Made by a program: the position numbers and the translations under genes. DNA of 64,000 nt from Candidatus Obscuribacteraceae bacterium (lineage in GTDB: Bacteria; Cyanobacteriota; Vampirovibrionia; Obscuribacterales; Obscuribacteraceae): positions 288,001 to 352,000 of the forward strand of contig JBGAHS010000009.1 in assembly GCA_044226015.1 (NCBI GenBank), read 5' to 3'. A model generated the notes under the pieces. That model was not told the origin of the DNA. It saw nothing but the letters and a program-made list of their open reading frames with translations, and searched no databases. This document shows positions 1-64,000 of the stretch, in pieces (within the stretch, counting starts at the first letter, position 1; each line of letters opens with the position of its first letter).

Positions 1-1
1 A

Positions 2-3000
2 GTACACGGTTTCAGAAACACGTTTGTTATTCTCTGAGTATTGTGTGTCTACAATAGGCGCTGCAGCATCAGTTTGTTGAGCGGTTTCAGTACTGACATC
101 CTTCGCCATGTCTTTCGAAGGCGAGGCATCAATCACATTTGCGTTGCTTTCCTGCTTAGCCATGTCCGGGGCTTTACTGGAATCAGCGACTCCTTCAACT
201 GCATCTTTTGCCAGGTTTTCGTTAGATGCTGTTGCCGCTCCTGCAATTCTGTTTGCATCACCGAGAGACATTGCTTTGTCTACACTTTCAGCAACAGCGT
301 TTTTGTTATTTTCTGGTTGCTTAGAATCACCGGCTCCGGCTTCTGACTTCGTCGCGTCGGTGCCCTTCGAGCCACCAACGGAAGAGGCTTCTGCCTTCGG
401 CGCTTGGTCAGCTGTACTTGCTGGTGTCGCCTGGTCTTTGTTTTCCTGTTCTGGTTTTGGAAGGGCAAAGGCTTTGTTTTGAACGTCAGGGCTAACTGCG
501 TTGCCAAAGATATCTTTGCTCGGGTCGGCGCCGGATCCGCTTAGTGACTTGCCACCGCCTACGGAGTCAATTTCTTCTTGAGATAGAGGTTTGACTTTCA
601 TCATGCCTGAAGGGGAAGTAACGGCTTTGCCATCAGCTGAGAAAGAAGTTGTGAACTGCCCTGTAAAAGACTGTTCTCCCGGCGTCAAATTGGAAGCTTC
701 AGATATTGGAATGAAGTGGTTCTGACCTTCGATATTACGAATAACGCAGGTTTCTGTCCCTTTGTCTTCATTGTTCGATTGAATAGTTGTTCTTGCAAGA
801 GAGCCTTGCTTGTTGGGGTTCTTAGTGTTTGTAATGTCGCGAGACATGGTGGCTTCAGCAGATGTGGCACCTTGCTTTGGATATGGACCACCGTTACTCA
901 ATAAGTTCATTGCTGCTTGCGAACTCATCATTTTCTCTTCGGCTGCCTTGTCGTCGCCAGCGTAAAGTTGCTGATGCGGAGAACCATCTAGACCGGTAGG
1001 TTTGCTTGCAGTGGATTTCTCCAAGCCCATCATGTTCTTTTCTGCAATAGATTTGTTTGCATTCGCATTGGCAGCAGTCGAACTGGACTGAGCTTGCGCA
1101 GCCAGTGCTGCATTCGCCATGTCTGCGGCTGCTGCTGCGAAACGTTGCTCATTCGCCTTGGCACTGCTGTTTGTGTCGGACGTTCCGTCGTTTTCTCGAC
1201 CGGCTATGCTCTTCTCTTTGCCCTCGCCACTGGCAGTTTTCGCATCAGCTTGATTGCTATTCTCAGCATGTGGCACTACAACTGCATTGCCAGAACCATC
1301 TGTGCTGGCTTTCCCAGCGCCTTCTACGCTTGCTTTTCCAGCTTCATTTCTTGTTGGGTCCGCTGCTGAATTTTGCAGCTCTGCGAAGGCGCTCTTTTCT
1401 TGCTTTTCTGCTGCTGGTTTCTCTGCGGATTCGGAGTCGCCACCATGCCTAGTTTTACTTGCTTCCTCAGCTCTCTGCAGCTCATTCTGTGTATCAGCTT
1501 TTTCTGGATGCTTCTGCTGCTCTGTTTGAGTTGCGTCTTTTTCGCTCTTCTCGACTTTGTCGAGGTTCTCAGCTTTTGGAGTGAAATCAGATTGCTCTTT
1601 TCTCTTTTCGTTATCTCCGCCATCTAGTTCGTTCTTCGCATCCGCTGAATTCTTAGGGTTTGTCTGATCTTCTACCTGTGATTTTTCAACTGAGGCGTCT
1701 GACTTGCTGCCTTGTGGTTCGCCACTGGACCTCGAAAAAATTTCTGTACTTTCGCTTGCGCGCTCTGCGACACCTGAACCTTCGCTGTGGCTAGCGTTAG
1801 TTTCGTTTCCGCCACCCGAGTGCGTGTCTTCGTGATACATCGCACTTGTTTCAGTAGCACCGGCCACAGCATTCGACTGAACGAATGATTCTGGTCTAAG
1901 TTCACCTGTGGCTTCAGTTGTTCCTTTCTCAGTGTTGACTCCTTCTTTGGCTGCCTCGGCACCTGCTGCAGCGGCTGCTTTCGCGCCGCTGTTTTCAGCA
2001 AACTCGACTTTTGAACCACCTTGACCGTCGTAGGTGATTTTGTCTCCATTAGCAAGGGTCGTGCTTTCAACTGAACCGTCTTTGTTGAAGTTGACAGTCG
2101 CACCCCCATCAGTTGGAGACATTTGTACGCTTGATACGTTGCCGTCAGTGTCAAAGTTGACTTTGCTTCCATCAGCGTTTTCAACACTAGTTGGGCGACC
2201 TTCGGTGTCGAAGTTTGTAGTGCTACCGCCTTCGCTTGGAGAGTTCGTAATGCTGGAGATTCTTCCCTGGTCGTCGTATCTGGCTTCGCCACCGTCTGCC
2301 GTTTTGATGCTAGAAATGTTGCCGGTTTCTGGATTGTAGTTGACAGTTCCGCCACCATCTTCAGGGGCGTTTGTCACGCTTTCGACTCTACCCTTATCGT
2401 CGTAACGAACTTCGGCACCATTTTGCATCTGAACACTGGTGGGATTGCCAGTTTCAGGGTTGAAATTGATTCTAGAGCCGCCATCTTCTGGGGAAAGTGT
2501 GACGCTGGTAACTCGTCCCTGGTCGTCAAGTCCAACCTTACTTCCATCGTCCAATTGTACGTCCGATGGCTTGCCAGTATTGGTGTCGTAGTTAACCGTG
2601 TCGCCGCCGTCCTTCGGGGCGTTCTGAACGCTGCTCACGTTGTCATTCTGGTCGTAGGTTACCTTGCCACCAGCTTCAGTTTCCACCTGCTCGACGTGTC
2701 TGTCGGCTCCATAAGTGACAGTGCCACCGCCATCATCAACTGAATTTTTCACTTGATTGAGTTGACCGTTGACGAATGTGGCTTCCGCACCATTATCGAG
2801 CGTGGTCTTTGTAATTTCACCATTCTTCAGTTCTACTTTGCCACCACCATCTTCAACGGAATTCTGAATCAGGCTTTCTTTTCCTTCGTTGTCATAAGTC
2901 ACATGGCCGCCATTAGCAGTTGTGACGTCTGCAACTTTTCCGTCCTGATAATTGACGACACTGTTGTCTGGGTTGGTTGTTTTGACAGGATTGTCGTTAC

Positions 3001-6000
3001 CGTCGTATTCGACCTTACCGCCATTGGCAGTGGTTTGCGAAACCACCTTGTTCTGGTCATCGAACTCTGTTACTGCACCGTTTGTCTTATTGGTGAGTGT
3101 TGATTCTCCGTTGGTACCGAATTGCAGTCGTGAATTTTGAGATTCAATGGACAGCAATTTGCCAGCTTCATTTCTTTCAACTTTGAGGTGCCCGAGTTCT
3201 GCTGCGTCACCCTCAGCTATTGTTTTTCCACTCTTATCTTGAGTGAATGTGGTGCCGTCCGCGTTGTAATACTCTTTGTGACCCTTACCATCCATGTAGA
3301 CCATGCTTGAGTCTGCATTGATTACGGTTCTTTCCTTTGGTTCTTTGGAGCCGTTTTCAAAGACAACTGAGCCGTCTTTGTTCTCGACCATTGTTGTGTC
3401 GCCGTATTTGGATACCGTGGTGCCGTCTGGGTTTACAGTTTCCGTCGGTTTTCCATCACTGCCGTATGTCGTGGATGACGGTTTGCCGCTTTCGCCGACA
3501 TCCCATGAGTTCACAACCTTTGTTGTGTTGTTGTTCTTGTCGGTTGTGATGGTCGAAGCATCATAAGTCGTAACGACCTTTTCGTTCTTGTTTTCCTTAA
3601 CAGAACTACCATCTTCATTTACTGTTTTGGTATCACTGCCGTCCTTGTTTGTTGTGAAGGACCCTTTGTTATCGGCGAGAGTGTATGTTGTGGTGCCGTC
3701 AGGATTCTCGGTCTTAGCACCAGATTTTAAGGCTGCCTCTCTTGTCGCGGCAGCTTTCTTTTCAGCATCAGCACCATCTTGTTTTGTTAAATCAGAGAAT
3801 TGATTGGTGAGATTGGCACTGAGTCTAGTATCAATTGTTTGCTCAAGTGTTTTTGCGTGTTTTTCGTCAGTGATGTTGGCTGCATCTTTGACTTTCAGGT
3901 AGAGTGCATCGCCCTTCGGTATAAGTTCCTGGCGCTGCTTTTGTGCATCATGACGCAGGTTGGCTGCGTCGTTCTGCGTGGTAACTGCGAGCGACTGAGC
4001 TTCTCTGCCTTCAACGGCCGTTTTATCCAGCGCTACTTTGTTGGTCTTATCAACCGCGGGAACTGTCTTATCGGTTGCTACCTTTCTAACATCACTAGCG
4101 TCACCCTTGGTGGTGTCAGCTGCCTTAACAGCGTCAAGACCCTCTACTTTCTTGTCGTTCGAAACAACTACTTCATCCCTCGCTGCAGCCTCCGTTTTTG
4201 GAGCTTGCTCTGCAACTTCGGTTGCTGCTTTAAGAGTTGCTTCGTTGTGTTCTAAATTCTTAAGCGCAGTTTCTTTCGGGGCATCCGCTTTCGCTATTTG
4301 ATCGGCTGCGTTCTTGATTGCTTTGTCTTCGAGCTGTTTGTCTGGTGCTGTTTCCTTACCCAGCTCTTCTGGCTTCTTGTTCAGGTCTTCTGGTTTAGCT
4401 GATTCTTGCTTAGCGGTTGCGTCCAGGTTATTTTGAGTCTGTCCATCTTTTGAACCGTCAACAGATGTTTTTGCTGTGTCTGTAAGCTTCGCGTCAGCTG
4501 CCATTCCATCTGCATTTTTCTGATTTTCTGTACCATCGGCGGATTTTCTGGCTGCCTCGGTTTGTTTAGTGTCAGCAACCGTGCCATCAGGGTTCAGATT
4601 TGTCGTTGTGTTATCTAACGAGCCATCGGCAGATTTCTTTGCCGCGTCGGTTTGTTTTGCGTCAGCAACGGTTCCGTCTGGGTTAAACTTCCCAGTCGTG
4701 CTAACGTTCGCCCCATCGTTGCCCGACTCTCCATTCTGTGCCTTAGCCTTTTCTGCTTCGGCTTTTTGGGCTTCCGCTTTCTGAGCTTCAGTTTCTGCTG
4801 CAGCTTCGTTCTCGTCAGACTTTTGCTCTTTTGTTTCCTCTGTTTTCTTTCCGTCGACCGGCTTGCCTGAAGCATCTGCAGCCTGAGATTCTTGATCTTT
4901 GTTCTGCTGATCTTGAACTTTGGCGTCAGCTTTTCCCGCGTCTTGCCCCGGGCGATGTTGTATGACAGTGCCACCAGCTATCGTCGAGTCGTCTGCACCT
5001 GCTTGCTTTTGCTCAGCGGCTTTCTTGTTTTCTTCCTCTGACTTCTTATCTTTGGCTTCTTTACCAGTTTCACCTGGTTTTTGTTCTGCCTCCGTTATGT
5101 CCTTGTCTTTGTTCTTGGCTTGACCTGGTTTATCTTTGTTTGCGTCGTCTTTCTGTGCGTCTGTGCTCTTCGGCTCGGTGTCATTGGCGTCAGATTCATT
5201 CTTTTCGTTTTTCTTGCCTTCGGCTTTAGCTAGAGCTTTGTCTTTGTTTTGACCGGACTTGTCGGCGTCGGTGTCGTTTTGTTCTCCAGCAGCTTCTTCT
5301 GCAGACTTAGCGCTGCTAGGTTTGCCCTTGTCGTTTGATTTTTTTGCATCGACATCGGCATTGTTTGTCTGCCCATCGGTGCTCTGACCTTCGGTTTCTC
5401 CGGATTCTTTGGAGTCTTTCGAATCCTTGCCTTTCTGATTTGCATCTTTGTTTGCAGGGTCTTTGTCGTTGCCTTCTTTGCCAGCTTCGTCTTTCTTTCC
5501 ATCAGCGCCGCTGTTCTTTGCCGGATCTTTATCGCTCTGATTTCCAGATTTGTTTTCCTGGTTTTTGTCCCCTTCTCCAGGATTATTTTCCTGGTTCTTA
5601 CCGTCTTCTGCAGTTTTGTTGTTTTTGTCTTTTCCAGCTTTGTCTGCGGTGGGATCTTCGCCACCTTCAGCAGTTTTGTTTTCGCCGTCTTTGCCTGCTT
5701 CTTTGGATTTCTTGTCACCTTTTGGTTTCTTTCCGTCAATTGCAACGTCTGTCAGACCGGATGCATTCTCGCCACCCTGCATCGGCTTACCGGTGAGGTC
5801 GCCTTTCTCGACCTTTCCAACAATTGACGGAGCTCGACCCTGGTCGATCTTCTCCATCGTCTGGTTGTTTTTGGCTTCGTCGGCGCGAGCGTTGTTAATC
5901 GCTTTGTTATCCTCCGGTTTTATCTCAACCTTCGGAGCTTCTTGCTGTTGCTCTGAATGTTTTTCGGAGGAATCTGGCTTTTTGTTGTCGATTTCATCTG

Positions 6001-6004
6001 CCAT
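2..6004 (-). CDS. Giant (>2001 aa) low-complexity protein with YD/RHS-like beta repeats; 3' end lies beyond the left edge of the window
   Basis: Not in the ORF track because there is no in-window stop. ATG at 6004 (MADEIDNKKPDSSEKHSEQQQEAPKVEIKPED), preceded by AAAGGG. The frame was open in every segment I translated, including the last codons (...DAAAPIVDTQYSENNKRVSETVY). Plus-strand shadow ORFs at 108, 1254, 2034, 3303, 4038, 4569, 4920 and 5550 share the matching antisense frame. About 2000-3710 encodes repeats such as VRYDDKGRVESVTNAPEDGGGTVNYNPETG and ARYDDQGRISSITN. Confidence 0.9.
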   Translation of the reverse strand, partial: MADEIDNKKPDSSEKHSEQQQEAPKVEIKPEDNKAINNARADEAKNNQTMEKIDQGRAPSIVGKVEKGDLTGKPMQGGENASGLTDVAIDGKKPKGDKKSKEAGKDGENKTAEGGEDPTADKAGKDKNNKTAEDGKNQENNPGEGDKNQENKSGNQSDKDPAKNSGADGKKDEAGKEGNDKDPANKDANQKGKDSKDSKESGETEGQSTDGQTNNADVDAKKSNDKGKPSSAKSAEEAAGEQNDTDADKSGQNKDKALAKAEGKKNEKNESDANDTEPKSTDAQKDDANKDKPGQAKNKDKDITEAEQKPGETGKEAKDKKSEEENKKAAEQKQAGADDSTIAGGTVIQHRPGQDAGKADAKVQDQQNKDQESQAADASGKPVDGKKTEETKEQKSDENEAAAETEAQKAEAQKAEAEKAKAQNGESGNDGANVSTTGKFNPDGTVADAKQTDAAKKSADGSLDNTTTNLNPDGTVADTKQTEAARKSADGTENQKNADGMAADAKLTDTAKTSVDGSKDGQTQNNLDATAKQESAKPEDLNKKPEELGKETAPDKQLEDKAIKNAADQIAKADAPKETALKNLEHNEATLKAATEVAEQAPKTEAAARDEVVVSNDKKVEGLDAVKAADTTKGDASDVRKVATDKTVPAVDKTNKVALDKTAVEGREAQSLAVTTQNDAANLRHDAQKQRQELIPKGDALYLKVKDAANITDEKHAKTLEQTIDTRLSANLTNQFSDLTKQDGADAEKKAAATREAALKSGAKTENPDGTTTYTLADNKGSFTTNKDGSDTKTVNEDGSSVKENKNEKVVTTYDASTITTDKNNNTTKVVNSWDVGESGKPSSTTYGSDGKPTETVNPDGTTVSKYGDTTMVENKDGSVVFENGSKEPKERTVINADSSMVYMDGKGHKEYYNADGTTFTQDKSGKTIAEGDAAELGHLKVERNEAGKLLSIESQNSRLQFGTNGESTLTNKTNGAVTEFDDQNKVVSQTTANGGKVEYDGNDNPVKTTNPDNSVVNYQDGKVADVTTANGGHVTYDNEGKESLIQNSVEDGGGKVELKNGEITKTTLDNGAEATFVNGQLNQVKNSVDDGGGTVTYGADRHVEQVETEAGGKVTYDQNDNVSSVQNAPKDGGDTVNYDTNTGKPSDVQLDDGSKVGLDDQGRVTSVTLSPEDGGSRINFNPETGNPTSVQMQNGAEVRYDDKGRVESVTNAPEDGGGTVNYNPETGNISSIKTADGGEARYDDQGRISSITNSPSEGGSTTNFDTEGRPTSVENADGSKVNFDTDGNVSSVQMSPTDGGATVNFNKDGSVESTTLANGDKITYDGQGGSKVEFAENSGAKAAAAAGAEAAKEGVNTEKGTTEATGELRPESFVQSNAVAGATETSAMYHEDTHSGGGNETNASHSEGSGVAERASESTEIFSRSSGEPQGSKSDASVEKSQVEDQTNPKNSADAKNELDGGDNEKRKEQSDFTPKAENLDKVEKSEKDATQTEQQKHPEKADTQNELQRAEEASKTRHGGDSESAEKPAAEKQEKSAFAELQNSAADPTRNEAGKASVEGAGKASTDGSGNAVVVPHAENSNQADAKTASGEGKEKSIAGRENDGTSDTNSSAKANEQRFAAAAADMANAALAAQAQSSSTAANANANKSIAEKNMMGLEKSTASKPTGLDGSPHQQLYAGDDKAAEEKMMSSQAAMNLLSNGGPYPKQGATSAEATMSRDITNTKNPNKQGSLARTTIQSNNEDKGTETCVIRNIEGQNHFIPISEASNLTPGEQSFTGQFTTSFSADGKAVTSPSGMMKVKPLSQEEIDSVGGGKSLSGSGADPSKDIFGNAVSPDVQNKAFALPKPEQENKDQATPASTADQAPKAEASSVGGSKGTDATKSEAGAGDSKQPENNKNAVAESVDKAMSLGDANRIAGAATASNENLAKDAVEGVADSSKAPDMAKQESNANVIDASPSKDMAKDVSTETAQQTDAAAPIVDTQYSENNKRVSETVY

Positions 6005-6248
6005 GACGATTGCCCTTTAGTCTGTGACGAGCGTGCTGATAGCGCTAATATCCGGATTTACCGGTAATTTCGCGGTTTTGGACTTCCATTTGGACTAGTA
6101 AATTCAGAGTTTTGCAGCCTCGAAGTGAGACCGACTCTGAAACCCCTCACGAAGCCATCAGCGGCTCGTGCATGTAGTCCTGAGGCATTTATTCCCGCTA
6201 AGTGGGGTAGCCTGAGGGCGGGGTGCCAGCATAGTTGCCAGCAGGTCA

Positions 6249-6277
6249 ATGGTAAGTTAAAGTATCTCTAATGTCAA
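6249..6277 (-). promoter_or_regulatory. Sigma70-type promoter for the giant YD-repeat gene
   Basis: Minus strand reads TTGACA (6277-6272), a 17-nt spacer, then TACCAT (6254-6249). This implies a ~240-nt 5' leader before the ATG at 6004. Confidence 0.6.
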
Positions 6278-6414
6278 TGAAAAGGCAGGTTAAACGTGGG
6301 TTCCGAAGCTTAGAAAGTTGTGGAATTTCTGTTAGAGCTGACACTGATATACGTCAAATCTGCCTGTTGACAACTCGTGTCCAAGCACTATTTAGTCGAG
6401 AATTAATCTTAAAT

Positions 6415-9400
6415 TTAGGCTGAAACGCTCTGTAAGAAGACCTTTAGATACTTCTGCCAGTTCTTGTTCAGGTCATTGTTCGCCAATTGGCGACATTGGG
6501 CTAAAGGAAGTTGAATACTCTTGGTGTCTTTTGTGCCATCCATCTTATATTCGTGTCTCAAGGAAGAATCTTGCCCCACTTCGTAGAGAACGACAGGCAG
6601 CCAGTACTCATTTCTTCTGTATTCCAGTCGCAGCTTAAATCCTGCTTGTCCATCAGTGTTGTTAAAACTAACCAGTCGGCAGTCATTAGATAGATCCTTG
6701 ATTTGGTTTCTGTTTTCGCGGCTCGTTAAGCGCCGGTCGCCCGACCCTGTATCGTCAGCTAGTTCTTGAGATAGAGGGGAAGAGCTAGGTCCCGATTTTG
6801 GAGTCTGTGCTTCGTCAAAGGTCTGCCGTGTATTTTTTGCTTGGGCGAGGTAGTCTCGTGCGCCAGCAAAAATACGGGAATGGGTTATGTATTGGCTATC
6901 TTCGCTATCATCGACCGCTGGTAGCTCATCTTCTTCTATCCGTTCTGATATCACGGGTGGTGCTAGCTGAATCGGCGCTGAAGATGTTTGACCTGTTTTT
7001 GGCGAGCCATCGAACTCATAGTTGCATGATGCGCAAATTGGCGAGTTAATGCGGCACATCCTTGAGCATTGTGGACATTTCTTTTTGTTTGCCAAATCGG
7101 GCTTCGGCAGTGATAGCGAAATCTTCTTCTGCTTTTCCCTGAACGCCGCTATCTCCTGTGGCAGAGGTAATATGAGGGTTGCACCGCGCTCTAGTTCCGC
7201 AACCGGGTTGCCGCCCATATCTATCTCAGTGGATAGTCCGTTCAACTCTGCAATAAGCTTCCATAGAGTTGCATCCTTGATGGCTGGGTGCCGCATAGCG
7301 ATGCCTCTGAGTGTGTCGCCCAGGCGACAGAGGTACCTGATACGACCGTCGTCGACTTCTTGTTCGGGAAGCTTGCCCAGTGCCGCTTCCACGTTTGCCT
7401 TTCGCTTTTGCTCCGCAATGCTAAACTGTTTTGGAACCGAAGCTGCTTTCGCTGAAGGTTTTTCTTCGAAGTCGAAATCATATTCAAAGTTTTCTTGTTG
7501 AGTTCCAAACCAGCGCGTTTGGAATCGCTTCACTTCCATCTGGCTTGGCAATTGCAAAATCAATTTCGGCTTCAATTGTAAATAACGTTTCTCATCACGA
7601 ACCGTTACGGGAATGCGCGACTTGTTGATTTCGTAAATTAAGACTGCAAGCTTTTTGTTGAACAGTTTCTTCTGTGCAATAGACTCAAGAGTGTCTCCCG
7701 TTGCGACGACATAATTTTGTCGTCGCTCTAAATTCAGAAGGTCTTTTTGAGCTTTAATGCGATTCGCTTCTTCCTGAGCTTGTCTGGCTTTCAGCGCAGC
7801 CAGCATAGCGGCTGCATACCGTTTGGCTTCTTCTTCTCTGAGGCGGTCTTCTTGCTCTTTTCTGTCTTTCTCTGTTTCAAGATCTTTAGCCTTCTGCGTT
7901 CTCATTGCTTGATCGAGATCTTCTAGTTTTTCGACAAGCTGGTTAGGATCGGCTACATTGAGAGCGCTGATTTGCTCTGCAAAACTCGGATTAGAGATAA
8001 CTTCGGCAACCTGTTCACCTAGATTGATAAATGATCCAGCAGAGCTGATTTCGTCCGCTGCACCTGATATGGTGCCTTCGCCGTGCATATTGCCTGTGAC
8101 AAGTCCATTAACTATTTCGCCAGCAATGGGGGAAATCGCTGGAGAATTCTCAGCAATCATCGGAGCCAATGCATCTGCGATCGTGTTGGGCAAGTCTTGC
8201 TTAATGGATGGCGGAATATGGCTGATTGCCTCCTGCACGGAACCGGATAGTGGCGGGGCATCATTTGCTATCGGCAGGTGCGCGCTGGGCGCGTCAAAGT
8301 CAGATCTCTGAATTACGGGATCGATTAGCGGCGCTATGAAGTTTTGAATTTGGAAGCTAGCCTGGCTCGACTGTTCGATTACGTCTATGTGCTTGTCTTC
8401 GCTACGCGAGATAGCATTCTGATCTGCTTCCAGTTGTTTGATTAGGTTCAGATTCGTCGCAATTTGCTCTGCTGAGGTCAGGGGCATGTTCTCCGCTTGA
8501 CCATGCTGTGCTTGCTCGGCTTGATGCCCGCCTTGCGGTATCGCATGCGGTGGCTGATGGCGGAACTGTTCCAGAAGCGACTCTACGATGAACTCACTCG
8601 TTGGATGTTGCGCCTGCTGCGTCGGATGCTGAGACTGCTCGTGCTGAGCAGCATCGGCATCGTCTCTGTGGCTTCGGGTATGCCTTTCCTCTAAATCAGT
8701 TTGCAAGTGGCTACCGTCAGTGCGAGTCGAAGTCTCAGCAGGCTGTGTATTCGGCAGCCCTTGAGATGATGGGCTCTGAGTAGGAGACTGCTCTAATTTG
8801 CCAGGCTCTGTACCCGAATTTGTGCCATGCCCACCCTGGTTCGAGATTGGTATCTCCTGTGGTGGCAAGCTTGTTGGTGGGTGCTCAGGAGGCACTGGCA
8901 TACCAGGCAACGGAGTCTTAGATTCGTCGTTGTGGTTGCTGCTGGTAGCAGGAATATCCGGATTCACCGGTTTCTCGATTGGAATCGGTAAATCTATTGG
9001 TTCATGAGTCTTGTCTTTGTCGATCGGTGTGCTGTCAGGACCCTGCTGTGGATGGTGTTCGCGGTCTGGAAGCGGATGCTCCGGAGGTTTTGGTCGTCCA
9101 TCGGGCTTCGGTACCGTCTGCTCGCCATCGTTTGTCGTTGGACCCGGAGTGGGTGGAGTTCTGTCTGTATCCCTATCGACTGGTCCATGCTGAGGCTGTG
9201 TTTGGGTATCCTTGTCCGTTGGTACATGTGGATCTCTGTCCGTTGGTACACGTGTAGGATGTGTCTGTGTATCCCTGTCCGTCGGTACCTGGGGTGCTTG
9301 TGTCTGTGTATCCCTGTCCGTCGGTACCTGTGGTGGCTGTGTCTGTGTATCCCTGTCCGTTGGTAGATGTGTAGGCTGCGTTTGTGTATCCCTCTCCGTT

Positions 9401-12400
9401 GGTACACGTGAAGGCTGTGTTTGTGAATCCCTGTCCGTCGGTACCGGTTGAGGCTGTGTCTGTGAATCCCTGTCCGTCGGTACCGGTTGAGGCTGTGTCT
9501 GTGAATCCCTGTCCGTTGGTAGATGTGTAGGCTGCGTTTGTGTATCCCTGTCCGTTGGTACACGTGAAGGCTGTGTTTGTGAATCCCTGTCCGTCGGTAC
9601 ATGTGGAGGCTGTGTTTGAGTATCCCTGTCCGTACCATGAAATGGAATCGGCAACTCTTTGGGTTCGGGACCATGTATAGGTGGCGGCAAATCTCTGTTG
9701 TCTGGACCATGAGTCGGTACGGGCATGTCTCTTCTATCGGGCAATTGACGCGGTACCGGTAGCTCTATTCTGTCTGGTCCAGTTCCGGTCTCAATAGGAC
9801 GACCAGCGCCTTGATGTGAGGCAGCCGTGTCTGTCTTGTCTGCTCCCTGCGGTGCTGGCAGCGGCAGATCCTGTACCTTCGTGCTCCATGAATCAAGACG
9901 CTCTGTTACTTGATGGGCACGTTCGCCATCAAGATTCTTGTGGGACTCTGGGTGTTCTGAAACACGTGGACTGAACGAACCCTCTTTTACTTCTTTTTGA
10001 ATGTGCTCTATAGGTAGCGATGATGCGCTGGGTTCGGCGATGAATTCTGTTCGGCTTATGATTCCATGCAGTTTTGCCTGATTGGAATTATCACCTGTTT
10101 TTTGATCAAGGTCGCTGCTCAACTTTAAGTCAGGTAGAGGTTTGCCATCAGCTCCTAACTTGATTTCCTGAGCTTTAGTGTCACTCTGTTTGGAGTCTTG
10201 TGTCGATTTTGATTCAGAACCGTGTTTATCAACGCCAGGTTTAGACTCTGAGCTGGATTTTTCACCTGTCTTGCCGTCGACAAGTCGAGGCTCTCCTGCT
10301 TTTGAATCTCCAGCCTTTGACTCGATTACTTTTCCTTCTGTAGTTGAGGCTGTTTTCGCATCAGTGTTCTTCTGCTCGCCTGGCAATTTTAGATCACTCT
10401 GATGTCCTTTGGTTTCACCAGATTTAGATTCAGGAGCAGATAATGTTCTTGAGTCAGTGCTTGCTTTGGCATCAATAAGCGTGCCGGTCTTAGGATCGAT
10501 CTGGGCACCGCTCTTAGGATCAAACTGAGCGCCGGTCTTAGGATCGATCTGGGCGCCGCTCTTAGAATCAATCTGAGCGCCGGTCTTAGGATCGATCTGA
10601 GCACCGCTCTTAGGATCAATCTGGGCACCGCTCTTAGGATCAAACTGAGCGCCGGTCTTAGGATCGATCTGAGCACCGCTCTTAGGATCAATCTGAGCAC
10701 CGCTCTTAGGATCCACCTGAGCGCCTGTCTTAGGATCTATCTGAGCGCCGGTCTTAGAATCAACCTGAGCACCAGTCTTAGGATCTATCTGAGCGCCTGT
10801 CTTAGGATCCACCTGAGCGCCTGTCTTAGGATCAACCTGAGCACCAGTCTTAGGATCTATCTGAGCGCCGGTCTTAGGATCCACCTGAGCACCAGTCTTA
10901 GGATCTATCTGAGCGCCTGTCTTAGGATCGATCTGAGCACCTGTCTTAGGATCAACCTGAGCACCAGTTTTGGGATCTACCGAATGTGATTTAGGATCAT
11001 TTGTGGCATTGGGATCGTTTGATTGAGCTGATTTAGGATCATTTGAAGCCGCTTTCGGATCTACCGGAAGACCTGTTTTTGGATCCGTTCCGGTAATTTG
11101 GACTGAAGGTAGATTTGCGGGACCGACTTGCTGATTACCAGTTGCAGCTGGTCCTTGTGGATCGTTTGTTGGCTTCTGTCCTGCTGTGTTAGATGTATTG
11201 CCTTGTCCTAGCTGACTCAGACCTATACCAGGATCTTTCGAGCCTGCTTTTCCTCCAAGATCTGATGGGATATCAGCTCCTTTTTCGGGTTTACCACTTG
11301 GCGTTTCATTTCGTCCTTGAATGATACCGCCTGTAGTGACTGCCCCAGAGCCTTTCTCCCCGAAACTAATGGGCTTTGTGCTACCGAGAGATTCTCCGGT
11401 TTGCATTCCAGATTTTTCTGGAATCACAATCTTGCTATCGCGAGCATTTGGCTCTGTGTTTTTTCCACTGAGGTCGATGACTACCCGGCTTCCATCATTC
11501 TTAAGACCGCCTTCAATCGGTTTTCCTGTCACAGGGTCTACCGATCTATCTTGAGCTGCTTTAAGAACTCCACCATCAACTTTGCCATCTGCTTTAGAAG
11601 TTTCAATTGGGCGACCTGATGCATCTAGTTTGCCAGCATCGATGTTTCTTGAGCTTTGATCAGCGAGTCTGCCGTCTTTTGCGTTCTGCTCAATGCCTTT
11701 ACCCTCAATAGTCTTGGCGTCGACAGTTTTCAAATCTCCTGTCTTAGCATCAACTTTGGCGTCTCCCAGTTTTGCTTCGCCAATGTGAGACTTCGCCTCT
11801 GAAAGAATCTTCCCGAGGTTTACGGGGTCGCTTGCCGCGCTGTCTCTGGCGCGTTGCTCGTCTTTTCCATGTATTTCCAATCCTGTTTTTGCATCAATGA
11901 GCTTGCCGTCTGCAGTCTTGATGACGTCAACGGTTTTGACACTGTCCACAGATTTATTTTGTTCGGTGACTTTGGCTGAGTCCGAAGTCTTTTGAGCGTC
12001 TTGTGTTTTTGCGTCGGTGCTTGTTGAAGTCTTAGGGTCCTGTGCTTGTCCCTTGTTTTGCTCTTGAGATTTGGCAGGGTCTTGAATCTTCGATTCAGGC
12101 TGAACTTTTACATCGCCCTCAATTTTATTCTCTTGTTTGGGCAATGTGTCATTGGTTTGCTTGGGCTGTTCTGGCTTGTATTCTTGTTTTGATTGTTCTT
12201 GCCGAATTTGCTCTTGTTTTACTTCCTGTCTTACCTGCTCATGCCTTACCTGCTCTTGCCTTGCTTCTACCGCTTTTGCTTCCGCCATTTTTAAGGCAAT
12301 TTCGAAGGCTTTAATGTAGTCCAAGTTCTGGGAACCGCCACCATCTTTTCCTCCGCCGGTGGGTGGATTGGTTGTGCCCGTTGGCGTCGTTGTTGTTGTT

Positions 12401-15400
12401 GTCGTCGTGGTCGTCGTCGTCGTCGTTGTGGTCGTCGTAGTTGTAGAGCCGCCTTCCGCTTCTTTTCTCCTTTTTTCTTCTTGCCGTCTCTCTTCTGCAA
12501 TAGCCTGCTGAATGATTGATTCTGAAATAGAGCGACTCAAAACGATTGGAGGATCAGATTTTGGATCTTTGCCATCGCCGCTCACGGGTGGTAATTGTCC
12601 GCCAGGTAATTGTCCACCAGTTGCGGGCACGGGAGTTGCAGGTGCAGGATTCGGATTCGGATTCGGATTCGGATTAGGGCTTGGAGATGGAGTCGCTAAG
12701 CGCCCTTCTTCAGTGGTTTTGGCAGGGTCTTTGACTATGGGGTTGCCTGCCGGGTCCTTGATTACAATGGGGTTGCCTGCCGGGTCTTTAACAACGGGAT
12801 CTTTACCGGGTTCAATTTTTACAACTCCGCTCGGTTTTAATATCGAAGTACCGGTAGGTTCAGGAGTTACAATCGGCACATCAGATCCCTTCGGACCTGG
12901 CACCACCTTTTCACCTGGTAATCCCGGCACAGCCGGCACTGGGTTTTGCGCACCAGGAACCTGGTTTTGTGCTTTGTCACCGGGAACGTCTGGCTTTTGT
13001 CCTGTCTTGTCACCGCCCGGAGATTGAGGCGTCACTGAATCAGGTGATTTCTGATTTCTCCAGCCACCAATATTGATATCATCAACTCTATGTCCTAATC
13101 CACCCGGAACAGGATCAGCAGGCTTTGCCTGAGGATCGGCTTGCTTTTGCGGGTCTGCAGGCTTTTGCTGAACAGTGTCTGGTGGCTTTGATGGATCGGG
13201 GATTTTTGCCGGGTCAGATTTGCCAGGTTCAACTTTTGCCGGATCAACTTTTGGATCTTCAGATTTGCTGCCACCTGTACTCTGTTCTGAATTTCCTTGT
13301 TTCTGTTCTTGTTTTGGTGCTTGAGTATTTCCGTCGCCTGTCGGAGGTGGCGCTTGCTCTGCTTTCTGTGTCCACGTGCGCGCAGCTGCTAGTTGCTGAA
13401 TCTCCTTAAATTGCGGGTTTTGCTCCTGAAGTTCTCTATAGAAATTTGCTGAGCTGAGATCTCTGTCTTTACCTCTTTGCGCTATCATGCGAGAGAATTG
13501 AGCTGCTGAATCTCTATCTGATACCAGATAATCAGCTATAGCTTTTTTGTCTTGGGATGATAGCTGTTTATACAGTTCGTCTCTTGATGATTTAGTATCT
13601 GCTTTAGATAGTTTTTGGTAGAAGTCATCGTAGACTTCCTTTTGTGTTCGCTGTTGCTCTTGTTGTTTAGCACCGCTTTGCTGAGGCTGTTCTTGCTTGC
13701 CTTCGTTCTTCGCACCTTGCTCAATTGATCCGGTTTTGCTGCCTTGTTCTTCGCTACCTTTGGGCGCGGAGTTGCCGCCTTGCTCTCCTTTTGCCGGTTC
13801 GTTTTTGCCGCCTTCTGTTTTTCCGCCGGCTTCGCCTGTTTTGTTTTCTTTATTGCCGGTCTCTCCAGGTCGAGGTGCCGGTACTGGCTCACCAGTGGAG
13901 CCAGTATCACCCTTGGTGCCAGTCGATTCCAACGTTGGGTTTTTGTATGGAACACGGATAGCACCATTTAAGTCAGCGCTATTGGCATCGATAGCTGGGG
14001 CTCCAGCTTGCTTATTATGATATTCGGTATATGCTCGCTTCTCATCTGCACTTGCTGTTGCAAGCCAAGCATCTAAAGCCGAAGATGAACCATTGCTAGT
14101 TTTATCACGAAGTCTATCTACAAAACTATAATCCTTCGCTTCTGTAGCTGCTTTGTACGCTTTGTAGGCTGCCCACTGTTCTTTGCTTGCATTTGCCTGG
14201 AAGTTATTCCAGTTTCGATCGTTTACACGATCAATCATGCTCCAGTCGCCAGCGTCGGTTCTTTCTTTGAAAACTTTGTATCCGTTGGCGATATCAGACC
14301 AGTAATCTTTCGTGCCAGCTCGATACTCTGCTAGCCCGTCATCGGCAGTATTTTTCGGATCGAGCTTGTTCATTCTGGCGAACCAGTCGTCTTGAGTTTC
14401 TTTTGAATAGCGAGAAACGAAACTGAGGTCACCTTCATTTATTCTGTCAATGAAGTCCTTCAGATGACGGCGATCTTCAACTGATGCGTGAGCCTTCCAT
14501 GCGTCATAGTGCTCTTTGTCGAGCAGATAGATATGACTGTAATCACCGGCAGCCACTCTTTCTTGATAGGCATGGTATGAAGCAGCTTCTGCTTTGATAA
14601 GAGGGTCATTAGAATCCTTATATTTTGCAAGAAGTTCGTCTCTCTCTCTTTCTGGAAGACGATTTACAAAACCAAAGTCACCAACAGCCATTTTGAGCTG
14701 CCAGGTTTTATAAATGTCTTTTTCAGTTGGATGACTGTCTAGCCATGCTTGCTTTTCGCCTTTAGACAAAGTGTCAAGGCGCCGAAAATCATCAATATGT
14801 TCTCTGTAGGACTTTAGTTCCTCTGAATATGATTTGAAGTCGGCAGCAACGTTGACTGAAACTTCCTTGCCTTTACTATCAACTCCAAATCGAATGGTGC
14901 CGATGTCTTTTGGCCAGTCTTCTCTGGCTTTATCACGGAGACTTGTAATTTTGTCGGATAGTTCTTTGTCACTAGCGGTTGTCGGCAATTGATATTGCTC
15001 TTTCAAATTGCGTGACATTTCAGCACTGAAAGGAGGTGAAGGATATTTCTTTGACAGATAATCTTCGACGAAACCATAATTTCCAGACTCGACTTTAGAT
15101 CGAAACTCACGCAGTGCCTTGCGGTCTTCGTCAGAAGCGTTCTCCCACCATTTCCGTTGCATCGCTTCGCTTTGTTTTGTTACGAAGCTATAGTCGCCGG
15201 CTTCTTTTCTTTCCTGATAATCTTGGTATTTTTGTCTTTGCTCATCAGTAAATCTTGCTGGATTGAAGATGTTTTCGCGATTGCTACCATGCAATTTTTC
15301 AATGAACGAAAAGTCTCCAGCTTTCATGCGCTGTTGAAATTCGTTGAAAGCTTCTCTGTCCTGTCTGCTTGCATTTTTCCAGAAGGAACCTAAGTTGTCG

Positions 15401-17280
15401 TCATTGATGAAGCTATAGTCACCAGCGGCTTTGGCATCATTGTATTTTTCATACATGTTGAGCTGTGCATCGCTTGCGTTTTCCAACCATTTACGAAGCT
15501 GGTTGCTGTCCATTTTATCGACGTAATCTAGATAGCCAGATTTGTCATTGAGAACGAAGTTGTTGTAAGCGCTCAACTTTTCTGCAACTGTATTGCCGGC
15601 GGCACCATCCTTGCTGCGCAGAAATGCTGCCATGTAGGCATCGTCCGGATTCTTGCCCTTTAGTTCCAGGAGAATCTGCTTGTCCTCTGCCGAAAGCTTT
15701 GGATCTTCAAGAGTTTTCTTTAGCAAGTCTTCGCGCTGTTCTTTTCTTAAAGCTTCAAATTGTGAGCGAGTTTTTCCATAGTCTCCGAGTTCCAGGCGAT
15801 CTTTTTCAGTCAGCCTTTCAATCGGCGGTAATTTTTCAGCACTTTTTTCCAGAGCACCATCTGTGCGCCCGTTATCTCTTGCTACCTTGTCTTGCAAGTA
15901 CTCTTTCTGAGCTGCTGACCAGGGGTTCTCTTTGCTGGCGCGAGCATCAGATGCTTTGTCCCACCAGGCGTCTTTGTTTTGTTCAGTGGACTTCTGGATG
16001 CTATCGAAAAATGCTTTCTTTTGTTCTGCTGAAGCGTGCTTAAACCAATCGCTAGCCTCTTCTTTTGAACCTTTGAGCTGTTTGTCTAAAAGTGCTTTTC
16101 CATATGCTTCGCGGTCTTCTGCGGAGGCAGATTTTAGCCATATATCCAGAGTCTTGTTTGGCAACTGCATGTTTGCAATAGATTCATAGTTGCCAGAATC
16201 TTTAGCTTTCTCTAGTGCTTTTCTAGTTCGATTGTACTGCTCTAGACCTCGAAGCTGGTCGGAGTTTAGGTTGTCGTAGACATATTTGAAATCACCTTTT
16301 CGCGCAGGGTCTTTTGAGTCTTCTGCTCCAATTTTATCGAATACGCTGTAATCGCCTTTGCCTATGGCGTCATGATAGCTTCTGTATGCAGCCAATTGAT
16401 CGGGCGTAGCTGTAGCCATCCATGCGCGCTGCTGTGCCGCGTTCATTTGATCTACCTGCCCGAAATATCCGGTTTTGGTCAATTCCTGGTAGCGCGCATA
16501 GTCATCTTTTAGCTTCGCATTTCTGCCTTCGTTGCCTTTGAAAAATTCCTCACGTTTTTCAGGTGTCATTCGATCGAGAAATGCATAATCATGCATCTCT
16601 ACCATTTCTCGTTGTTCGCGCCAGTCTAGTTCTCCGCGCACTGGTCCAGCTACAAGAGACGCAATTCGAGGTTTGAAACTTCCTTCTTCCGGCGCTGCAT
16701 CTATCGCACCGCTATTGGTGCCATCTGTTTTCGGGGAACTATCACCCATGATGCTTGCGTAAAGTCCTGCAACCTTGTCAATGACACCCATCGTTGTGTC
16801 TGCAATTTTGTTGCCCTGATTTTTCAAGCGCTCTGTGGCTTCTGCGCTTGTACGACTGGATCTGTAAGGCGCTCCATCTACCTGACCCTCTGCGTCAATA
16901 GTATCTACAGAAGGTAGTTGCGCTGCCAACAGACCCTGAGCGGGTTTCTTAGCCGGTTTTTCTGTGTGGTCGGTCGGGTCGGACGAGCCAAATCTGCGTC
17001 CAATTTGACAATGTTTCAAAAAACTTGCGATTGCTAAATCATCAGCGGATTCTTCAAAATATGTACCAGAAGCCTTCTTTGGCTTTTCGCTTCCAGCAGC
17101 AGGAGCGGCTTCTGCACCAACAACAGGAACCTCTGGAAGCTTGCTGGTGTCAGTCTTTGGCTTCGCGAGGTCTTTGTTCACATCTGGGTTCGACAGATCT
17201 ACGTCGAATTTTGGTGCCTCTTGTTCCGGCTGTTTCTTTCCCACTTGTGACTCTGCTGAGTCGTTTTGTTTGTCTGTCAT
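6415..17280 (-). CDS. Giant 3621-aa repeat protein with C-terminal LysM-like domains and a zinc ribbon
   Basis: Intact ORF. It has N-terminal helical repeats (GDYSF...W...AS.E.R.AY), Pro/Gly/Thr-rich linkers and two LysM-like motifs (YVVATGDTLESIAQKKL..IYEINK; YLCRLGDTLRGIAMRH..IAELNG). A CPQC-x10-CASC zinc ribbon and a globular C-terminal domain follow. No Sec signal peptide is visible. Confidence 0.9.
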   Translation of the reverse strand: MTDKQNDSAESQVGKKQPEQEAPKFDVDLSNPDVNKDLAKPKTDTSKLPEVPVVGAEAAPAAGSEKPKKASGTYFEESADDLAIASFLKHCQIGRRFGSSDPTDHTEKPAKKPAQGLLAAQLPSVDTIDAEGQVDGAPYRSSRTSAEATERLKNQGNKIADTTMGVIDKVAGLYASIMGDSSPKTDGTNSGAIDAAPEEGSFKPRIASLVAGPVRGELDWREQREMVEMHDYAFLDRMTPEKREEFFKGNEGRNAKLKDDYARYQELTKTGYFGQVDQMNAAQQRAWMATATPDQLAAYRSYHDAIGKGDYSVFDKIGAEDSKDPARKGDFKYVYDNLNSDQLRGLEQYNRTRKALEKAKDSGNYESIANMQLPNKTLDIWLKSASAEDREAYGKALLDKQLKGSKEEASDWFKHASAEQKKAFFDSIQKSTEQNKDAWWDKASDARASKENPWSAAQKEYLQDKVARDNGRTDGALEKSAEKLPPIERLTEKDRLELGDYGKTRSQFEALRKEQREDLLKKTLEDPKLSAEDKQILLELKGKNPDDAYMAAFLRSKDGAAGNTVAEKLSAYNNFVLNDKSGYLDYVDKMDSNQLRKWLENASDAQLNMYEKYNDAKAAGDYSFINDDNLGSFWKNASRQDREAFNEFQQRMKAGDFSFIEKLHGSNRENIFNPARFTDEQRQKYQDYQERKEAGDYSFVTKQSEAMQRKWWENASDEDRKALREFRSKVESGNYGFVEDYLSKKYPSPPFSAEMSRNLKEQYQLPTTASDKELSDKITSLRDKAREDWPKDIGTIRFGVDSKGKEVSVNVAADFKSYSEELKSYREHIDDFRRLDTLSKGEKQAWLDSHPTEKDIYKTWQLKMAVGDFGFVNRLPERERDELLAKYKDSNDPLIKAEAASYHAYQERVAAGDYSHIYLLDKEHYDAWKAHASVEDRRHLKDFIDRINEGDLSFVSRYSKETQDDWFARMNKLDPKNTADDGLAEYRAGTKDYWSDIANGYKVFKERTDAGDWSMIDRVNDRNWNNFQANASKEQWAAYKAYKAATEAKDYSFVDRLRDKTSNGSSSALDAWLATASADEKRAYTEYHNKQAGAPAIDANSADLNGAIRVPYKNPTLESTGTKGDTGSTGEPVPAPRPGETGNKENKTGEAGGKTEGGKNEPAKGEQGGNSAPKGSEEQGSKTGSIEQGAKNEGKQEQPQQSGAKQQEQQRTQKEVYDDFYQKLSKADTKSSRDELYKQLSSQDKKAIADYLVSDRDSAAQFSRMIAQRGKDRDLSSANFYRELQEQNPQFKEIQQLAAARTWTQKAEQAPPPTGDGNTQAPKQEQKQGNSEQSTGGSKSEDPKVDPAKVEPGKSDPAKIPDPSKPPDTVQQKPADPQKQADPQAKPADPVPGGLGHRVDDINIGGWRNQKSPDSVTPQSPGGDKTGQKPDVPGDKAQNQVPGAQNPVPAVPGLPGEKVVPGPKGSDVPIVTPEPTGTSILKPSGVVKIEPGKDPVVKDPAGNPIVIKDPAGNPIVKDPAKTTEEGRLATPSPSPNPNPNPNPNPAPATPVPATGGQLPGGQLPPVSGDGKDPKSDPPIVLSRSISESIIQQAIAEERRQEEKRRKEAEGGSTTTTTTTTTTTTTTTTTTTTPTGTTNPPTGGGKDGGGSQNLDYIKAFEIALKMAEAKAVEARQEQVRHEQVRQEVKQEQIRQEQSKQEYKPEQPKQTNDTLPKQENKIEGDVKVQPESKIQDPAKSQEQNKGQAQDPKTSTSTDAKTQDAQKTSDSAKVTEQNKSVDSVKTVDVIKTADGKLIDAKTGLEIHGKDEQRARDSAASDPVNLGKILSEAKSHIGEAKLGDAKVDAKTGDLKTVDAKTIEGKGIEQNAKDGRLADQSSRNIDAGKLDASGRPIETSKADGKVDGGVLKAAQDRSVDPVTGKPIEGGLKNDGSRVVIDLSGKNTEPNARDSKIVIPEKSGMQTGESLGSTKPISFGEKGSGAVTTGGIIQGRNETPSGKPEKGADIPSDLGGKAGSKDPGIGLSQLGQGNTSNTAGQKPTNDPQGPAATGNQQVGPANLPSVQITGTDPKTGLPVDPKAASNDPKSAQSNDPNATNDPKSHSVDPKTGAQVDPKTGAQIDPKTGAQIDPKTGAQVDPKTGAQIDPKTGAQVDPKTGAQVDPKTGAQIDPKTGAQVDSKTGAQIDPKTGAQVDPKSGAQIDPKSGAQIDPKTGAQFDPKSGAQIDPKSGAQIDPKTGAQIDSKSGAQIDPKTGAQFDPKSGAQIDPKTGTLIDAKASTDSRTLSAPESKSGETKGHQSDLKLPGEQKNTDAKTASTTEGKVIESKAGDSKAGEPRLVDGKTGEKSSSESKPGVDKHGSESKSTQDSKQSDTKAQEIKLGADGKPLPDLKLSSDLDQKTGDNSNQAKLHGIISRTEFIAEPSASSLPIEHIQKEVKEGSFSPRVSEHPESHKNLDGERAHQVTERLDSWSTKVQDLPLPAPQGADKTDTAASHQGAGRPIETGTGPDRIELPVPRQLPDRRDMPVPTHGPDNRDLPPPIHGPEPKELPIPFHGTDRDTQTQPPHVPTDRDSQTQPSRVPTDRDTQTQPTHLPTDRDSQTQPQPVPTDRDSQTQPQPVPTDRDSQTQPSRVPTERDTQTQPTHLPTDRDTQTQPPQVPTDRDTQTQAPQVPTDRDTQTHPTRVPTDRDPHVPTDKDTQTQPQHGPVDRDTDRTPPTPGPTTNDGEQTVPKPDGRPKPPEHPLPDREHHPQQGPDSTPIDKDKTHEPIDLPIPIEKPVNPDIPATSSNHNDESKTPLPGMPVPPEHPPTSLPPQEIPISNQGGHGTNSGTEPGKLEQSPTQSPSSQGLPNTQPAETSTRTDGSHLQTDLEERHTRSHRDDADAAQHEQSQHPTQQAQHPTSEFIVESLLEQFRHQPPHAIPQGGHQAEQAQHGQAENMPLTSAEQIATNLNLIKQLEADQNAISRSEDKHIDVIEQSSQASFQIQNFIAPLIDPVIQRSDFDAPSAHLPIANDAPPLSGSVQEAISHIPPSIKQDLPNTIADALAPMIAENSPAISPIAGEIVNGLVTGNMHGEGTISGAADEISSAGSFINLGEQVAEVISNPSFAEQISALNVADPNQLVEKLEDLDQAMRTQKAKDLETEKDRKEQEDRLREEEAKRYAAAMLAALKARQAQEEANRIKAQKDLLNLERRQNYVVATGDTLESIAQKKLFNKKLAVLIYEINKSRIPVTVRDEKRYLQLKPKLILQLPSQMEVKRFQTRWFGTQQENFEYDFDFEEKPSAKAASVPKQFSIAEQKRKANVEAALGKLPEQEVDDGRIRYLCRLGDTLRGIAMRHPAIKDATLWKLIAELNGLSTEIDMGGNPVAELERGATLILPLPQEIAAFREKQKKISLSLPKPDLANKKKCPQCSRMCRINSPICASCNYEFDGSPKTGQTSSAPIQLAPPVISERIEEDELPAVDDSEDSQYITHSRIFAGARDYLAQAKNTRQTFDEAQTPKSGPSSSPLSQELADDTGSGDRRLTSRENRNQIKDLSNDCRLVSFNNTDGQAGFKLRLEYRRNEYWLPVVLYEVGQDSSLRHEYKMDGTKDTKSIQLPLAQCRQLANNDLNKNWQKYLKVFLQSVSA
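9166..9633 (-). repeat. Intragenic 39-bp (13-aa) tandem repeat, ~12 copies, consensus TDRD(T/S)QTQPxxVP
   Basis: Read directly in the DNA and in the translation of the 3621-aa ORF. Confidence 0.9.
10474..10977 (-). repeat. Intragenic 24-bp (8-aa) tandem repeat, 21 copies, consensus DPK(T/S)GAQ(I/V/F)
   Basis: Counted in the translation. Variation is mostly at synonymous positions. Confidence 0.95.
12385..12444 (-). repeat. Poly-threonine tract (20 Thr) in the 3621-aa protein
   Basis: 60 nt of mixed ACA/ACG/ACC/ACT codons. Confidence 0.9.
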
Positions 17281-17431
17281 ATATCATCCAGTGTGCTCGC
17301 CGCTGCGGAATGCACGGCACGGTTGTACGACACCGTCAGACTTCCTTGAACACGTGGGTGGCATGCCAGGAGCTTCCGATAGGGGCACCCGCAGGCGCCT
17401 GTAGTAATTTTTCCACCACCTTAATATGCAA

Positions 17432-17461
17432 TAACATCAATCAGGTTAATTATGATGTCAA
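17432..17461 (-). promoter_or_regulatory. Candidate promoter/operator for the 3621-aa gene
   Basis: Perfect TTGACA (17461-17456) overlaps an inverted repeat ACATCA-N13-TGATGT. The -10 match is poor (GATGTT/TGTTAT). Confidence 0.35.
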
Positions 17462-17795
17462 GCGGAGCGCCAATCTCAGCCATTTCTAGGATGCAGGAAT
17501 GATCACTCGTTTTTCGGGGTGTCCAAAACAAGTGAGCTCTCAGCGCCTTTTCCGGTAGGAGTCTTTCCTGCTACTCCAGCCTTTGACGCTGCTAAATTGT
17601 CTGTCTTCTGCTTAACGGAGGTCTCAAATGAGTCCCTGCACCAACGCAAGCTAAAAAATGATACGTTACTAATGGAGTATTGTCAATATTTATGGCAACG
17701 AATTGGAAAAATCCGTGTAGTGGCGGCTATCCTTGCGTTGCAAGAACTGTTAGTCTCTTTTAGCTCCTCGTTTGCAGGATAATTCTGTCAGTCTG

Positions 17796-20393
17796 ATGAC
17801 CCTAATTTCCACTAAAACGTCAAAAGAAGAGCACGTTGCACCGAGCATTTACGCTCGGTCAATGTATCTTTTTGAACAGCAGAAGCAAGCTATAAGCGTA
17901 AGAACTGACCGCTTGTTTGCAGCGCTGTTTTTTATTCAGTGGGCAATTGCTATTGGGTGGTCACTTGTTGCTAATCCCCATAACTGGGACGGAACTAGCT
18001 CCAGGGTTTTCATGCACGTGTGGCAGTGCGTCGTACTGGGCGGCGTGATAATTAGTGTCCCTCTGTTTTTCATAAACAAGAAACCGGGCAGCGCCATTAC
18101 GAGGCAAATTGTTGCAGTTGCTCAGATGTTCTGGTCTGGTCTGCTTATTGCAGCTTCGGGCGGAAGAATCGAAACACATTTCCATATTTTTGGCTCTCTG
18201 GCTTTGCTTGCTTTTTATCGAGATTGGAGGCCGTTAGTCACTGCTTCAATCATAACCACGATTGATCATATGGTGAGAGGTGTCTATCTGCCTGATACTA
18301 TCTATGGTGTTAGCTATGCTGAACCATGGCGTTGGGTTGAACATAGTGGATGGGTATTTTTCTGCGATATATTTCTCATAGTTTCAATTAGATATGGGCT
18401 TCGCGACATGCAGTTAAACTGTCAGCGCCAAGCCGAACTAGAGGCTTCAAAAAACTCAGTTGAGCAAGAAGTCATCGCGCGAACTGCTGAGTTGAAGAAA
18501 TCAGAACAAAACTTGCGCGATAGTGAAGCCACATTGCGAGCTATTTTTGAAACAGCTGCCGATTCAATCATCACTATTTCTGAAAACGGCTCAATTGAAA
18601 CTGCTAACCAAACCTGTGAGCAAATGTTTGGCTATCAGTTTCATCAAATATTTGGCAAACACATTTCGTTTCTTATTAGCAAATTTGCTGAGGAAAATTG
18701 CGATCAAGATAGCTGGTCAAAGCTGCGTGATATGGGCAAGTTTCGCACTGAGGCTGTTAGAGTCGAAGGCATGGGCGTCTCGCGTGTTCGCGCTGAATTT
18801 CCAATTGAAATTTCACTGAGCTACGTTGATTTGAAAGGTCGTAAATTAATCACTGCGATAATAAGAGACATTTCTGAACGAAAAGAAGCAGAGAAACGAG
18901 TCTCAGAGTTCTATTCTATTGTTTCGCATGAACTACGCACACCTCTTACTTCCATACGTGGTTCTCTTGGATTGGTTGAAGGCGGACTCACCGGTGAGCT
19001 CACTCCTGAGACAAGCGAATTGGTCGGCATTGCAAGGGAAAGTTGCGATCGACTGATTAGACTTATAAACGACATTCTCGATTTAAAAAAACTCGAGACA
19101 GGAAAATTTGATTTTCATATTGCGGAGATTGACCCTGCGAAGCTGATTCAATCCACAGTCTCATACACGCAGGGAATGGCGAAAGAAAGGAATGTTCGCC
19201 TGGAAGTAGGCTGGATTACGCAACAGCAAGTATCAGCCGATATTGACCGGCTAAATCAGGTTTTGGTTAATCTGGTATCTAACGCAATCAAATTCTCACC
19301 TAAGCATGGAGTGGTCGAGTTAGCTGCTACCACTAGCGATGGCATGGTCAAATTTTCTGTCAGAGACCACGGTAAAGGAATTGCGAAAGACCAGCAACAC
19401 AAGCTGTTCGCCAAGTTTCAACAACTTGACTCTTCTGACCAGCGTCAGCAAGAAGGCACAGGGTTAGGACTGGCAATCTGTAAAGCCATCGTTGAACAAC
19501 ATGCTGGTCTTATCGGGCTAGAATCTGTCGCGGGTGAGGGCGCCACTTTCTGGTTCAAGATTCCGATTGCGGGTAGGGAAAATTTTGCTGCGTCATCAGA
19601 AGAAGCTGGAGTTAGCTATGTGATAGTTATTGAAGATGAAGTCAGCACTGGTGATAAGTTAAGCGATATACTAGGCTCTCACTTGCTATCTGGGCGTTGC
19701 GAAGTCTCTCATGCAATAAGCAGCAGGGAAGCTGCTTACATGATTGCTAAGCAAATTCCAGACCTGGTAATTTTCAACATCTCTGAGCCTGATGAGTCTG
19801 ATTTTGAGCTGCAAGAGCATTTGCGTACCTTGAACTCTGCACATGGTCGCCCTGTGGTTTTGCTTTCTGCACCGGAAAAAGGTTCACCCCCACTCGTTCT
19901 AGATTGGCATACATCGCCGGTTAAGGAAGAACATATTCTCAAGAATGTCAAACGTGCTCTTGAGTCCGGCTCATGCCCTGTCGTACTGGTAGTAGAAGAT
20001 GATTACAGCACCAGAAAAACTGTAGTTCACCAACTTGAATCTCACGGAGTGAAGTGCCTTGAGGCTGCCGATGGAGAGGTTGCTTTGAAGATGGTTGAAA
20101 CGGAATCTCCTCAGTTGATTGTGCTTGACGTGGGTTTGCCCGACATGGATGGATTTCAGTTTGTTCAGCATCTCAAAGAGGGTCACTCAAGCTTGACTCC
20201 ATTATTGATTTACACGGGAAGAGACTTATCCGCTGATGAACGAAAGAAACTCACGATAGGCTTTACTCGCTATTTGACTAAGTCGAAAGCTAGTCAGGAA
20301 GACCTTCTTAGTGCTGTTGATGAACTCCTGCAGCAGATGCAGTCGCGGCTTAAAACAGGGGCAGTTGCCTCAATTTCAGAGCAAAACAAGTAA
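17796..20393 (+). CDS. Membrane-bound hybrid sensor histidine kinase (multi-TM, PAS, HisKA, HATPase, two receiver domains)
   Basis: H-box VSHELRTPLTSI, N-box NLVSNAIKF, G-boxes DHGKGI and GTGLGLAI, PAS (AIFETAADSIITI). The last REC has LIVLDVGLPDMDG; the first REC has FNISEP and lacks the phospho-Asp. ATG 17796 is preferred over TTG 17772. Confidence 0.92.
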   Translation: MTLISTKTSKEEHVAPSIYARSMYLFEQQKQAISVRTDRLFAALFFIQWAIAIGWSLVANPHNWDGTSSRVFMHVWQCVVLGGVIISVPLFFINKKPGSAITRQIVAVAQMFWSGLLIAASGGRIETHFHIFGSLALLAFYRDWRPLVTASIITTIDHMVRGVYLPDTIYGVSYAEPWRWVEHSGWVFFCDIFLIVSIRYGLRDMQLNCQRQAELEASKNSVEQEVIARTAELKKSEQNLRDSEATLRAIFETAADSIITISENGSIETANQTCEQMFGYQFHQIFGKHISFLISKFAEENCDQDSWSKLRDMGKFRTEAVRVEGMGVSRVRAEFPIEISLSYVDLKGRKLITAIIRDISERKEAEKRVSEFYSIVSHELRTPLTSIRGSLGLVEGGLTGELTPETSELVGIARESCDRLIRLINDILDLKKLETGKFDFHIAEIDPAKLIQSTVSYTQGMAKERNVRLEVGWITQQQVSADIDRLNQVLVNLVSNAIKFSPKHGVVELAATTSDGMVKFSVRDHGKGIAKDQQHKLFAKFQQLDSSDQRQQEGTGLGLAICKAIVEQHAGLIGLESVAGEGATFWFKIPIAGRENFAASSEEAGVSYVIVIEDEVSTGDKLSDILGSHLLSGRCEVSHAISSREAAYMIAKQIPDLVIFNISEPDESDFELQEHLRTLNSAHGRPVVLLSAPEKGSPPLVLDWHTSPVKEEHILKNVKRALESGSCPVVLVVEDDYSTRKTVVHQLESHGVKCLEAADGEVALKMVETESPQLIVLDVGLPDMDGFQFVQHLKEGHSSLTPLLIYTGRDLSADERKKLTIGFTRYLTKSKASQEDLLSAVDELLQQMQSRLKTGAVASISEQNK

Positions 20394-20500
20394 AGATGAT
20401 CAAAGGATGAGAGATTCCAAGAACAGAGTGGGTGACAGGCGTGTCAAAATGCCAACAGTGTTAAATAGTGAATTCGGGCAATTTTTGAAGTATTGAGAGT

Positions 20501-20887
20501 ATGACAATAGAAAGAGTACTTCTTGTTGATGATGACCCGCGAATCAGGAAGATCGCGCAAATTAGTCTTGAAGGCGTCGGGAAATGGAAAGTGACCCTGG
20601 TTTCGTCTGGGTTTGAGGCAATCGATGCTGCTGTGAAAGAACATCCTGATGTGATATTGCTTGATGTAATGATGCCTGAAATGGATGGACCAACAACACT
20701 TGCCAAAATCAGGGAAATTTCGGAGATCGCTTCGATTCCTGTTATTTTCTTTACCGCAAAAGTACAGAAGCAAGAACTTGATTCCTATCTCGCATTGGGA
20801 GCAGCTGGAATTATAAGTAAGCCCTTCGACCCTATGAAGTTGCCCAGTGAAATTCAGGAAATTGTAAATAACAATCGGGCAGAATAA
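20501..20887 (+). CDS. Single-domain response regulator (CheY-like)
   Basis: VLLVDDD, PDVILLDVMMPEMDG, FFTAK and IISKPF motifs. Confidence 0.95.
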   Translation: MTIERVLLVDDDPRIRKIAQISLEGVGKWKVTLVSSGFEAIDAAVKEHPDVILLDVMMPEMDGPTTLAKIREISEIASIPVIFFTAKVQKQELDSYLALGAAGIISKPFDPMKLPSEIQEIVNNNRAE

Positions 20888-21140
20888 AGCTTGATTCTTT
20901 CATGCTTGGCTTTGCACCATATCTGATACCACTGCTTAACTTGTTCTTGTCCTGCAAGAATTCCTTTTGCTTGAACGCTGGTGAAGTGCGTGCCACCTCA
21001 GTGCTGCTGTTTCGCTTGGTTCTGTAGCGATTTTGCGCTCAGGGTGCATTTTCTGCACGCTTCTTTCGCTCAGTCAGCTCCATCGCTTTCGTCGAGAAGC
21101 GCTTCTAGACCTGGTTTCCTGAACTGGAATGTATTTAAAA

Positions 21141-21175
21141 GAAAACACCCCGGAAGAAACTTCCGGGGTGTTTTC
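21141..21175. terminator. Intrinsic terminator, probably bidirectional
   Basis: Perfect 16-bp stem GAAAACACCCCGGAAG-AAA-CTTCCGGGGTGTTTTC between convergent genes. The T-tract is longer on the minus strand. Confidence 0.8.
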
Positions 21176-21445
21176 GGGCTGGCTATCAGGGTTCGGTGTC
21201 GGCTTATCGCTGACAAATATAGATTACGAAATTGCTGCGAAGCTTCATATGGATAAAAATGTGATTCCTACTGTGGAATTGTGCAGTGTCCTGTAAGAGG
21301 CTTGCCCAGCGCGTCTTCGCTAGCAACCTTGTGATATTGCGAGTCTGATTTCATCGTTTCTCTGCTAGTACAGGTTGTGGATTTTGCAATTTTCAAAAAC
21401 TACACTGCACAAACTCTGGGTAAGCGTCTGCACAAATGTGCAGTG

Positions 21446-22966
21446 TCACGAATCGGAGAATACAACGTCTTGGCGGCGCACATCTCTTGCCGCCTCCGCC
21501 AGGCGCTTGATTCCCACTTCGAGGGTTTCGTCCTTCAGACCGGCGTAATTCAGTAAAAACTCGTGCGGGGGTGCATCCTGGAGATAAAACTGTGAAGCCT
21601 TCACAAGCCCCACTCCAAGCTCTCTTGCGCGTTTCAAGAATTCATCGTCGTTAAATCGTTGATGCAAGCGAATAAGCATATTGATACCCGCGTTCTCGCC
21701 TTTTATTTCAACGCTTTCTCCGAACTCACGTTTTAGAGCTGCAATCACAAGTTCTCTTCTATGCTCGTAAAGGGTTCGCATCCTTCTTATATGTCGTTCT
21801 AAATGGCCGGCTTTTATGAACTCGGCAAGAGTCTCTTGATAGAGAAGTGGAGAGTGACGATCTGCAAGGAATTTAGCTCGACTGAACACATCAATTAAGC
21901 TAGTTGGAACAACCAGGTAGCCCAGTCTCAAAGCAGGTAGAAGAATCTTTGAGAACGTACCTATATAGATGACAGATTCTGAATGGTCCAAGCCCGCAAG
22001 ACTTGGTACCGGTCTTCCAGAATATCGATATTCGCTGTCGTAATCATCTTCGATAATGAAAGTGCCCGTCCGCTGTGCCCAATTCAGAAGCTCTAGCCTT
22101 CGGGGAAGGGACATAACAACTCCAGTCGGAAACTGGTGAGAGGGAGTCAGGTATATTAACTTCATATTTGCAAGAGCGGGGTCTTGCAGTTGGTCTAAGA
22201 CAATGCCTGATTCATCTACAGGAAAGCCGTGTAATTGAGCGCCCGCAACTTCAAATGCTTTCTTTGCCCCAATATATCCAGGGCTTTCTATTCCAACAGT
22301 GTCGCCCCGGTCGACCATTACGCGCGTTACCAGGTCGATTCCCTGCTGTGAGCCGTTTACGATGATAATCTGCTCTGGGCTGCAGGAAACTGCCCGAGAC
22401 TTGGAAAGGTGACCAGCAATTGCCTGTCTCAAGGGGAGATAACCTTGTGATTTACTGGGGCAGTCCAATAAGTGGAATTCTTGCTTTTTTACTACTTGAG
22501 CCACGATTTGCATCCATGCTCGCCAGGGAAATTCGTCCATATCAGGGCGTCCAAATGAGAATTGAATTTCGGGTTCGTCTTCTCCATAGGCGAACCATGG
22601 CTTGTCCCTTAAATAGTTTCCATATTTCGATAGGCGCTTTTGTGACTTCTTTGGCAGGGCGTTTTCAAGAGTCGCTCGGCGCTTGCCGTCTTTGATGTCG
22701 GTTCTCATCATGGCTTCTGGAAGCTGGCGGCAGACATAGGTTCCGGAGCCTGTAGCGGACTGGAGATATCCCTCAGACAAGAGGAATTCATAAGCCAATG
22801 TTACGGTAGCTCTTGAGATGCCAAGTGACTCTGCTAGTGCACGAGTGGATGGTACTCTCTGCCCTCTTGCCAGGCGCCCGGAAAGTATGGCCCGTCTGAT
22901 TTCTTCGTACAATTGGCGATGCAAAGGAACATGAGATTGGCTATCTAAAACTACTAATAAATCCAA
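21446..22966 (-). CDS. GntR/MocR-family (PdxR-like) transcription regulator with PLP-dependent aminotransferase-like domain
   Basis: GntR wHTH (PLHRQLYEEIRRAILSGRL..RVPSTRALAESLGISRATV), TPSHQFPTG, IEDDYDSEYRY, GTFSK. Probable start is TTG 22966 with GGAGTAAGG upstream; the track start at 23083 overlaps the divergent gene. Confidence 0.92.
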   Translation of the reverse strand: MDLLVVLDSQSHVPLHRQLYEEIRRAILSGRLARGQRVPSTRALAESLGISRATVTLAYEFLLSEGYLQSATGSGTYVCRQLPEAMMRTDIKDGKRRATLENALPKKSQKRLSKYGNYLRDKPWFAYGEDEPEIQFSFGRPDMDEFPWRAWMQIVAQVVKKQEFHLLDCPSKSQGYLPLRQAIAGHLSKSRAVSCSPEQIIIVNGSQQGIDLVTRVMVDRGDTVGIESPGYIGAKKAFEVAGAQLHGFPVDESGIVLDQLQDPALANMKLIYLTPSHQFPTGVVMSLPRRLELLNWAQRTGTFIIEDDYDSEYRYSGRPVPSLAGLDHSESVIYIGTFSKILLPALRLGYLVVPTSLIDVFSRAKFLADRHSPLLYQETLAEFIKAGHLERHIRRMRTLYEHRRELVIAALKREFGESVEIKGENAGINMLIRLHQRFNDDEFLKRARELGVGLVKASQFYLQDAPPHEFLLNYAGLKDETLEVGIKRLAEAARDVRRQDVVFSDS

Positions 22967-22978
22967 TTTCCTTACTCC

Positions 22979-23029
22979 AAAGTGGACTGGTATTAAAACA
23001 GTAAAGTGGCTCTTTTGCAATACCAATTT
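22979..23029 (+). promoter_or_regulatory. Putative MocR-type operator (two direct repeats plus one inverted copy)
   Basis: AAAGTGGACTG (22979-22989), AAAGTGGCTCT (23003-23013) and inverted TACCAATTT (23021-23029), in the divergent intergenic region next to the MocR gene. Confidence 0.6.
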
Positions 23030-23064
23030 AATTGATACATTAACGATGTCTGGAGGACAAACAA

Positions 23065-23397
23065 ATGTATTCGCTAAATTCAATCAAGAAATTCTGTGTG
23101 ACGGGGATGGCATCTTTGATGTTGATCTCGCTGGCTGCACCGAGCGCGAATGCAGTGGTAGATTCGAATATTTACTCGCAATACCAGGCAGTAAGATCTA
23201 GACTGGTTCTTAAAGAAAACAGCCTGCTCAAAGATTACGATGATGTGCAAAGACAAATCGATCTCTTGAACAGACAAAATACAGACCGGTCGCTATCACC
23301 TACGATTGATAATCTAAGTCGTACGCTCGATGCAACCTATTCTGACATCAAAAAAGTCCGTCAGGATATTAAGTCGCTAGACCTCAAAATGCTTTAA
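23065..23397 (+). CDS. Small secreted alpha-helical hypothetical protein
   Basis: GGAGG RBS, signal peptide ending APSANA, coiled-coil-like mature part, followed by a terminator. Confidence 0.8.
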   Translation: MYSLNSIKKFCVTGMASLMLISLAAPSANAVVDSNIYSQYQAVRSRLVLKENSLLKDYDDVQRQIDLLNRQNTDRSLSPTIDNLSRTLDATYSDIKKVRQDIKSLDLKML

Positions 23398-23416
23398 TTC
23401 CCTGCATACAGCATCT

Positions 23417-23446
23417 AAACGGACTCCGAAAGGAGTCCGTTTTTTT
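23417..23446 (+). terminator. Intrinsic terminator
   Basis: AAACGGACTCC-GAAA-GGAGTCCGTTT followed by a T run. Confidence 0.85.
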
Positions 23447-24367
23447 CTATTTTTCAGGAAACTGAACAGCATCTTTCTTGCTAGCAGCCCATGTATCGAC
23501 GTTGTGGATTCGCTGTTCTGCGCTGGCATCGTCCTGTGCTTGCATTACTGGTGGTGGCAAAGGATTTTGAGGTAAGGGCAGACTTGGTACTGATGTCAAT
23601 TCGACATCAGTGTGCGGCTTTCCCGACGGGATCATCCTCGAGATATCCTTCACTGCTAAGGGAGAATGATCATTCTGGTTTCTCATTAAGCAATAAAGTT
23701 TGCCTGTTGCCATAGCGTTGATGAGTTTACCCGCATCTCTGGGACTTACTGAAACTGTGACGCAGCTGCTTGGCTGGGCATCTTCTACCCCAGCTTGTTT
23801 TTTGTAAGTTTGACCAACTGCAACTACCTGAACATCCGAAAGAATGGGAATTGCCGCTGATTCGGCGCCCGAACCTGTTTGCGAAAGAATGTCTACATAA
23901 GAGTCTGGATTGATGAAGCCAGCCACACCGGTGCTAGAGTCAACCGGGAACGTAATAGCCCTGTACCCTGGGCGAATTTTTGCTTCAAATCCTTTGGCTT
24001 GTTCTTGAACTTTCACTGATTGGGAAAGAATACACTCACCTGCACTGATTGGGACTCTGGCCTTCAAGCCGATTGCTCCACCCTCAGTGCTCAAGCTGTT
24101 AATTGGCACCTTGCTGCTCTCGATCGACTTCAGTTCCACTGCATCAGCGGTAATGAGTGCATTCTCAGCAATGTCTCGAGACGCTACCAGAACAGAAGCC
24201 ATCTCCTTCTTGCTCAGCCGGACCTTCTCTTGACGAAGCTTTGCCTCTTTGTTGTTTAATTCTGTTTGGACTAGAAAGCTCGCTCCAAGAGCTAAAGCAA
24301 GAACCACCAGCAGCATTAGCTTCGGAGGTATTCTGGCTGCAAGCAAGTACAGATTTGGTCCACCCAT
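23447..24367 (-). CDS. cpaB: Flp/Tad pilus assembly protein CpaB (RcpC)
   Basis: N-terminal TM, SAF domain (VLVASRDI...ITADAV), and RcpC motifs PGYRAITFPVD..GVAGFINPDSYVDIL and ILSDVQVVAVGQ. Confidence 0.88.
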   Translation of the reverse strand: MGGPNLYLLAARIPPKLMLLVVLALALGASFLVQTELNNKEAKLRQEKVRLSKKEMASVLVASRDIAENALITADAVELKSIESSKVPINSLSTEGGAIGLKARVPISAGECILSQSVKVQEQAKGFEAKIRPGYRAITFPVDSSTGVAGFINPDSYVDILSQTGSGAESAAIPILSDVQVVAVGQTYKKQAGVEDAQPSSCVTVSVSPRDAGKLINAMATGKLYCLMRNQNDHSPLAVKDISRMIPSGKPHTDVELTSVPSLPLPQNPLPPPVMQAQDDASAEQRIHNVDTWAASKKDAVQFPEK

Positions 24368-24758
24368 GCCTCTTCCCTCAATATTCGTGCACCATTCTAT
24401 TTAGGCAGTCTTTCTTGACTGTCCACATAGATTAATCCCCCGGAACACTTCAGGGAAAACCCTAGAATTCTCAGGGCTGAAAAAATGGCACCACTGCTGG
24501 TGGCTTAGTAGTGTCTGTGGTGTTGTGATATTGGGGGTTGCGCCGATACGCACCCCTTCCTTTGTCAGTAAAGTATTCTATGATTCAAAACACTCGGCGA
24601 GCTGACTAATAGAGTCAAAGCTGCGAAATTTGCTTCCCGAACAGATAAGTTTCCCGCAGCAGTGCGATTTGCAGACGGTTTGTCGTGGTACGAATAATTT
24701 ATGGCATTTATATTAGGGCGAGAGGCAGAAGCTTCTCAATGGCGTTGGGAATCGGTTA

Positions 24759-27308
24759 ATGGCTGATACGGGAAATCAGAACAAACCTAATCTGAACAAA
24801 CCTCCAGCAAATCCAGTTAAGTCTGGTTCTGGAGGACTTCTTAATTCCTTGCTTCCCAGATTGCTGGTCTTATGGTTAATCGTTTTTGTTGTCTCTTACT
24901 TTGTTGCTTTGAAGGTGTTTGAGACCATTCAGCAAGAAGTCTTTGCTAGTAACTCTAGGGCAGTACTAGCCGCGCTGAACAACAAAAAACTAGATAGTGC
25001 TTCCCTCACCGATGTACGCGTTTCACAGGGGTTAGTCTGGGCCTACAGTACAGACAGCTCTGGCAAAATCGAACTGGGTTCATCATCTATGCCTTCTGGA
25101 TTGAAGCCTGGCAACGACAGCCGAGCTGTTGCAATTCAGGGTAACAACTTCTTTGAACAGGTTGTTTCTTTCGACAAAGAACACCAATTGCATCTCGGTT
25201 ACACTGTACCAGTGATGCTCTCCACGAACCTTCAGGCATCAGATCTTGCTCGCTCGATTCCTCTCGGCTTCAGTGCACTCTGGCTGTCTTTGGCTGGCGT
25301 GTTTACCTCTCTAGTTTTATTCCGCTGGATTTCTGTTCCAGCAGGAAGATTCGCCTCTCTGTCCGAGCGCATCTTGAGTATGTCTGGTGATGAACGCGAT
25401 GCATTGTTCTCCCAAAACAAGAGCATTTCAGAGATTCAGAACTTCATCTCTGCGTTGAATCTTGTTTGTTTGAAACTTGATGAGGAGAAAGCTGAAAGAC
25501 TCAGCCGTGAGCATGAGTTGAAAAAGCAGAAGATAGTACTGCAACAAGTTAACGAGCGTCTGCAACAAGATCTGCAGGAGCAGCAATTCCAATCACACAA
25601 GAGTATTTCGGAGCTGAGCTTTAAAGAGTCAGAAGAAGCTTTGCTCAAGTTGATCGACAGTGAAATTAGTAGCTGCAAAAATGTTTCTCAAATCTGTCAA
25701 AAGGCATTAGATAGACTTGCTGATAAATATCCTACGAGCATCAAATATGCATGCTTCTTTTTGCCTAGCGGTGACAGGGTCAAGCTTGAGGGTCATATTG
25801 GGCTGGACGACAATTCTCTGCAAGTTCTTCGCGGCATCAGTCATGATGATCTTGCTGCGGATCTTTTTCACAAAGGTGCCTCCGCTCTGTTATCTGAGGG
25901 AGACCTTGCACGTTACGACATGGGCGAACTTTCGTCTCGTCTGGGTTGGAAGTCGGCGATCTATGTGCCCATTGGTTTTGCGGATCGCTCACTTGCACTT
26001 CTTGCAGTGTTTTTCGATGAGCAAACTAAATCGTCAGCAAAAGATCGTCATAGATTGTTGAAGAACATTTCAGATCTGTTGGCTAGAACAATGCACAAAG
26101 TCGTTCTCCTTGCAGAAGAACTTGCGTCTGCAAGAACAGATGCTTTAACCGGTCTGTACAACAAGAAGTTCTTCCAGGAGTTTATGCCACAACTTCTTGT
26201 AAGAGCGAAGAACCACCATCCTGTTTCTATTTTGATGGTTGACGGAGATCATTTCAAAGACATCAACGACACCTACGGGCATCAGGTCGGTGACAAGATG
26301 CTAGTCGAATTTTCGAACCTTATGAAAGCTAACACGCGTCATGGCGAAGAAAAGAAAACAGGACGATTCAAAGACTACGTAATTCGTTGGGGTGGAGAAG
26401 AGTTTTTGCTTGTTCTCGATAACACCGATAAAGATACTGCATCTATGATCGCAGAAAGACTGCGCCGGAAAGTAGCGGAAAAAACTGATTGGCCGGGTGG
26501 TATTGCGAAGTGGACAATCTCGGTAGGATATGTAACCTTCCCGGGAGATGGAGATGATCTCGATGAGTTGATCAAGAAAGCGGACACCGCACTTTATTAC
26601 TGTAAACGAGAGCTTGGCCGAAATAAGATTGTTCATTATGCCGACATACCAAAGTCATTTAAGAGCAAAGGTTTTTCCAACTTGGAAGGAGAGCTTGGTG
26701 TATTCGATACACCTGCACTTTTGCAGTCGTTAGCTACGGCTCAAAAAACAGGAGTGCTTACAGTCTCAGCTCCTGATGGCAGAAACTTCTGGTTGCTTGT
26801 TGAGCTTGGACGACCCGTTCAGGCAAGGTTGGGTCGGCTTGGAGGCAGTTCAGCTGTCATCGAATTTATTTCAAATTTTGACGAAGGGAAATTCAATTTC
26901 TTAGAACGAACCGAAGCCAAAGCACGCAAAATACTTGATGATTCCTACGACGTGGACAGAGGGCTTGAGCGTTGTTTGATGGCGGGAGCTTTAGCTTCAG
27001 ACAATCTAGCCTGGGGCAGAGGCGTCTTAGCGGAGGCCGATGTGCCACTAAAGCTGGTGGACACAGAAGAACTCTCTCGTCGTTTGAAACAAATGGAAGA
27101 AGCTAGCGATATTGTAAGCCCTGAAGATATGAGCCTGGTGAGCATTGTTATAGGCAATCTAGAATTTGGCAGTACCAGTCTAAATGAGTTGGTAGATAGA
27201 ATCGGTTGCTACCCGACTGCAGATGTATGGCGCACTGTGGCTCTAATGTTGCAATATCAACTGATAAAAACGGTTAGCCAGTTCAATCTGGAAAAGATGA
27301 CGCTTTAG
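24759..27308 (+). CDS. Membrane diguanylate cyclase (TM/periplasmic, coiled coil, GAF, GGDEF, C-terminal DUF4388-like domain)
   Basis: ARTDALTGLYN, DGDHFKDINDTYGHQVGD, and an RFKD I-site followed by RWGGEEF. The C-terminal LEGELGVFDTPALLQSLATAQKTGVLTV resembles DUF4388/PATAN. Confidence 0.92.
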   Translation: MADTGNQNKPNLNKPPANPVKSGSGGLLNSLLPRLLVLWLIVFVVSYFVALKVFETIQQEVFASNSRAVLAALNNKKLDSASLTDVRVSQGLVWAYSTDSSGKIELGSSSMPSGLKPGNDSRAVAIQGNNFFEQVVSFDKEHQLHLGYTVPVMLSTNLQASDLARSIPLGFSALWLSLAGVFTSLVLFRWISVPAGRFASLSERILSMSGDERDALFSQNKSISEIQNFISALNLVCLKLDEEKAERLSREHELKKQKIVLQQVNERLQQDLQEQQFQSHKSISELSFKESEEALLKLIDSEISSCKNVSQICQKALDRLADKYPTSIKYACFFLPSGDRVKLEGHIGLDDNSLQVLRGISHDDLAADLFHKGASALLSEGDLARYDMGELSSRLGWKSAIYVPIGFADRSLALLAVFFDEQTKSSAKDRHRLLKNISDLLARTMHKVVLLAEELASARTDALTGLYNKKFFQEFMPQLLVRAKNHHPVSILMVDGDHFKDINDTYGHQVGDKMLVEFSNLMKANTRHGEEKKTGRFKDYVIRWGGEEFLLVLDNTDKDTASMIAERLRRKVAEKTDWPGGIAKWTISVGYVTFPGDGDDLDELIKKADTALYYCKRELGRNKIVHYADIPKSFKSKGFSNLEGELGVFDTPALLQSLATAQKTGVLTVSAPDGRNFWLLVELGRPVQARLGRLGGSSAVIEFISNFDEGKFNFLERTEAKARKILDDSYDVDRGLERCLMAGALASDNLAWGRGVLAEADVPLKLVDTEELSRRLKQMEEASDIVSPEDMSLVSIVIGNLEFGSTSLNELVDRIGCYPTADVWRTVALMLQYQLIKTVSQFNLEKMTL

Positions 27309-27331
27309 CGCGAACATAATGCAAGGACAGT

Positions 27332-28492
27332 TTAGGTAGCGCCGTTGTTGGCACTCGTCTTTAACTTGTTTGAGTTCGGTTTCTGCTCTGAATCACTTTT
27401 GGCTTCTTTCTTAGAGTGGTATTTCTTGAGCTTCAGTATAGGATACTCAAAGAACTGCCAAGACAAAATACCAGTAAGCAAGGTGAGTACTGCAGCTACG
27501 GGAATGTTGATCCAATCAGGTGTAACAGCGTAGTAGAACTTTCCTCTCAGGTATGGCGCTAACACAAAGTAAAAGTTGTGCACCAGGTACATCATGTAGC
27601 TAATTTTTCCAAGATATCTTAGCGGTTGCACAGAAAGCGTGTTTATGAGAGGCTGGTTTCTAGTTGTTGCCAATCCATATATTGTTAACGCCATTGAAAT
27701 GTCTAGAATAAGCGAGTGTGATTCACCAATAAGTGCAATTCTCACACCGTAAATTACCATCATGATTATTCCGAGAACGAAAGAAATTGTTCCCATGTAT
27801 GGTTTGACTTTGGGTCCTTTTGCTTCGAAGAACGCAATCAAGCAACCAATTGCCATGGCTTTGTCTGCACAGCAGAGAAGCACGTTTGGCAGTGTCCCCG
27901 GAAGATTAGAGCTAATGATGCTTTGAATAATTGGTGAGCTGATCACCATCAGGCAGAGTATGGTAACTGTTGTTCTGGTGCTACAAGACAATACTATCCA
28001 CGGAATAATCAGATAGAACTGCTCTTGTACACAGATAGTCCAGAGGTGGCAGTATTGGTCGAGCTTCGCGTGCGCGAATATCTCGAAGTTGTAAGTAAAA
28101 GTGTAAAAAAGCAGCGGACAAGGCAGGAAATTTACCGCCAGAAGTACTGTCATCACAACATAATATGCTGGAAAAATTCTCAGCACACGATGTTGGTAGA
28201 ATCGCGAAATTTCGCCCCAGAAATCAGGACTCTTGTCCCTGATCAACGATTTAGTGATCAGATAGCCTGAAAGGGTCAGAAAATACCAGCCTGCTGCATC
28301 ACCAAAATAATGCAAGACTTTTCCCGGATCATATCCTAGTGAACAAATCTGGTGTTTAACGTATATGGTGAAGAATGCAATAAAGCGAATCGTGTCGAGG
28401 TGCTTTATACGATCCAATTGTGGGACTCCGGGGGGTTGATAGCGCTCAATAGTATATCGAATACTGCTAAGGTTTATCCATTTATAACTCAC
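27332..28492 (-). CDS. Acyltransferase family 3 (OafA/YrhL-like) membrane O-acyltransferase
   Basis: HLDTIRFIA, FLTLSGYLI, FYQHRVLRIFPAYY, HLWTICVQEQFYL and LGKISYMMYLVH motifs; about 10 TM segments; no SGNH domain. Confidence 0.88.
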   Translation of the reverse strand: MSYKWINLSSIRYTIERYQPPGVPQLDRIKHLDTIRFIAFFTIYVKHQICSLGYDPGKVLHYFGDAAGWYFLTLSGYLITKSLIRDKSPDFWGEISRFYQHRVLRIFPAYYVVMTVLLAVNFLPCPLLFYTFTYNFEIFAHAKLDQYCHLWTICVQEQFYLIIPWIVLSCSTRTTVTILCLMVISSPIIQSIISSNLPGTLPNVLLCCADKAMAIGCLIAFFEAKGPKVKPYMGTISFVLGIIMMVIYGVRIALIGESHSLILDISMALTIYGLATTRNQPLINTLSVQPLRYLGKISYMMYLVHNFYFVLAPYLRGKFYYAVTPDWINIPVAAVLTLLTGILSWQFFEYPILKLKKYHSKKEAKSDSEQKPNSNKLKTSANNGAT

Positions 28493-28605
28493 ATCAATGT
28501 GTTACGGAATACGTGTTCTTTTCCAAAACTACGTGGAATTCTCATTGTTAGCTTTTGGCTTGGGTCTTATCTTGCATACAAATAGTGATTTGCAGAGGTC
28601 CACGC

Positions 28606-29853
28606 TTGGAACTTCATAAACTGAGAATTCGTCGGGTTCTGGTTCTTATATCACTTTTGCTTTGTGGAGCCGCATTCGCGCAAGAGGCTGACCCTCACCC
28701 CAGTCTTTCACAAATTCTTGCAACGCAACCGAAGTCTTACGAGTCCTGGCTGACGAACAACTGGCAGGCTTATCGCCAGCAATTCGTCGAAGCCAATGGC
28801 AGAGTCATCGAGCCTGGTGCATCATTCACCACCAGCGAAGCCGTTGGGCACGCAATGCTCATCTCCGTCTTTATGAAAGATAAGAAGACCCTTGATTCTA
28901 TTTGGTCATGGGCAGAAGAGAATATGGCGAATGATAAGCGCCCAAACTACGGTCCGTTTGCCTGGAAGGTTTATTTTGCCAACAACCCAGAGGGGGCAAG
29001 AACCCTCTATGAATCAGCAACGGATGCAGATCAAGATATTATCTTAGCTCTTGTATTGGCTCATTTTACCTGGTCAGATCCTAAGTACTTAAGTCGATCT
29101 CTCGAGCTACTCGATCGCCTCTGGGACCTGAATACAGTCGAAGTAAAAGGAGAGCGATACGTCACTGCAGGTGACTGGGCAAGCAAGTTAGCTTCCCCGC
29201 GCCTTAACCCCAGCTATTGTGCTCCTTACGCCTACCGAATCTTCGCGTGCGTTGATAAAAAACATGACTGGAATAAAGTTGTTGATAGCAGCTACAAACT
29301 GCTCAAAGAATCGGCTAAGGTAAGCCGTCTTGGTCTGCCACCAGACTGGTGCAACGTAAACAAAGAAGGTGTGATTTCTGTCAATCCCTACTCTTCTGAT
29401 GCTGCTTATTCCTACGAAGCTATGCGTATTCCATGGAGAATTGCTCTCGACTATCAGTGGTCGGGTGACAAACGTGCCTCTGAAACCATTGAAAGCTTGA
29501 AATTCTTACTGGATAGTTGGCGACTCACTAAGACTATAAATGCCGGCTATAGCCCAACTGGTGTGCTGGTAAAATCAGAAGAGCCCTTGCCAGCTGTAGC
29601 CTGTGCATTGCCTGCGATTAAGTACATGGATCGCTCTGCCGCTAACGAGATTGTCAAACTAAAATTACTGCCAAGATTCTCTGATAACCTGTACTCGCCT
29701 GCGAAGATTATCTACAATAACTCGTGGTCTTTCTTTTCGGTTGCCGCTTACTCTGAACAACTTGAAATGCCTAAACGGCTGAGTTCTCTTGTAGGGCAGA
29801 GCGAACGATCTCAAGAAATTTTGCTGGCGAAAGGTGGCGTTGCTACCTACTAG
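28606..29853 (+). CDS. bcsZ: Glycoside hydrolase family 8 endoglucanase (BcsZ-like), secreted
   Basis: TTSEAVGHAML, ESATDADQDI, LNPSYCAP, LPPDW and YSYEAMRIPWR motifs; signal peptide ending GAAFA. Probable start TTG 28606 with AGAGG upstream. Confidence 0.85.
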   Translation: MELHKLRIRRVLVLISLLLCGAAFAQEADPHPSLSQILATQPKSYESWLTNNWQAYRQQFVEANGRVIEPGASFTTSEAVGHAMLISVFMKDKKTLDSIWSWAEENMANDKRPNYGPFAWKVYFANNPEGARTLYESATDADQDIILALVLAHFTWSDPKYLSRSLELLDRLWDLNTVEVKGERYVTAGDWASKLASPRLNPSYCAPYAYRIFACVDKKHDWNKVVDSSYKLLKESAKVSRLGLPPDWCNVNKEGVISVNPYSSDAAYSYEAMRIPWRIALDYQWSGDKRASETIESLKFLLDSWRLTKTINAGYSPTGVLVKSEEPLPAVACALPAIKYMDRSAANEIVKLKLLPRFSDNLYSPAKIIYNNSWSFFSVAAYSEQLEMPKRLSSLVGQSERSQEILLAKGGVATY

Positions 29854-29877
29854 TGATATTGAACGTAGGAGTCCTAA

Positions 29878-31479
29878 TTGAGCCATACAACGGAAGAGCA
29901 TTCTGCACCTGTTAGAAGATTGCCTCTCATAACTCCATTTGGATTCGCTCTGATATTCCTGGCTCTGGCTGGCGTATTCTTCAGATTCTACAAACTTGAC
30001 CTTAGAGAGTTTTGGTACGACGAAACTATTTGCTGGCTTGCCAGCATGGGTCACGGCTTGCCAATCGAGCCCAATAGCTTTAGGGACTCAATGTCCATTT
30101 TTTCTGAGCTAGTAAGGGTACAGGATTGCGGACCTTCAGAGGTTGTCGATAATTTTTCAAGGACTCATACCTGGCACGTGCCACTGATTGGATTATTGAC
30201 CCATTACTGGTTAAGCCTGTTTGGGGCTACTGTTTTTAACGCCAGATTGCTGTGCGTGATTCTCTCGCTCTTTCAACTGCCAGCCGCTTACTGGCTAGGA
30301 ATAGCAATGACTGGAAAAAGGCGCGCTGGGCTCTGCTGTCTTGCTCTTGTATCCGCCTCTCCATTGCTTGTTTCTTATGCCCAAGAACTGAGTGATTATG
30401 CTTTGCTTTCGAGCACATTGATAGCTGCTCAGGCGGCTTTCCTTTTTGCAATTAGGAAACGAAAACTTTTGTTCTGGGCAATTTATGCTCTTGTTTTGGC
30501 TTTAGGTCTGGCGAACTCGCTTCACTTTGTTTTCTTGCCGCTAACCCAAATGGCTTACGCTTGTTTCTTAGGACGCAAGAGGCTCAAATTATTGCTCCCT
30601 TTATTGGCATGTTTGGCTCTTGCATTAGTGCTTAGTTCTCCATTGTGGATCAAAATCTTTTACTGGATGAATCATGCCCGAGCTGACATGGAATGGCTCA
30701 ACAAGAGAACTGAATTGCCGTATTTGCTCAAGGGTTTGATTGATAATCTCGGATTCACATTCCTTGATTGGAATACCTTTTACGAAAAGGGAAATGAGAG
30801 CCATACTTACTGGGATCTCTACGTTTTGATTCATCTCCTTGAGATATTGGCGATGCTGTTTTGTTTTCGAGGCAGATTCAGAGTCTTCAAGAAGCTGCTT
30901 CCTCTCTCATTTTTGAGTAACGTTGGGCCCTGGCTTTTGCTCGATTTAGTGCGCTCTGGTTTTCGAAGTTCGATTACCAGGTATGTTCTTCAAGCTTGCA
31001 TTATGCTGAACGTAGCTGTATCACTTGTTTTGTATAAGTTTTGGTCCAAGCGAGAAACGAGCAATTCCCATGCGGTCGGATTTTTGCTGCTCTTCTGTCT
31101 GCTGGCTTATTCTGAATTGAGCTCTTGTTATATTTTGTCTAACTCGCAGATGAGCCAAAATAGAGCTATTAAGAAAACGAGCTTGAAGGAACTTGCGCAT
31201 TTCCTCAATTCAATACAAAAGCCTGTGTGTTTGATTATTGATTTAGGTGTTCCAACAAATAAAATGCAGTCGGTTGCATTGTCTCGCTATCTTGAAAAAC
31301 CTATTAAATACTACTATTTTGGGGGAAGGCTACCAGAAAAATTTGACGCAGATACTGTCTATCTGGCGATGAATCCTCTTGAAGATACGCAGCAGCTCAT
31401 AAAGAAAACTATTGCTTGCCGAATGATTTATCCCACCCGAAGCAAATACATTTTTGAAATAGAGCCTCCGAGTTTTTAG
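29878..31479 (+). CDS. GT-C fold membrane glycosyltransferase (GT39/PMT_2/ArnT-like)
   Basis: First TM followed by FRFYKLDLREFWYDE; later ARLLCVILSL and SPLLVSYAQE; many TM segments. AGGAG RBS precedes the TTG start. Confidence 0.8.
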   Translation: MSHTTEEHSAPVRRLPLITPFGFALIFLALAGVFFRFYKLDLREFWYDETICWLASMGHGLPIEPNSFRDSMSIFSELVRVQDCGPSEVVDNFSRTHTWHVPLIGLLTHYWLSLFGATVFNARLLCVILSLFQLPAAYWLGIAMTGKRRAGLCCLALVSASPLLVSYAQELSDYALLSSTLIAAQAAFLFAIRKRKLLFWAIYALVLALGLANSLHFVFLPLTQMAYACFLGRKRLKLLLPLLACLALALVLSSPLWIKIFYWMNHARADMEWLNKRTELPYLLKGLIDNLGFTFLDWNTFYEKGNESHTYWDLYVLIHLLEILAMLFCFRGRFRVFKKLLPLSFLSNVGPWLLLDLVRSGFRSSITRYVLQACIMLNVAVSLVLYKFWSKRETSNSHAVGFLLLFCLLAYSELSSCYILSNSQMSQNRAIKKTSLKELAHFLNSIQKPVCLIIDLGVPTNKMQSVALSRYLEKPIKYYYFGGRLPEKFDADTVYLAMNPLEDTQQLIKKTIACRMIYPTRSKYIFEIEPPSF

Positions 31480-34400
31480 TCTTGAACTTCTGGATTTCTT
31501 TTCTGCGGTTTTGATTCGGAAGAGTTAGGGTGCGCCTTCTGGTAGTGTTGTATTGATTTTTCCACCAGGGCCATCGCCTTATCAAACCTGCCTAGAGTGC
31601 GGAAGTTGTATGCTGATTCCAGTTCGACCTCCGGATCATCTGGGTAGAGCAGTCGGGCCTTCTTTAAGTAAGATTCTGCTGCAAGCTCTCGTCCTTCATT
31701 ATGAAGACTTCTGGCCAAGCCCAACAAGGCCGCTTTGTTTTCTGGTTCCTTTGCAATTATTTGCTTGAACTCTTTCTTTGATTGACCTGCTTTTCCTCTC
31801 CATGACAGCACTCTTGCATGATTTGCCAGGTCGTCGCTTTCGCCCGTTTCTTGATGGAGTTCTTTGTATAAGGCTAGGGCTTTGTCATAAAGTTTTCGCG
31901 ATTCGTAAGATTGTGCAAGCAGTCTCTTTGTTTCATTTTTGTCAGTGCTTGCGCTATTCAATTCGCGTTCAACAATTTGTGTCGCTTTTTCCTTTAATTT
32001 GGGATCTTCCGACCAGAGAATTGACCGAGCCAATCCCTTTGATGCTGTGGAATTGTTGGGTTCTTCTTTCAATACTATTTCAAATTCATGTGCAGCCTTA
32101 TCGGGTTGGTCTGTCCAACAGTAGGCTTGTGCCAACAGTAACCGTGAGTTTATGTCAGCTGTTTTATCTACGTGATCTTTAAGCAGAATTATCGCATCTG
32201 CTCTGCTGTTCTCATTCCATAGCTTTATCATCGCAAGGGTTCGGAGCATCTCTGGGCTGTGATTACCCGTCTTGTGAAGCTCTTCGCCAGCATATTTTGC
32301 TAAGTCCCTTAGTTCGTTGTGCTCGATAGAAAGTCGCAATAGAGCTAACCCATCTTCTGGTGTCAACTTAGAGATCATCTTATTTAGCAGCTCATATGAT
32401 TGTTCCTTTTGTTCCTTTTGTTCGCTTTTGCAGAGAAGGAGTATTTTCTCAAAGACCAATTTCTTGCTTTGCTCCACAAGATCAGTATTCTCATTGAGTA
32501 ACTTCAAGGCTTCGGCAGAATTTCCATTCCTCATTAGCGAATCACTCAAATAGTAAAGGAAGTTAGGATTTTTCGGTTCTTTCTGGAAAAGGTCTCTGGC
32601 TAGTTTTACCGAGTCTTCGTGCTTACCTTGAAGGTAAAGTGTTTCCAGCAATAGCCCAGCAGTTGCTGTGTCTTCTGGTGCTGATTCCAGAACTTTCAAG
32701 AAGACTTGTTTCGCGTCTTCGAATTTGCCAGACCAGCTAAGTGCTTGTCCATATGCTTTCAAAACGTCTAGATTTTTTGTGTCTTCAGCCAAAAGCTCGC
32801 TGAACATTTTTAGGGCTTCTTCGCGAGTCTCTGGTTTGTAGGAGAGTTCGCGAGCAAGCAAGAAATTGATTTTTGCTGTTTTATATTCTGCAACTGCCCT
32901 TCGCAGAATTTCAATACCAGCATCGTTGTTATTGGCAAATATTTCGGCGTTCGCTTTAGTCAATACAATGGCTAATCTGTTGTCTGCGTCTTTTGTGAAT
33001 TTCTCGTCTGCCTCTATTTCAGCCAGAAGTTTCTTAGCTTCATCAAACTGTTTTTGCTGCAAGAGCAGCCCGCTATACCAGAGCTTGTAACTAGTTGGTA
33101 GGGAAGCTAGTAGCTCGGGCTGAGCATGAATAATCTCACTAGTCTTTGTTGTTGCCTCATCGTAGGAGTCTTCATCCCAGGAGAGCCACTGCAAATATTG
33201 CAGTTCAGCATAAGGGTCTTCCTCTTTGCTGTGGGTTTCCAGGTAGAGCTTAAGCTGCTTTATTGATTCTGCTGTTTGTCCACTGGCATTGGCAAGAATT
33301 GCTGAAAAATATACTAAGTCTCGCGGGCGAGTATCGCCTAATGCCGTGACGCTCACTTTCGGATTGTGCTTATGATCTAAAAGTTCTTGACTCGTTAAAT
33401 AGGCTGCTTTGGCTTCGCCGCTCGATAATTGCAATTGAGCTATCAGCAGCCCTGCTTGAACATTGTTTGGATCTTTCCTGTACAAGTCTTTTGCAATTGC
33501 CAGGGCTTCTGGAAAATCCTTCTCGTCCCAACTTAGAATGCTTGCAAGTCTGGCTTGAATTGTTTTCTCACCCGGATTGTGCTTTAAAAATTCACGGAAG
33601 TACGAGATGCTTTCTTGCCTTTTATCCATCCAGCTTGCTAGTTCACCAGCGATCGCTAAAGCGCTCCAATTTGCTTTTTTATCGCCAATTGTGAATTCTG
33701 CATGCGCCAAAATCGGATAGGCTTTCGCTATAGCCACCACTTGGTCGAAGCCCGTTTGCTTGCTCTCCATGAAGAACTGAAGAAGCGCCGCTTCTAATTT
33801 CAAGTCAGGACTGTTTGGTTTTGCTTTAGTCAGAATTCTCATTTGACTGAAAGCTTGCTTTGTGGACTGGCTGTCTTTGCCTTGTGAGAGAAAGTGAACA
33901 AACTCAAGGCGAACCTTCTCATCAGAGGGTTTTACTCTCAGATATCTCTCAAGGTAGTTTTTGTAAGATTCTCTATCTCCGCTCCAGAGCGATAAGTTTG
34001 CCAGATTTCTAAGTGCATCCAGATTGCTTGGATCGAGTACCAGGGCCTTTTTGAAAACATTTTTTGACTCGGTCCAGGTTTCTCTTTTCCAGCTCAGAAT
34101 CTGAGCTAGTTCCATTGTTTGTTTCAAATTATCTGGATGATATCTTAGATAGCCTCTCAAAACGCTGCATGCCTCTGGCCGTGTTGCATCAGATCCAATT
34201 AGCATTTGAACAAGGCTCAATGCGGCCGGAGAGCCAGGCACCTCTTTAACAACCCTTCTCAGGACATTTACCGAAAGAACGCCTTTCTTTCCTGTGTAGT
34301 CTCCACGGACTCGTTTATATAATTGCTCGAAAACACCATCTAACAACTCCTTCTTTTCAGTCATAGACTTGTTTTGAGCCGAAGCCGGCTTTGCAGGTGC

Positions 34401-34520
34401 AGCAGTAGGTTTTAGGGGCATGTTTTGTGCATTGACTGCCAGAAATGTGCTTTGGGCAATAGTCATGTAGGCAAGCGAATTTCGCAAGAACTTCTCTCTT
34501 TGGTACTTGCTTTTACTCAT
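31476..34520 (-). CDS. Periplasmic multi-TPR protein (BcsC/AlgK-like scaffold)
   Basis: Signal-peptide-like N-terminus, then ~1000 aa of TPR-like helices with a recurring LA.xLSW motif. ATGA overlap with the bcsA stop. Confidence 0.8.
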   Translation of the reverse strand: MSKSKYQREKFLRNSLAYMTIAQSTFLAVNAQNMPLKPTAAPAKPASAQNKSMTEKKELLDGVFEQLYKRVRGDYTGKKGVLSVNVLRRVVKEVPGSPAALSLVQMLIGSDATRPEACSVLRGYLRYHPDNLKQTMELAQILSWKRETWTESKNVFKKALVLDPSNLDALRNLANLSLWSGDRESYKNYLERYLRVKPSDEKVRLEFVHFLSQGKDSQSTKQAFSQMRILTKAKPNSPDLKLEAALLQFFMESKQTGFDQVVAIAKAYPILAHAEFTIGDKKANWSALAIAGELASWMDKRQESISYFREFLKHNPGEKTIQARLASILSWDEKDFPEALAIAKDLYRKDPNNVQAGLLIAQLQLSSGEAKAAYLTSQELLDHKHNPKVSVTALGDTRPRDLVYFSAILANASGQTAESIKQLKLYLETHSKEEDPYAELQYLQWLSWDEDSYDEATTKTSEIIHAQPELLASLPTSYKLWYSGLLLQQKQFDEAKKLLAEIEADEKFTKDADNRLAIVLTKANAEIFANNNDAGIEILRRAVAEYKTAKINFLLARELSYKPETREEALKMFSELLAEDTKNLDVLKAYGQALSWSGKFEDAKQVFLKVLESAPEDTATAGLLLETLYLQGKHEDSVKLARDLFQKEPKNPNFLYYLSDSLMRNGNSAEALKLLNENTDLVEQSKKLVFEKILLLCKSEQKEQKEQSYELLNKMISKLTPEDGLALLRLSIEHNELRDLAKYAGEELHKTGNHSPEMLRTLAMIKLWNENSRADAIILLKDHVDKTADINSRLLLAQAYCWTDQPDKAAHEFEIVLKEEPNNSTASKGLARSILWSEDPKLKEKATQIVERELNSASTDKNETKRLLAQSYESRKLYDKALALYKELHQETGESDDLANHARVLSWRGKAGQSKKEFKQIIAKEPENKAALLGLARSLHNEGRELAAESYLKKARLLYPDDPEVELESAYNFRTLGRFDKAMALVEKSIQHYQKAHPNSSESKPQKRNPEVQD

Positions 34521-36865
34521 TGTTCCGTCACCTTATTAGCTTCACTATCATGAATATTGACTTCGTCCTCATCTTCCAGATCATGGAAGAACTCGTATTC
34601 ATCTGTATATTCCAGGCTCTCAATAAGGTTCGTTTTGTCCGAACCGCTGCCATCAGCAAGTACCAGCTTTGGTTCCAATGACTTGGGCATTAGCTTAGCG
34701 ATAAGTGTATTTGGCAAAAGCGCAATATGTAAGCGCTTCTGATTCTCAATGATAGTCTCAAGCATTCTCACTGGACTGCTCAGCAGTCGCATAAACGAAC
34801 GATAGATTGAATCGACCGGTTCCGACAAGACTACCCATTCTCTGTTCGATGAATAGACGATGTCGACGAGTTGTCTATAGAGTTTTGTATCTGTTGGTTC
34901 AAGTTGAAATTGAACGCAGCAATTCACTTTTCCTTTGGAGGGGTCCGTAGAACGCACGAGCTTGCTCTTAATAGATATTAGCTCTTCATCAGCGCCCTCT
35001 ATGTATAGAATCGCCGTTTTACCCTGCTCGATAAAGGGAGTTTCTCGCAATTCGATACGTGCACCAAACTCGTTTATATCAATTGTACTTCCCACAAAGG
35101 AGGCTGTTTCACCACTTTCGTCAAAGGCTTCAATATCTAAGCTTGCAGGTATGTTTCGCTTAAGTCGGTGTGCCTTTCTTGACTGAGGTCGCTCCACTGC
35201 TACACAAATTGCCGAAAGGAGAATGGCTGCTGTGTAGAGATTCCAGAGAGAATTAACAAGAACGCCAACCACATCCTGCGAAATTGCTAACTGAACTAGT
35301 GCGCCAATGTACGAGAGCAGAACTATGATGAACAGGAAAAAGTGCGGCGTTACCAGAAAAATATCAAAGCAAAAATCCTTTAGTACAATTCCCTTTGGTG
35401 TCACTTGAAACATGACGCTCTTTGGTGAAAGGAATGTTCGTGTGACGTTGACGCAAAGCCTCGGTGAGTTGATTACTTCATATACATCTGACCAAAACGA
35501 ATGTCTGTAGTTTTCAAACACATAGTTTTGATTGAGTACATACATTACGAGATAAGGAGCACCAAATACCGCATACTCGAAAAGATCGACCTGCAAGGGA
35601 CAAATTCCTGCAAGCAAGAATATTGATGGAATGCAGAGGTAAACCATTCTTGGAAGAGAGAAAAGGAAATGCAGCATCCCGGAGAGATAGCACAATCTCT
35701 GCGCAAACGTCAGACCAGGGAAGGTTAGAGGATTGTAGTAGCGAAGCAGTTGCATTGCTCCTCTTGCCCAGCGGTTCTGTTGGACAAGGTAGCTATTGAG
35801 GTTCTCTGGACTTAGCCCAAGAACCTTCGGTAGGTGCACATAATGTGTTCGATATCCCTTGCTGTGAAGCAAGATAGTTAATTCACAATCTTCTGCTACC
35901 GATTTTGTAGGAATGCCACCTACCGATTCGATTGCTTTTCTGCTAAAAACTGCTGCTGAACCAGCAAAAAATGCCGCATTCCAGCCATTCTTCGCCACCT
36001 GTACAAGCTGAAAAAATAATTCCTGTTCTCCAGGAAGCGTGCCAACGAGGCGAAGGTTTCTTTCGACCGGTCCCGGATTCATAAATCTGTGAGCAAACTG
36101 CACCATTGCCACGTTGTCTTCAGTCTCAAAGTAATACATGGCCAGGTCCGCAATATCTGACGCGGGGACGTGGTCGGCATCAAGAATCAGGACATATTCG
36201 CCTTCGGTTTGCTGAAGCGCATTATTCAGGTTTCCGGCTTTAGCAAATTTATTGTTTGGTCTGGTTATGTATGAGCATTGAAACTGCTCTGCGATTTCAA
36301 GAATTTCGTCGCGGCGGCCATCGTCGAGAATGTAGATTTTCTTGTTTTCGTATTGAATGCTCTGGGCACCGGCCACTGTGCGTCGTACAATATCAGGCGC
36401 TTCATTGTATGTAGCGATAAAAATATCGAGGCTTGGATTATAACTCGCACTTCGCTTTTCATACTTTTCTGGTCGATGTAACCTGAGAAGTTGGAAGGCA
36501 AAAAGCAAGAAAATGAAAACGGTGTACGACTCCGCCAGAACTAATGCGACACTAGCGACAGTATTGAATAAACCATCAAGGTTGAGCGTGTGAAAATAAC
36601 GCCACCATAGAAATCGAATTCCAGCGAAAGAACCGATCGCCATGATGACCAGTCTGATTCTATTATTCTCTCTGATTTTACTCAGGATGAATCCTGCTAC
36701 GAAAATTGCAATTGAAATCCAAAATTCGGTTGTAGCTGAGTAAGAATATGGATAGCAAATTGAAGAAGCAATGTACGCAAACAATGCGCCACCGAGCCAG
36801 ATACAGGATGCTTTCCAATCCGGTATTCTCTGTTCAGTCTGCGTTGGCGTCGAGCTTGTCATCAA
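34517..36865 (-). CDS. bcsA: Cellulose synthase catalytic subunit-like GT2 with PilZ domain
   Basis: IATYNE, LDDGRR, AKAGNLN, LDADH, AED (TED equivalent), QQNRW, gating loop FQVTPK, and PilZ motifs RKAHR and DINEFG. Confidence 0.92.
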   Translation of the reverse strand: MMTSSTPTQTEQRIPDWKASCIWLGGALFAYIASSICYPYSYSATTEFWISIAIFVAGFILSKIRENNRIRLVIMAIGSFAGIRFLWWRYFHTLNLDGLFNTVASVALVLAESYTVFIFLLFAFQLLRLHRPEKYEKRSASYNPSLDIFIATYNEAPDIVRRTVAGAQSIQYENKKIYILDDGRRDEILEIAEQFQCSYITRPNNKFAKAGNLNNALQQTEGEYVLILDADHVPASDIADLAMYYFETEDNVAMVQFAHRFMNPGPVERNLRLVGTLPGEQELFFQLVQVAKNGWNAAFFAGSAAVFSRKAIESVGGIPTKSVAEDCELTILLHSKGYRTHYVHLPKVLGLSPENLNSYLVQQNRWARGAMQLLRYYNPLTFPGLTFAQRLCYLSGMLHFLFSLPRMVYLCIPSIFLLAGICPLQVDLFEYAVFGAPYLVMYVLNQNYVFENYRHSFWSDVYEVINSPRLCVNVTRTFLSPKSVMFQVTPKGIVLKDFCFDIFLVTPHFFLFIIVLLSYIGALVQLAISQDVVGVLVNSLWNLYTAAILLSAICVAVERPQSRKAHRLKRNIPASLDIEAFDESGETASFVGSTIDINEFGARIELRETPFIEQGKTAILYIEGADEELISIKSKLVRSTDPSKGKVNCCVQFQLEPTDTKLYRQLVDIVYSSNREWVVLSEPVDSIYRSFMRLLSSPVRMLETIIENQKRLHIALLPNTLIAKLMPKSLEPKLVLADGSGSDKTNLIESLEYTDEYEFFHDLEDEDEVNIHDSEANKVTEQ

Positions 36866-38167
36866 TTAGAAGTAGTGAGTGGTTTGGGTATACAAGAGAT
36901 TTCTTCGGTAGGCTGTTTCGATTTGGAGAAATTGCCAGCCTACTTCGATTTTGGTGCGTTTTCCCAGCGGTGCGTAAAGGCGAACTCCACAAGTTCCGAC
37001 CATGTTTTTGTTAGCAAGGCGGGCCGTGATTGACTTCGTTACTGAAACGCCCAGACCTCCACCCGCTACATAATGGACAGGGCCGACCAATCTGCCCGCT
37101 AAGTCGATACGTATTGTGTGTGCATAAAACACATTAGGGCTGAAATATCCACCAACCTCAGAGCGTGGCGGCTGATTTCTTCTTAGGGGAATTATAGTCT
37201 GTCCCTTAGCAGCACTAATCAGTCGATCAATATTTGTGCGGCGATTATTCGAGGGCACGAGGTCCGCATTTCCCTGACTGATCAAATCATACTTGAATTG
37301 GTTTATATTCAAGTTATAGCTGGGTAGCACCAGCGATAGATGAGAATCTGGGTCTCGGCTGTAAAGTACTCTGGAAGCATAAACACCGAATTGTTGTGTC
37401 GGGTTGTCCTTTACTTTGTGTCCTTCAACAAAGCCTCCACCATAGAGAAATGAAAGTGCTGTTTTCGGCAGTGGATTAAAGGAGGTCGTCACAAAAAATG
37501 TGTTTTGTTTGTCTCTTCCAACTAGTGCACCATTTATTGGCAATTTGATACCGACCGCAGACATCAGCGTGTTGCCCAGGATGTCTCTGCGATATCCCAA
37601 ACTGACTTTCCACCAATCTGCAATGCGATATGTTCCTGTCGCATTTCCAATTACCGCGCAACCATCTGTGGTGAACGAATTGCCAACTGTTTGAAACAAT
37701 CCAGCTCTTAGTCTATATCTGAATCTATCAGTGGGCTGTGCATCGTAGCCAACGCGGTATTCTTCTCCGAAGGCTCTGGGTGATTTGAGACCTGCTCGGC
37801 CAAAAACAGTAGGTAAGTAGTAAAAGCGCAGTCGGGATTGCAAAGTAGGACAATATCCTACTTCCACTCCCGGAGTCATAGTGTCAAGCTGTCCACCATC
37901 TGGAATGAGAGATTGATTTACGCCGGTGTTGAACTGCCTTATGTACGGGCGGCGCGCCATCTCAAGTTCTTGTTTCAGATTTTTTCCGCGGCCAACCAGA
38001 AACGGAATACTGCTGGGCTGGGTGAATCTGAAGGGGAAGGGCTCTTCCGGAATGTCACCAACTACAGAAGGATAGAACTGTCCCGGAATTTCTTGAGCAT
38101 GCACAGCTGCGCACGATAAAAGTGCGAAAACACACAAGCTGAGTATTCGAATAATTTGCGGGATCAA
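36866..38167 (-). CDS. Outer-membrane beta-barrel, BcsC C-terminal porin-like
   Basis: Signal peptide ending AVHA, amphipathic beta strands, GGYFSP motif as in BcsC barrels, and C-terminal YTQTTHYF beta-signal. Abuts the bcsA start. Confidence 0.75.
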   Translation of the reverse strand: MIPQIIRILSLCVFALLSCAAVHAQEIPGQFYPSVVGDIPEEPFPFRFTQPSSIPFLVGRGKNLKQELEMARRPYIRQFNTGVNQSLIPDGGQLDTMTPGVEVGYCPTLQSRLRFYYLPTVFGRAGLKSPRAFGEEYRVGYDAQPTDRFRYRLRAGLFQTVGNSFTTDGCAVIGNATGTYRIADWWKVSLGYRRDILGNTLMSAVGIKLPINGALVGRDKQNTFFVTTSFNPLPKTALSFLYGGGFVEGHKVKDNPTQQFGVYASRVLYSRDPDSHLSLVLPSYNLNINQFKYDLISQGNADLVPSNNRRTNIDRLISAAKGQTIIPLRRNQPPRSEVGGYFSPNVFYAHTIRIDLAGRLVGPVHYVAGGGLGVSVTKSITARLANKNMVGTCGVRLYAPLGKRTKIEVGWQFLQIETAYRRNLLYTQTTHYF

Positions 38168-38414
38168 TTGGGGGGATGCTGCTAGTAAAGTTCAAATTTG
38201 AAGTGACATCATTGTACACCAGACTGACGCTCTTCTCCCTTGCACTATTGGTGATTTCAGCGATCGGCTTGATATTAAGATTAAAATGTGATGGTGCGCC
38301 AGCACTCGGTTCTGAAATAGTCTGGTTATGAAGCTAGAATTGCGGAATTCCTGATTGCGGAATTCCAGATTGTCGAAATCCGGAGTTGCCATTGAGACCA
38401 AGTTCTGAAGAGGC

Positions 38415-38990
38415 TTATCTCAGGGAATGTGCAAATGCGGATGACGCGATTTTGACATAATCAGGCCGCATTTCAGGCGTCTCTGGAGTAAATGCTTGCA
38501 GCATTTTTCCTTTGTGAATCAGGAAGATTCCAGGAAGTTGCAGTGAATCTCCGTTGCCTGCACCAATCATGTTTCCATTTAGAACTGCTTCGGTAGCGCG
38601 TGTTAGCAGCTTCGGTGCTAGAAACGTATTGATGGTGCTTCTTTTTAGCCCAAATGCCTTATATAGTGAGCGATCGGGATTGCTGATGCGTGATAAATCA
38701 GCAAGTCCGTAGCTTGCAAGTATCTGACTCGCTTCGTTTTCCTGGCTCATGTGGATCAGGACCACACGCGCTCCTGCGGCTTCAATAGCAGGCAATCCGA
38801 ACTTGATATCAGAGAGTGCTTCTCTGGAAAAGCAACAACCAAACTGTCTTAAGAAGACCAGAAGCGCTGGTTTAGAACTTGACAGCTCATCAAGGCTTGT
38901 ATGATATTGATCCTGAACTGACCTGAGAGTGTATTCCAGTGAGTTCAGTCTCACTGATATACGATTCTCTTCTTGAGTTTTCGTGAACAT
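38415..38990 (-). CDS. AhpC/TSA-2 (peroxiredoxin-like 2) redoxin
   Basis: LLVFLRQFGCCFSRE, SNPDRSLYKAFGL and QLPGIFLI motifs. ATG 38990 is preferred over GTG 39002. Confidence 0.8.
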   Translation of the reverse strand: MFTKTQEENRISVRLNSLEYTLRSVQDQYHTSLDELSSSKPALLVFLRQFGCCFSREALSDIKFGLPAIEAAGARVVLIHMSQENEASQILASYGLADLSRISNPDRSLYKAFGLKRSTINTFLAPKLLTRATEAVLNGNMIGAGNGDSLQLPGIFLIHKGKMLQAFTPETPEMRPDYVKIASSAFAHSLR

Positions 38991-39114
38991 ATATTCTTCC
39001 ACTCGCCGGCTTCAATTCTAAATCGAGACTAGCTCTGCTGTTCAAATGATTGGCTGAACTTAATGGTTTGAGTCTGATTCCATTAATGCTTGCTCTCAGG
39101 ACGTTTCGGGAAAG

Positions 39115-39148
39115 AAACGACCCGGCACCTTGGCTTGCCGGGTCGTTT
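39115..39148 (-). terminator. Intrinsic terminator of pdxST
   Basis: 13-bp stem AAACGACCCGGCA/TGCCGGGTCGTTT, followed on the minus strand by CTTT, about 20 nt after the pdxT stop. Confidence 0.8.
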
Positions 39149-39167
39149 TCAATGGGATTTTCCGAAT

Positions 39168-39794
39168 TTAGACTAGAACTCTAGCCTGATTCATTACTGC
39201 ACTTTTGCTATGGATATATTCATTGACCATATTCAAAAAGTAGGCATGAACTCTGGTGTCATCAGTGAGTTCTGGATGGAAAGCGGTGGCAAGCAAGTTC
39301 TTTTGCCGGCACATGACTATTCCTTCCTCGACGCTCGCGAAGACTTCCACTCCAGCACCTGCAGACATAATGATTGGTCCGCGAATGAACACCAGGGGCA
39401 GTGGCAATTCACCCAATGCTGGGATGCTTTTGCTTTCTTCTCTGCTGAATTTTTGCGGTCCAAATGCGTTTCTGCGAACAGTTATGTCCATTAGTCCAAG
39501 GCGTCCCTGGCTCGACCCTTCGATTCTTGCTGCAAGGAAGATCAATCCCATGCATGTTCCATATACAGGCATGCCTTCTTTTGCGCGTCTGATAATGGTA
39601 TCGAATATGGGGTCACTCGTGTTTCCGGTCAATTTGGCAATCGTCGTTGACTCGCCACCAGGAATTACAAGCCCGTCCACATCTTCAAGGTCTTTGGCCC
39701 ATCTTGCTAGAACGACTTCCGCACCACATCTTCTCAGAGATTCGGCGTGTTCAGCAAAGGAACCTTGCAGCGCTAATACGGCAATTTTTGCCAT
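39168..39794 (-). CDS. pdxT: Pyridoxal 5'-phosphate synthase glutaminase subunit
   Basis: LALQGSFAEH, PGGESTT, GTCMGLI, VRRNAFG, FIRGP and FHPELT motifs. Confidence 0.97.
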   Translation of the reverse strand: MAKIAVLALQGSFAEHAESLRRCGAEVVLARWAKDLEDVDGLVIPGGESTTIAKLTGNTSDPIFDTIIRRAKEGMPVYGTCMGLIFLAARIEGSSQGRLGLMDITVRRNAFGPQKFSREESKSIPALGELPLPLVFIRGPIIMSAGAGVEVFASVEEGIVMCRQKNLLATAFHPELTDDTRVHAYFLNMVNEYIHSKSAVMNQARVLV

Positions 39795-39797
39795 AAA

Positions 39798-40712
39798 TTA
39801 CCAACCTCTTTTTGCCAGAGTTTCCTTTTCATCCAGGCTGCTGCAGTTTATGCCCACCATTGGTTCACCGAGCTTGCGGCTAACTTCAGCCAGAACTGCT
39901 GGGTCGTTGTAATGGGTGGTTGCTTTAACGATAGCTTCTGCACGTTTTTGTGGATTACCGGACTTGAAGATTCCTGAGCCTACGAAAACGCCGTCTACTC
40001 CAAGTTGCATCATCAATGCCGCGTCGGCCGGAGTTGCGATGCCACCAGCTGCAAAATTGACCACAGGCAACTTGCCTGTGTCTGCTACTTCGAGGATGAG
40101 TTCAAATGGTGCGCCGATGTTCTTAGCGTAGGTCATTAGCTCTTCGCGAGGCATGATTGTCAACTTTTTGATTTCACCGAGCACAGCGCGCGCATGTCTT
40201 ACAGCTTCTACGACATCACCTGTGCCTGCTTCGCCTTTGGTGCGCATCATCGCTGCACCTTCACCAATTCTTCTTAGAGCCTCTCCGAGGTTGCGACAGC
40301 CGCAAACAAACGGGATTTTGAACTTTGATTTGTCGATATGAAATTCTTCGTCTGCTGGTGTCAGAACTTCACTTTCATCGATGCAATCAACGCCGAGAGA
40401 TTCGAGAATCTGCGCTTCAACAAAATGTCCGATGCGCACCTTGGCCATGACTGGAATGCTCACTGCTTCTTTGATCTGAATGATCAGTTCGGGGTCGCTC
40501 ATGCGAGCTACACCGCCGTTGGCTCTGATATCAGCGGGGACGCGTTCGAGTGCCATGACTGCCACAGCTCCTGCCGCTTCAGCGATCTTCGCCTGTTCAG
40601 CATTGACCACGTCCATGATCACACCGCTTTTAAGCATCTGCGGAAGAGCTTTTTTTACTAGCAATGTACCTGTTCTGGCGTTCGAGTTCTTGTCCTTAGT
40701 TTCCGTAACCAT
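39798..40712 (-). CDS. pdxS: Pyridoxal 5'-phosphate synthase lyase subunit
   Basis: [41 protein letters not shown] and [16 protein letters not shown] motifs; C-terminal RGW. Confidence 0.98.
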
Positions 40713-41147
40713 TTCATCACCCGCTGTTTAACTGGATCTTATGAGTACCTCGCTGCAGCGAAGTTCTCCAATACTTCCTACTTTATAACCTATGAGTTCC
40801 TGCTAAAGCCATTTACACCAGTTTTTATTCACATCTTTTTGATAAGTATTTTCTGATAGAGAGCATGAGTATTGAATTCCAGAGAATGCAAGATTGCCTG
40901 TTTTTCTCTCAACAATTTGCAAACTCTTTAGCTGTAAGGATTTGTGCTTCGTCTTGCCAATATCAAAAGCCGAATTGCCTTTTGGGGTGCCGTTTCTGTG
41001 AGCCATATTGGTCGCTTTGAGAACCCCCGGTTTCCCGCATTGCCCCAAAATCAGAAATCACTAATATTAGGAACACGGGAAGATTTAGGCTGCATTAAGT
41101 CACTGATAGCCGGCGAAAGCCGCTAGAGACCTTACTAGGAGCCGTTC

Positions 41148-41843
41148 ATGCCTGATAAACCAGATCGCCCACAGTTTGTTAACGGGACATACGACCAGAA
41201 AGACACCGATTGGCAAAATGCGTTCGGAAATCTCGATGGCAGACCCGCAAATTTATTGCGACAAGATGCACTTTCTGAGATGGACAAACCCAAGTCATCT
41301 CCTGCCTACAACTCAATGAAGGTCGATTTCAAATTTATTGACCTGGATAGCAATGGATTTTTGGATTCAGCCGAAATCTCGCTTGCTGCGAAAAATGACC
41401 CGAACCTGGCGAAGCTTGATGCTGATAAAAAAGCTCAATACGAGATAAAGCGAATGGTCAATGACGGAAAGAACGACGCGTTAGGCATTTCCTTGAAAGA
41501 TGTCGATGAATTCGGCCGCCGAGTCAGTCTGCGTGACCATGCTCAGAACGATCCCGGTGATTTGACTAAGGCTGCCGAATTCTTGAACAAATATTTCGAC
41601 AGAATTAATCGCAAAAAAGACGGATTCTTGTCAAAGGAAGATCTCAATCAGCTGATAGTAGACCCAAATCTAAAGCCCAGTTTTAGAGAGAAGTTTATGC
41701 TCATGGAGCGTTATTTTGATAACGTTTCCGAACTTCATAAAGATAAGGTTTTGAAGAGTAAGGAGCATCAAGGTTTGTCTCAGAACGATTTGAATCAGTT
41801 GATAGCAGTAAAGGGGCAGATAAATCCTCGGGATCGTCGCTAG
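41148..41843 (+). CDS. EF-hand calcium-binding protein
   Basis: AGGAG RBS; loops DLDSNGFLDSAE and NRKKDGFLSKED; two-fold internal repeat ending GIS.KD / GLS.ND; no signal peptide. Confidence 0.75.
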   Translation: MPDKPDRPQFVNGTYDQKDTDWQNAFGNLDGRPANLLRQDALSEMDKPKSSPAYNSMKVDFKFIDLDSNGFLDSAEISLAAKNDPNLAKLDADKKAQYEIKRMVNDGKNDALGISLKDVDEFGRRVSLRDHAQNDPGDLTKAAEFLNKYFDRINRKKDGFLSKEDLNQLIVDPNLKPSFREKFMLMERYFDNVSELHKDKVLKSKEHQGLSQNDLNQLIAVKGQINPRDRR

Positions 41844-42057
41844 TTAAGCCTTTTCAAAAAAAATCACTGCCCGATAATCTATCATTTTGCAAGGTCCGAT
41901 AAGGCTGAGCTTGACTCGAAAGACCTCTCTAGCAACGCTTTTGCTTACCCACTCAGCGCGTCTCCCTGTTTTTGGGTTGCTGATAATCCAAAACCTGTGT
42001 CAGAGCTTGATATAGAAAGCTTTAAGGATGGCATAAGGTTGATGGGGGTAAACCAAA

Positions 42058-43458
42058 GTGGAGCCAACGGATCCATCACTTTACGCAGCAGTAGATCCAG
42101 ACTCGGAAGAAGTATCGAGGATGCTGGAATCTCTGGCTTCTGCTTCAGCGGAGCTGCAATATCTCGTTCAGAGATTGACAGACCAGCTGACACGTCTTGG
42201 CGCCCGTCTGAGAAAAACCCTTTTGAATGAAATCCGCATATCGCGCCAGCGCGTTGATATGTTTTTGAGTTCGTACCTGACTTCTGCCAGCCGTGATAAA
42301 GAAGAGCTTCTGACCCAATTGTCGCAGTTCAGGCAATCTGAAATTCGTTCGATAATGGAAGTCGGCAAAAGTATTCGGCAGCAGACTAAAGAACAATGCG
42401 ACAGAATGTTCAAGGATTACTCTGCTCGAATTCGCGCAGAGCTTGATGAAATTCGTGCCACCATATCTGCCGCCAATCTTGAAGCAGATGTACGCGGAGA
42501 TCAGGTGCGTGTTCAGGCTCTTTCCAAAGAATGCATCGAGCGCGTTAACGAGCTGCTAAATAGTTTCTCTAAACGCTTACCAGACCTGGCTCGCGAAAAA
42601 ATGTCGGTTATCGAAGTTGACATTATTCAGGCACAGGCAATTGTAGAAGATGTGCTGGAAGAGCAACTGACCAAACTGAGAGACGAACTCGATAACATTT
42701 CGACTCAGTCAGCTTCGCAGCTAGAGCAATGCAATTCTTCTCAGCAACTAAAATTTGCTGGTACTTTGAAGCTTCTCGACCATATCGAGAAAAACCTTCC
42801 GCAGCGATTTTTCCTGCACTGGAAGGGGGAAGAAGTCAACTCATACTTTGAAGAAGTCTCGAGTTCGTTTGAAAATTCCATCAATTCTGTTGCCGACCTT
42901 CAGTCGGGTTCGTTCCAGGCCAGATTGCGGAACGTAGCTTTGCAATCAAAGATGGACATTCTCAACAATTCCTGCAACACCGGCGAAGAAATGCGTGCCC
43001 TGCAACAAGAGTTTATCGCCTGGATGTCTGAGCAGCAGAGAAACTGCTGGATGCGTTGCGACTCCCTCTTGCACAAACTTGAACAAGCTATTGAACTTCA
43101 AGTTGAGGCAGACAGTGGAATTTCCGAAAGAGTCAAGATGGCACTGCGTACGGTGGCGCAAGAGTTTAGAGGCAAGACTTTGCAGAAAGCAAATCAAGTC
43201 GAGCTTTATTTTGAGCGTGCAATTGACACCATGATCAAAAACGTGGAAAGCCTGGGTGAAGATTCCTGTGAAGCGCTCGACCATGAGTATGCACAGGCTC
43301 GACGTGACTACGGGCTCATCTATGAAGATATTGAAAAACAACTTGCTGAATTACAGAAAGAGACAATGAAGATCGAGAAAGCTGGTCTCGGCGTTTCGCG
43401 TATCGTCGCCGCCTACAAAAAATCGAACATCACCTTCCAACCGGAGATGCCAGAATGA
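42058..43458 (+). CDS. Long alpha-helical/coiled-coil hypothetical protein 1
   Basis: 466 aa, almost Pro-free and rich in E/Q/L/R/S; first gene of a tightly coupled three-gene run. Confidence 0.8.
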   Translation: MEPTDPSLYAAVDPDSEEVSRMLESLASASAELQYLVQRLTDQLTRLGARLRKTLLNEIRISRQRVDMFLSSYLTSASRDKEELLTQLSQFRQSEIRSIMEVGKSIRQQTKEQCDRMFKDYSARIRAELDEIRATISAANLEADVRGDQVRVQALSKECIERVNELLNSFSKRLPDLAREKMSVIEVDIIQAQAIVEDVLEEQLTKLRDELDNISTQSASQLEQCNSSQQLKFAGTLKLLDHIEKNLPQRFFLHWKGEEVNSYFEEVSSSFENSINSVADLQSGSFQARLRNVALQSKMDILNNSCNTGEEMRALQQEFIAWMSEQQRNCWMRCDSLLHKLEQAIELQVEADSGISERVKMALRTVAQEFRGKTLQKANQVELYFERAIDTMIKNVESLGEDSCEALDHEYAQARRDYGLIYEDIEKQLAELQKETMKIEKAGLGVSRIVAAYKKSNITFQPEMPE

Positions 43459-44768
43459 CGAACGATTCAACACCAAGCCTTCAAGAGATTTATCTGGCAG
43501 CTTGTCGGTCGTTTGATGACCAGACCAACAAGCTTCTACAGGGCTTCAATTCTGCTGTCGACTCCGCCTTGATGGGGTACTCAGAGCAGCAAGCGGAAGC
43601 AATGCAACGTTCTTCCAGTGCTACCTCTTCGCAAGAACGCGAGGTCATGCAAGCTTTAAAAGAGTCACTCGAGGCAGTTACTCAATCTGTAGATCAGACT
43701 ATAGGTGAAAATGACAAGTTTCTGGCTCATGTTCAAGATGAGTTGCTGATAAATTGCCGCAGTCTGCAACAAGAAATTACGGACCTCACAGATGCTCTGC
43801 TTCGCTCGCATAATATCAACTCAAAAGTTTTGCTTGCAAAGTTGAGTGGTCAGTGTGACAAATCTGTTGATGGGGTCCAACAGTCAGCTAACAAATCGAA
43901 GCATTCGTTGCGCGAGCAGGCACATTCTGTCAACACGCAGTTTGGCGAAGGACTCGTAGAAAAGCAGGGACGACAGTTTTCCGATTTGATGGCATACGAA
44001 AACCAGGCAAGAAAAGAAATTCCAGATATGCTTGGTGCAATCATTGCACGAAACAGATTGCATGAACCAAAGCTTTCAATGCTTAACAGGCAACATAACG
44101 ATCAGATTGATGCTCGAATTGATCAACTCAAGTTGAGAATATCGGAAGTCTCAGATGGCGAAATGTCCAGAATCATCACTGCTGCCTCTGCCACTGAACA
44201 AAAACTACGCAGAACTTACGAAGATACTAAAGTCAAACTTCTGAGCACAAATGAAAATCTCACACGAGATTTCCATATTGAAGTAGAAGAGGCAAGCAAT
44301 ACTAGCAGAACCGATATGGCTGAGTTGCTTAGTGTTCTGCGCGGTGAAATGCTTGATACGCTCAACTCCGCGACGAGCACTGAAATTGATCGCGCGCAGG
44401 GCAATCTTGATCGTGCCCGACAACTTTCTGAAGAACTTCAAAATCTAATTGAAGACCAGCGTTTAATCGCTGCTCAAAAATCTACTGTAATTGCACAAAT
44501 TATGGATGAGATGAAAGAGGTTGAAACCAATTTTCAAAACAAAGTAGAGAAGATGTCAGCTGCCCAGCTTGACCGTCTCTCCAGGACTTTTAATGTATCA
44601 CTCACAGATATAACCAACACTAGAAAGAGCGTGTCAGAAAAAATCCAGGGCCTTTGCGACATGTATGTCAAACAGGTTGAGGAAGAGGAAGAAAGAATCC
44701 TTCGAATAATCGAACGAAGATTGGAAAAAGCGCTTGGTTTCATCGAACAAGCGGTTAAAGAGGAATAA
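43455..44768 (+). CDS. Long alpha-helical/coiled-coil hypothetical protein 2
   Basis: 437 aa, entirely helical composition; ATGA overlap with the upstream gene. Confidence 0.8.
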   Translation: MTNDSTPSLQEIYLAACRSFDDQTNKLLQGFNSAVDSALMGYSEQQAEAMQRSSSATSSQEREVMQALKESLEAVTQSVDQTIGENDKFLAHVQDELLINCRSLQQEITDLTDALLRSHNINSKVLLAKLSGQCDKSVDGVQQSANKSKHSLREQAHSVNTQFGEGLVEKQGRQFSDLMAYENQARKEIPDMLGAIIARNRLHEPKLSMLNRQHNDQIDARIDQLKLRISEVSDGEMSRIITAASATEQKLRRTYEDTKVKLLSTNENLTRDFHIEVEEASNTSRTDMAELLSVLRGEMLDTLNSATSTEIDRAQGNLDRARQLSEELQNLIEDQRLIAAQKSTVIAQIMDEMKEVETNFQNKVEKMSAAQLDRLSRTFNVSLTDITNTRKSVSEKIQGLCDMYVKQVEEEEERILRIIERRLEKALGFIEQAVKEE

Positions 44769-44771
44769 AAA

Positions 44772-47009
44772 ATGACTACTTCTTTCAGGGCAAAATTCCC
44801 GGCATCAGCCATCAAGAACCTTCGAGTTTTCATGGGACAGGGTGCTAATCCCATCGAATGGGCAAAGCGGGAGAGCGGCGAACTCAAAGTCGGCGACATC
44901 GTTGTTTGCTTCAACCCTGCAAATTTGACTAGCACAGACGGAACTGAGCTTGATGCTTCGGCGCTTATTCTGGTATTCAACACGACGAATCAATCTTCGC
45001 CGATGGGCATTCTTTTGACAGATGATTTCTACGTCATCGGCACCACCGAAACCATTTTTAGGGAGAGAGCTGTTGCTGCCACCGCCCGCGGTAACCATTT
45101 CTCTTTCGTTACTATTCCTTTTACAGGCGCTATGAACGAAGACGCCAAGGCATTTGTGCGTGATATGCAGCGTTGGGGTAGCGGTGGTAATCGTGCTAAC
45201 CCGATGAATAACCTGCCAGACCCGCTAGTCGCATTCTTTGCTTGCGTGGGCTCACCTCTTCCTGCCTCTCCTGTTCTTCCCGTGACCACAATGTCCCAGG
45301 CTTTAATTCGACGCTTTTATAGTCCTGAAATATCAGACCTCAGTGGCAAGTATGCACCCGTGATGGCCGCCGACCAGGCTCAAGACAATTCCTCCATTGC
45401 ATCGGTCACCGTACTTGAAACGGCTGCCAACGAAAGCAAGCCACCATCTGATAGCAAATCTAGTGTAGAGCCTGTTCAAAAAGCAGGTTCGAAGCCCGTT
45501 CTGCCAGAGAAAGGAAGCAAGCCCGAGTCGACCCCTTCTGCTGAAAAAGGGGAGAGTGCAGATACTGCCCCAGCCGAACCGACAGAAACTGGATTTTTGT
45601 CCATAAGAAAGCGTCTTGAAGCAAGACTCTCAGGTAAATTGCCAAAGGGACTTGCAACTCCTGCACAGGGCGACACACCTGCAAGGGTTGAGCCAGTATC
45701 ACCCGTGGTGAAGCTCGTTTCAAATATTCGCCAGCAAATGTCTATCGCTAGCGATAATCTCGAATATCGAGTCAGCACGTTAAAGTCAAAAATGCTCGAT
45801 AGACTTGTTTCTTGCAAGCATAATTTGAGCGAAAAGGAACAGTCTAGCCTGAAAGCTCTCGAAGACCTTCGTGCGCAAATGCAAATGAAGTTGGAAGGAG
45901 TTGCAAATCAAGCTAAGGAAGAACTTTCCAGATGCGCATCGAGGGGAACTGCTCAAGTTCGAGGATTCCAATCTGTCGCCACCGGAAAACTGGCTGATGT
46001 TCTTGCAGAGCAAGAGCAACTAATTGCCGTAAAAACTGAAGAGGCTAAGCGCAAAGTTAACGAGTCTCTGTCAGCAACAAAAGACGAACTCAACAAAACT
46101 GTTAGCCGAGCGCAGCACACACTTCGTGGAGCTGTCACCACTACTGAAGTCAATTTGAATCAAGTCATCAATGCCTGTGCCGAAGGCATGGAAGAACGTA
46201 TTGAGGGCTTCCGTGCACAAACAAATATATTGGCAGAAGGAATTGGGCTCTCGGTAGAGTCTCTTGGCGAAGCAGCGAAATTGCAGGCTCAACAATCTGA
46301 GGAAGAGGTAATTAAGCGCCTTGAGTTGCTATCTGATGAGTCGTTGAAATCACTCAGAGAGCAGTCTGTAAGAGCAGAAATGGAATGCTCCAAACTAATT
46401 GACAAACTTTCGCGCGACAAACTTGTGCCAACTCTGCAGGACAAGAGAAGAATCGTTGTGGAATTATCTGCATTCTTCCAGGATGAATTTTCCGGAGTGA
46501 TGCAAGAGTTGATTGAAAATCGACTTGCTGAATTTGAACCGATTGTACGCTCAAATACCGATGCTTGCGCGACAGCTTTGCAAGATTTCAAATCTCGTTG
46601 GACAAGTAATCTTGAGCAACATCAGAAAGACCTTGATGAAATGGAAACGAAGCTAAAGGACAAAGTTGAAGAATATTTGTCCGGAGCTAAATCTCGAATT
46701 GACAGTATGCATGACATAACTCGTGTAACTGATCATGTGTTGACCAGTCCAGAACTTCTTCGCACCAGAGATGAAACCTGCTTGAAGTTCGACATTATTG
46801 CAAGAGAGCATGTGTCTCGCGCTTACTCGCAGACAGGTGACAAAATTCAGCTATTCAAACAAGAATCACTGGATGAGTTGACTGAATTAAGAGAAAACGG
46901 CGAAACTGTCTTGAAAAATCGTGGTGAAGAGTCGCGTACGAAAATCCGAACAGCGATAAAAAATGCTATGCAACGAATTCAGGACCTTCAGACTCAACAC
47001 ACAGCCTGA
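44772..47009 (+). CDS. Hypothetical protein 3: N-terminal alpha/beta domain, Pro/Ser linker, ~434-aa coiled coil
   Basis: 745 aa; GAGG RBS; starts 3 nt after the previous stop. Confidence 0.8.
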   Translation: MTTSFRAKFPASAIKNLRVFMGQGANPIEWAKRESGELKVGDIVVCFNPANLTSTDGTELDASALILVFNTTNQSSPMGILLTDDFYVIGTTETIFRERAVAATARGNHFSFVTIPFTGAMNEDAKAFVRDMQRWGSGGNRANPMNNLPDPLVAFFACVGSPLPASPVLPVTTMSQALIRRFYSPEISDLSGKYAPVMAADQAQDNSSIASVTVLETAANESKPPSDSKSSVEPVQKAGSKPVLPEKGSKPESTPSAEKGESADTAPAEPTETGFLSIRKRLEARLSGKLPKGLATPAQGDTPARVEPVSPVVKLVSNIRQQMSIASDNLEYRVSTLKSKMLDRLVSCKHNLSEKEQSSLKALEDLRAQMQMKLEGVANQAKEELSRCASRGTAQVRGFQSVATGKLADVLAEQEQLIAVKTEEAKRKVNESLSATKDELNKTVSRAQHTLRGAVTTTEVNLNQVINACAEGMEERIEGFRAQTNILAEGIGLSVESLGEAAKLQAQQSEEEVIKRLELLSDESLKSLREQSVRAEMECSKLIDKLSRDKLVPTLQDKRRIVVELSAFFQDEFSGVMQELIENRLAEFEPIVRSNTDACATALQDFKSRWTSNLEQHQKDLDEMETKLKDKVEEYLSGAKSRIDSMHDITRVTDHVLTSPELLRTRDETCLKFDIIAREHVSRAYSQTGDKIQLFKQESLDELTELRENGETVLKNRGEESRTKIRTAIKNAMQRIQDLQTQHTA

Positions 47010-47067
47010 TGATTGCTTATAATTTTTTGCACGCTTGCTGCGATTTCGTTGTGCTAAACTCTGCTCA

Positions 47068-48423
47068 ATGCAATCTATAGAAGAATCATCGTTCTGGCTC
47101 GCGACTCGCTCAAAAGGAGCGGAGACGCAGACTTTGGAACACGACTTGAACACCGAAATCGCCGTTATTGGTGGTGGTTTTACTGGACTCTGGACTGCTT
47201 ATTATTTGAAGCAGCTAAATCCTGATTGTGACGTCGTTCTACTCGAACAGGGGGTTTTGGGCTATGGAGGCAGCGGTCGAAATGCTGGAATGATAAGTTC
47301 TTGCCTCGACCATACTCATTCTCTAGCAATTCAGCATTTCGGACGAGAAGAGGCTACAAAACTCGCTGAGATTGGCAGGCGTAATATTGACGAACTAGCT
47401 CAGTTTGCCTCTGATTGCGACTTCGAGCGCACTGGTCAGTTATTTGTGGCCCTGACTGAATCACATCTAGAGTTCTGTCAGATGCAAGTTGATGTGGCCC
47501 AGGAGTTGAGTATTCCTGGTGTGAAACTACTTTCTCAAGATGAAACTTATGCAGAGCTTCACTCACCGCTTTATAAAGGATCTTGTTATGTTGCTGGTAG
47601 TGGCATTCTAAATCCAGTAAAACTGCTCGATAAGATAAAAAAACATGCTCAAGATAAGGGTGTCCGTTTCTTCGAACGGACAAAAGTTTCCAATATTCGC
47701 GGAGGCATAGTCCAGACCACTAAGGCTAAAGTGCGGGCAAAGAAAATAGTTCTTGCTACTGACTCCTATTCACATCATTTTTTTCCCGCCCTGCTGCAGT
47801 TTTACATTCCCTTATATGACTATATTCTGGTCAGTGAGCCGCTCAGCGAAAATCAAATGCAGGCAATTGGTTGGGCTAACAGGCAAGGCGTGATTGATTG
47901 TAGATCGTTCTTTAATTATTACCGCCTGACGAGCGATAACAGAATACTCTGGGGCACCAGTGAGGCCAAATATTTCGGAAACAACAAAGTTGACGAAAGC
48001 TGCGACCACTCTGAGTCGCATTATCAAAACCTGTCTGAGAGTTTCGTCAAACATTTTCCTCAGCTGAAAGACCTGAAGTTCGAATATCGCTGGGGCGGTC
48101 CGATAGCATCGACTACCCGGCTTACTCCATTTTTCGGAACTCTTGAAGGAGGCAGTGTTGTCTATGCTCTGGGATATACAGGTCATGGAATTCTGAGTAC
48201 TAGAGTTGCAGGAAAAATTCTCGCGAATATGGCCTTGAGTAAGAACGATGATCTGCTCTCGCTCTCTATGGTGCAACATAAACCCTTTCCTTACCCGCCC
48301 GAACCGTTCAGGACTCTTTCAGTAAATATGGTTAGCTCATCTTTGCGGGAAGTTGATGAGGGCAAGACACCAAATTTGTTGCTGAAGCTTCTTGATACTT
48401 TTGGAATCGGCTTCTCGAGCTGA
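47068..48423 (+). CDS. FAD-dependent oxidoreductase (DAO/PuuB-like amine oxidase family)
   Basis: IAVIGGGFTGLWTAY, GGSGRNAG, WGGPI and GYTGHGI motifs. ATG 47068 is preferred. Confidence 0.9.
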   Translation: MQSIEESSFWLATRSKGAETQTLEHDLNTEIAVIGGGFTGLWTAYYLKQLNPDCDVVLLEQGVLGYGGSGRNAGMISSCLDHTHSLAIQHFGREEATKLAEIGRRNIDELAQFASDCDFERTGQLFVALTESHLEFCQMQVDVAQELSIPGVKLLSQDETYAELHSPLYKGSCYVAGSGILNPVKLLDKIKKHAQDKGVRFFERTKVSNIRGGIVQTTKAKVRAKKIVLATDSYSHHFFPALLQFYIPLYDYILVSEPLSENQMQAIGWANRQGVIDCRSFFNYYRLTSDNRILWGTSEAKYFGNNKVDESCDHSESHYQNLSESFVKHFPQLKDLKFEYRWGGPIASTTRLTPFFGTLEGGSVVYALGYTGHGILSTRVAGKILANMALSKNDDLLSLSMVQHKPFPYPPEPFRTLSVNMVSSSLREVDEGKTPNLLLKLLDTFGIGFSS

Positions 48424-48694
48424 AGTTCAATTTGCATTGAAATTCCTTTTTCTGATTTTCATATTTCACATCTTCTTTACCTGTCGACAATATTATAAAA
48501 GCACGCAAACGATTGCGAGCCTCTTTCTAATCCAACCAAAACCCCGAGACGCCCTGCCCACACAGGGCGTCTCGCATTGTAGAATTCGCTTGTTCGACTG
48601 CATAAATGCGCAATATTTTTGCTTGTCGATACATACAAATCGTCACTGCTCGGCATTAGGATATTAATACAAACGAACCCAAGCCTTTACCCTT

Positions 48695-48730
48695 TTGAAG
48701 ACCTCGCTTAACCGCGAGGTCTTCAATTTT
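48695..48730 (+). terminator. Terminator-like hairpin
   Basis: 13-bp stem TTGAAGACCTCGC/GCGAGGTCTTCAA followed by TTTT. Confidence 0.6.
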
Positions 48731-48860
48731 GTGCAATCTATTTGCTGATTTGTTTCACGACTTCTTTACCGATGCTGAGTATATTGATTGCATGCGAGTG
48801 AGGCGGTTAGCTCACAATAACAGTTTCTGACTCGCAACGAATTTGAAGGGCTGGTAATTT

Positions 48861-48900
48861 AAACGCTCTGGTGGGCAGACCAGAGCGTTTTTCTTTTTTT
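48861..48900 (+). terminator. Intrinsic terminator
   Basis: 12-bp stem AAACGCTCTGGT/ACCAGAGCGTTT followed by TTCTTTTTTT. Confidence 0.8.
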
Positions 48901-48911
48901 GTTATTTGTAC

Positions 48912-49805
48912 TTAGCTATTTCTCAGTTTGAATGTCTTCAACATGCCTTCAACTGATGGATATATTGATTTGTCGCGTTCGGGATAGATGGTGCTAACGA
49001 TGAAGAAACATCTGTTGCCTGCCATAAACACCCAATGTCTCCAGTGCACATCTTTGTTGTTTTTGTCTTTTACGATTGATTCAAAGAAGACTGCGTCATA
49101 TTCGCCTACCGTACTTTTCTTTAGATCGCCTGGCTTCGCTTTCTTTTGCACTCGTCGAGCCCATTCAGAAGCAACTTGCTGAGGAACTTCCTTTAGTAAT
49201 TCCTGCTCGTTGCTTTTGTTGATTGAAGTGAAATTGCCGAGGTCGTAAATGTCCATGCCCGTTGATTCGCCAGGAGGAGTGCAAAGTACCCAGTTGCCGT
49301 TATCTTTCGTTGACCAGCCTTTTTCGAGGTTCAGTTCATAGGGTTTGCGTTTTCCACCTTCTTTAAATTCAAAAACTATCGGATGGTTAGACTTTGATTC
49401 GTTAGTTTCCGATTTCGCGGCGTTGTAATTCCATTGGGAATGAGTTTGCAGTGCGATTGCATCTAGGAATTGGCGAAGAGTAGGCTTATAAAAGGATGGA
49501 AATTGCGATATCAAAACGGTTTTTGAAATCTTGTCTGAATTCGTTTGAATTGATATAGAGCGCCGTTCACCCTGTTGGTTTGATTTCAGTTGTGCGTTTT
49601 GCAGTTGCGCGAACGGCACACCCATACCACCAGCCATTCTTTGTTCGAGTATTGTGTTGAGCTGTTCGTCACCAGATTTGGTGTCATTGTTTATTGCTGC
49701 CCTTGGCTTTGCCATGTCGGAGTCGGCGTCGGATGCGGCAAATGTTAGAGCAGCGCTTTGAAAAAATGTGAGTGCTGCTAAAAGGGTTAGTCTGGATTTG
49801 TTCAT
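48912..49805 (-). CDS. Secreted hypothetical protein
   Basis: AAGGA RBS, signal peptide ending ALTFA, two apparent globular regions; no family recognised with confidence. Confidence 0.75.
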   Translation of the reverse strand: MNKSRLTLLAALTFFQSAALTFAASDADSDMAKPRAAINNDTKSGDEQLNTILEQRMAGGMGVPFAQLQNAQLKSNQQGERRSISIQTNSDKISKTVLISQFPSFYKPTLRQFLDAIALQTHSQWNYNAAKSETNESKSNHPIVFEFKEGGKRKPYELNLEKGWSTKDNGNWVLCTPPGESTGMDIYDLGNFTSINKSNEQELLKEVPQQVASEWARRVQKKAKPGDLKKSTVGEYDAVFFESIVKDKNNKDVHWRHWVFMAGNRCFFIVSTIYPERDKSIYPSVEGMLKTFKLRNS

Positions 49806-49942
49806 CTTTGCATCCTTCGGTTGGCGCCCACATTCTAGCAGCGTGTACTCTGTGGATTTGTAATTATTGTTCAGGTCTTTGGTTTTGGTTTGGTGGATAT
49901 CTTTTGTATATGTTCTGCTGCGGTCCGCGCAGAGCGCCTGTT

Positions 49943-50464
49943 GTCAGAGAAACGCGGGTGAAAGTCTGACGAAGAGGATCCATCAGTCAAAGAAATGCGG
50001 GTGAAAGTCTGACGAAGAGGATCCATCAGTCAGAGAAACGCGGGTGAAAGTCTGACGAAGAGGATCCATCAGTCAGAGAAACGCGGGTGAAAGTCTGACA
50101 GAGAGGACCCGGAAGTCAGAGAAACGCAGGTGAAAGTTTGACAGAGAGGATCCCGCAGTCAAGGAAACTTGGGTGAAAGTTTGACAGAGAGGATCCCGCA
50201 GTCAAGGAAACATGGGTGAAAGTTTGACAGAGAGGATCCCGCAGTCAAGGAAACATGGGTGAAAGTCTGACAGAGAGGATCCCGCAGTCAGAGAAACGCA
50301 GGTGAAAGTCTGACAGAGAGGAGCCGGAAGTCTGAGAAACGCAGGTGAAAGTCTGACAGAGAGGAGCCGGAAGTCAGAGAAACGCAGGTGAAAGTTTGAC
50401 AGAGAGGATCCCGCAGTCAAAGAAACATGGGTGAAAGTCTGACGCTGCTGTGAAAACTGTCAGA
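49943..50464. repeat. Non-coding tandem array of 12 x 43-bp palindrome-containing units
   Basis: Units start at 49943, 49986, 50029, 50072, 50115, 50158, 50201, 50244, 50287, 50330, 50373 and 50416. Consensus GTCAGAGAAAcgcgGGTGAAAGTYTGACagaGAGGAtcccgcA. An extra in-register GTCAGA lies at 50459. Confidence 0.97.
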
Positions 50465-50633
50465 ACGGACCAAGAAGCAGAGTACGGTTTTTCTGCCCTT
50501 GACTTGCAGAAATTCTGAAGGAAAATCTGATACTGCCTATGGTATCAATATTTAATATAAATTCACTGCTCATAACTTGCATTCTCCTATACTTTACCTA
50601 ACATTGGATAGAAACATATCATCAGGTGTGCAA

Positions 50634-51311
50634 GTGAGTTCCATTGCCGCAAGATTGCGCGAGCACTTCAAGACTCTTCCAGCAAACGCATTGGTTTCAG
50701 CCTATGCATTGCGAGCCCTGGGCTCTCCCGATGCTGTTTATAAATTTCTCTCTCGAGAAACTCAAGCCAAGCGTATAGAGAGGATCAGCCTCGGTGTTTA
50801 TCGAGTGAATTTAACTGCGGCAAGACCTGTGATTTCCAATCTTTCAGTGATGTCCATCAAGTCTCTTGCTTTCAGAAAAGATGTTTTTCCAGTAGAAGGG
50901 AATGATTCGAAATTTAGGACCAACGGCTGTAAGAGCGCTCTTAAGATAGGTGGTAAATTGGTCAGATGGGTACCGGCTAGCATCAAAAAGATACGAGCCC
51001 TCTTAAAACTTCCACTTGGACCCGAGAAAAACAATCAGGTTTCCGACACGACGCGAGAACAATTATCGAAGTTTGATGGGCTCAAGGTTTCTATTTTTCC
51101 AACGGAGAATGATCGCTCAGCGATTCCAATAGCAGCAACAACTTCTCTAGAGTTGAGGTATGAAATCCAGAAATTAATACATGTTCTATGTCGGGTAACC
51201 GGAAATAACGGCTGGCGAGTTCCGCTGCAGCAGGCAAATACAGCACTGTTTTCCTTTCCTTATTTTGTTCCCCTTCCAATAGAAAGGGGGTACCTGCGTA
51301 CCCCCTTTTGA
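50634..51311 (+). CDS. AbiEi/DUF6088-like winged-helix protein (type IV antitoxin-like), no adjacent toxin
   Basis: N-terminus SIAARLREHFKTLPANALVSAYALRALGSPDAVYKFLSRETQAKRIERISLGVY fits the AbiEi-type wHTH pattern (LGS..AV...LSR......I.RI..GVY). FRTNGCKSALKIGGKLVRW resembles the downstream part of DUF6088. Probable start GTG 50634 with CAGGTG upstream. Confidence 0.7.
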   Translation: MSSIAARLREHFKTLPANALVSAYALRALGSPDAVYKFLSRETQAKRIERISLGVYRVNLTAARPVISNLSVMSIKSLAFRKDVFPVEGNDSKFRTNGCKSALKIGGKLVRWVPASIKKIRALLKLPLGPEKNNQVSDTTREQLSKFDGLKVSIFPTENDRSAIPIAATTSLELRYEIQKLIHVLCRVTGNNGWRVPLQQANTALFSFPYFVPLPIERGYLRTPF

Positions 51312-51312
51312 A

Positions 51313-52047
51313 CTAACCTTTGTCTGTTGGTGCCTCTTTGTGCTCACCACCAGGTCCGCCATGGTGCCCGCGATGGCCACCTGGACCTCCGTGTCCACCC
51401 GGACTGCATCCACCGCCACCGCCGCCGCCGCTTCTATGACCCCATCCGTGGTGCCTCATTTTTCCATGCATCATCATTGGACCGAAATCCATCATCTTGA
51501 TGTAGCTCTTTCTCAGTTCTTTTCGCTGCTCGGCAGTCAGCGTATTGAGTAAGCTAATTCGCTGTTCCAGTTTCATGTTTGCCAGGTCATTGTGAAGCGA
51601 ATTGATCTTGCTCTGTAAGCTCATAGCCTTGCTTTTATCAAAGTCTGGTTGGGTCAATAAATCATGAAGTGCTCTTTCTTGGGATTTGAGCTCAACCATT
51701 TTTGGTCCTGCTTTATCAAGAAAGTCGTTCTTTGCTTTGTACATCTGCTCTAGTTGTTCGTCAGTGAAATCACTGTGAACGCCAGCTCGGAGCATCATCA
51801 CGTCCCCACCGCCATGAAAAGCTATGTTATCGCCGCCTTCATCTGGACCGCCAGGGCCTGGAGGAGGCTCTGGAGGACCCCCGAACGGTTGTGGTGGCAT
51901 AGGTGGATTTAGTGACACATCAACACCGTCCATTAATTCCGTCGCAACACCCGGTTCAGCCTCTTGTGCAAAAGCTGCTGGTAAAAGAGAAATGCTAGTA
52001 GCGCCCAAAACCCCTAATAACAGGGCAAGACGACTTGTTCTTTTCAT
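51313..52047 (-). CDS. Periplasmic Spy/CpxP/ZraP-like protein with His/Gly-rich tail
   Basis: Signal peptide ending PAAFA, FTDEQ and LTAEQRKEL (LTxxQ) motifs, Met/His/Gly-rich C-terminus, GAGG RBS. Confidence 0.85.
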   Translation of the reverse strand: MKRTSRLALLLGVLGATSISLLPAAFAQEAEPGVATELMDGVDVSLNPPMPPQPFGGPPEPPPGPGGPDEGGDNIAFHGGGDVMMLRAGVHSDFTDEQLEQMYKAKNDFLDKAGPKMVELKSQERALHDLLTQPDFDKSKAMSLQSKINSLHNDLANMKLEQRISLLNTLTAEQRKELRKSYIKMMDFGPMMMHGKMRHHGWGHRSGGGGGGGCSPGGHGGPGGHRGHHGGPGGEHKEAPTDKG

Positions 52048-52145
52048 GAAAACACCTCAACAAAAAAAGTGCGTTTCTTCTAAGACGTCTTATTCCGCTA
52101 AAAAGTTCAAAATTTCGCTGGAAATCTTTGTTAAAGGATTCTCAT

Positions 52146-53099
52146 TTAGCGGGTCGGTTCACTGCCATGATTGTTCGCGCCTTGCTCGTCCAGGCTTTTC
52201 GCCTTTTCAGCTTCGCCGCTTATGTCCATTAGTTTTTCATGTGTCGCAAGAGCATGCGCTGACAGACCGATTTTGTCTCTCAAGTAACGAGCATTTGTGT
52301 AGTTGGCGTCTGACTTTACAGCCTCTTTGAAGTTTTTGATTGCTGTTTCTTTGTCACCTTTAGTCAAAAATCCAATTGCCAGACCGTAGAGGTCCGCTGG
52401 GTTAGGTGTTTTGCTTTTGGCGATAGCCTTGCGGAAACTGTCAATTGCAGCCTCAGTTTCTCCCTGGTCATATTGAATGCAGGCGAGAGTGTTCACGTAT
52501 TCCGCTTCATCAGGTTTCAGTTTGAGCGCAAAATTCACTTCATTTTTTGCGTCTTCTAATTTGCCAACTCTGTAAAGAGTCCAGGCGAGGCAGTTTCGGG
52601 CTTCAGAGTCGTCCGGAGCTACCGACACTGCAATCCTGTAGGCTGCAGTTGCTCGTTTAAGCTGTCCTGTCCGGTAGAGCTCATTGCCCCTGTTTATGCC
52701 ATCTCGAACGTTTGCGTTTTTTTTGTCAACAGCCTCGTCAAGCCGGCTCTGGCAGGAATGACACTTGGGATCAATTGAAAGGGCTGTGACAAATTCGGAT
52801 ATGGCGCCATCCACATCGCCTTCTTCGTCCAGCAAGAGTGTGCCCAGTCTTGTATGACCGTCTACAGATTCCGGTGCAGATTTGAGAGCCCTTCGGTATT
52901 CGGCAATAGCCGCATCGCTGTTACCTGCGAATTCATAGTTCATCGCCTGCTGAAAGTGATAATCGGCATTCTCAGCGGTTGATGGCAATACAGAGAAACT
53001 GCCAGCCATGAGAATTGCGCTAAGAACTAAAAATGTCGACCGCTTGAGCTCTTGGGCTTTTCCAAAAGATTTGATTGCCAGATATAGATGCTGAAACAT
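52146..53099 (-). CDS. Exported TPR-repeat protein
   Basis: Consecutive TPRs (AAIAEYRRALKSAPE, GAISEFVTALSIDP, AYRIAVSVAPDD). Hydrophobic segment near the N-terminus. Start uncertain (53201 in the track, 53099 more plausible). Confidence 0.8.
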   Translation of the reverse strand: MFQHLYLAIKSFGKAQELKRSTFLVLSAILMAGSFSVLPSTAENADYHFQQAMNYEFAGNSDAAIAEYRRALKSAPESVDGHTRLGTLLLDEEGDVDGAISEFVTALSIDPKCHSCQSRLDEAVDKKNANVRDGINRGNELYRTGQLKRATAAYRIAVSVAPDDSEARNCLAWTLYRVGKLEDAKNEVNFALKLKPDEAEYVNTLACIQYDQGETEAAIDSFRKAIAKSKTPNPADLYGLAIGFLTKGDKETAIKNFKEAVKSDANYTNARYLRDKIGLSAHALATHEKLMDISGEAEKAKSLDEQGANNHGSEPTR

Positions 53100-53241
53100 A
53101 CGCTTCACTTTCGAGTAAGCAAGTCGGTACAGAATCATTCTAGAGTATAAGGCGAGTTTGAGTAAGGGCATGTGTAGAAATAACATCGATGGCAAGTGCA
53201 AAGCTAGCTCTTGCAGTCACTTCGGCTCTCAGTCCGGACGG

Positions 53242-54600
53242 CTAATTTCGCAGTTTCCTGGCGTCTCCAGCTGAAGGGGTCAGCCTGCCTTCCTTCATTA
53301 ATCCTCTGCTTTCTAGCCATTGCTCGAACTCCGGAGCCGGGCGGCATCCCATCAGTTCTCTCAGAGAAGCGATATCGTGGAAACTGGTTGTTTGATAGGA
53401 AAGCATAACGTCGTCTCCCATCGGCACACCCATAAAGTAGTTCACACCGGCAGCGACAAGCAAGATACTCAAATTCTCTAGATCATTTTGGTCTGCGTCC
53501 ATGTGATTCGTATAGCAAGCATCAATGCCCATGGGTACTCCGGAAAGCTTGCCCATAAAGTGGTCTTCTAAGCCAGCGCGAATCATCTGTCTGCCATCTG
53601 CTAGATATTCTGGGCCGATGAAGCCCACTACGTCATTTACAAGAAAGGGATTGAACTGTCTGGCTAACGCGTAACATCTTGCCTCCAGTGTGACCTGGTC
53701 GGCGTCATTATTTGATTTTGATGACAGTTCGCTGCCTTGACCCGTTTCGAAATACATGAACTGATCGCCCTCTACACGGCAGTGTTTTTTTCCGAGTTCA
53801 CAAGCTTCCTTTATGAGTTCGATGTTGATACCAAATGCGGTATTGCCTTTTGCGCTTCCTGCAATGCTTTGGAATATCAGACCCGCCGGAGCTCCATTCT
53901 CAATGGCTTTCATTTGGGTGCTTATATGGCTCAAGATGCAATTTTGAGTGGGAATTTCAAGCTCTCGAATCACCTTGTCGGTCGCATGAAGCAGTCTTTC
54001 TACAGACTCTGCTGTGTCGTATACAGGGTTAATTCCTATGACAGCATCGCCCACACCATAAGAAAGCCCTTCGTATGTGGATGCCAATATTCCTTCGACC
54101 GAATCGCTGGGATGATTTGGTTGAAGGCGTGAGGCGAGGGTTCCCGCAAGTCCCAGAGTTGAGTTAGCTTTAGAAACAACCCTGCACTTTTGGGCTGCAA
54201 TGACCAGATCCATGTTCGACATTATTTTGCAGACTGCTGCCACCATTTCCCCGGTCAGCGCAGGGCGAATCGCGCTGATGTAATCGGCATCTGTCGAGGA
54301 AGAGAGCAGCAGGTCGCGGAACTCACCCACGCAAAGATTTTTGATTTTTGCAAAGGCTTCCAAGTCAATATTGTCAGCTATGATTCTGCTCACTTCATCT
54401 TTGTCATAGTCTAAAACAGGGTTTTCGAGCAGGGTCAAGAGAGTCATCTCACTCAGAACTTGTTTTGCCGCAACTCGTTCCAGTGCCGAATTCGCGCTAA
54501 TTCTTGCAAGTGCATCACCTGACTTTTCTTCGTTAGCTTTTGCCAGCACTTCCTTAACAGAATGAAAAACGAATGTTTGCTTGCCTATGGTGGTTTTCAT
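53242..54600 (-). CDS. eutB: Ethanolamine ammonia-lyase large subunit
   Basis: KANEEKSGD, SRLQPNHP, GDAVIGINP, FQSIAGS, YFETGQGSELS, VGFIGPEYL, AGLEDHFMGKL and CYTNH motifs. Confidence 0.96.
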   Translation of the reverse strand: MKTTIGKQTFVFHSVKEVLAKANEEKSGDALARISANSALERVAAKQVLSEMTLLTLLENPVLDYDKDEVSRIIADNIDLEAFAKIKNLCVGEFRDLLLSSSTDADYISAIRPALTGEMVAAVCKIMSNMDLVIAAQKCRVVSKANSTLGLAGTLASRLQPNHPSDSVEGILASTYEGLSYGVGDAVIGINPVYDTAESVERLLHATDKVIRELEIPTQNCILSHISTQMKAIENGAPAGLIFQSIAGSAKGNTAFGINIELIKEACELGKKHCRVEGDQFMYFETGQGSELSSKSNNDADQVTLEARCYALARQFNPFLVNDVVGFIGPEYLADGRQMIRAGLEDHFMGKLSGVPMGIDACYTNHMDADQNDLENLSILLVAAGVNYFMGVPMGDDVMLSYQTTSFHDIASLRELMGCRPAPEFEQWLESRGLMKEGRLTPSAGDARKLRN

Positions 54601-54622
54601 TTGTGCTCATTTCTAGATAAGG

Positions 54623-56839
54623 TTATGCGGCGAACGTTTTGGCTAAAGCTTGCCAGTGTAATTTGCAAAGATAGTTTAGCCATAAGATATCAGATGGCAG
54701 TATTCGCTCATTTTTCAGCGCCCTTGCCAGTTGTCCTGATAATGCCATCAGACCTGCCCGTGACAGCTTGTCCGAGAGATGGTGCAATTCATTACGTGAA
54801 AGGTCGTTGATGTTCTTGGCTCCGGACTCTGCCAGGAAAAGCAAAATTGTCTCTAGTTCAGCTAACGATTGATGAATTATTGGCGGAGCAAATTCAGAAA
54901 CACTCTGGGACTTGAGCATTTCCTGCCAGTCATCATCAGGTTGCAGTGCCGTCGGAATCGATGTGCGACTGTATTTCTTGCGCAGTTTCTCTAGTAAAAC
55001 AGATTGTCTGTATTCAATTCTTTTGTGGTCAAACGATGGATTCAAGATTTGATCACCTGATGGTGTGCCTTTGCTTATGAACGTAATGGGTTCTACAGCA
55101 TAACCCGAATTGTTGATTACTACCCTTACGACAATTTTGTCTAACTTATCGCGGTCGGGTTTGAGCGATTCTATAAACTCTATCGCTTTTTCATTTGTTT
55201 GATTCCATGGCAGTGTAAGAAGCACCATTTGTTCGCTGCCGTCAAAAAGTTGCCAGCACAGGGCTTGTTGCATTTCATCATAGTAACGTTCTCCCCATCT
55301 ATTCGGCTTTATTATTAGAATTCTGTCTAAGGGATTAAGCAGCTTCAAACCACATGGATACTGGGAGGAAGCATATTCTCTAAGTTCTGACCAATTGTTG
55401 ATTTCTTTCTTTCCGAAATCTATTTGGTTCGATTCAATGTTAGCGATATTGGATACCGATGTTTGCTGTGCACTCGACAATCGTCCAGCCGCATTAGCTC
55501 GGGCATTGCGCAGCGTAAACCTCGATCGTGAAAGACTGGACGCGGTTCCTGAGCCTGACCAAACAGACTCGAAATTGTAAATGTGATCTACGTCAAAGTC
55601 GGCGCTATTAGCTTTTGGGCGACTTGCACTCCAGGTGTAGAGCTTCGCTTTTGTGATTTCCCAAAATAATATAGTTAGTCCTTCAAATCCTGATTCGGAC
55701 TGCCACGGATAGGCACCAAGACCGCAGAGTGATAATTCACTTGTGTTGAAGTACTGCGTTCTAGCGACTCCAGCAAATTCTGTTTTGCTCTCGTCTGTGG
55801 CATTATCGATTGCCTTGCTTAAAGCTATTGTCCAACTCATGTTATCAAAAAGAAGTTGGGTGTTTGCTGAGGCTTCTCGATTAAGCAACTGGTGAATCTC
55901 GTGACTGAGAGTTCTTAGCAAATACGCAAGCCTGGGCATGAAATTGCTTGCTGCTGAAACTGACAATGTGCTGAGTCTTTCTTTTGTGCGTTCAGATGGA
56001 TGTGAGATGCCCGCAGCAAGCATGTTCTCAAGCAAAACCCTTGTGCTTCTCAGAATTTTCTTCTGCTCTTCAACATTGGCGAGAGATTTTTCTTGATATT
56101 CAATCTCTTTGCCCGCTGCTTTGTTGAGTTCCAGAATTGCACTTAGCACCCATCGCTTATGGAGAGACTTTGGAGCAGTCGAAATGATCGCCTCCAATAG
56201 TGCTTTTGCCGAGCTGTCAAAGCTAGGTAAGATACGAACCTCGATATCATGCAACGGAAAGCGAAAAATCAAGCCGGAACCACTCTGTTCCTCTTGCATG
56301 TCTAGAGCCGTTTGTTCTTGAACCTCTTTGAAGAGACTTTTCCCACACCATTTTATTAACTCTGCAGGAGTGAGCTTTAGCAGCAGAACTTTTATTTCAG
56401 CAGCTGAAAGCAATTTTGCTTCCGAAACTTTTGGAGTATCGACAATTTTATGATTTGTTTGCTCGTTGAAACCGGTTGTGTGCTGAGTCGGCTCGTTTTC
56501 CTTGTTATCTAACAGTGGTTCAATCTGCTCTGCAGCTGAACCTTCTTTTCTTGTGAGCAAGTGCTGTCTAAGGTATATTGTGGCGCAAATAATCTGTCTT
56601 GTTATGCCGCTGGCAGGAGTGTCATCTTTTGCTTTTGCAGGACCATCGGCAGGCATCCATACTGTCCAGTCAGGTCCTTTTATAACGAACTGATCACTCT
56701 CGTCTTCAATGCAGATCCTTATTGTTTCAAGGTCTTTCATGGCACGGCGAACGAGTCCCTTGTTTGCAAGTGCCACCAGACCGTCTTCATCTAGTGCTTC
56801 TAGAATTGCTTTCAATTTGGTCAGAAGCTCAGCTCTCAT
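54623..56839 (-). CDS. yehQ: YehQ-like protein with a degenerate SWIM finger
   Basis: N-terminus LVALANKGLVRRAMKDL and the internal LCGLGAYPW..GFEGLTILFW motif; last gene of the MoxR/VWA operon. Confidence 0.75.
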   Translation of the reverse strand: MRAELLTKLKAILEALDEDGLVALANKGLVRRAMKDLETIRICIEDESDQFVIKGPDWTVWMPADGPAKAKDDTPASGITRQIICATIYLRQHLLTRKEGSAAEQIEPLLDNKENEPTQHTTGFNEQTNHKIVDTPKVSEAKLLSAAEIKVLLLKLTPAELIKWCGKSLFKEVQEQTALDMQEEQSGSGLIFRFPLHDIEVRILPSFDSSAKALLEAIISTAPKSLHKRWVLSAILELNKAAGKEIEYQEKSLANVEEQKKILRSTRVLLENMLAAGISHPSERTKERLSTLSVSAASNFMPRLAYLLRTLSHEIHQLLNREASANTQLLFDNMSWTIALSKAIDNATDESKTEFAGVARTQYFNTSELSLCGLGAYPWQSESGFEGLTILFWEITKAKLYTWSASRPKANSADFDVDHIYNFESVWSGSGTASSLSRSRFTLRNARANAAGRLSSAQQTSVSNIANIESNQIDFGKKEINNWSELREYASSQYPCGLKLLNPLDRILIIKPNRWGERYYDEMQQALCWQLFDGSEQMVLLTLPWNQTNEKAIEFIESLKPDRDKLDKIVVRVVINNSGYAVEPITFISKGTPSGDQILNPSFDHKRIEYRQSVLLEKLRKKYSRTSIPTALQPDDDWQEMLKSQSVSEFAPPIIHQSLAELETILLFLAESGAKNINDLSRNELHHLSDKLSRAGLMALSGQLARALKNERILPSDILWLNYLCKLHWQALAKTFAA

Positions 56840-57972
56840 TTTTGCATGACCTCTGCTAACCAGTGAGCAAGTTCGATAGGAGTCAATGCAGCAATTTCCA
56901 TTCCCTCTGACGCCATTGCTTCGGCGACCTTAACATCATAAAAGGCATTAGCTTGCTCATCTAATGATGCGAGTCCAATGAGCTTTACGCCGGCACCTCT
57001 CATGCGTCGGCACGAAGCTATCATAGTTCGGGGATCTCCACCTTCGCAGAAATCAGTAACAAGGACGAAAATTGTTTTTGTAGGCATGCTAACCAGCGTT
57101 TCGCAGTATTTCATTGCGTTGCCTATGAGTGTGCCACCACTAAGCTGAACACTTAGCAATACCTCGACCGGGTCTGTTACATGCTCTGACAAATCGACTA
57201 TTGAGGTATCGAAGACAACCAGCCTGACTCTAACGGCAGGTAGACCGGACAATATTCCAGCCATCACAGCTGAATGAATAACACTGTTTACCATCGAACC
57301 AGATTGGTCGACGCAGAGAATTATTTCCCATGGTAAATGTCGCTTTACGCGCTGGAAGAAGCGTGGGTTTTCAACCACCAACTGCTTTCTTTCGTTGTTC
57401 CAATTCTTGAGATTACGTCGAATAGTCTCTTTGGCATCAAAGTTCTTTGCAATTTTATGCATGCTATTTCTATGGCGGCTTCTCTTCCCATTTATAGCGT
57501 TTAATATCTCTGAACTCAGTTTGCGTTTTAGCTCTTCAACTACTCTTGCAATTAGTTGTTTGGCCGCCGAAAGAACAGCGCCTCGCATATGCCCCTTCAA
57601 TTGCAGCATGGCGGCTAACAAATCGGTGCTAGGTTCTAGTCGCTTGAGTGTCTCAGGGTCTTCGATGATTTCCGTCATCTGATATCGATCGAGCGCGTGC
57701 TTGGTGATCTTTTCGTATGTTGATTTTGGAAAAAGTTCAGAAACTTCATTTAACCAGTTTGGAACGTTAAGCTGAGACGGGTCGAGTGAACCGGGACCAA
57801 GTCGCTTATCTTGTCTGACACCACGTCCGCGATACTCTCTCGAATAGAGAAGCTCAAGTGCATTATCCATGCGTTCTTGTTCTGCACTCAGGCAATTTGG
57901 CATCTTTGGTTTGGCGTATTTGCCCAAAACCAGGCGCCATCTTGAAAGGTTTCGATTTTTCTGATCACTCAT
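56836..57972 (-). CDS. yehP: VWA/CoxE-like protein (YehP-like)
   Basis: RWRLVLG start; MIDAS motifs DQSGSM, GGT and TDF. Probable start ATG 57972, overlapping the upstream stop. Confidence 0.88.
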   Translation of the reverse strand: MSDQKNRNLSRWRLVLGKYAKPKMPNCLSAEQERMDNALELLYSREYRGRGVRQDKRLGPGSLDPSQLNVPNWLNEVSELFPKSTYEKITKHALDRYQMTEIIEDPETLKRLEPSTDLLAAMLQLKGHMRGAVLSAAKQLIARVVEELKRKLSSEILNAINGKRSRHRNSMHKIAKNFDAKETIRRNLKNWNNERKQLVVENPRFFQRVKRHLPWEIILCVDQSGSMVNSVIHSAVMAGILSGLPAVRVRLVVFDTSIVDLSEHVTDPVEVLLSVQLSGGTLIGNAMKYCETLVSMPTKTIFVLVTDFCEGGDPRTMIASCRRMRGAGVKLIGLASLDEQANAFYDVKVAEAMASEGMEIAALTPIELAHWLAEVMQK

Positions 57973-60646
57973 GATTGTTGATACCGTCTGCAGATAGAGC
58001 TGCTTCAACTATTTTGTTTATTGCGATGCCGTAGCGCAAAGAGCCTTCATCGACATCCATATTGATCAATTCGCCCAGAGAACTTTCTCCATAGAAATTG
58101 CTTACAATCTCAGCAACTCTGCTTATATCTCTGGGAATCAGTGCGCTGAAAGCAAGTCGAAGATCTGGTAGCAAATCAACAAATGTTTCTTCATCCCAAT
58201 TTCTGAATTGTTGATCGAATGCTTGAATTACTGATGATAGTTGCCACGCAATTTCACAAGCTGTGTGTAGCAGCCCGCGCAGAATGCCTGTGCTCTTAGT
58301 AGGGTCGGTCGTAGCAGCTCCGAGGTAACCCAGAATTATGTCGATCAGTTCTTGCTCGGAAATTTTTCCTTCTGTGAACAAAATGCCGGCTGCTGCTCCC
58401 ACGATAGGCGCTTGTGTTTGCTGTGGAGGTGCGCAAACAAGTGCGTTCAGTCTGCCAAAGAAAAGTGAAGGGTCAAGATAGGAAGCCTCCAGCTCAGGCT
58501 CTTCGTCGCCGATGGCTTGTTCAGAACTGAGTACCTCCTTGAGTGTTAACATTGCTCGAAGGTTTTCTTCAAGTTGATCATTATTGCTTTTGTGTAAGTC
58601 TTCAAGCAAACGTGTAGAGCGCTCGTAGGCTGTTTGCATCAGTTTCGGCAGCGCCACTACTCGCGATGCTCCTAGAGGTTCTCTAGCACGATACAATAGT
58701 TCGATTTGAGAGACTCCGTTTGTGACCGAATAGAACGACGGATCTTCAGCAATATGCTTATCCAGTAATGGAATGAGCACCTCACAACGGTCATGCAGGC
58801 CAAGTCTCATGGACTGGTTTAGCAACTCGACAATGCGAGAGGTTGATCTCGCTTCAGCGTTCTTTTCCAGATCTCCCAGAATTTGCAGAAACTTTGTGTT
58901 AGCAGCTTCTTCAATGGTCGAGCCCAAGACAGAAATGTCCATCAATCGTCCCTCGACAAGTGGAGACCATCGACTTTCCCACCTTTCTATTATGAGCTCT
59001 AGCCCCCTGCCGTGAACGAAATCAGGACCATTAATGAGATGTGCGAAATCTATTTCTAAAAATGTGAGGCGATGAAAAAATCGACTTACTTCTCGATCTT
59101 TCTCGCTGCGATAAAGCTCTAGTTTATGCTCTTTCGTCTCAATGTGTTTTAGTGTAATTCGCAAACTGTTAGCTTCTTTGTAAAAGTCGTCGAAAATAGG
59201 AGGTAAATCGCCTCCCGGCGGAATGTCGCCAATTTTGTTTCCCGACATAGCCTGATGCACAACTCGCATCAGAAGTTGTCCTTCTACATTCAATTCGCCT
59301 TTTACGAAGCAAGCCCGAATGCCATCAACTATGTCCTCTCTCATTGGCCAGGAATGTCCTCTGAGTGCCGCCAGCTGTAAAGTCATTTGCATAGCGGCGA
59401 TAGTATCAGGTGTGCTGATTTGGTTTGAGAACTTCTGTTCTCTGCTAATTCTTCCAATTTCGACAAGCAGCTCTGCTGCTATATTGGCCAGCGCAGAGTC
59501 TCTTTGTGGATTGTGCGCAGCATTCCAGGTTCGATCATAATAACCAGGAGCCGGCATGCCTGAAGCATATCCAGCAAGCGCATCAAGCTGGTTGAAACTG
59601 TAACGTATTAGCCAGGAACCGACTTCGTCCTTTTCAAAATCTGGTTTGTCAGGTCTGCTTACAGCTTTCTCTACCAGATCAGGCAAAACGACTGTGTGAA
59701 ACCCACCGGTTACAACCAGAATCTTTCCTTTTACTTTTGCCATCGTCTCAACAATAGAGGCAGCCATACATGCTTCTCGAGCATTGGTGCCATCGAGGGC
59801 GAGTTCTTCATCTGAATAATCCAGGCGTGACATAAGGCAGTAGGTTGCCAGTCTCTCAATAAAAGCTTCTGTGCTCATCGACTCCAGATTGCTTTCAAAA
59901 AGGTGGTCCCAGAGTTCATCGAAGTCTCTACAGCCCAACCTATAAGCTAACTCTTTCAAATACTTGCTGTGTCGCAGGTGACCATCTTCGGTCAGCAGCT
60001 CTATCTTGACTGGCTCCGAAAGCTTTAAGAGTCTGGCTCTGTGCTCAGTTAGTACCATTTCGGCGTATTCAAGATCAATGAAGCGGAGTAGAGAACCACT
60101 TTTATTGCCTGCTTTTAGTGCCACTAATTCTGGTGAATAATCACAGAAGGGGTAGTATGCTGCAAACCTCGGAAGAAACGCTGAAAGCTCTGTGGAGCTA
60201 TTACTATCTGAAGCTTCCTTCTTGCTGTCGGGAGTCTGCTGCAACTCGGGAGGACCTTCGGATTTTGAGGAATCCTCTGAATTTTCCTGTTTCTCATTTG
60301 AACTCAATTCGCCTGATGCACTCTGAGCAGAACCTGCAGCAGCTGCTTCTATAGCACTTTTGATAAGCGAAAAATGGCGCTTCTTTTTATCCACAAAGCT
60401 GGTATAGATGGCGACAGGGCAACTTGTTCGTTCGTCCAAGAGCATAGGAATTCTTGAAGTAAATGAAGAAGGTCCTTCGATTAATATCGCTTCTGGCTTA
60501 TTCTCTGAAATCCATTTTTCAATTCTTAAAGCGCATGCGGGCGAATGGTGCCTGATTGGAAAATAAGTTACTCTTCCAGAATGCAGTTTTGGCAGCAGTT
60601 CTGCAAGATACTTTTCTGTGTCCTTAGTGTCAAGAGCCGAGCTCAT
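57965..60646 (-). CDS. yehM: DUF5682/YehM-like protein
   Basis: PIRHHSPACA, LIEGP, YSPE, REACMA, VVTGGFH and GYASGMPAP motifs. Confidence 0.88.
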   Translation of the reverse strand: MSSALDTKDTEKYLAELLPKLHSGRVTYFPIRHHSPACALRIEKWISENKPEAILIEGPSSFTSRIPMLLDERTSCPVAIYTSFVDKKKRHFSLIKSAIEAAAAGSAQSASGELSSNEKQENSEDSSKSEGPPELQQTPDSKKEASDSNSSTELSAFLPRFAAYYPFCDYSPELVALKAGNKSGSLLRFIDLEYAEMVLTEHRARLLKLSEPVKIELLTEDGHLRHSKYLKELAYRLGCRDFDELWDHLFESNLESMSTEAFIERLATYCLMSRLDYSDEELALDGTNAREACMAASIVETMAKVKGKILVVTGGFHTVVLPDLVEKAVSRPDKPDFEKDEVGSWLIRYSFNQLDALAGYASGMPAPGYYDRTWNAAHNPQRDSALANIAAELLVEIGRISREQKFSNQISTPDTIAAMQMTLQLAALRGHSWPMREDIVDGIRACFVKGELNVEGQLLMRVVHQAMSGNKIGDIPPGGDLPPIFDDFYKEANSLRITLKHIETKEHKLELYRSEKDREVSRFFHRLTFLEIDFAHLINGPDFVHGRGLELIIERWESRWSPLVEGRLMDISVLGSTIEEAANTKFLQILGDLEKNAEARSTSRIVELLNQSMRLGLHDRCEVLIPLLDKHIAEDPSFYSVTNGVSQIELLYRAREPLGASRVVALPKLMQTAYERSTRLLEDLHKSNNDQLEENLRAMLTLKEVLSSEQAIGDEEPELEASYLDPSLFFGRLNALVCAPPQQTQAPIVGAAAGILFTEGKISEQELIDIILGYLGAATTDPTKSTGILRGLLHTACEIAWQLSSVIQAFDQQFRNWDEETFVDLLPDLRLAFSALIPRDISRVAEIVSNFYGESSLGELINMDVDEGSLRYGIAINKIVEAALSADGINNHE

Positions 60647-61785
60647 GAACCGAGAATTCCCCTGCCATCATAGAATGATTTCCAGTGTTCGCTTTTCTTA
60701 GCTCTGTTTTTTACGACCACTTCAAAATACTGCCTGATCTTTTTTGCATCTTCGTCTGAGTCTTTAAGCAGCGTTCCTACTATCTGTTTAGCAAGGTGTT
60801 CTGCTTTCAATTTGCCATCACCAAAATAACAAGCATCGAGCCCAGCTGAGAATGCTACAGCTACAGCTTCTGCTGTGCTCATAGTAGTCGACGGCTTTTC
60901 AACAACAGTGCCTTCCTCTGTTTTCCCTTTTCTAAGGTCCACAAATGTTGTCACCAGTACATCAAGTACTTCTTTCTCCAGCAAAGTCTTTGCCTGTACG
61001 TTCTGCAATAGTTCATTCGCTTGCTGCATCACAAGCTCGATTTCAAATTCCTTTTCAGCAATTGCTGGAACTGTCTCGAAATTAAAGCGACGTTTTAGAG
61101 CGGCAGACATTTCATGAACGCCCCTGTCTCTTGTGTTTGCCGTTGCAATTATGTTGAATCCTGGCTTAGCAAAAAGCATATTGTCTTGTTCTTTGAGTTC
61201 CGGAATGTGCATAACTTTGTCGCTGAGTACACTAATCAGTGTGTCCTGAACCTCCGGTGGGCATCTGGTGATTTCCTCGAAACGCACTATTAATCCACCG
61301 TCCAGTCCGTGATACAGGGGCGCTGGAACGAGAGCGTTTTTACTCGGTCCTTCGGCAAGCAAGAGTGCATAATTCCACGAGTACTTTATCTGGTCATCGG
61401 AAGTTCCTGCTGTTCCTTGAATCGTGAGTGAACTCGTTCCGCTGATTGCTGCGGCCAGCAACTCTGACAGCATTGATTTGGCGGTGCCAGGTTCGCCAAC
61501 AAGAAGCAAACCGCGATTGCTCATCAGGGTAACAATCGCTCTATCAATCATCGCTGCGTTACCGTGAAATTTCTTGCTGATTTGTGGCGCGTCAGTTTCC
61601 TTTTTGTTCTTATGTTCAAACGAGCCCGCAGAACCAACGATGAAGTGGCGTACTGCGGCAGGACTTAGCTTCCACCCGGGTGGCTTTGGACTTTTGTCGT
61701 ATTTTGCTAGTGCAAGTAATTCTTCAGAGTATTTCAGTTCTGCGGGTTCTTTAATTAGCTCCGCCTTCGTTATGGCTTTGCTCAT
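60643..61785 (-). CDS. yehL: MoxR-type AAA+ ATPase (YehL-like)
   Basis: Walker A GEPGTAKS, YSWNYALL, Walker B RFEEITR, TANTRDRGVHEMSAALKRRFNF. Confidence 0.93.
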   Translation of the reverse strand: MSKAITKAELIKEPAELKYSEELLALAKYDKSPKPPGWKLSPAAVRHFIVGSAGSFEHKNKKETDAPQISKKFHGNAAMIDRAIVTLMSNRGLLLVGEPGTAKSMLSELLAAAISGTSSLTIQGTAGTSDDQIKYSWNYALLLAEGPSKNALVPAPLYHGLDGGLIVRFEEITRCPPEVQDTLISVLSDKVMHIPELKEQDNMLFAKPGFNIIATANTRDRGVHEMSAALKRRFNFETVPAIAEKEFEIELVMQQANELLQNVQAKTLLEKEVLDVLVTTFVDLRKGKTEEGTVVEKPSTTMSTAEAVAVAFSAGLDACYFGDGKLKAEHLAKQIVGTLLKDSDEDAKKIRQYFEVVVKNRAKKSEHWKSFYDGRGILGS

Positions 61786-61839
61786 TTTTTGTCTGCTCTC
61801 TCCTTCTATTAGATTGCATGAAGTGCTTTAACTGAGTGA

Positions 61840-63999
61840 TTAGAGTGCCGCTTTTTTCTCCCAATCTGCATCAAAGCCAGAGCCTTCAGCTGCTATCTGC
61901 TTGAGGTCGTTATAGCACTCGCTCAATAGAACTGCTGGAATTTTTCCAAGCGGCATGAAATTTTGGTTCCATGAGTATGAATTACTTTCTTTCTGAAGGC
62001 GTGTGAAATAGATTGATTTCAAAGCCGTAGCGATGTCTTGTTCTGGCAGATAGCTGCCAGTGAATTCTATAGTCGCTTCTAGTTCTAGTGCACCGAATTG
62101 TTTGCTGTAGGTAAAGAAGCAGCCTCCGTCTTCCGCTGCACCTCTGGTGTAACCGAGTTTGGTGGCTTTAGAGCGCAGTTTGAAGGAAGAGATCATGTGA
62201 CCCTGGAAATCAGTGATGGCAGAATCCTTACTCTTCGATTCTGGCAGCGTGTAAGGATCTCTTCCAAACTGCTTGAACAGTGGTGTTACATCGTAGTCTT
62301 TGAAGTGATTAATCCAGCCCTCGCTAAGCTCTGCCGGACAATTGCAAGCATGTGCCACGTAAACTAAGGTGTTCGCTTCTAACTTGACCTCTTCGTCTTT
62401 TTCGTTGGTCAGGCTTCCGTCTTCAAGAGGGCGGAAACAAGTAAGAAACACATTTTCATTTGCGTTGTCGGCGGCTCGTTCAAAGGCTGACCAGACTATC
62501 TTATTGCAAAGTCTTCCGACTACAGGATGGTCAGCTAGATAATGCTTCCAGTCCTCGTATTTCCACGAGCGTTGTGTACACAGCGCTTCGTAAAGTCGTT
62601 CTGTCTGCCTTTTTACTACTTCTTTGATTGCCTTTTTGGCATCGGAAAACTCTTTCTTTGCTTCTTTTGCCTTTTCCTCGTCATCTTCTTTTCCAGGATT
62701 GGGCAAAGCCTTGAGGATTTTATTTTCACCTTTAAGCGTGACGACTGGTTCAAGGTCATCATTGAGTTTAACTTCGAATTGTCTTGGTCCGAAATCTAAC
62801 TCTAATACTGCATCTCTGCCAATTGGAACGCCATGCTCATCAACGGGGCGCTCAAACCCTCCATCGGGTATTGTTCGATCTGCAAGCTCGTCGATAGTCC
62901 AACCTTGCCGGTCAGCTTTTGCTTGAACATGTTCTTCAGCAGCCAATTTGACAGCTTTTGTTTTAAATCTATTGGCGAAGGAAAGTAATACCTGAAGAGA
63001 GATTGCCTGGTCAATCCATGATAGAACCTCAATGAAGGCCTTGCTGTGAGCAAGTTTGTTACCCGCATATTTGCGAATGTATTTATCAATCATCTTGACG
63101 CTATTGGTATCGCCCGCAGCAGCAACTATAGCCAGCATTCCTTTTTGATCGATAGCAGAATTAAGCAGCGTTTGTATGATGTTGTTGTAATAGATTTTGT
63201 AGAGTGCTTCTTTTGAGCCGTAGTATTGCTGCCATTGCTGACCATAAGCTTTCCAGTGTTGTTCTGCATCTGCGTCGGCTTTCTTATGTGCCTCTTCATG
63301 TGAAGGATGAGCGGTATCATAGGTTATCCACGAGGACAACACATAATTGGCTAGTGCGCATGTTTCAGAAGGCTTGCACATGGACAAGTATTTTCTCAAA
63401 ATTGGTCCACAGATTGGAGACTTCTGTTGTACGCATTGTACTAACCACCATTTCACGATTTCTGGTTCAACTTGCTTGCCAGTGTCTTGCCAGTGAATTG
63501 CAGGAAGGGAGCCTAGAGGAAACCATTCCATTCCTTTCGGCATTTTCTTGAGACCATTACTAGCTTCCTTTGCGAGTTCTTCTCGGTTGAGGAATTCATC
63601 TACGTTTGCATCAAGCTTGTCCAAAGCAATCATGATGATTCCCTTAGCAGCTTCATTCTTTTCCTTCTTAAACGCTGCTTTGAGTGGCTCGATCGCTTCC
63701 CTGTCTCCAAGCTCTCCTAGCCATTCGGCAGCCGCAGATCTGATGGTTTGTTTGCCGTCGGATAGAGCGGCGACCACAGTTTTTGTTTTATCAGGCTGTG
63801 CCGATAGCGCTTTTTGGGCTCGATGCCGTTCGCTTTTGGCTTCACCCAGGGCTAGCTCCCAGAGTAATGGTAAGAACTCTGATGGAACCTGCGGAAACAT
63901 CGCCAGCACCTTGAACGCATTTGTGCGCATTGTATCTATTTCATAGGGACTGTATTTATGGGAAGGCGCAAGGACGCTTCTTATGATTTCCGGGTGTTG
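61840..63999 (-). CDS. DUF4132-domain protein with HEAT repeats (YehI/MolR-like); 5' end lies beyond the right edge
   Basis: ELADRTIPDGGF, LDFGPRQF, QTERLYEAL...W...HP and PFKQ-like motifs. The frame stays open upstream of ATG 63930 to the window end (QHPEIIRSVLAPSHKYSPYEIDT-M). Confidence 0.88.
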   Translation of the reverse strand, partial: QHPEIIRSVLAPSHKYSPYEIDTMRTNAFKVLAMFPQVPSEFLPLLWELALGEAKSERHRAQKALSAQPDKTKTVVAALSDGKQTIRSAAAEWLGELGDREAIEPLKAAFKKEKNEAAKGIIMIALDKLDANVDEFLNREELAKEASNGLKKMPKGMEWFPLGSLPAIHWQDTGKQVEPEIVKWWLVQCVQQKSPICGPILRKYLSMCKPSETCALANYVLSSWITYDTAHPSHEEAHKKADADAEQHWKAYGQQWQQYYGSKEALYKIYYNNIIQTLLNSAIDQKGMLAIVAAAGDTNSVKMIDKYIRKYAGNKLAHSKAFIEVLSWIDQAISLQVLLSFANRFKTKAVKLAAEEHVQAKADRQGWTIDELADRTIPDGGFERPVDEHGVPIGRDAVLELDFGPRQFEVKLNDDLEPVVTLKGENKILKALPNPGKEDDEEKAKEAKKEFSDAKKAIKEVVKRQTERLYEALCTQRSWKYEDWKHYLADHPVVGRLCNKIVWSAFERAADNANENVFLTCFRPLEDGSLTNEKDEEVKLEANTLVYVAHACNCPAELSEGWINHFKDYDVTPLFKQFGRDPYTLPESKSKDSAITDFQGHMISSFKLRSKATKLGYTRGAAEDGGCFFTYSKQFGALELEATIEFTGSYLPEQDIATALKSIYFTRLQKESNSYSWNQNFMPLGKIPAVLLSECYNDLKQIAAEGSGFDADWEKKAAL

Positions 64000-64000
64000 T

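Follow-up and report, generated by a model that had tools for sequence, protein, structure and literature searches.

An array of twelve 43-bp repeats and the gene that follows it form a cassette that was inserted between two host genes, and that belongs to a family present in many copies throughout the Obscuribacterales. The repeat unit is the palindrome that stands singly before DUF6088 genes, and the array is probably an amplified operator, each unit of which is likely bound by the toxin-less AbiEi/DUF6088 DNA-binding protein encoded beside it. The window, that is, the whole stretch of 64,000 nucleotides that was analyzed, belongs to a Candidatus Obscuribacteraceae genome. A previous reading of the letters of this DNA (hereafter the sequence-only reading) had paired the array with an orphan AbiEi-like protein, and missed that the two make up an inserted, family-wide, multicopy cassette. 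The features discussed below are listed in table 1.

Table 1. Features of the Cassette and of Its Flanks (positions in the window)
Feature	Position	Strand	Description
Left host flank	48912..49805	-	297-aa protein without Pfam match; its ortholog lies directly after the Spy-like gene in G007 and G002
Tandem array	49943..50443	.	28-bp palindrome (GTCAGA-N16-TCTGAC type) plus 15-bp linker per unit
Degenerate palindrome copy	50505..50531	.	27 bp, located after the array and before the gene, close to the likely promoter
Degenerate ECF-type promoter motif	50573..50600	+	TGAACTT..CGT type; the motif precedes most family members
Toxin-less AbiEi/DUF6088-like gene	50634..51311	+	225 aa, GTG start; identified by PADLOC, homologs, and AlphaFold2 model
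Hairpin with A/T tails	51283..51308	-	Within the 3' end of the cassette ORF; putative terminator
Right host flank	51313..52047	-	Spy/CpxP-like LTXXQ protein whose gene converges on the cassette gene

The Array Repeats an Operator-Type Palindrome

TRF describes the array as having a period of 43, 11.7 copies, 91% matches and 0% indels, and its core pattern recurs 12 times, each step being exactly 43 bp (mean of 0.01 matches in 100 shuffles), in agreement with the exact period and the 12 units without indels of the sequence-only reading. The inverted pair GTCARR-N16-TYTGAC that it described in each unit, with half-sites 21–22 bp apart, is present as stated, whereas its second pair, TGAC-N15-GTCA, is merely the junction between units, the family palindrome having the GTCAGA...TCTGAC orientation. 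In the 11 full units, the invariant columns are GTC, GAAA, GGTGAAAGT, TGAC, AGAGGA, CC, and the final A. Nine of these 11 units have distinct sequences, and the variable windows, of 4–6 bp, use a few alleles (four or five) again and again. On the contig of a near-identical strain, the first units show alleles that are placed elsewhere in the array studied here, so units reshuffle and no new spacers are gained. A CRISPR array was rejected on the basis of this reuse of short alleles, of the absence of a CRISPR match in Rfam and of the absence of cas genes among the 11 ORFs scanned.

These properties also bear on the proposal, raised in the sequence-only reading, that the array is transcribed and cut into repeated small RNAs, which would work with the protein in the manner of type III antitoxins, CRISPR or TIGR. 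The + strand folds more stably than shuffled sequences (z −7.3) and constant blocks do alternate with variable windows. However, any tandem palindrome would fold in this way, an Rfam scan of the array gave no match, the windows draw on few alleles that are swapped between strains, arrays of the family sit either upstream or downstream of the gene, and the protein, a winged helix of the DNA-binding kind, matches neither Cas nor Nop nor ToxN. We regard an RNA function as highly improbable.

The same palindrome precedes DUF6088 genes elsewhere. Among proteobacterial plasmids (four examined out of 342 matching records), GTCAGA-N14/16-TCTGAC was found 43–68 bp 5' of the DUF6088 gene in all four, two of which also carry AbiEii. 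The single DUF6088-abiEii operon of the genome (contig C12), in which the toxin is frameshifted, has one 28-bp GTTAGA-N16-TCTAAC just 5' of its start, as do seven of seven close relatives, and two of the three other well-matching DUF6088 loci in the phylum score as high for the palindrome. No such palindrome was seen near the start of 12 more distant or partial AbiEi-type loci. Within the family, the palindrome NNNAGA-W4-N6..8-W4-TCTNNN lies above the 95th percentile of 152 control stretches at 106 of 142 loci, under a scoring rule drawn up after such sites had been seen. The array ranks first of 288 genome arrays for the family palindrome score, third and fourth places going to two related 43-bp arrays of contig C10; the palindrome of the first-ranked array has a 16-bp spacer and inner arms less rich in A/T, against a usual form with 14–15 bp. 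The degenerate copy between array and gene is the best-scoring site in the 330 bp 5' of the gene.

The array unit is thus the palindrome that stands singly before DUF6088 genes, and at the level of sequence identity this supports the idea, already present in the sequence-only reading, that the inverted repeats may be an operator of the AbiEi-like protein. As in AbiE, an inverted repeat lies upstream of the antitoxin-family gene. AbiEi binds inverted repeats in its own promoter (PMC3985639), and Mycobacterium tuberculosis Rv2827c does so at four sites (PMC7319586); it is by analogy with these two proteins that we infer binding by the cassette protein.

A Divergent AbiEi/DUF6088 Protein without Toxin

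The cassette protein is a divergent, toxin-less AbiEi/DUF6088 winged-helix protein. It is matched by the PADLOC AbiEi model PDLC02226 (E = 6e-7, residues 3–57), its top ESM Atlas cluster is DUF6088 (score of 0.93), and eight of its nine homologs from other genomes match DUF6088 (PF19570), two of them above the cut-off, while scans of Pfam and NCBIfam with the protein itself returned zero matches; the family assignment of the sequence-only reading thus holds. An AlphaFold2 model built with a 143-row alignment has a pLDDT of about 95 over residues 1–123, predicted to comprise the winged helix and the first part of an AbiEi-type second domain, and of less than 65 after residue 130. The first Foldseek row for this model is AbiEi of Streptococcus agalactiae (6Y8Q), a weak match (E = 0.24), with no row at E < 0.001. 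6Y8Q also gives the longest VIA alignment (95 residues, model 3–114, Z 6.9, rmsd 3.9), among many unrelated winged helices that tie at Z 6–7.6 and in which the aligned part barely exceeds the winged helix. A search of solved structures by sequence, with the 143-row alignment, found no match, and a profile comparison of the three-member clade with the canonical DUF6088 of the genome gave a probability of 2.6%, the clade profile being too shallow. In a set of 5.8 billion sequences we found only the protein itself and one relative (50% identity), and a metagenome scan for the clade yielded no confirmed locus.

The C-terminal 100 residues are modeled with low confidence and lack the PxWL motif of the family, which is also missing from the paralog on contig C10. 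Because the C-terminal domain of AbiEi suffices for toxin neutralization (PMC3985639), and this part is missing or degenerate here, antitoxin activity of the cassette protein is doubtful. The ORF apparently continues into host DNA, and the hairpin within its 3' end, judged by its sequence, is likely the terminator of the convergent Spy-like gene; it was absent from the output of a consensus terminator scan. The distance from the array to the downstream gene start is 190 bp, and not about 170 bp as first noted. In line with the sequence-only reading, no AbiEii nucleotidyltransferase gene is found among the neighboring ORFs, the next gene being the Spy-like one.

An Inserted, Multicopy Cassette

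Array and gene are an insertion, the flanking genes being adjacent in two relatives: the Spy-like gene and the ortholog of the 297-aa gene are separated by about 90–170 bp in G007 and G002, versus 1507 bp here. No DUF6088 match was found in the 1.5-kb flanks of seven relatives, one flank of which ends at a contig edge. Likewise, a copy of the cassette in genus g20 has an empty site in G026 and G073. In DNA contigs of sequencing runs, no joint across the cassette was seen.

The family profile matches 94 of 104 Obscuribacterales genomes, with 1–34 matches each, counts that include canonical operons and short matches to the fused domain described below. From about 505 matches we examined 197 distinct loci, chosen non-randomly (best matches and high-copy genomes), 183 of which are near full length; a toxin was flagged at only six of these 183, one of them doubtful, and one further toxin is frameshifted. 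In G016, 14 copies are 93–99% identical to a reference copy over about 740–835 bp and lie at unrelated sites, each running from a palindrome, found at the left end only, to near the stop codon. The family thus combines filled and empty sites with dispersed near-identical copies, as expected of a mobile cassette. At 122 of the 154 loci with a called downstream gene, this gene is convergent. Values of dN/dS (0.085 over 17 copies in G016, 0.12–0.22 in four other sets) indicate that all copy sets tested are under purifying selection.

By-eye inspection of the cassettes revealed no transposase of their own, terminal repeat pair or target duplication, on which grounds an insertion sequence or MITE was rejected, and no catalytic domain was found in the cassette gene. 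The sharp 3' ends in G016 raised the possibility of rolling-circle mobility (IS91/IS200-type), which was rejected since no HUH motif occurs in the conserved columns and the 3' ends of copies in G084, G001, and G099 are ragged. Left arms are variable, left segments are mosaic, and some pairs of copies have a 5' flank in common, a pattern that fits recombination copying anchored at the palindrome and that gene conversion among older copies could resemble.

The distribution of copies is equally relevant to a centromere-like or replication-arrest platform (parS/parC-, iteron- or Ter-like), another proposal of the sequence-only reading. Twelve evenly spaced palindromes beside a winged-helix gene, with half-sites two helical turns apart, would suit such a platform. 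The copies, however, lie on the chromosome, dispersed along large contigs in either orientation, which also led us to reject a role at the replication terminus, neither a partition ATPase nor a Rep gene adjoins, and the even spacing is restricted to arrays of 41–43 bp. We see next to no chance that the array is such a platform.

Arrays Recur in the Family

Arrays, sought within 500 bp upstream or 350 bp downstream of the gene, were found at 39 of the 183 loci (15 of 36 in the source genus), versus 359 of the 4878 long ORFs of the genome (~7%). The contrast is sharper for arrays with a palindrome in the unit (23/183 loci against 13/4878 long ORFs). Four of the 39 arrays were not operator-like in appearance and were set aside. 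Homologs in several genera are thus flanked by palindromic arrays built on the family palindrome, so that the refuting conditions named by the sequence-only reading did not overturn it. The prediction of the sequence-only reading that homologs would have such arrays held in this respect; its 40–45-bp size did not, since periods elsewhere in the family range from 35 to 92 bp, and most loci are array-free. No significant helical phasing of periods was detected in 31 arrays (Rayleigh p of 0.14 and 0.28), the 43-bp period with even 21–22-bp spacing being confined to the clade of this gene and to 41–43-bp arrays. At about four in five loci there is no array, which means that the gene does not require one; most homologs have one or two palindromes. 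In five loci of genus g1 the array lies downstream of the gene, and there it cannot simply block the promoter.

Could the array be a neutral satellite, that is, a functionless by-product of slippage at a protein-bound palindrome, next to an ordinary orphan antitoxin that has a single functional operator? Arrays abound in the genome (288 under one rule, 154 under another), and neutral amplification is possible there because the latter 154 have periods not divisible by 3. The range of periods without helical phasing, the reshuffling of units between strains and the occurrence of gene-less arrays (the related ones at C10:288746 and C1:408144 have no neighboring DUF6088 gene or remnant) point the same way, as does copy number, which ranges between 3 and 19 in genus g20 at a single orthologous site, where 11 genomes have an array of 37–38 bp. 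But this site keeps conserved arms next to a variable linker in all 11 genomes, and the C10 paralog, 46% identical to the cassette protein, has a 43-bp array of 13.9 copies in which the arms and the period are kept while the linker is lost. Furthermore, arrays are spread over about eight groups of a quick tree of the family loci, and genomes with arrays are not generally repeat-rich near these genes: away from them, array-rich genomes and the others have similar array densities (4 in 96 kb and 9 in 273 kb). The quick tree leaves many forks open, so arrays may also have arisen once and then been lost many times. We consider a purely neutral origin unlikely, and favor the amplified operator.

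An Insertion Sequence with the Same Winged Helix

Short profile matches revealed an insertion sequence of 1.6–1.7 kb, whose transposase combines an integrase core, weakly matching IS481, with a C-terminal DUF6088/AbiEi winged helix. In all nine copies examined (three genomes), it lies within a 26–28-bp palindrome of the type described above, with a 5-bp target duplication at offset 8–9 (once at 13). Against 2700 control positions, every target site falls within the top 3.6% or higher, and the half-site targeted in G082 is GTCAGA. These insertions support recognition of such palindromes by the AbiEi/DUF6088 winged helix, although a host protein may instead direct them there. This transposase family occurs in 30 of 104 genomes. 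With one query it was not found in G016, G007 or G001, so we rejected it as a helper of cassette spread, and no insertion sequence was seen inside an array.

Variation of the recognition helix is suggestive of a code linking a helix residue to a base of the palindrome. Base 3 of the half-site goes with residue 37: K occurs with C in 22 of 26 half-sites, N occurs with G in 17 of 20, and Q is found with T or A in 70 of 100 (genus-collapsed permutation, p = 0.006). The cassette protein has K37, and its array has C. In 46 independent pairs, residue 37 and base 3 changed together in 9 of 13, against 10 of 33 (p = 0.019), and wherever K was paired with a non-basic residue the K member had C (4/4). 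Conversely, column 37 ranks only 25th of 123 in the independent-pairs test, since a change in any column follows overall distance, and in the four plasmid proteins residue 37 is Q or R, yet the half-site has C. The covariation of array and recognition helix anticipated by the sequence-only reading is suggested at this residue, which does not stand out among the columns.

Promoter Motif and Toxins

The motif GAAC(T/C)(T/A)-N12-16-CGT was found at 142 of 173 toxin-less loci, versus 2 of 165 controls, and it also precedes both Spy-like host genes; it fits the consensus of ECF sigma factors with a T-tract (PMC5758882). CGT is missing from the version before the cassette gene, which makes the activity of this version doubtful. 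Of 104 genomes, 77 have AbiEii genes, in numbers that do not scale with those of the orphans: G016 has 34 family matches and one toxin, and no AbiEii toxin was found in four genomes (G001, G025, G029, and G032) with several orphans. An in-trans antitoxin dosage effect was rejected on these grounds.

The promoter motif and the purifying selection would suit a stress regulator adopted by the host, made from a stress promoter of the ECF type and acting in trans, with arrays that tune the level of free protein. Such regulators could serve against incoming AbiE modules, as spare antitoxins or as repressors, or could block the palindrome-targeting insertion sequence, roles with which the frequency of AbiEii and of the targeting transposase in these genomes would be in line. 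Against this stand the degenerate motif of the cassette itself, the absence from its protein of the C-terminal part that neutralizes the toxin in AbiEi, the independence of copy and toxin numbers, and, for the second role, the lack of the transposase in G016 and G007 (one query) and of insertion sequences within arrays. Taken together, these points make host adoption very unlikely.

Proposed Mechanism

By analogy with AbiEi, the cassette protein would bind each unit of the array, with one protein per half-site and two per unit, and the bound protein would repress the adjacent promoter. Acting as both a multi-site operator and a sink, the array would keep the expression of the cassette's own gene low. 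Arrays may grow by unequal recombination or slippage between palindrome copies, of which most cassettes have two or three, and might then be retained because more sites bind more protein. Cassettes would spread, with no transposase of their own, by a recombination-type copying anchored at the palindrome; this is the least certain step, no copying enzyme having been found.

A bolder version of this scheme, which we hold to be possible though doubtful, would see in the cassette a transposase-free selfish element made of an antitoxin-derived protein and its operator. The protein would pair operator sites and so drive both copying and array growth, the change of one helix residue would retune the palindrome, and transposons would have borrowed the domain.

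Comparison with Known Systems

In the literature searched, which did not extend to subscription journals and supplements, we found no description of a DUF6088 site, of family-wide orphans, of their arrays or of the targeting transposase. Several known systems nevertheless resemble the cassette in part. Orphan chromosomal antitoxins, or anti-addiction modules, are toxin-less genes of antitoxin families located on the chromosome, and the cassette shares these traits; it differs by up to 34 dispersed matches per genome, by operator arrays and by the loss of the neutralizing region in this clade. A toxin-less antitoxin gene at tens of places per genome is still under selection, and its operator has turned into satellites in several lineages. 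REP/BIME elements, MITEs and mobile insertion cassettes are intergenic, often lie between convergent genes, can consist of tandem palindromes and have no transposase of their own. The cassettes are similarly intergenic, with tandem palindromes, without their own transposase and mostly facing a convergent gene; unlike those elements, they carry a protein gene under purifying selection, and no terminal repeat pair, target duplication or helper was seen. They suggest a way, open to experiment, in which one class of tandem repeats may have arisen in bacteria.

Two systems in which a repeat array accompanies a protein were rejected. In TIGR-Tas, a Nop-domain protein is encoded beside a dual-spacer array, whereas the cassette protein is an AbiEi-family winged helix. 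In type III toxin–antitoxin systems, a repeat array is followed by a terminator and then by a ToxN/CptN/TenpN RNase; here no terminator was found between array and gene, and no such match in Pfam or PADLOC.

The closest likeness is with AbiE. In S. agalactiae, AbiEi carries a winged helix at its N-terminus, with H3 as recognition helix, and inverted repeats lie upstream of the gene (PMC3985639; PDB 6Y8Q). The cassette shares with AbiEi and Rv2827c the N-terminal winged helix, the upstream inverted repeats and the possibility of several sites. It differs in that it has no toxin, has partly lost the C-terminal domain and is inserted in many copies; its palindrome measures 26–28 bp in all, against two arms of 23 bp in AbiE, and its array counts 12 palindromes (24 half-sites), against four sites at Rv2827c. 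The cassette would thus work like AbiE autoregulation and is not an AbiE system, because the toxin is absent and the neutralizing region degenerate. The pairing of DUF6088 (PF19570) with AbiEii is tabulated in PMC12654330. These operons and the cassette agree in protein family and in the palindrome that stands before the gene; in the operons this palindrome is single, overlaps the promoter and usually comes with a toxin, while in the cassette it is amplified and there is no toxin. DUF6088, a widespread family of unknown function, hereby gains a candidate DNA site from Proteobacteria to Melainabacteria.

Finally, the insertion sequence recalls IS1202/ISAba32 elements, which target XerCD sites (bioRxiv 10.1101/2022.12.17.520857). 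Both have a DDE transposase related to IS481/IS3 and a 5-bp target duplication, and insert at a protein-binding palindrome. The present element differs by its C-terminal AbiEi/DUF6088 domain, by inserting inside operator-type palindromes and by its ends (CG..CG, versus TGT in those elements). With the same winged helix as the cassette protein, it could prove to be a small transposon that is site-specific and can be retargeted.

Palindromes as insertion sites of a winged-helix insertion sequence

An insertion sequence of 1.6–1.7 kb, encoding an integrase-core transposase with a DUF6088/AbiEi winged helix at its end, was observed in the window's genome and in three relatives. All nine copies examined, which come from the three relatives, are inserted within palindromes of the operator type and show a target duplication of 5 bp. 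Its transposase family is present in 30 of the 104 genomes, not always with the fused domain.

Other arrays and hairpins

The window's genome contains many tandem arrays, with periods of 16–139 bp, which cluster in certain contig regions and have cores in common, one family being built around GGTACC and another around GCGAAGCGATAGC; GGATCC and GGTACC are also its most over-represented hexamer palindromes. Two arrays carry the same or a degenerate operator-type palindrome, and neither a DUF6088 gene nor a remnant of one was found near either. Two further repeats, within the window, have periods divisible by 3 and are probably coding. Two convergent window genes are separated by a region with three perfect hairpins (12–13 bp, 6-nt loops); a 34-bp piece from this neighbourhood recurs five times on contig C11, and another segment weakly matches the Rfam cyano-S1 leader, below threshold.

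Features located in this part (C, contigs of the window's genome, G000; L, extracted loci; other G numbers, related genomes)
Feature	Location	Remark
Winged-helix insertion sequence	L219-L227	G082, G101, G061
Winged-helix insertion sequence	C2:46039-47505	G000
Array-cluster regions	C1:241k-506k, C4:10k-130k, C7:629k-706k, C10:4k-10k, C11:1354k-1387k	G000
Array with operator-type palindrome	C10:288746-289006	43 bp
Array with operator-type palindrome	C1:408144-408410	41 bp
Tandem repeat	window 9227-9633	39 bp x 10.4
Tandem repeat	window 10484-10977	24 bp x 20.6
Perfect hairpins	window 48545-48574, 48695-48726, 48861-48890	
34-bp recurring piece	window ~48662-48695	
Cyano-S1-like segment	window 48841-48919	
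Complementary leader blocks	L003, L009, L011, L017, L077, L082, L084, L090	60-90 bp before start codon
Canonical DUF6088-abiEii operon	C12; L081:2003-3071	G000
ECF-type promoter motif, example	window 52109	upstream of Spy-like gene
Second multi-copy family, examples	L311:691-1686, L312:680-1663	

Loci of the DUF6088-like family

In one clade, complementary blocks (GCGGTC/GCGATC and GACCGC/GATCGC, about 55 nt apart) occupy the leader and may form an RNA structure. In the canonical operon of the window's genome, the toxin gene is split across two reading frames. At locus L228 (G082), an apparent tRNA gene cluster, judged by eye, directly precedes a cassette of genus g20, to the left of the array; the matching site is occupied by other genes in G026 and G073.

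A shared promoter-like motif and a second multi-copy family

The promoter-like motif TGAACT(T/A)TTT-N10..13-CGT occurs 20 times across the window's genome, with a spacing peak of 29 versus about 7. The genes behind it, among them Spy-like genes, one DnaB-like gene and genes for secreted proteins, likely form an ECF stress regulon. The same motif lies upstream of eight members of a second multi-copy family, observed at about 13 loci of this genome, whose proteins (320–530 aa) show no clear DDE domain and combine an IS1595-type zinc ribbon with a DprA-like winged helix.
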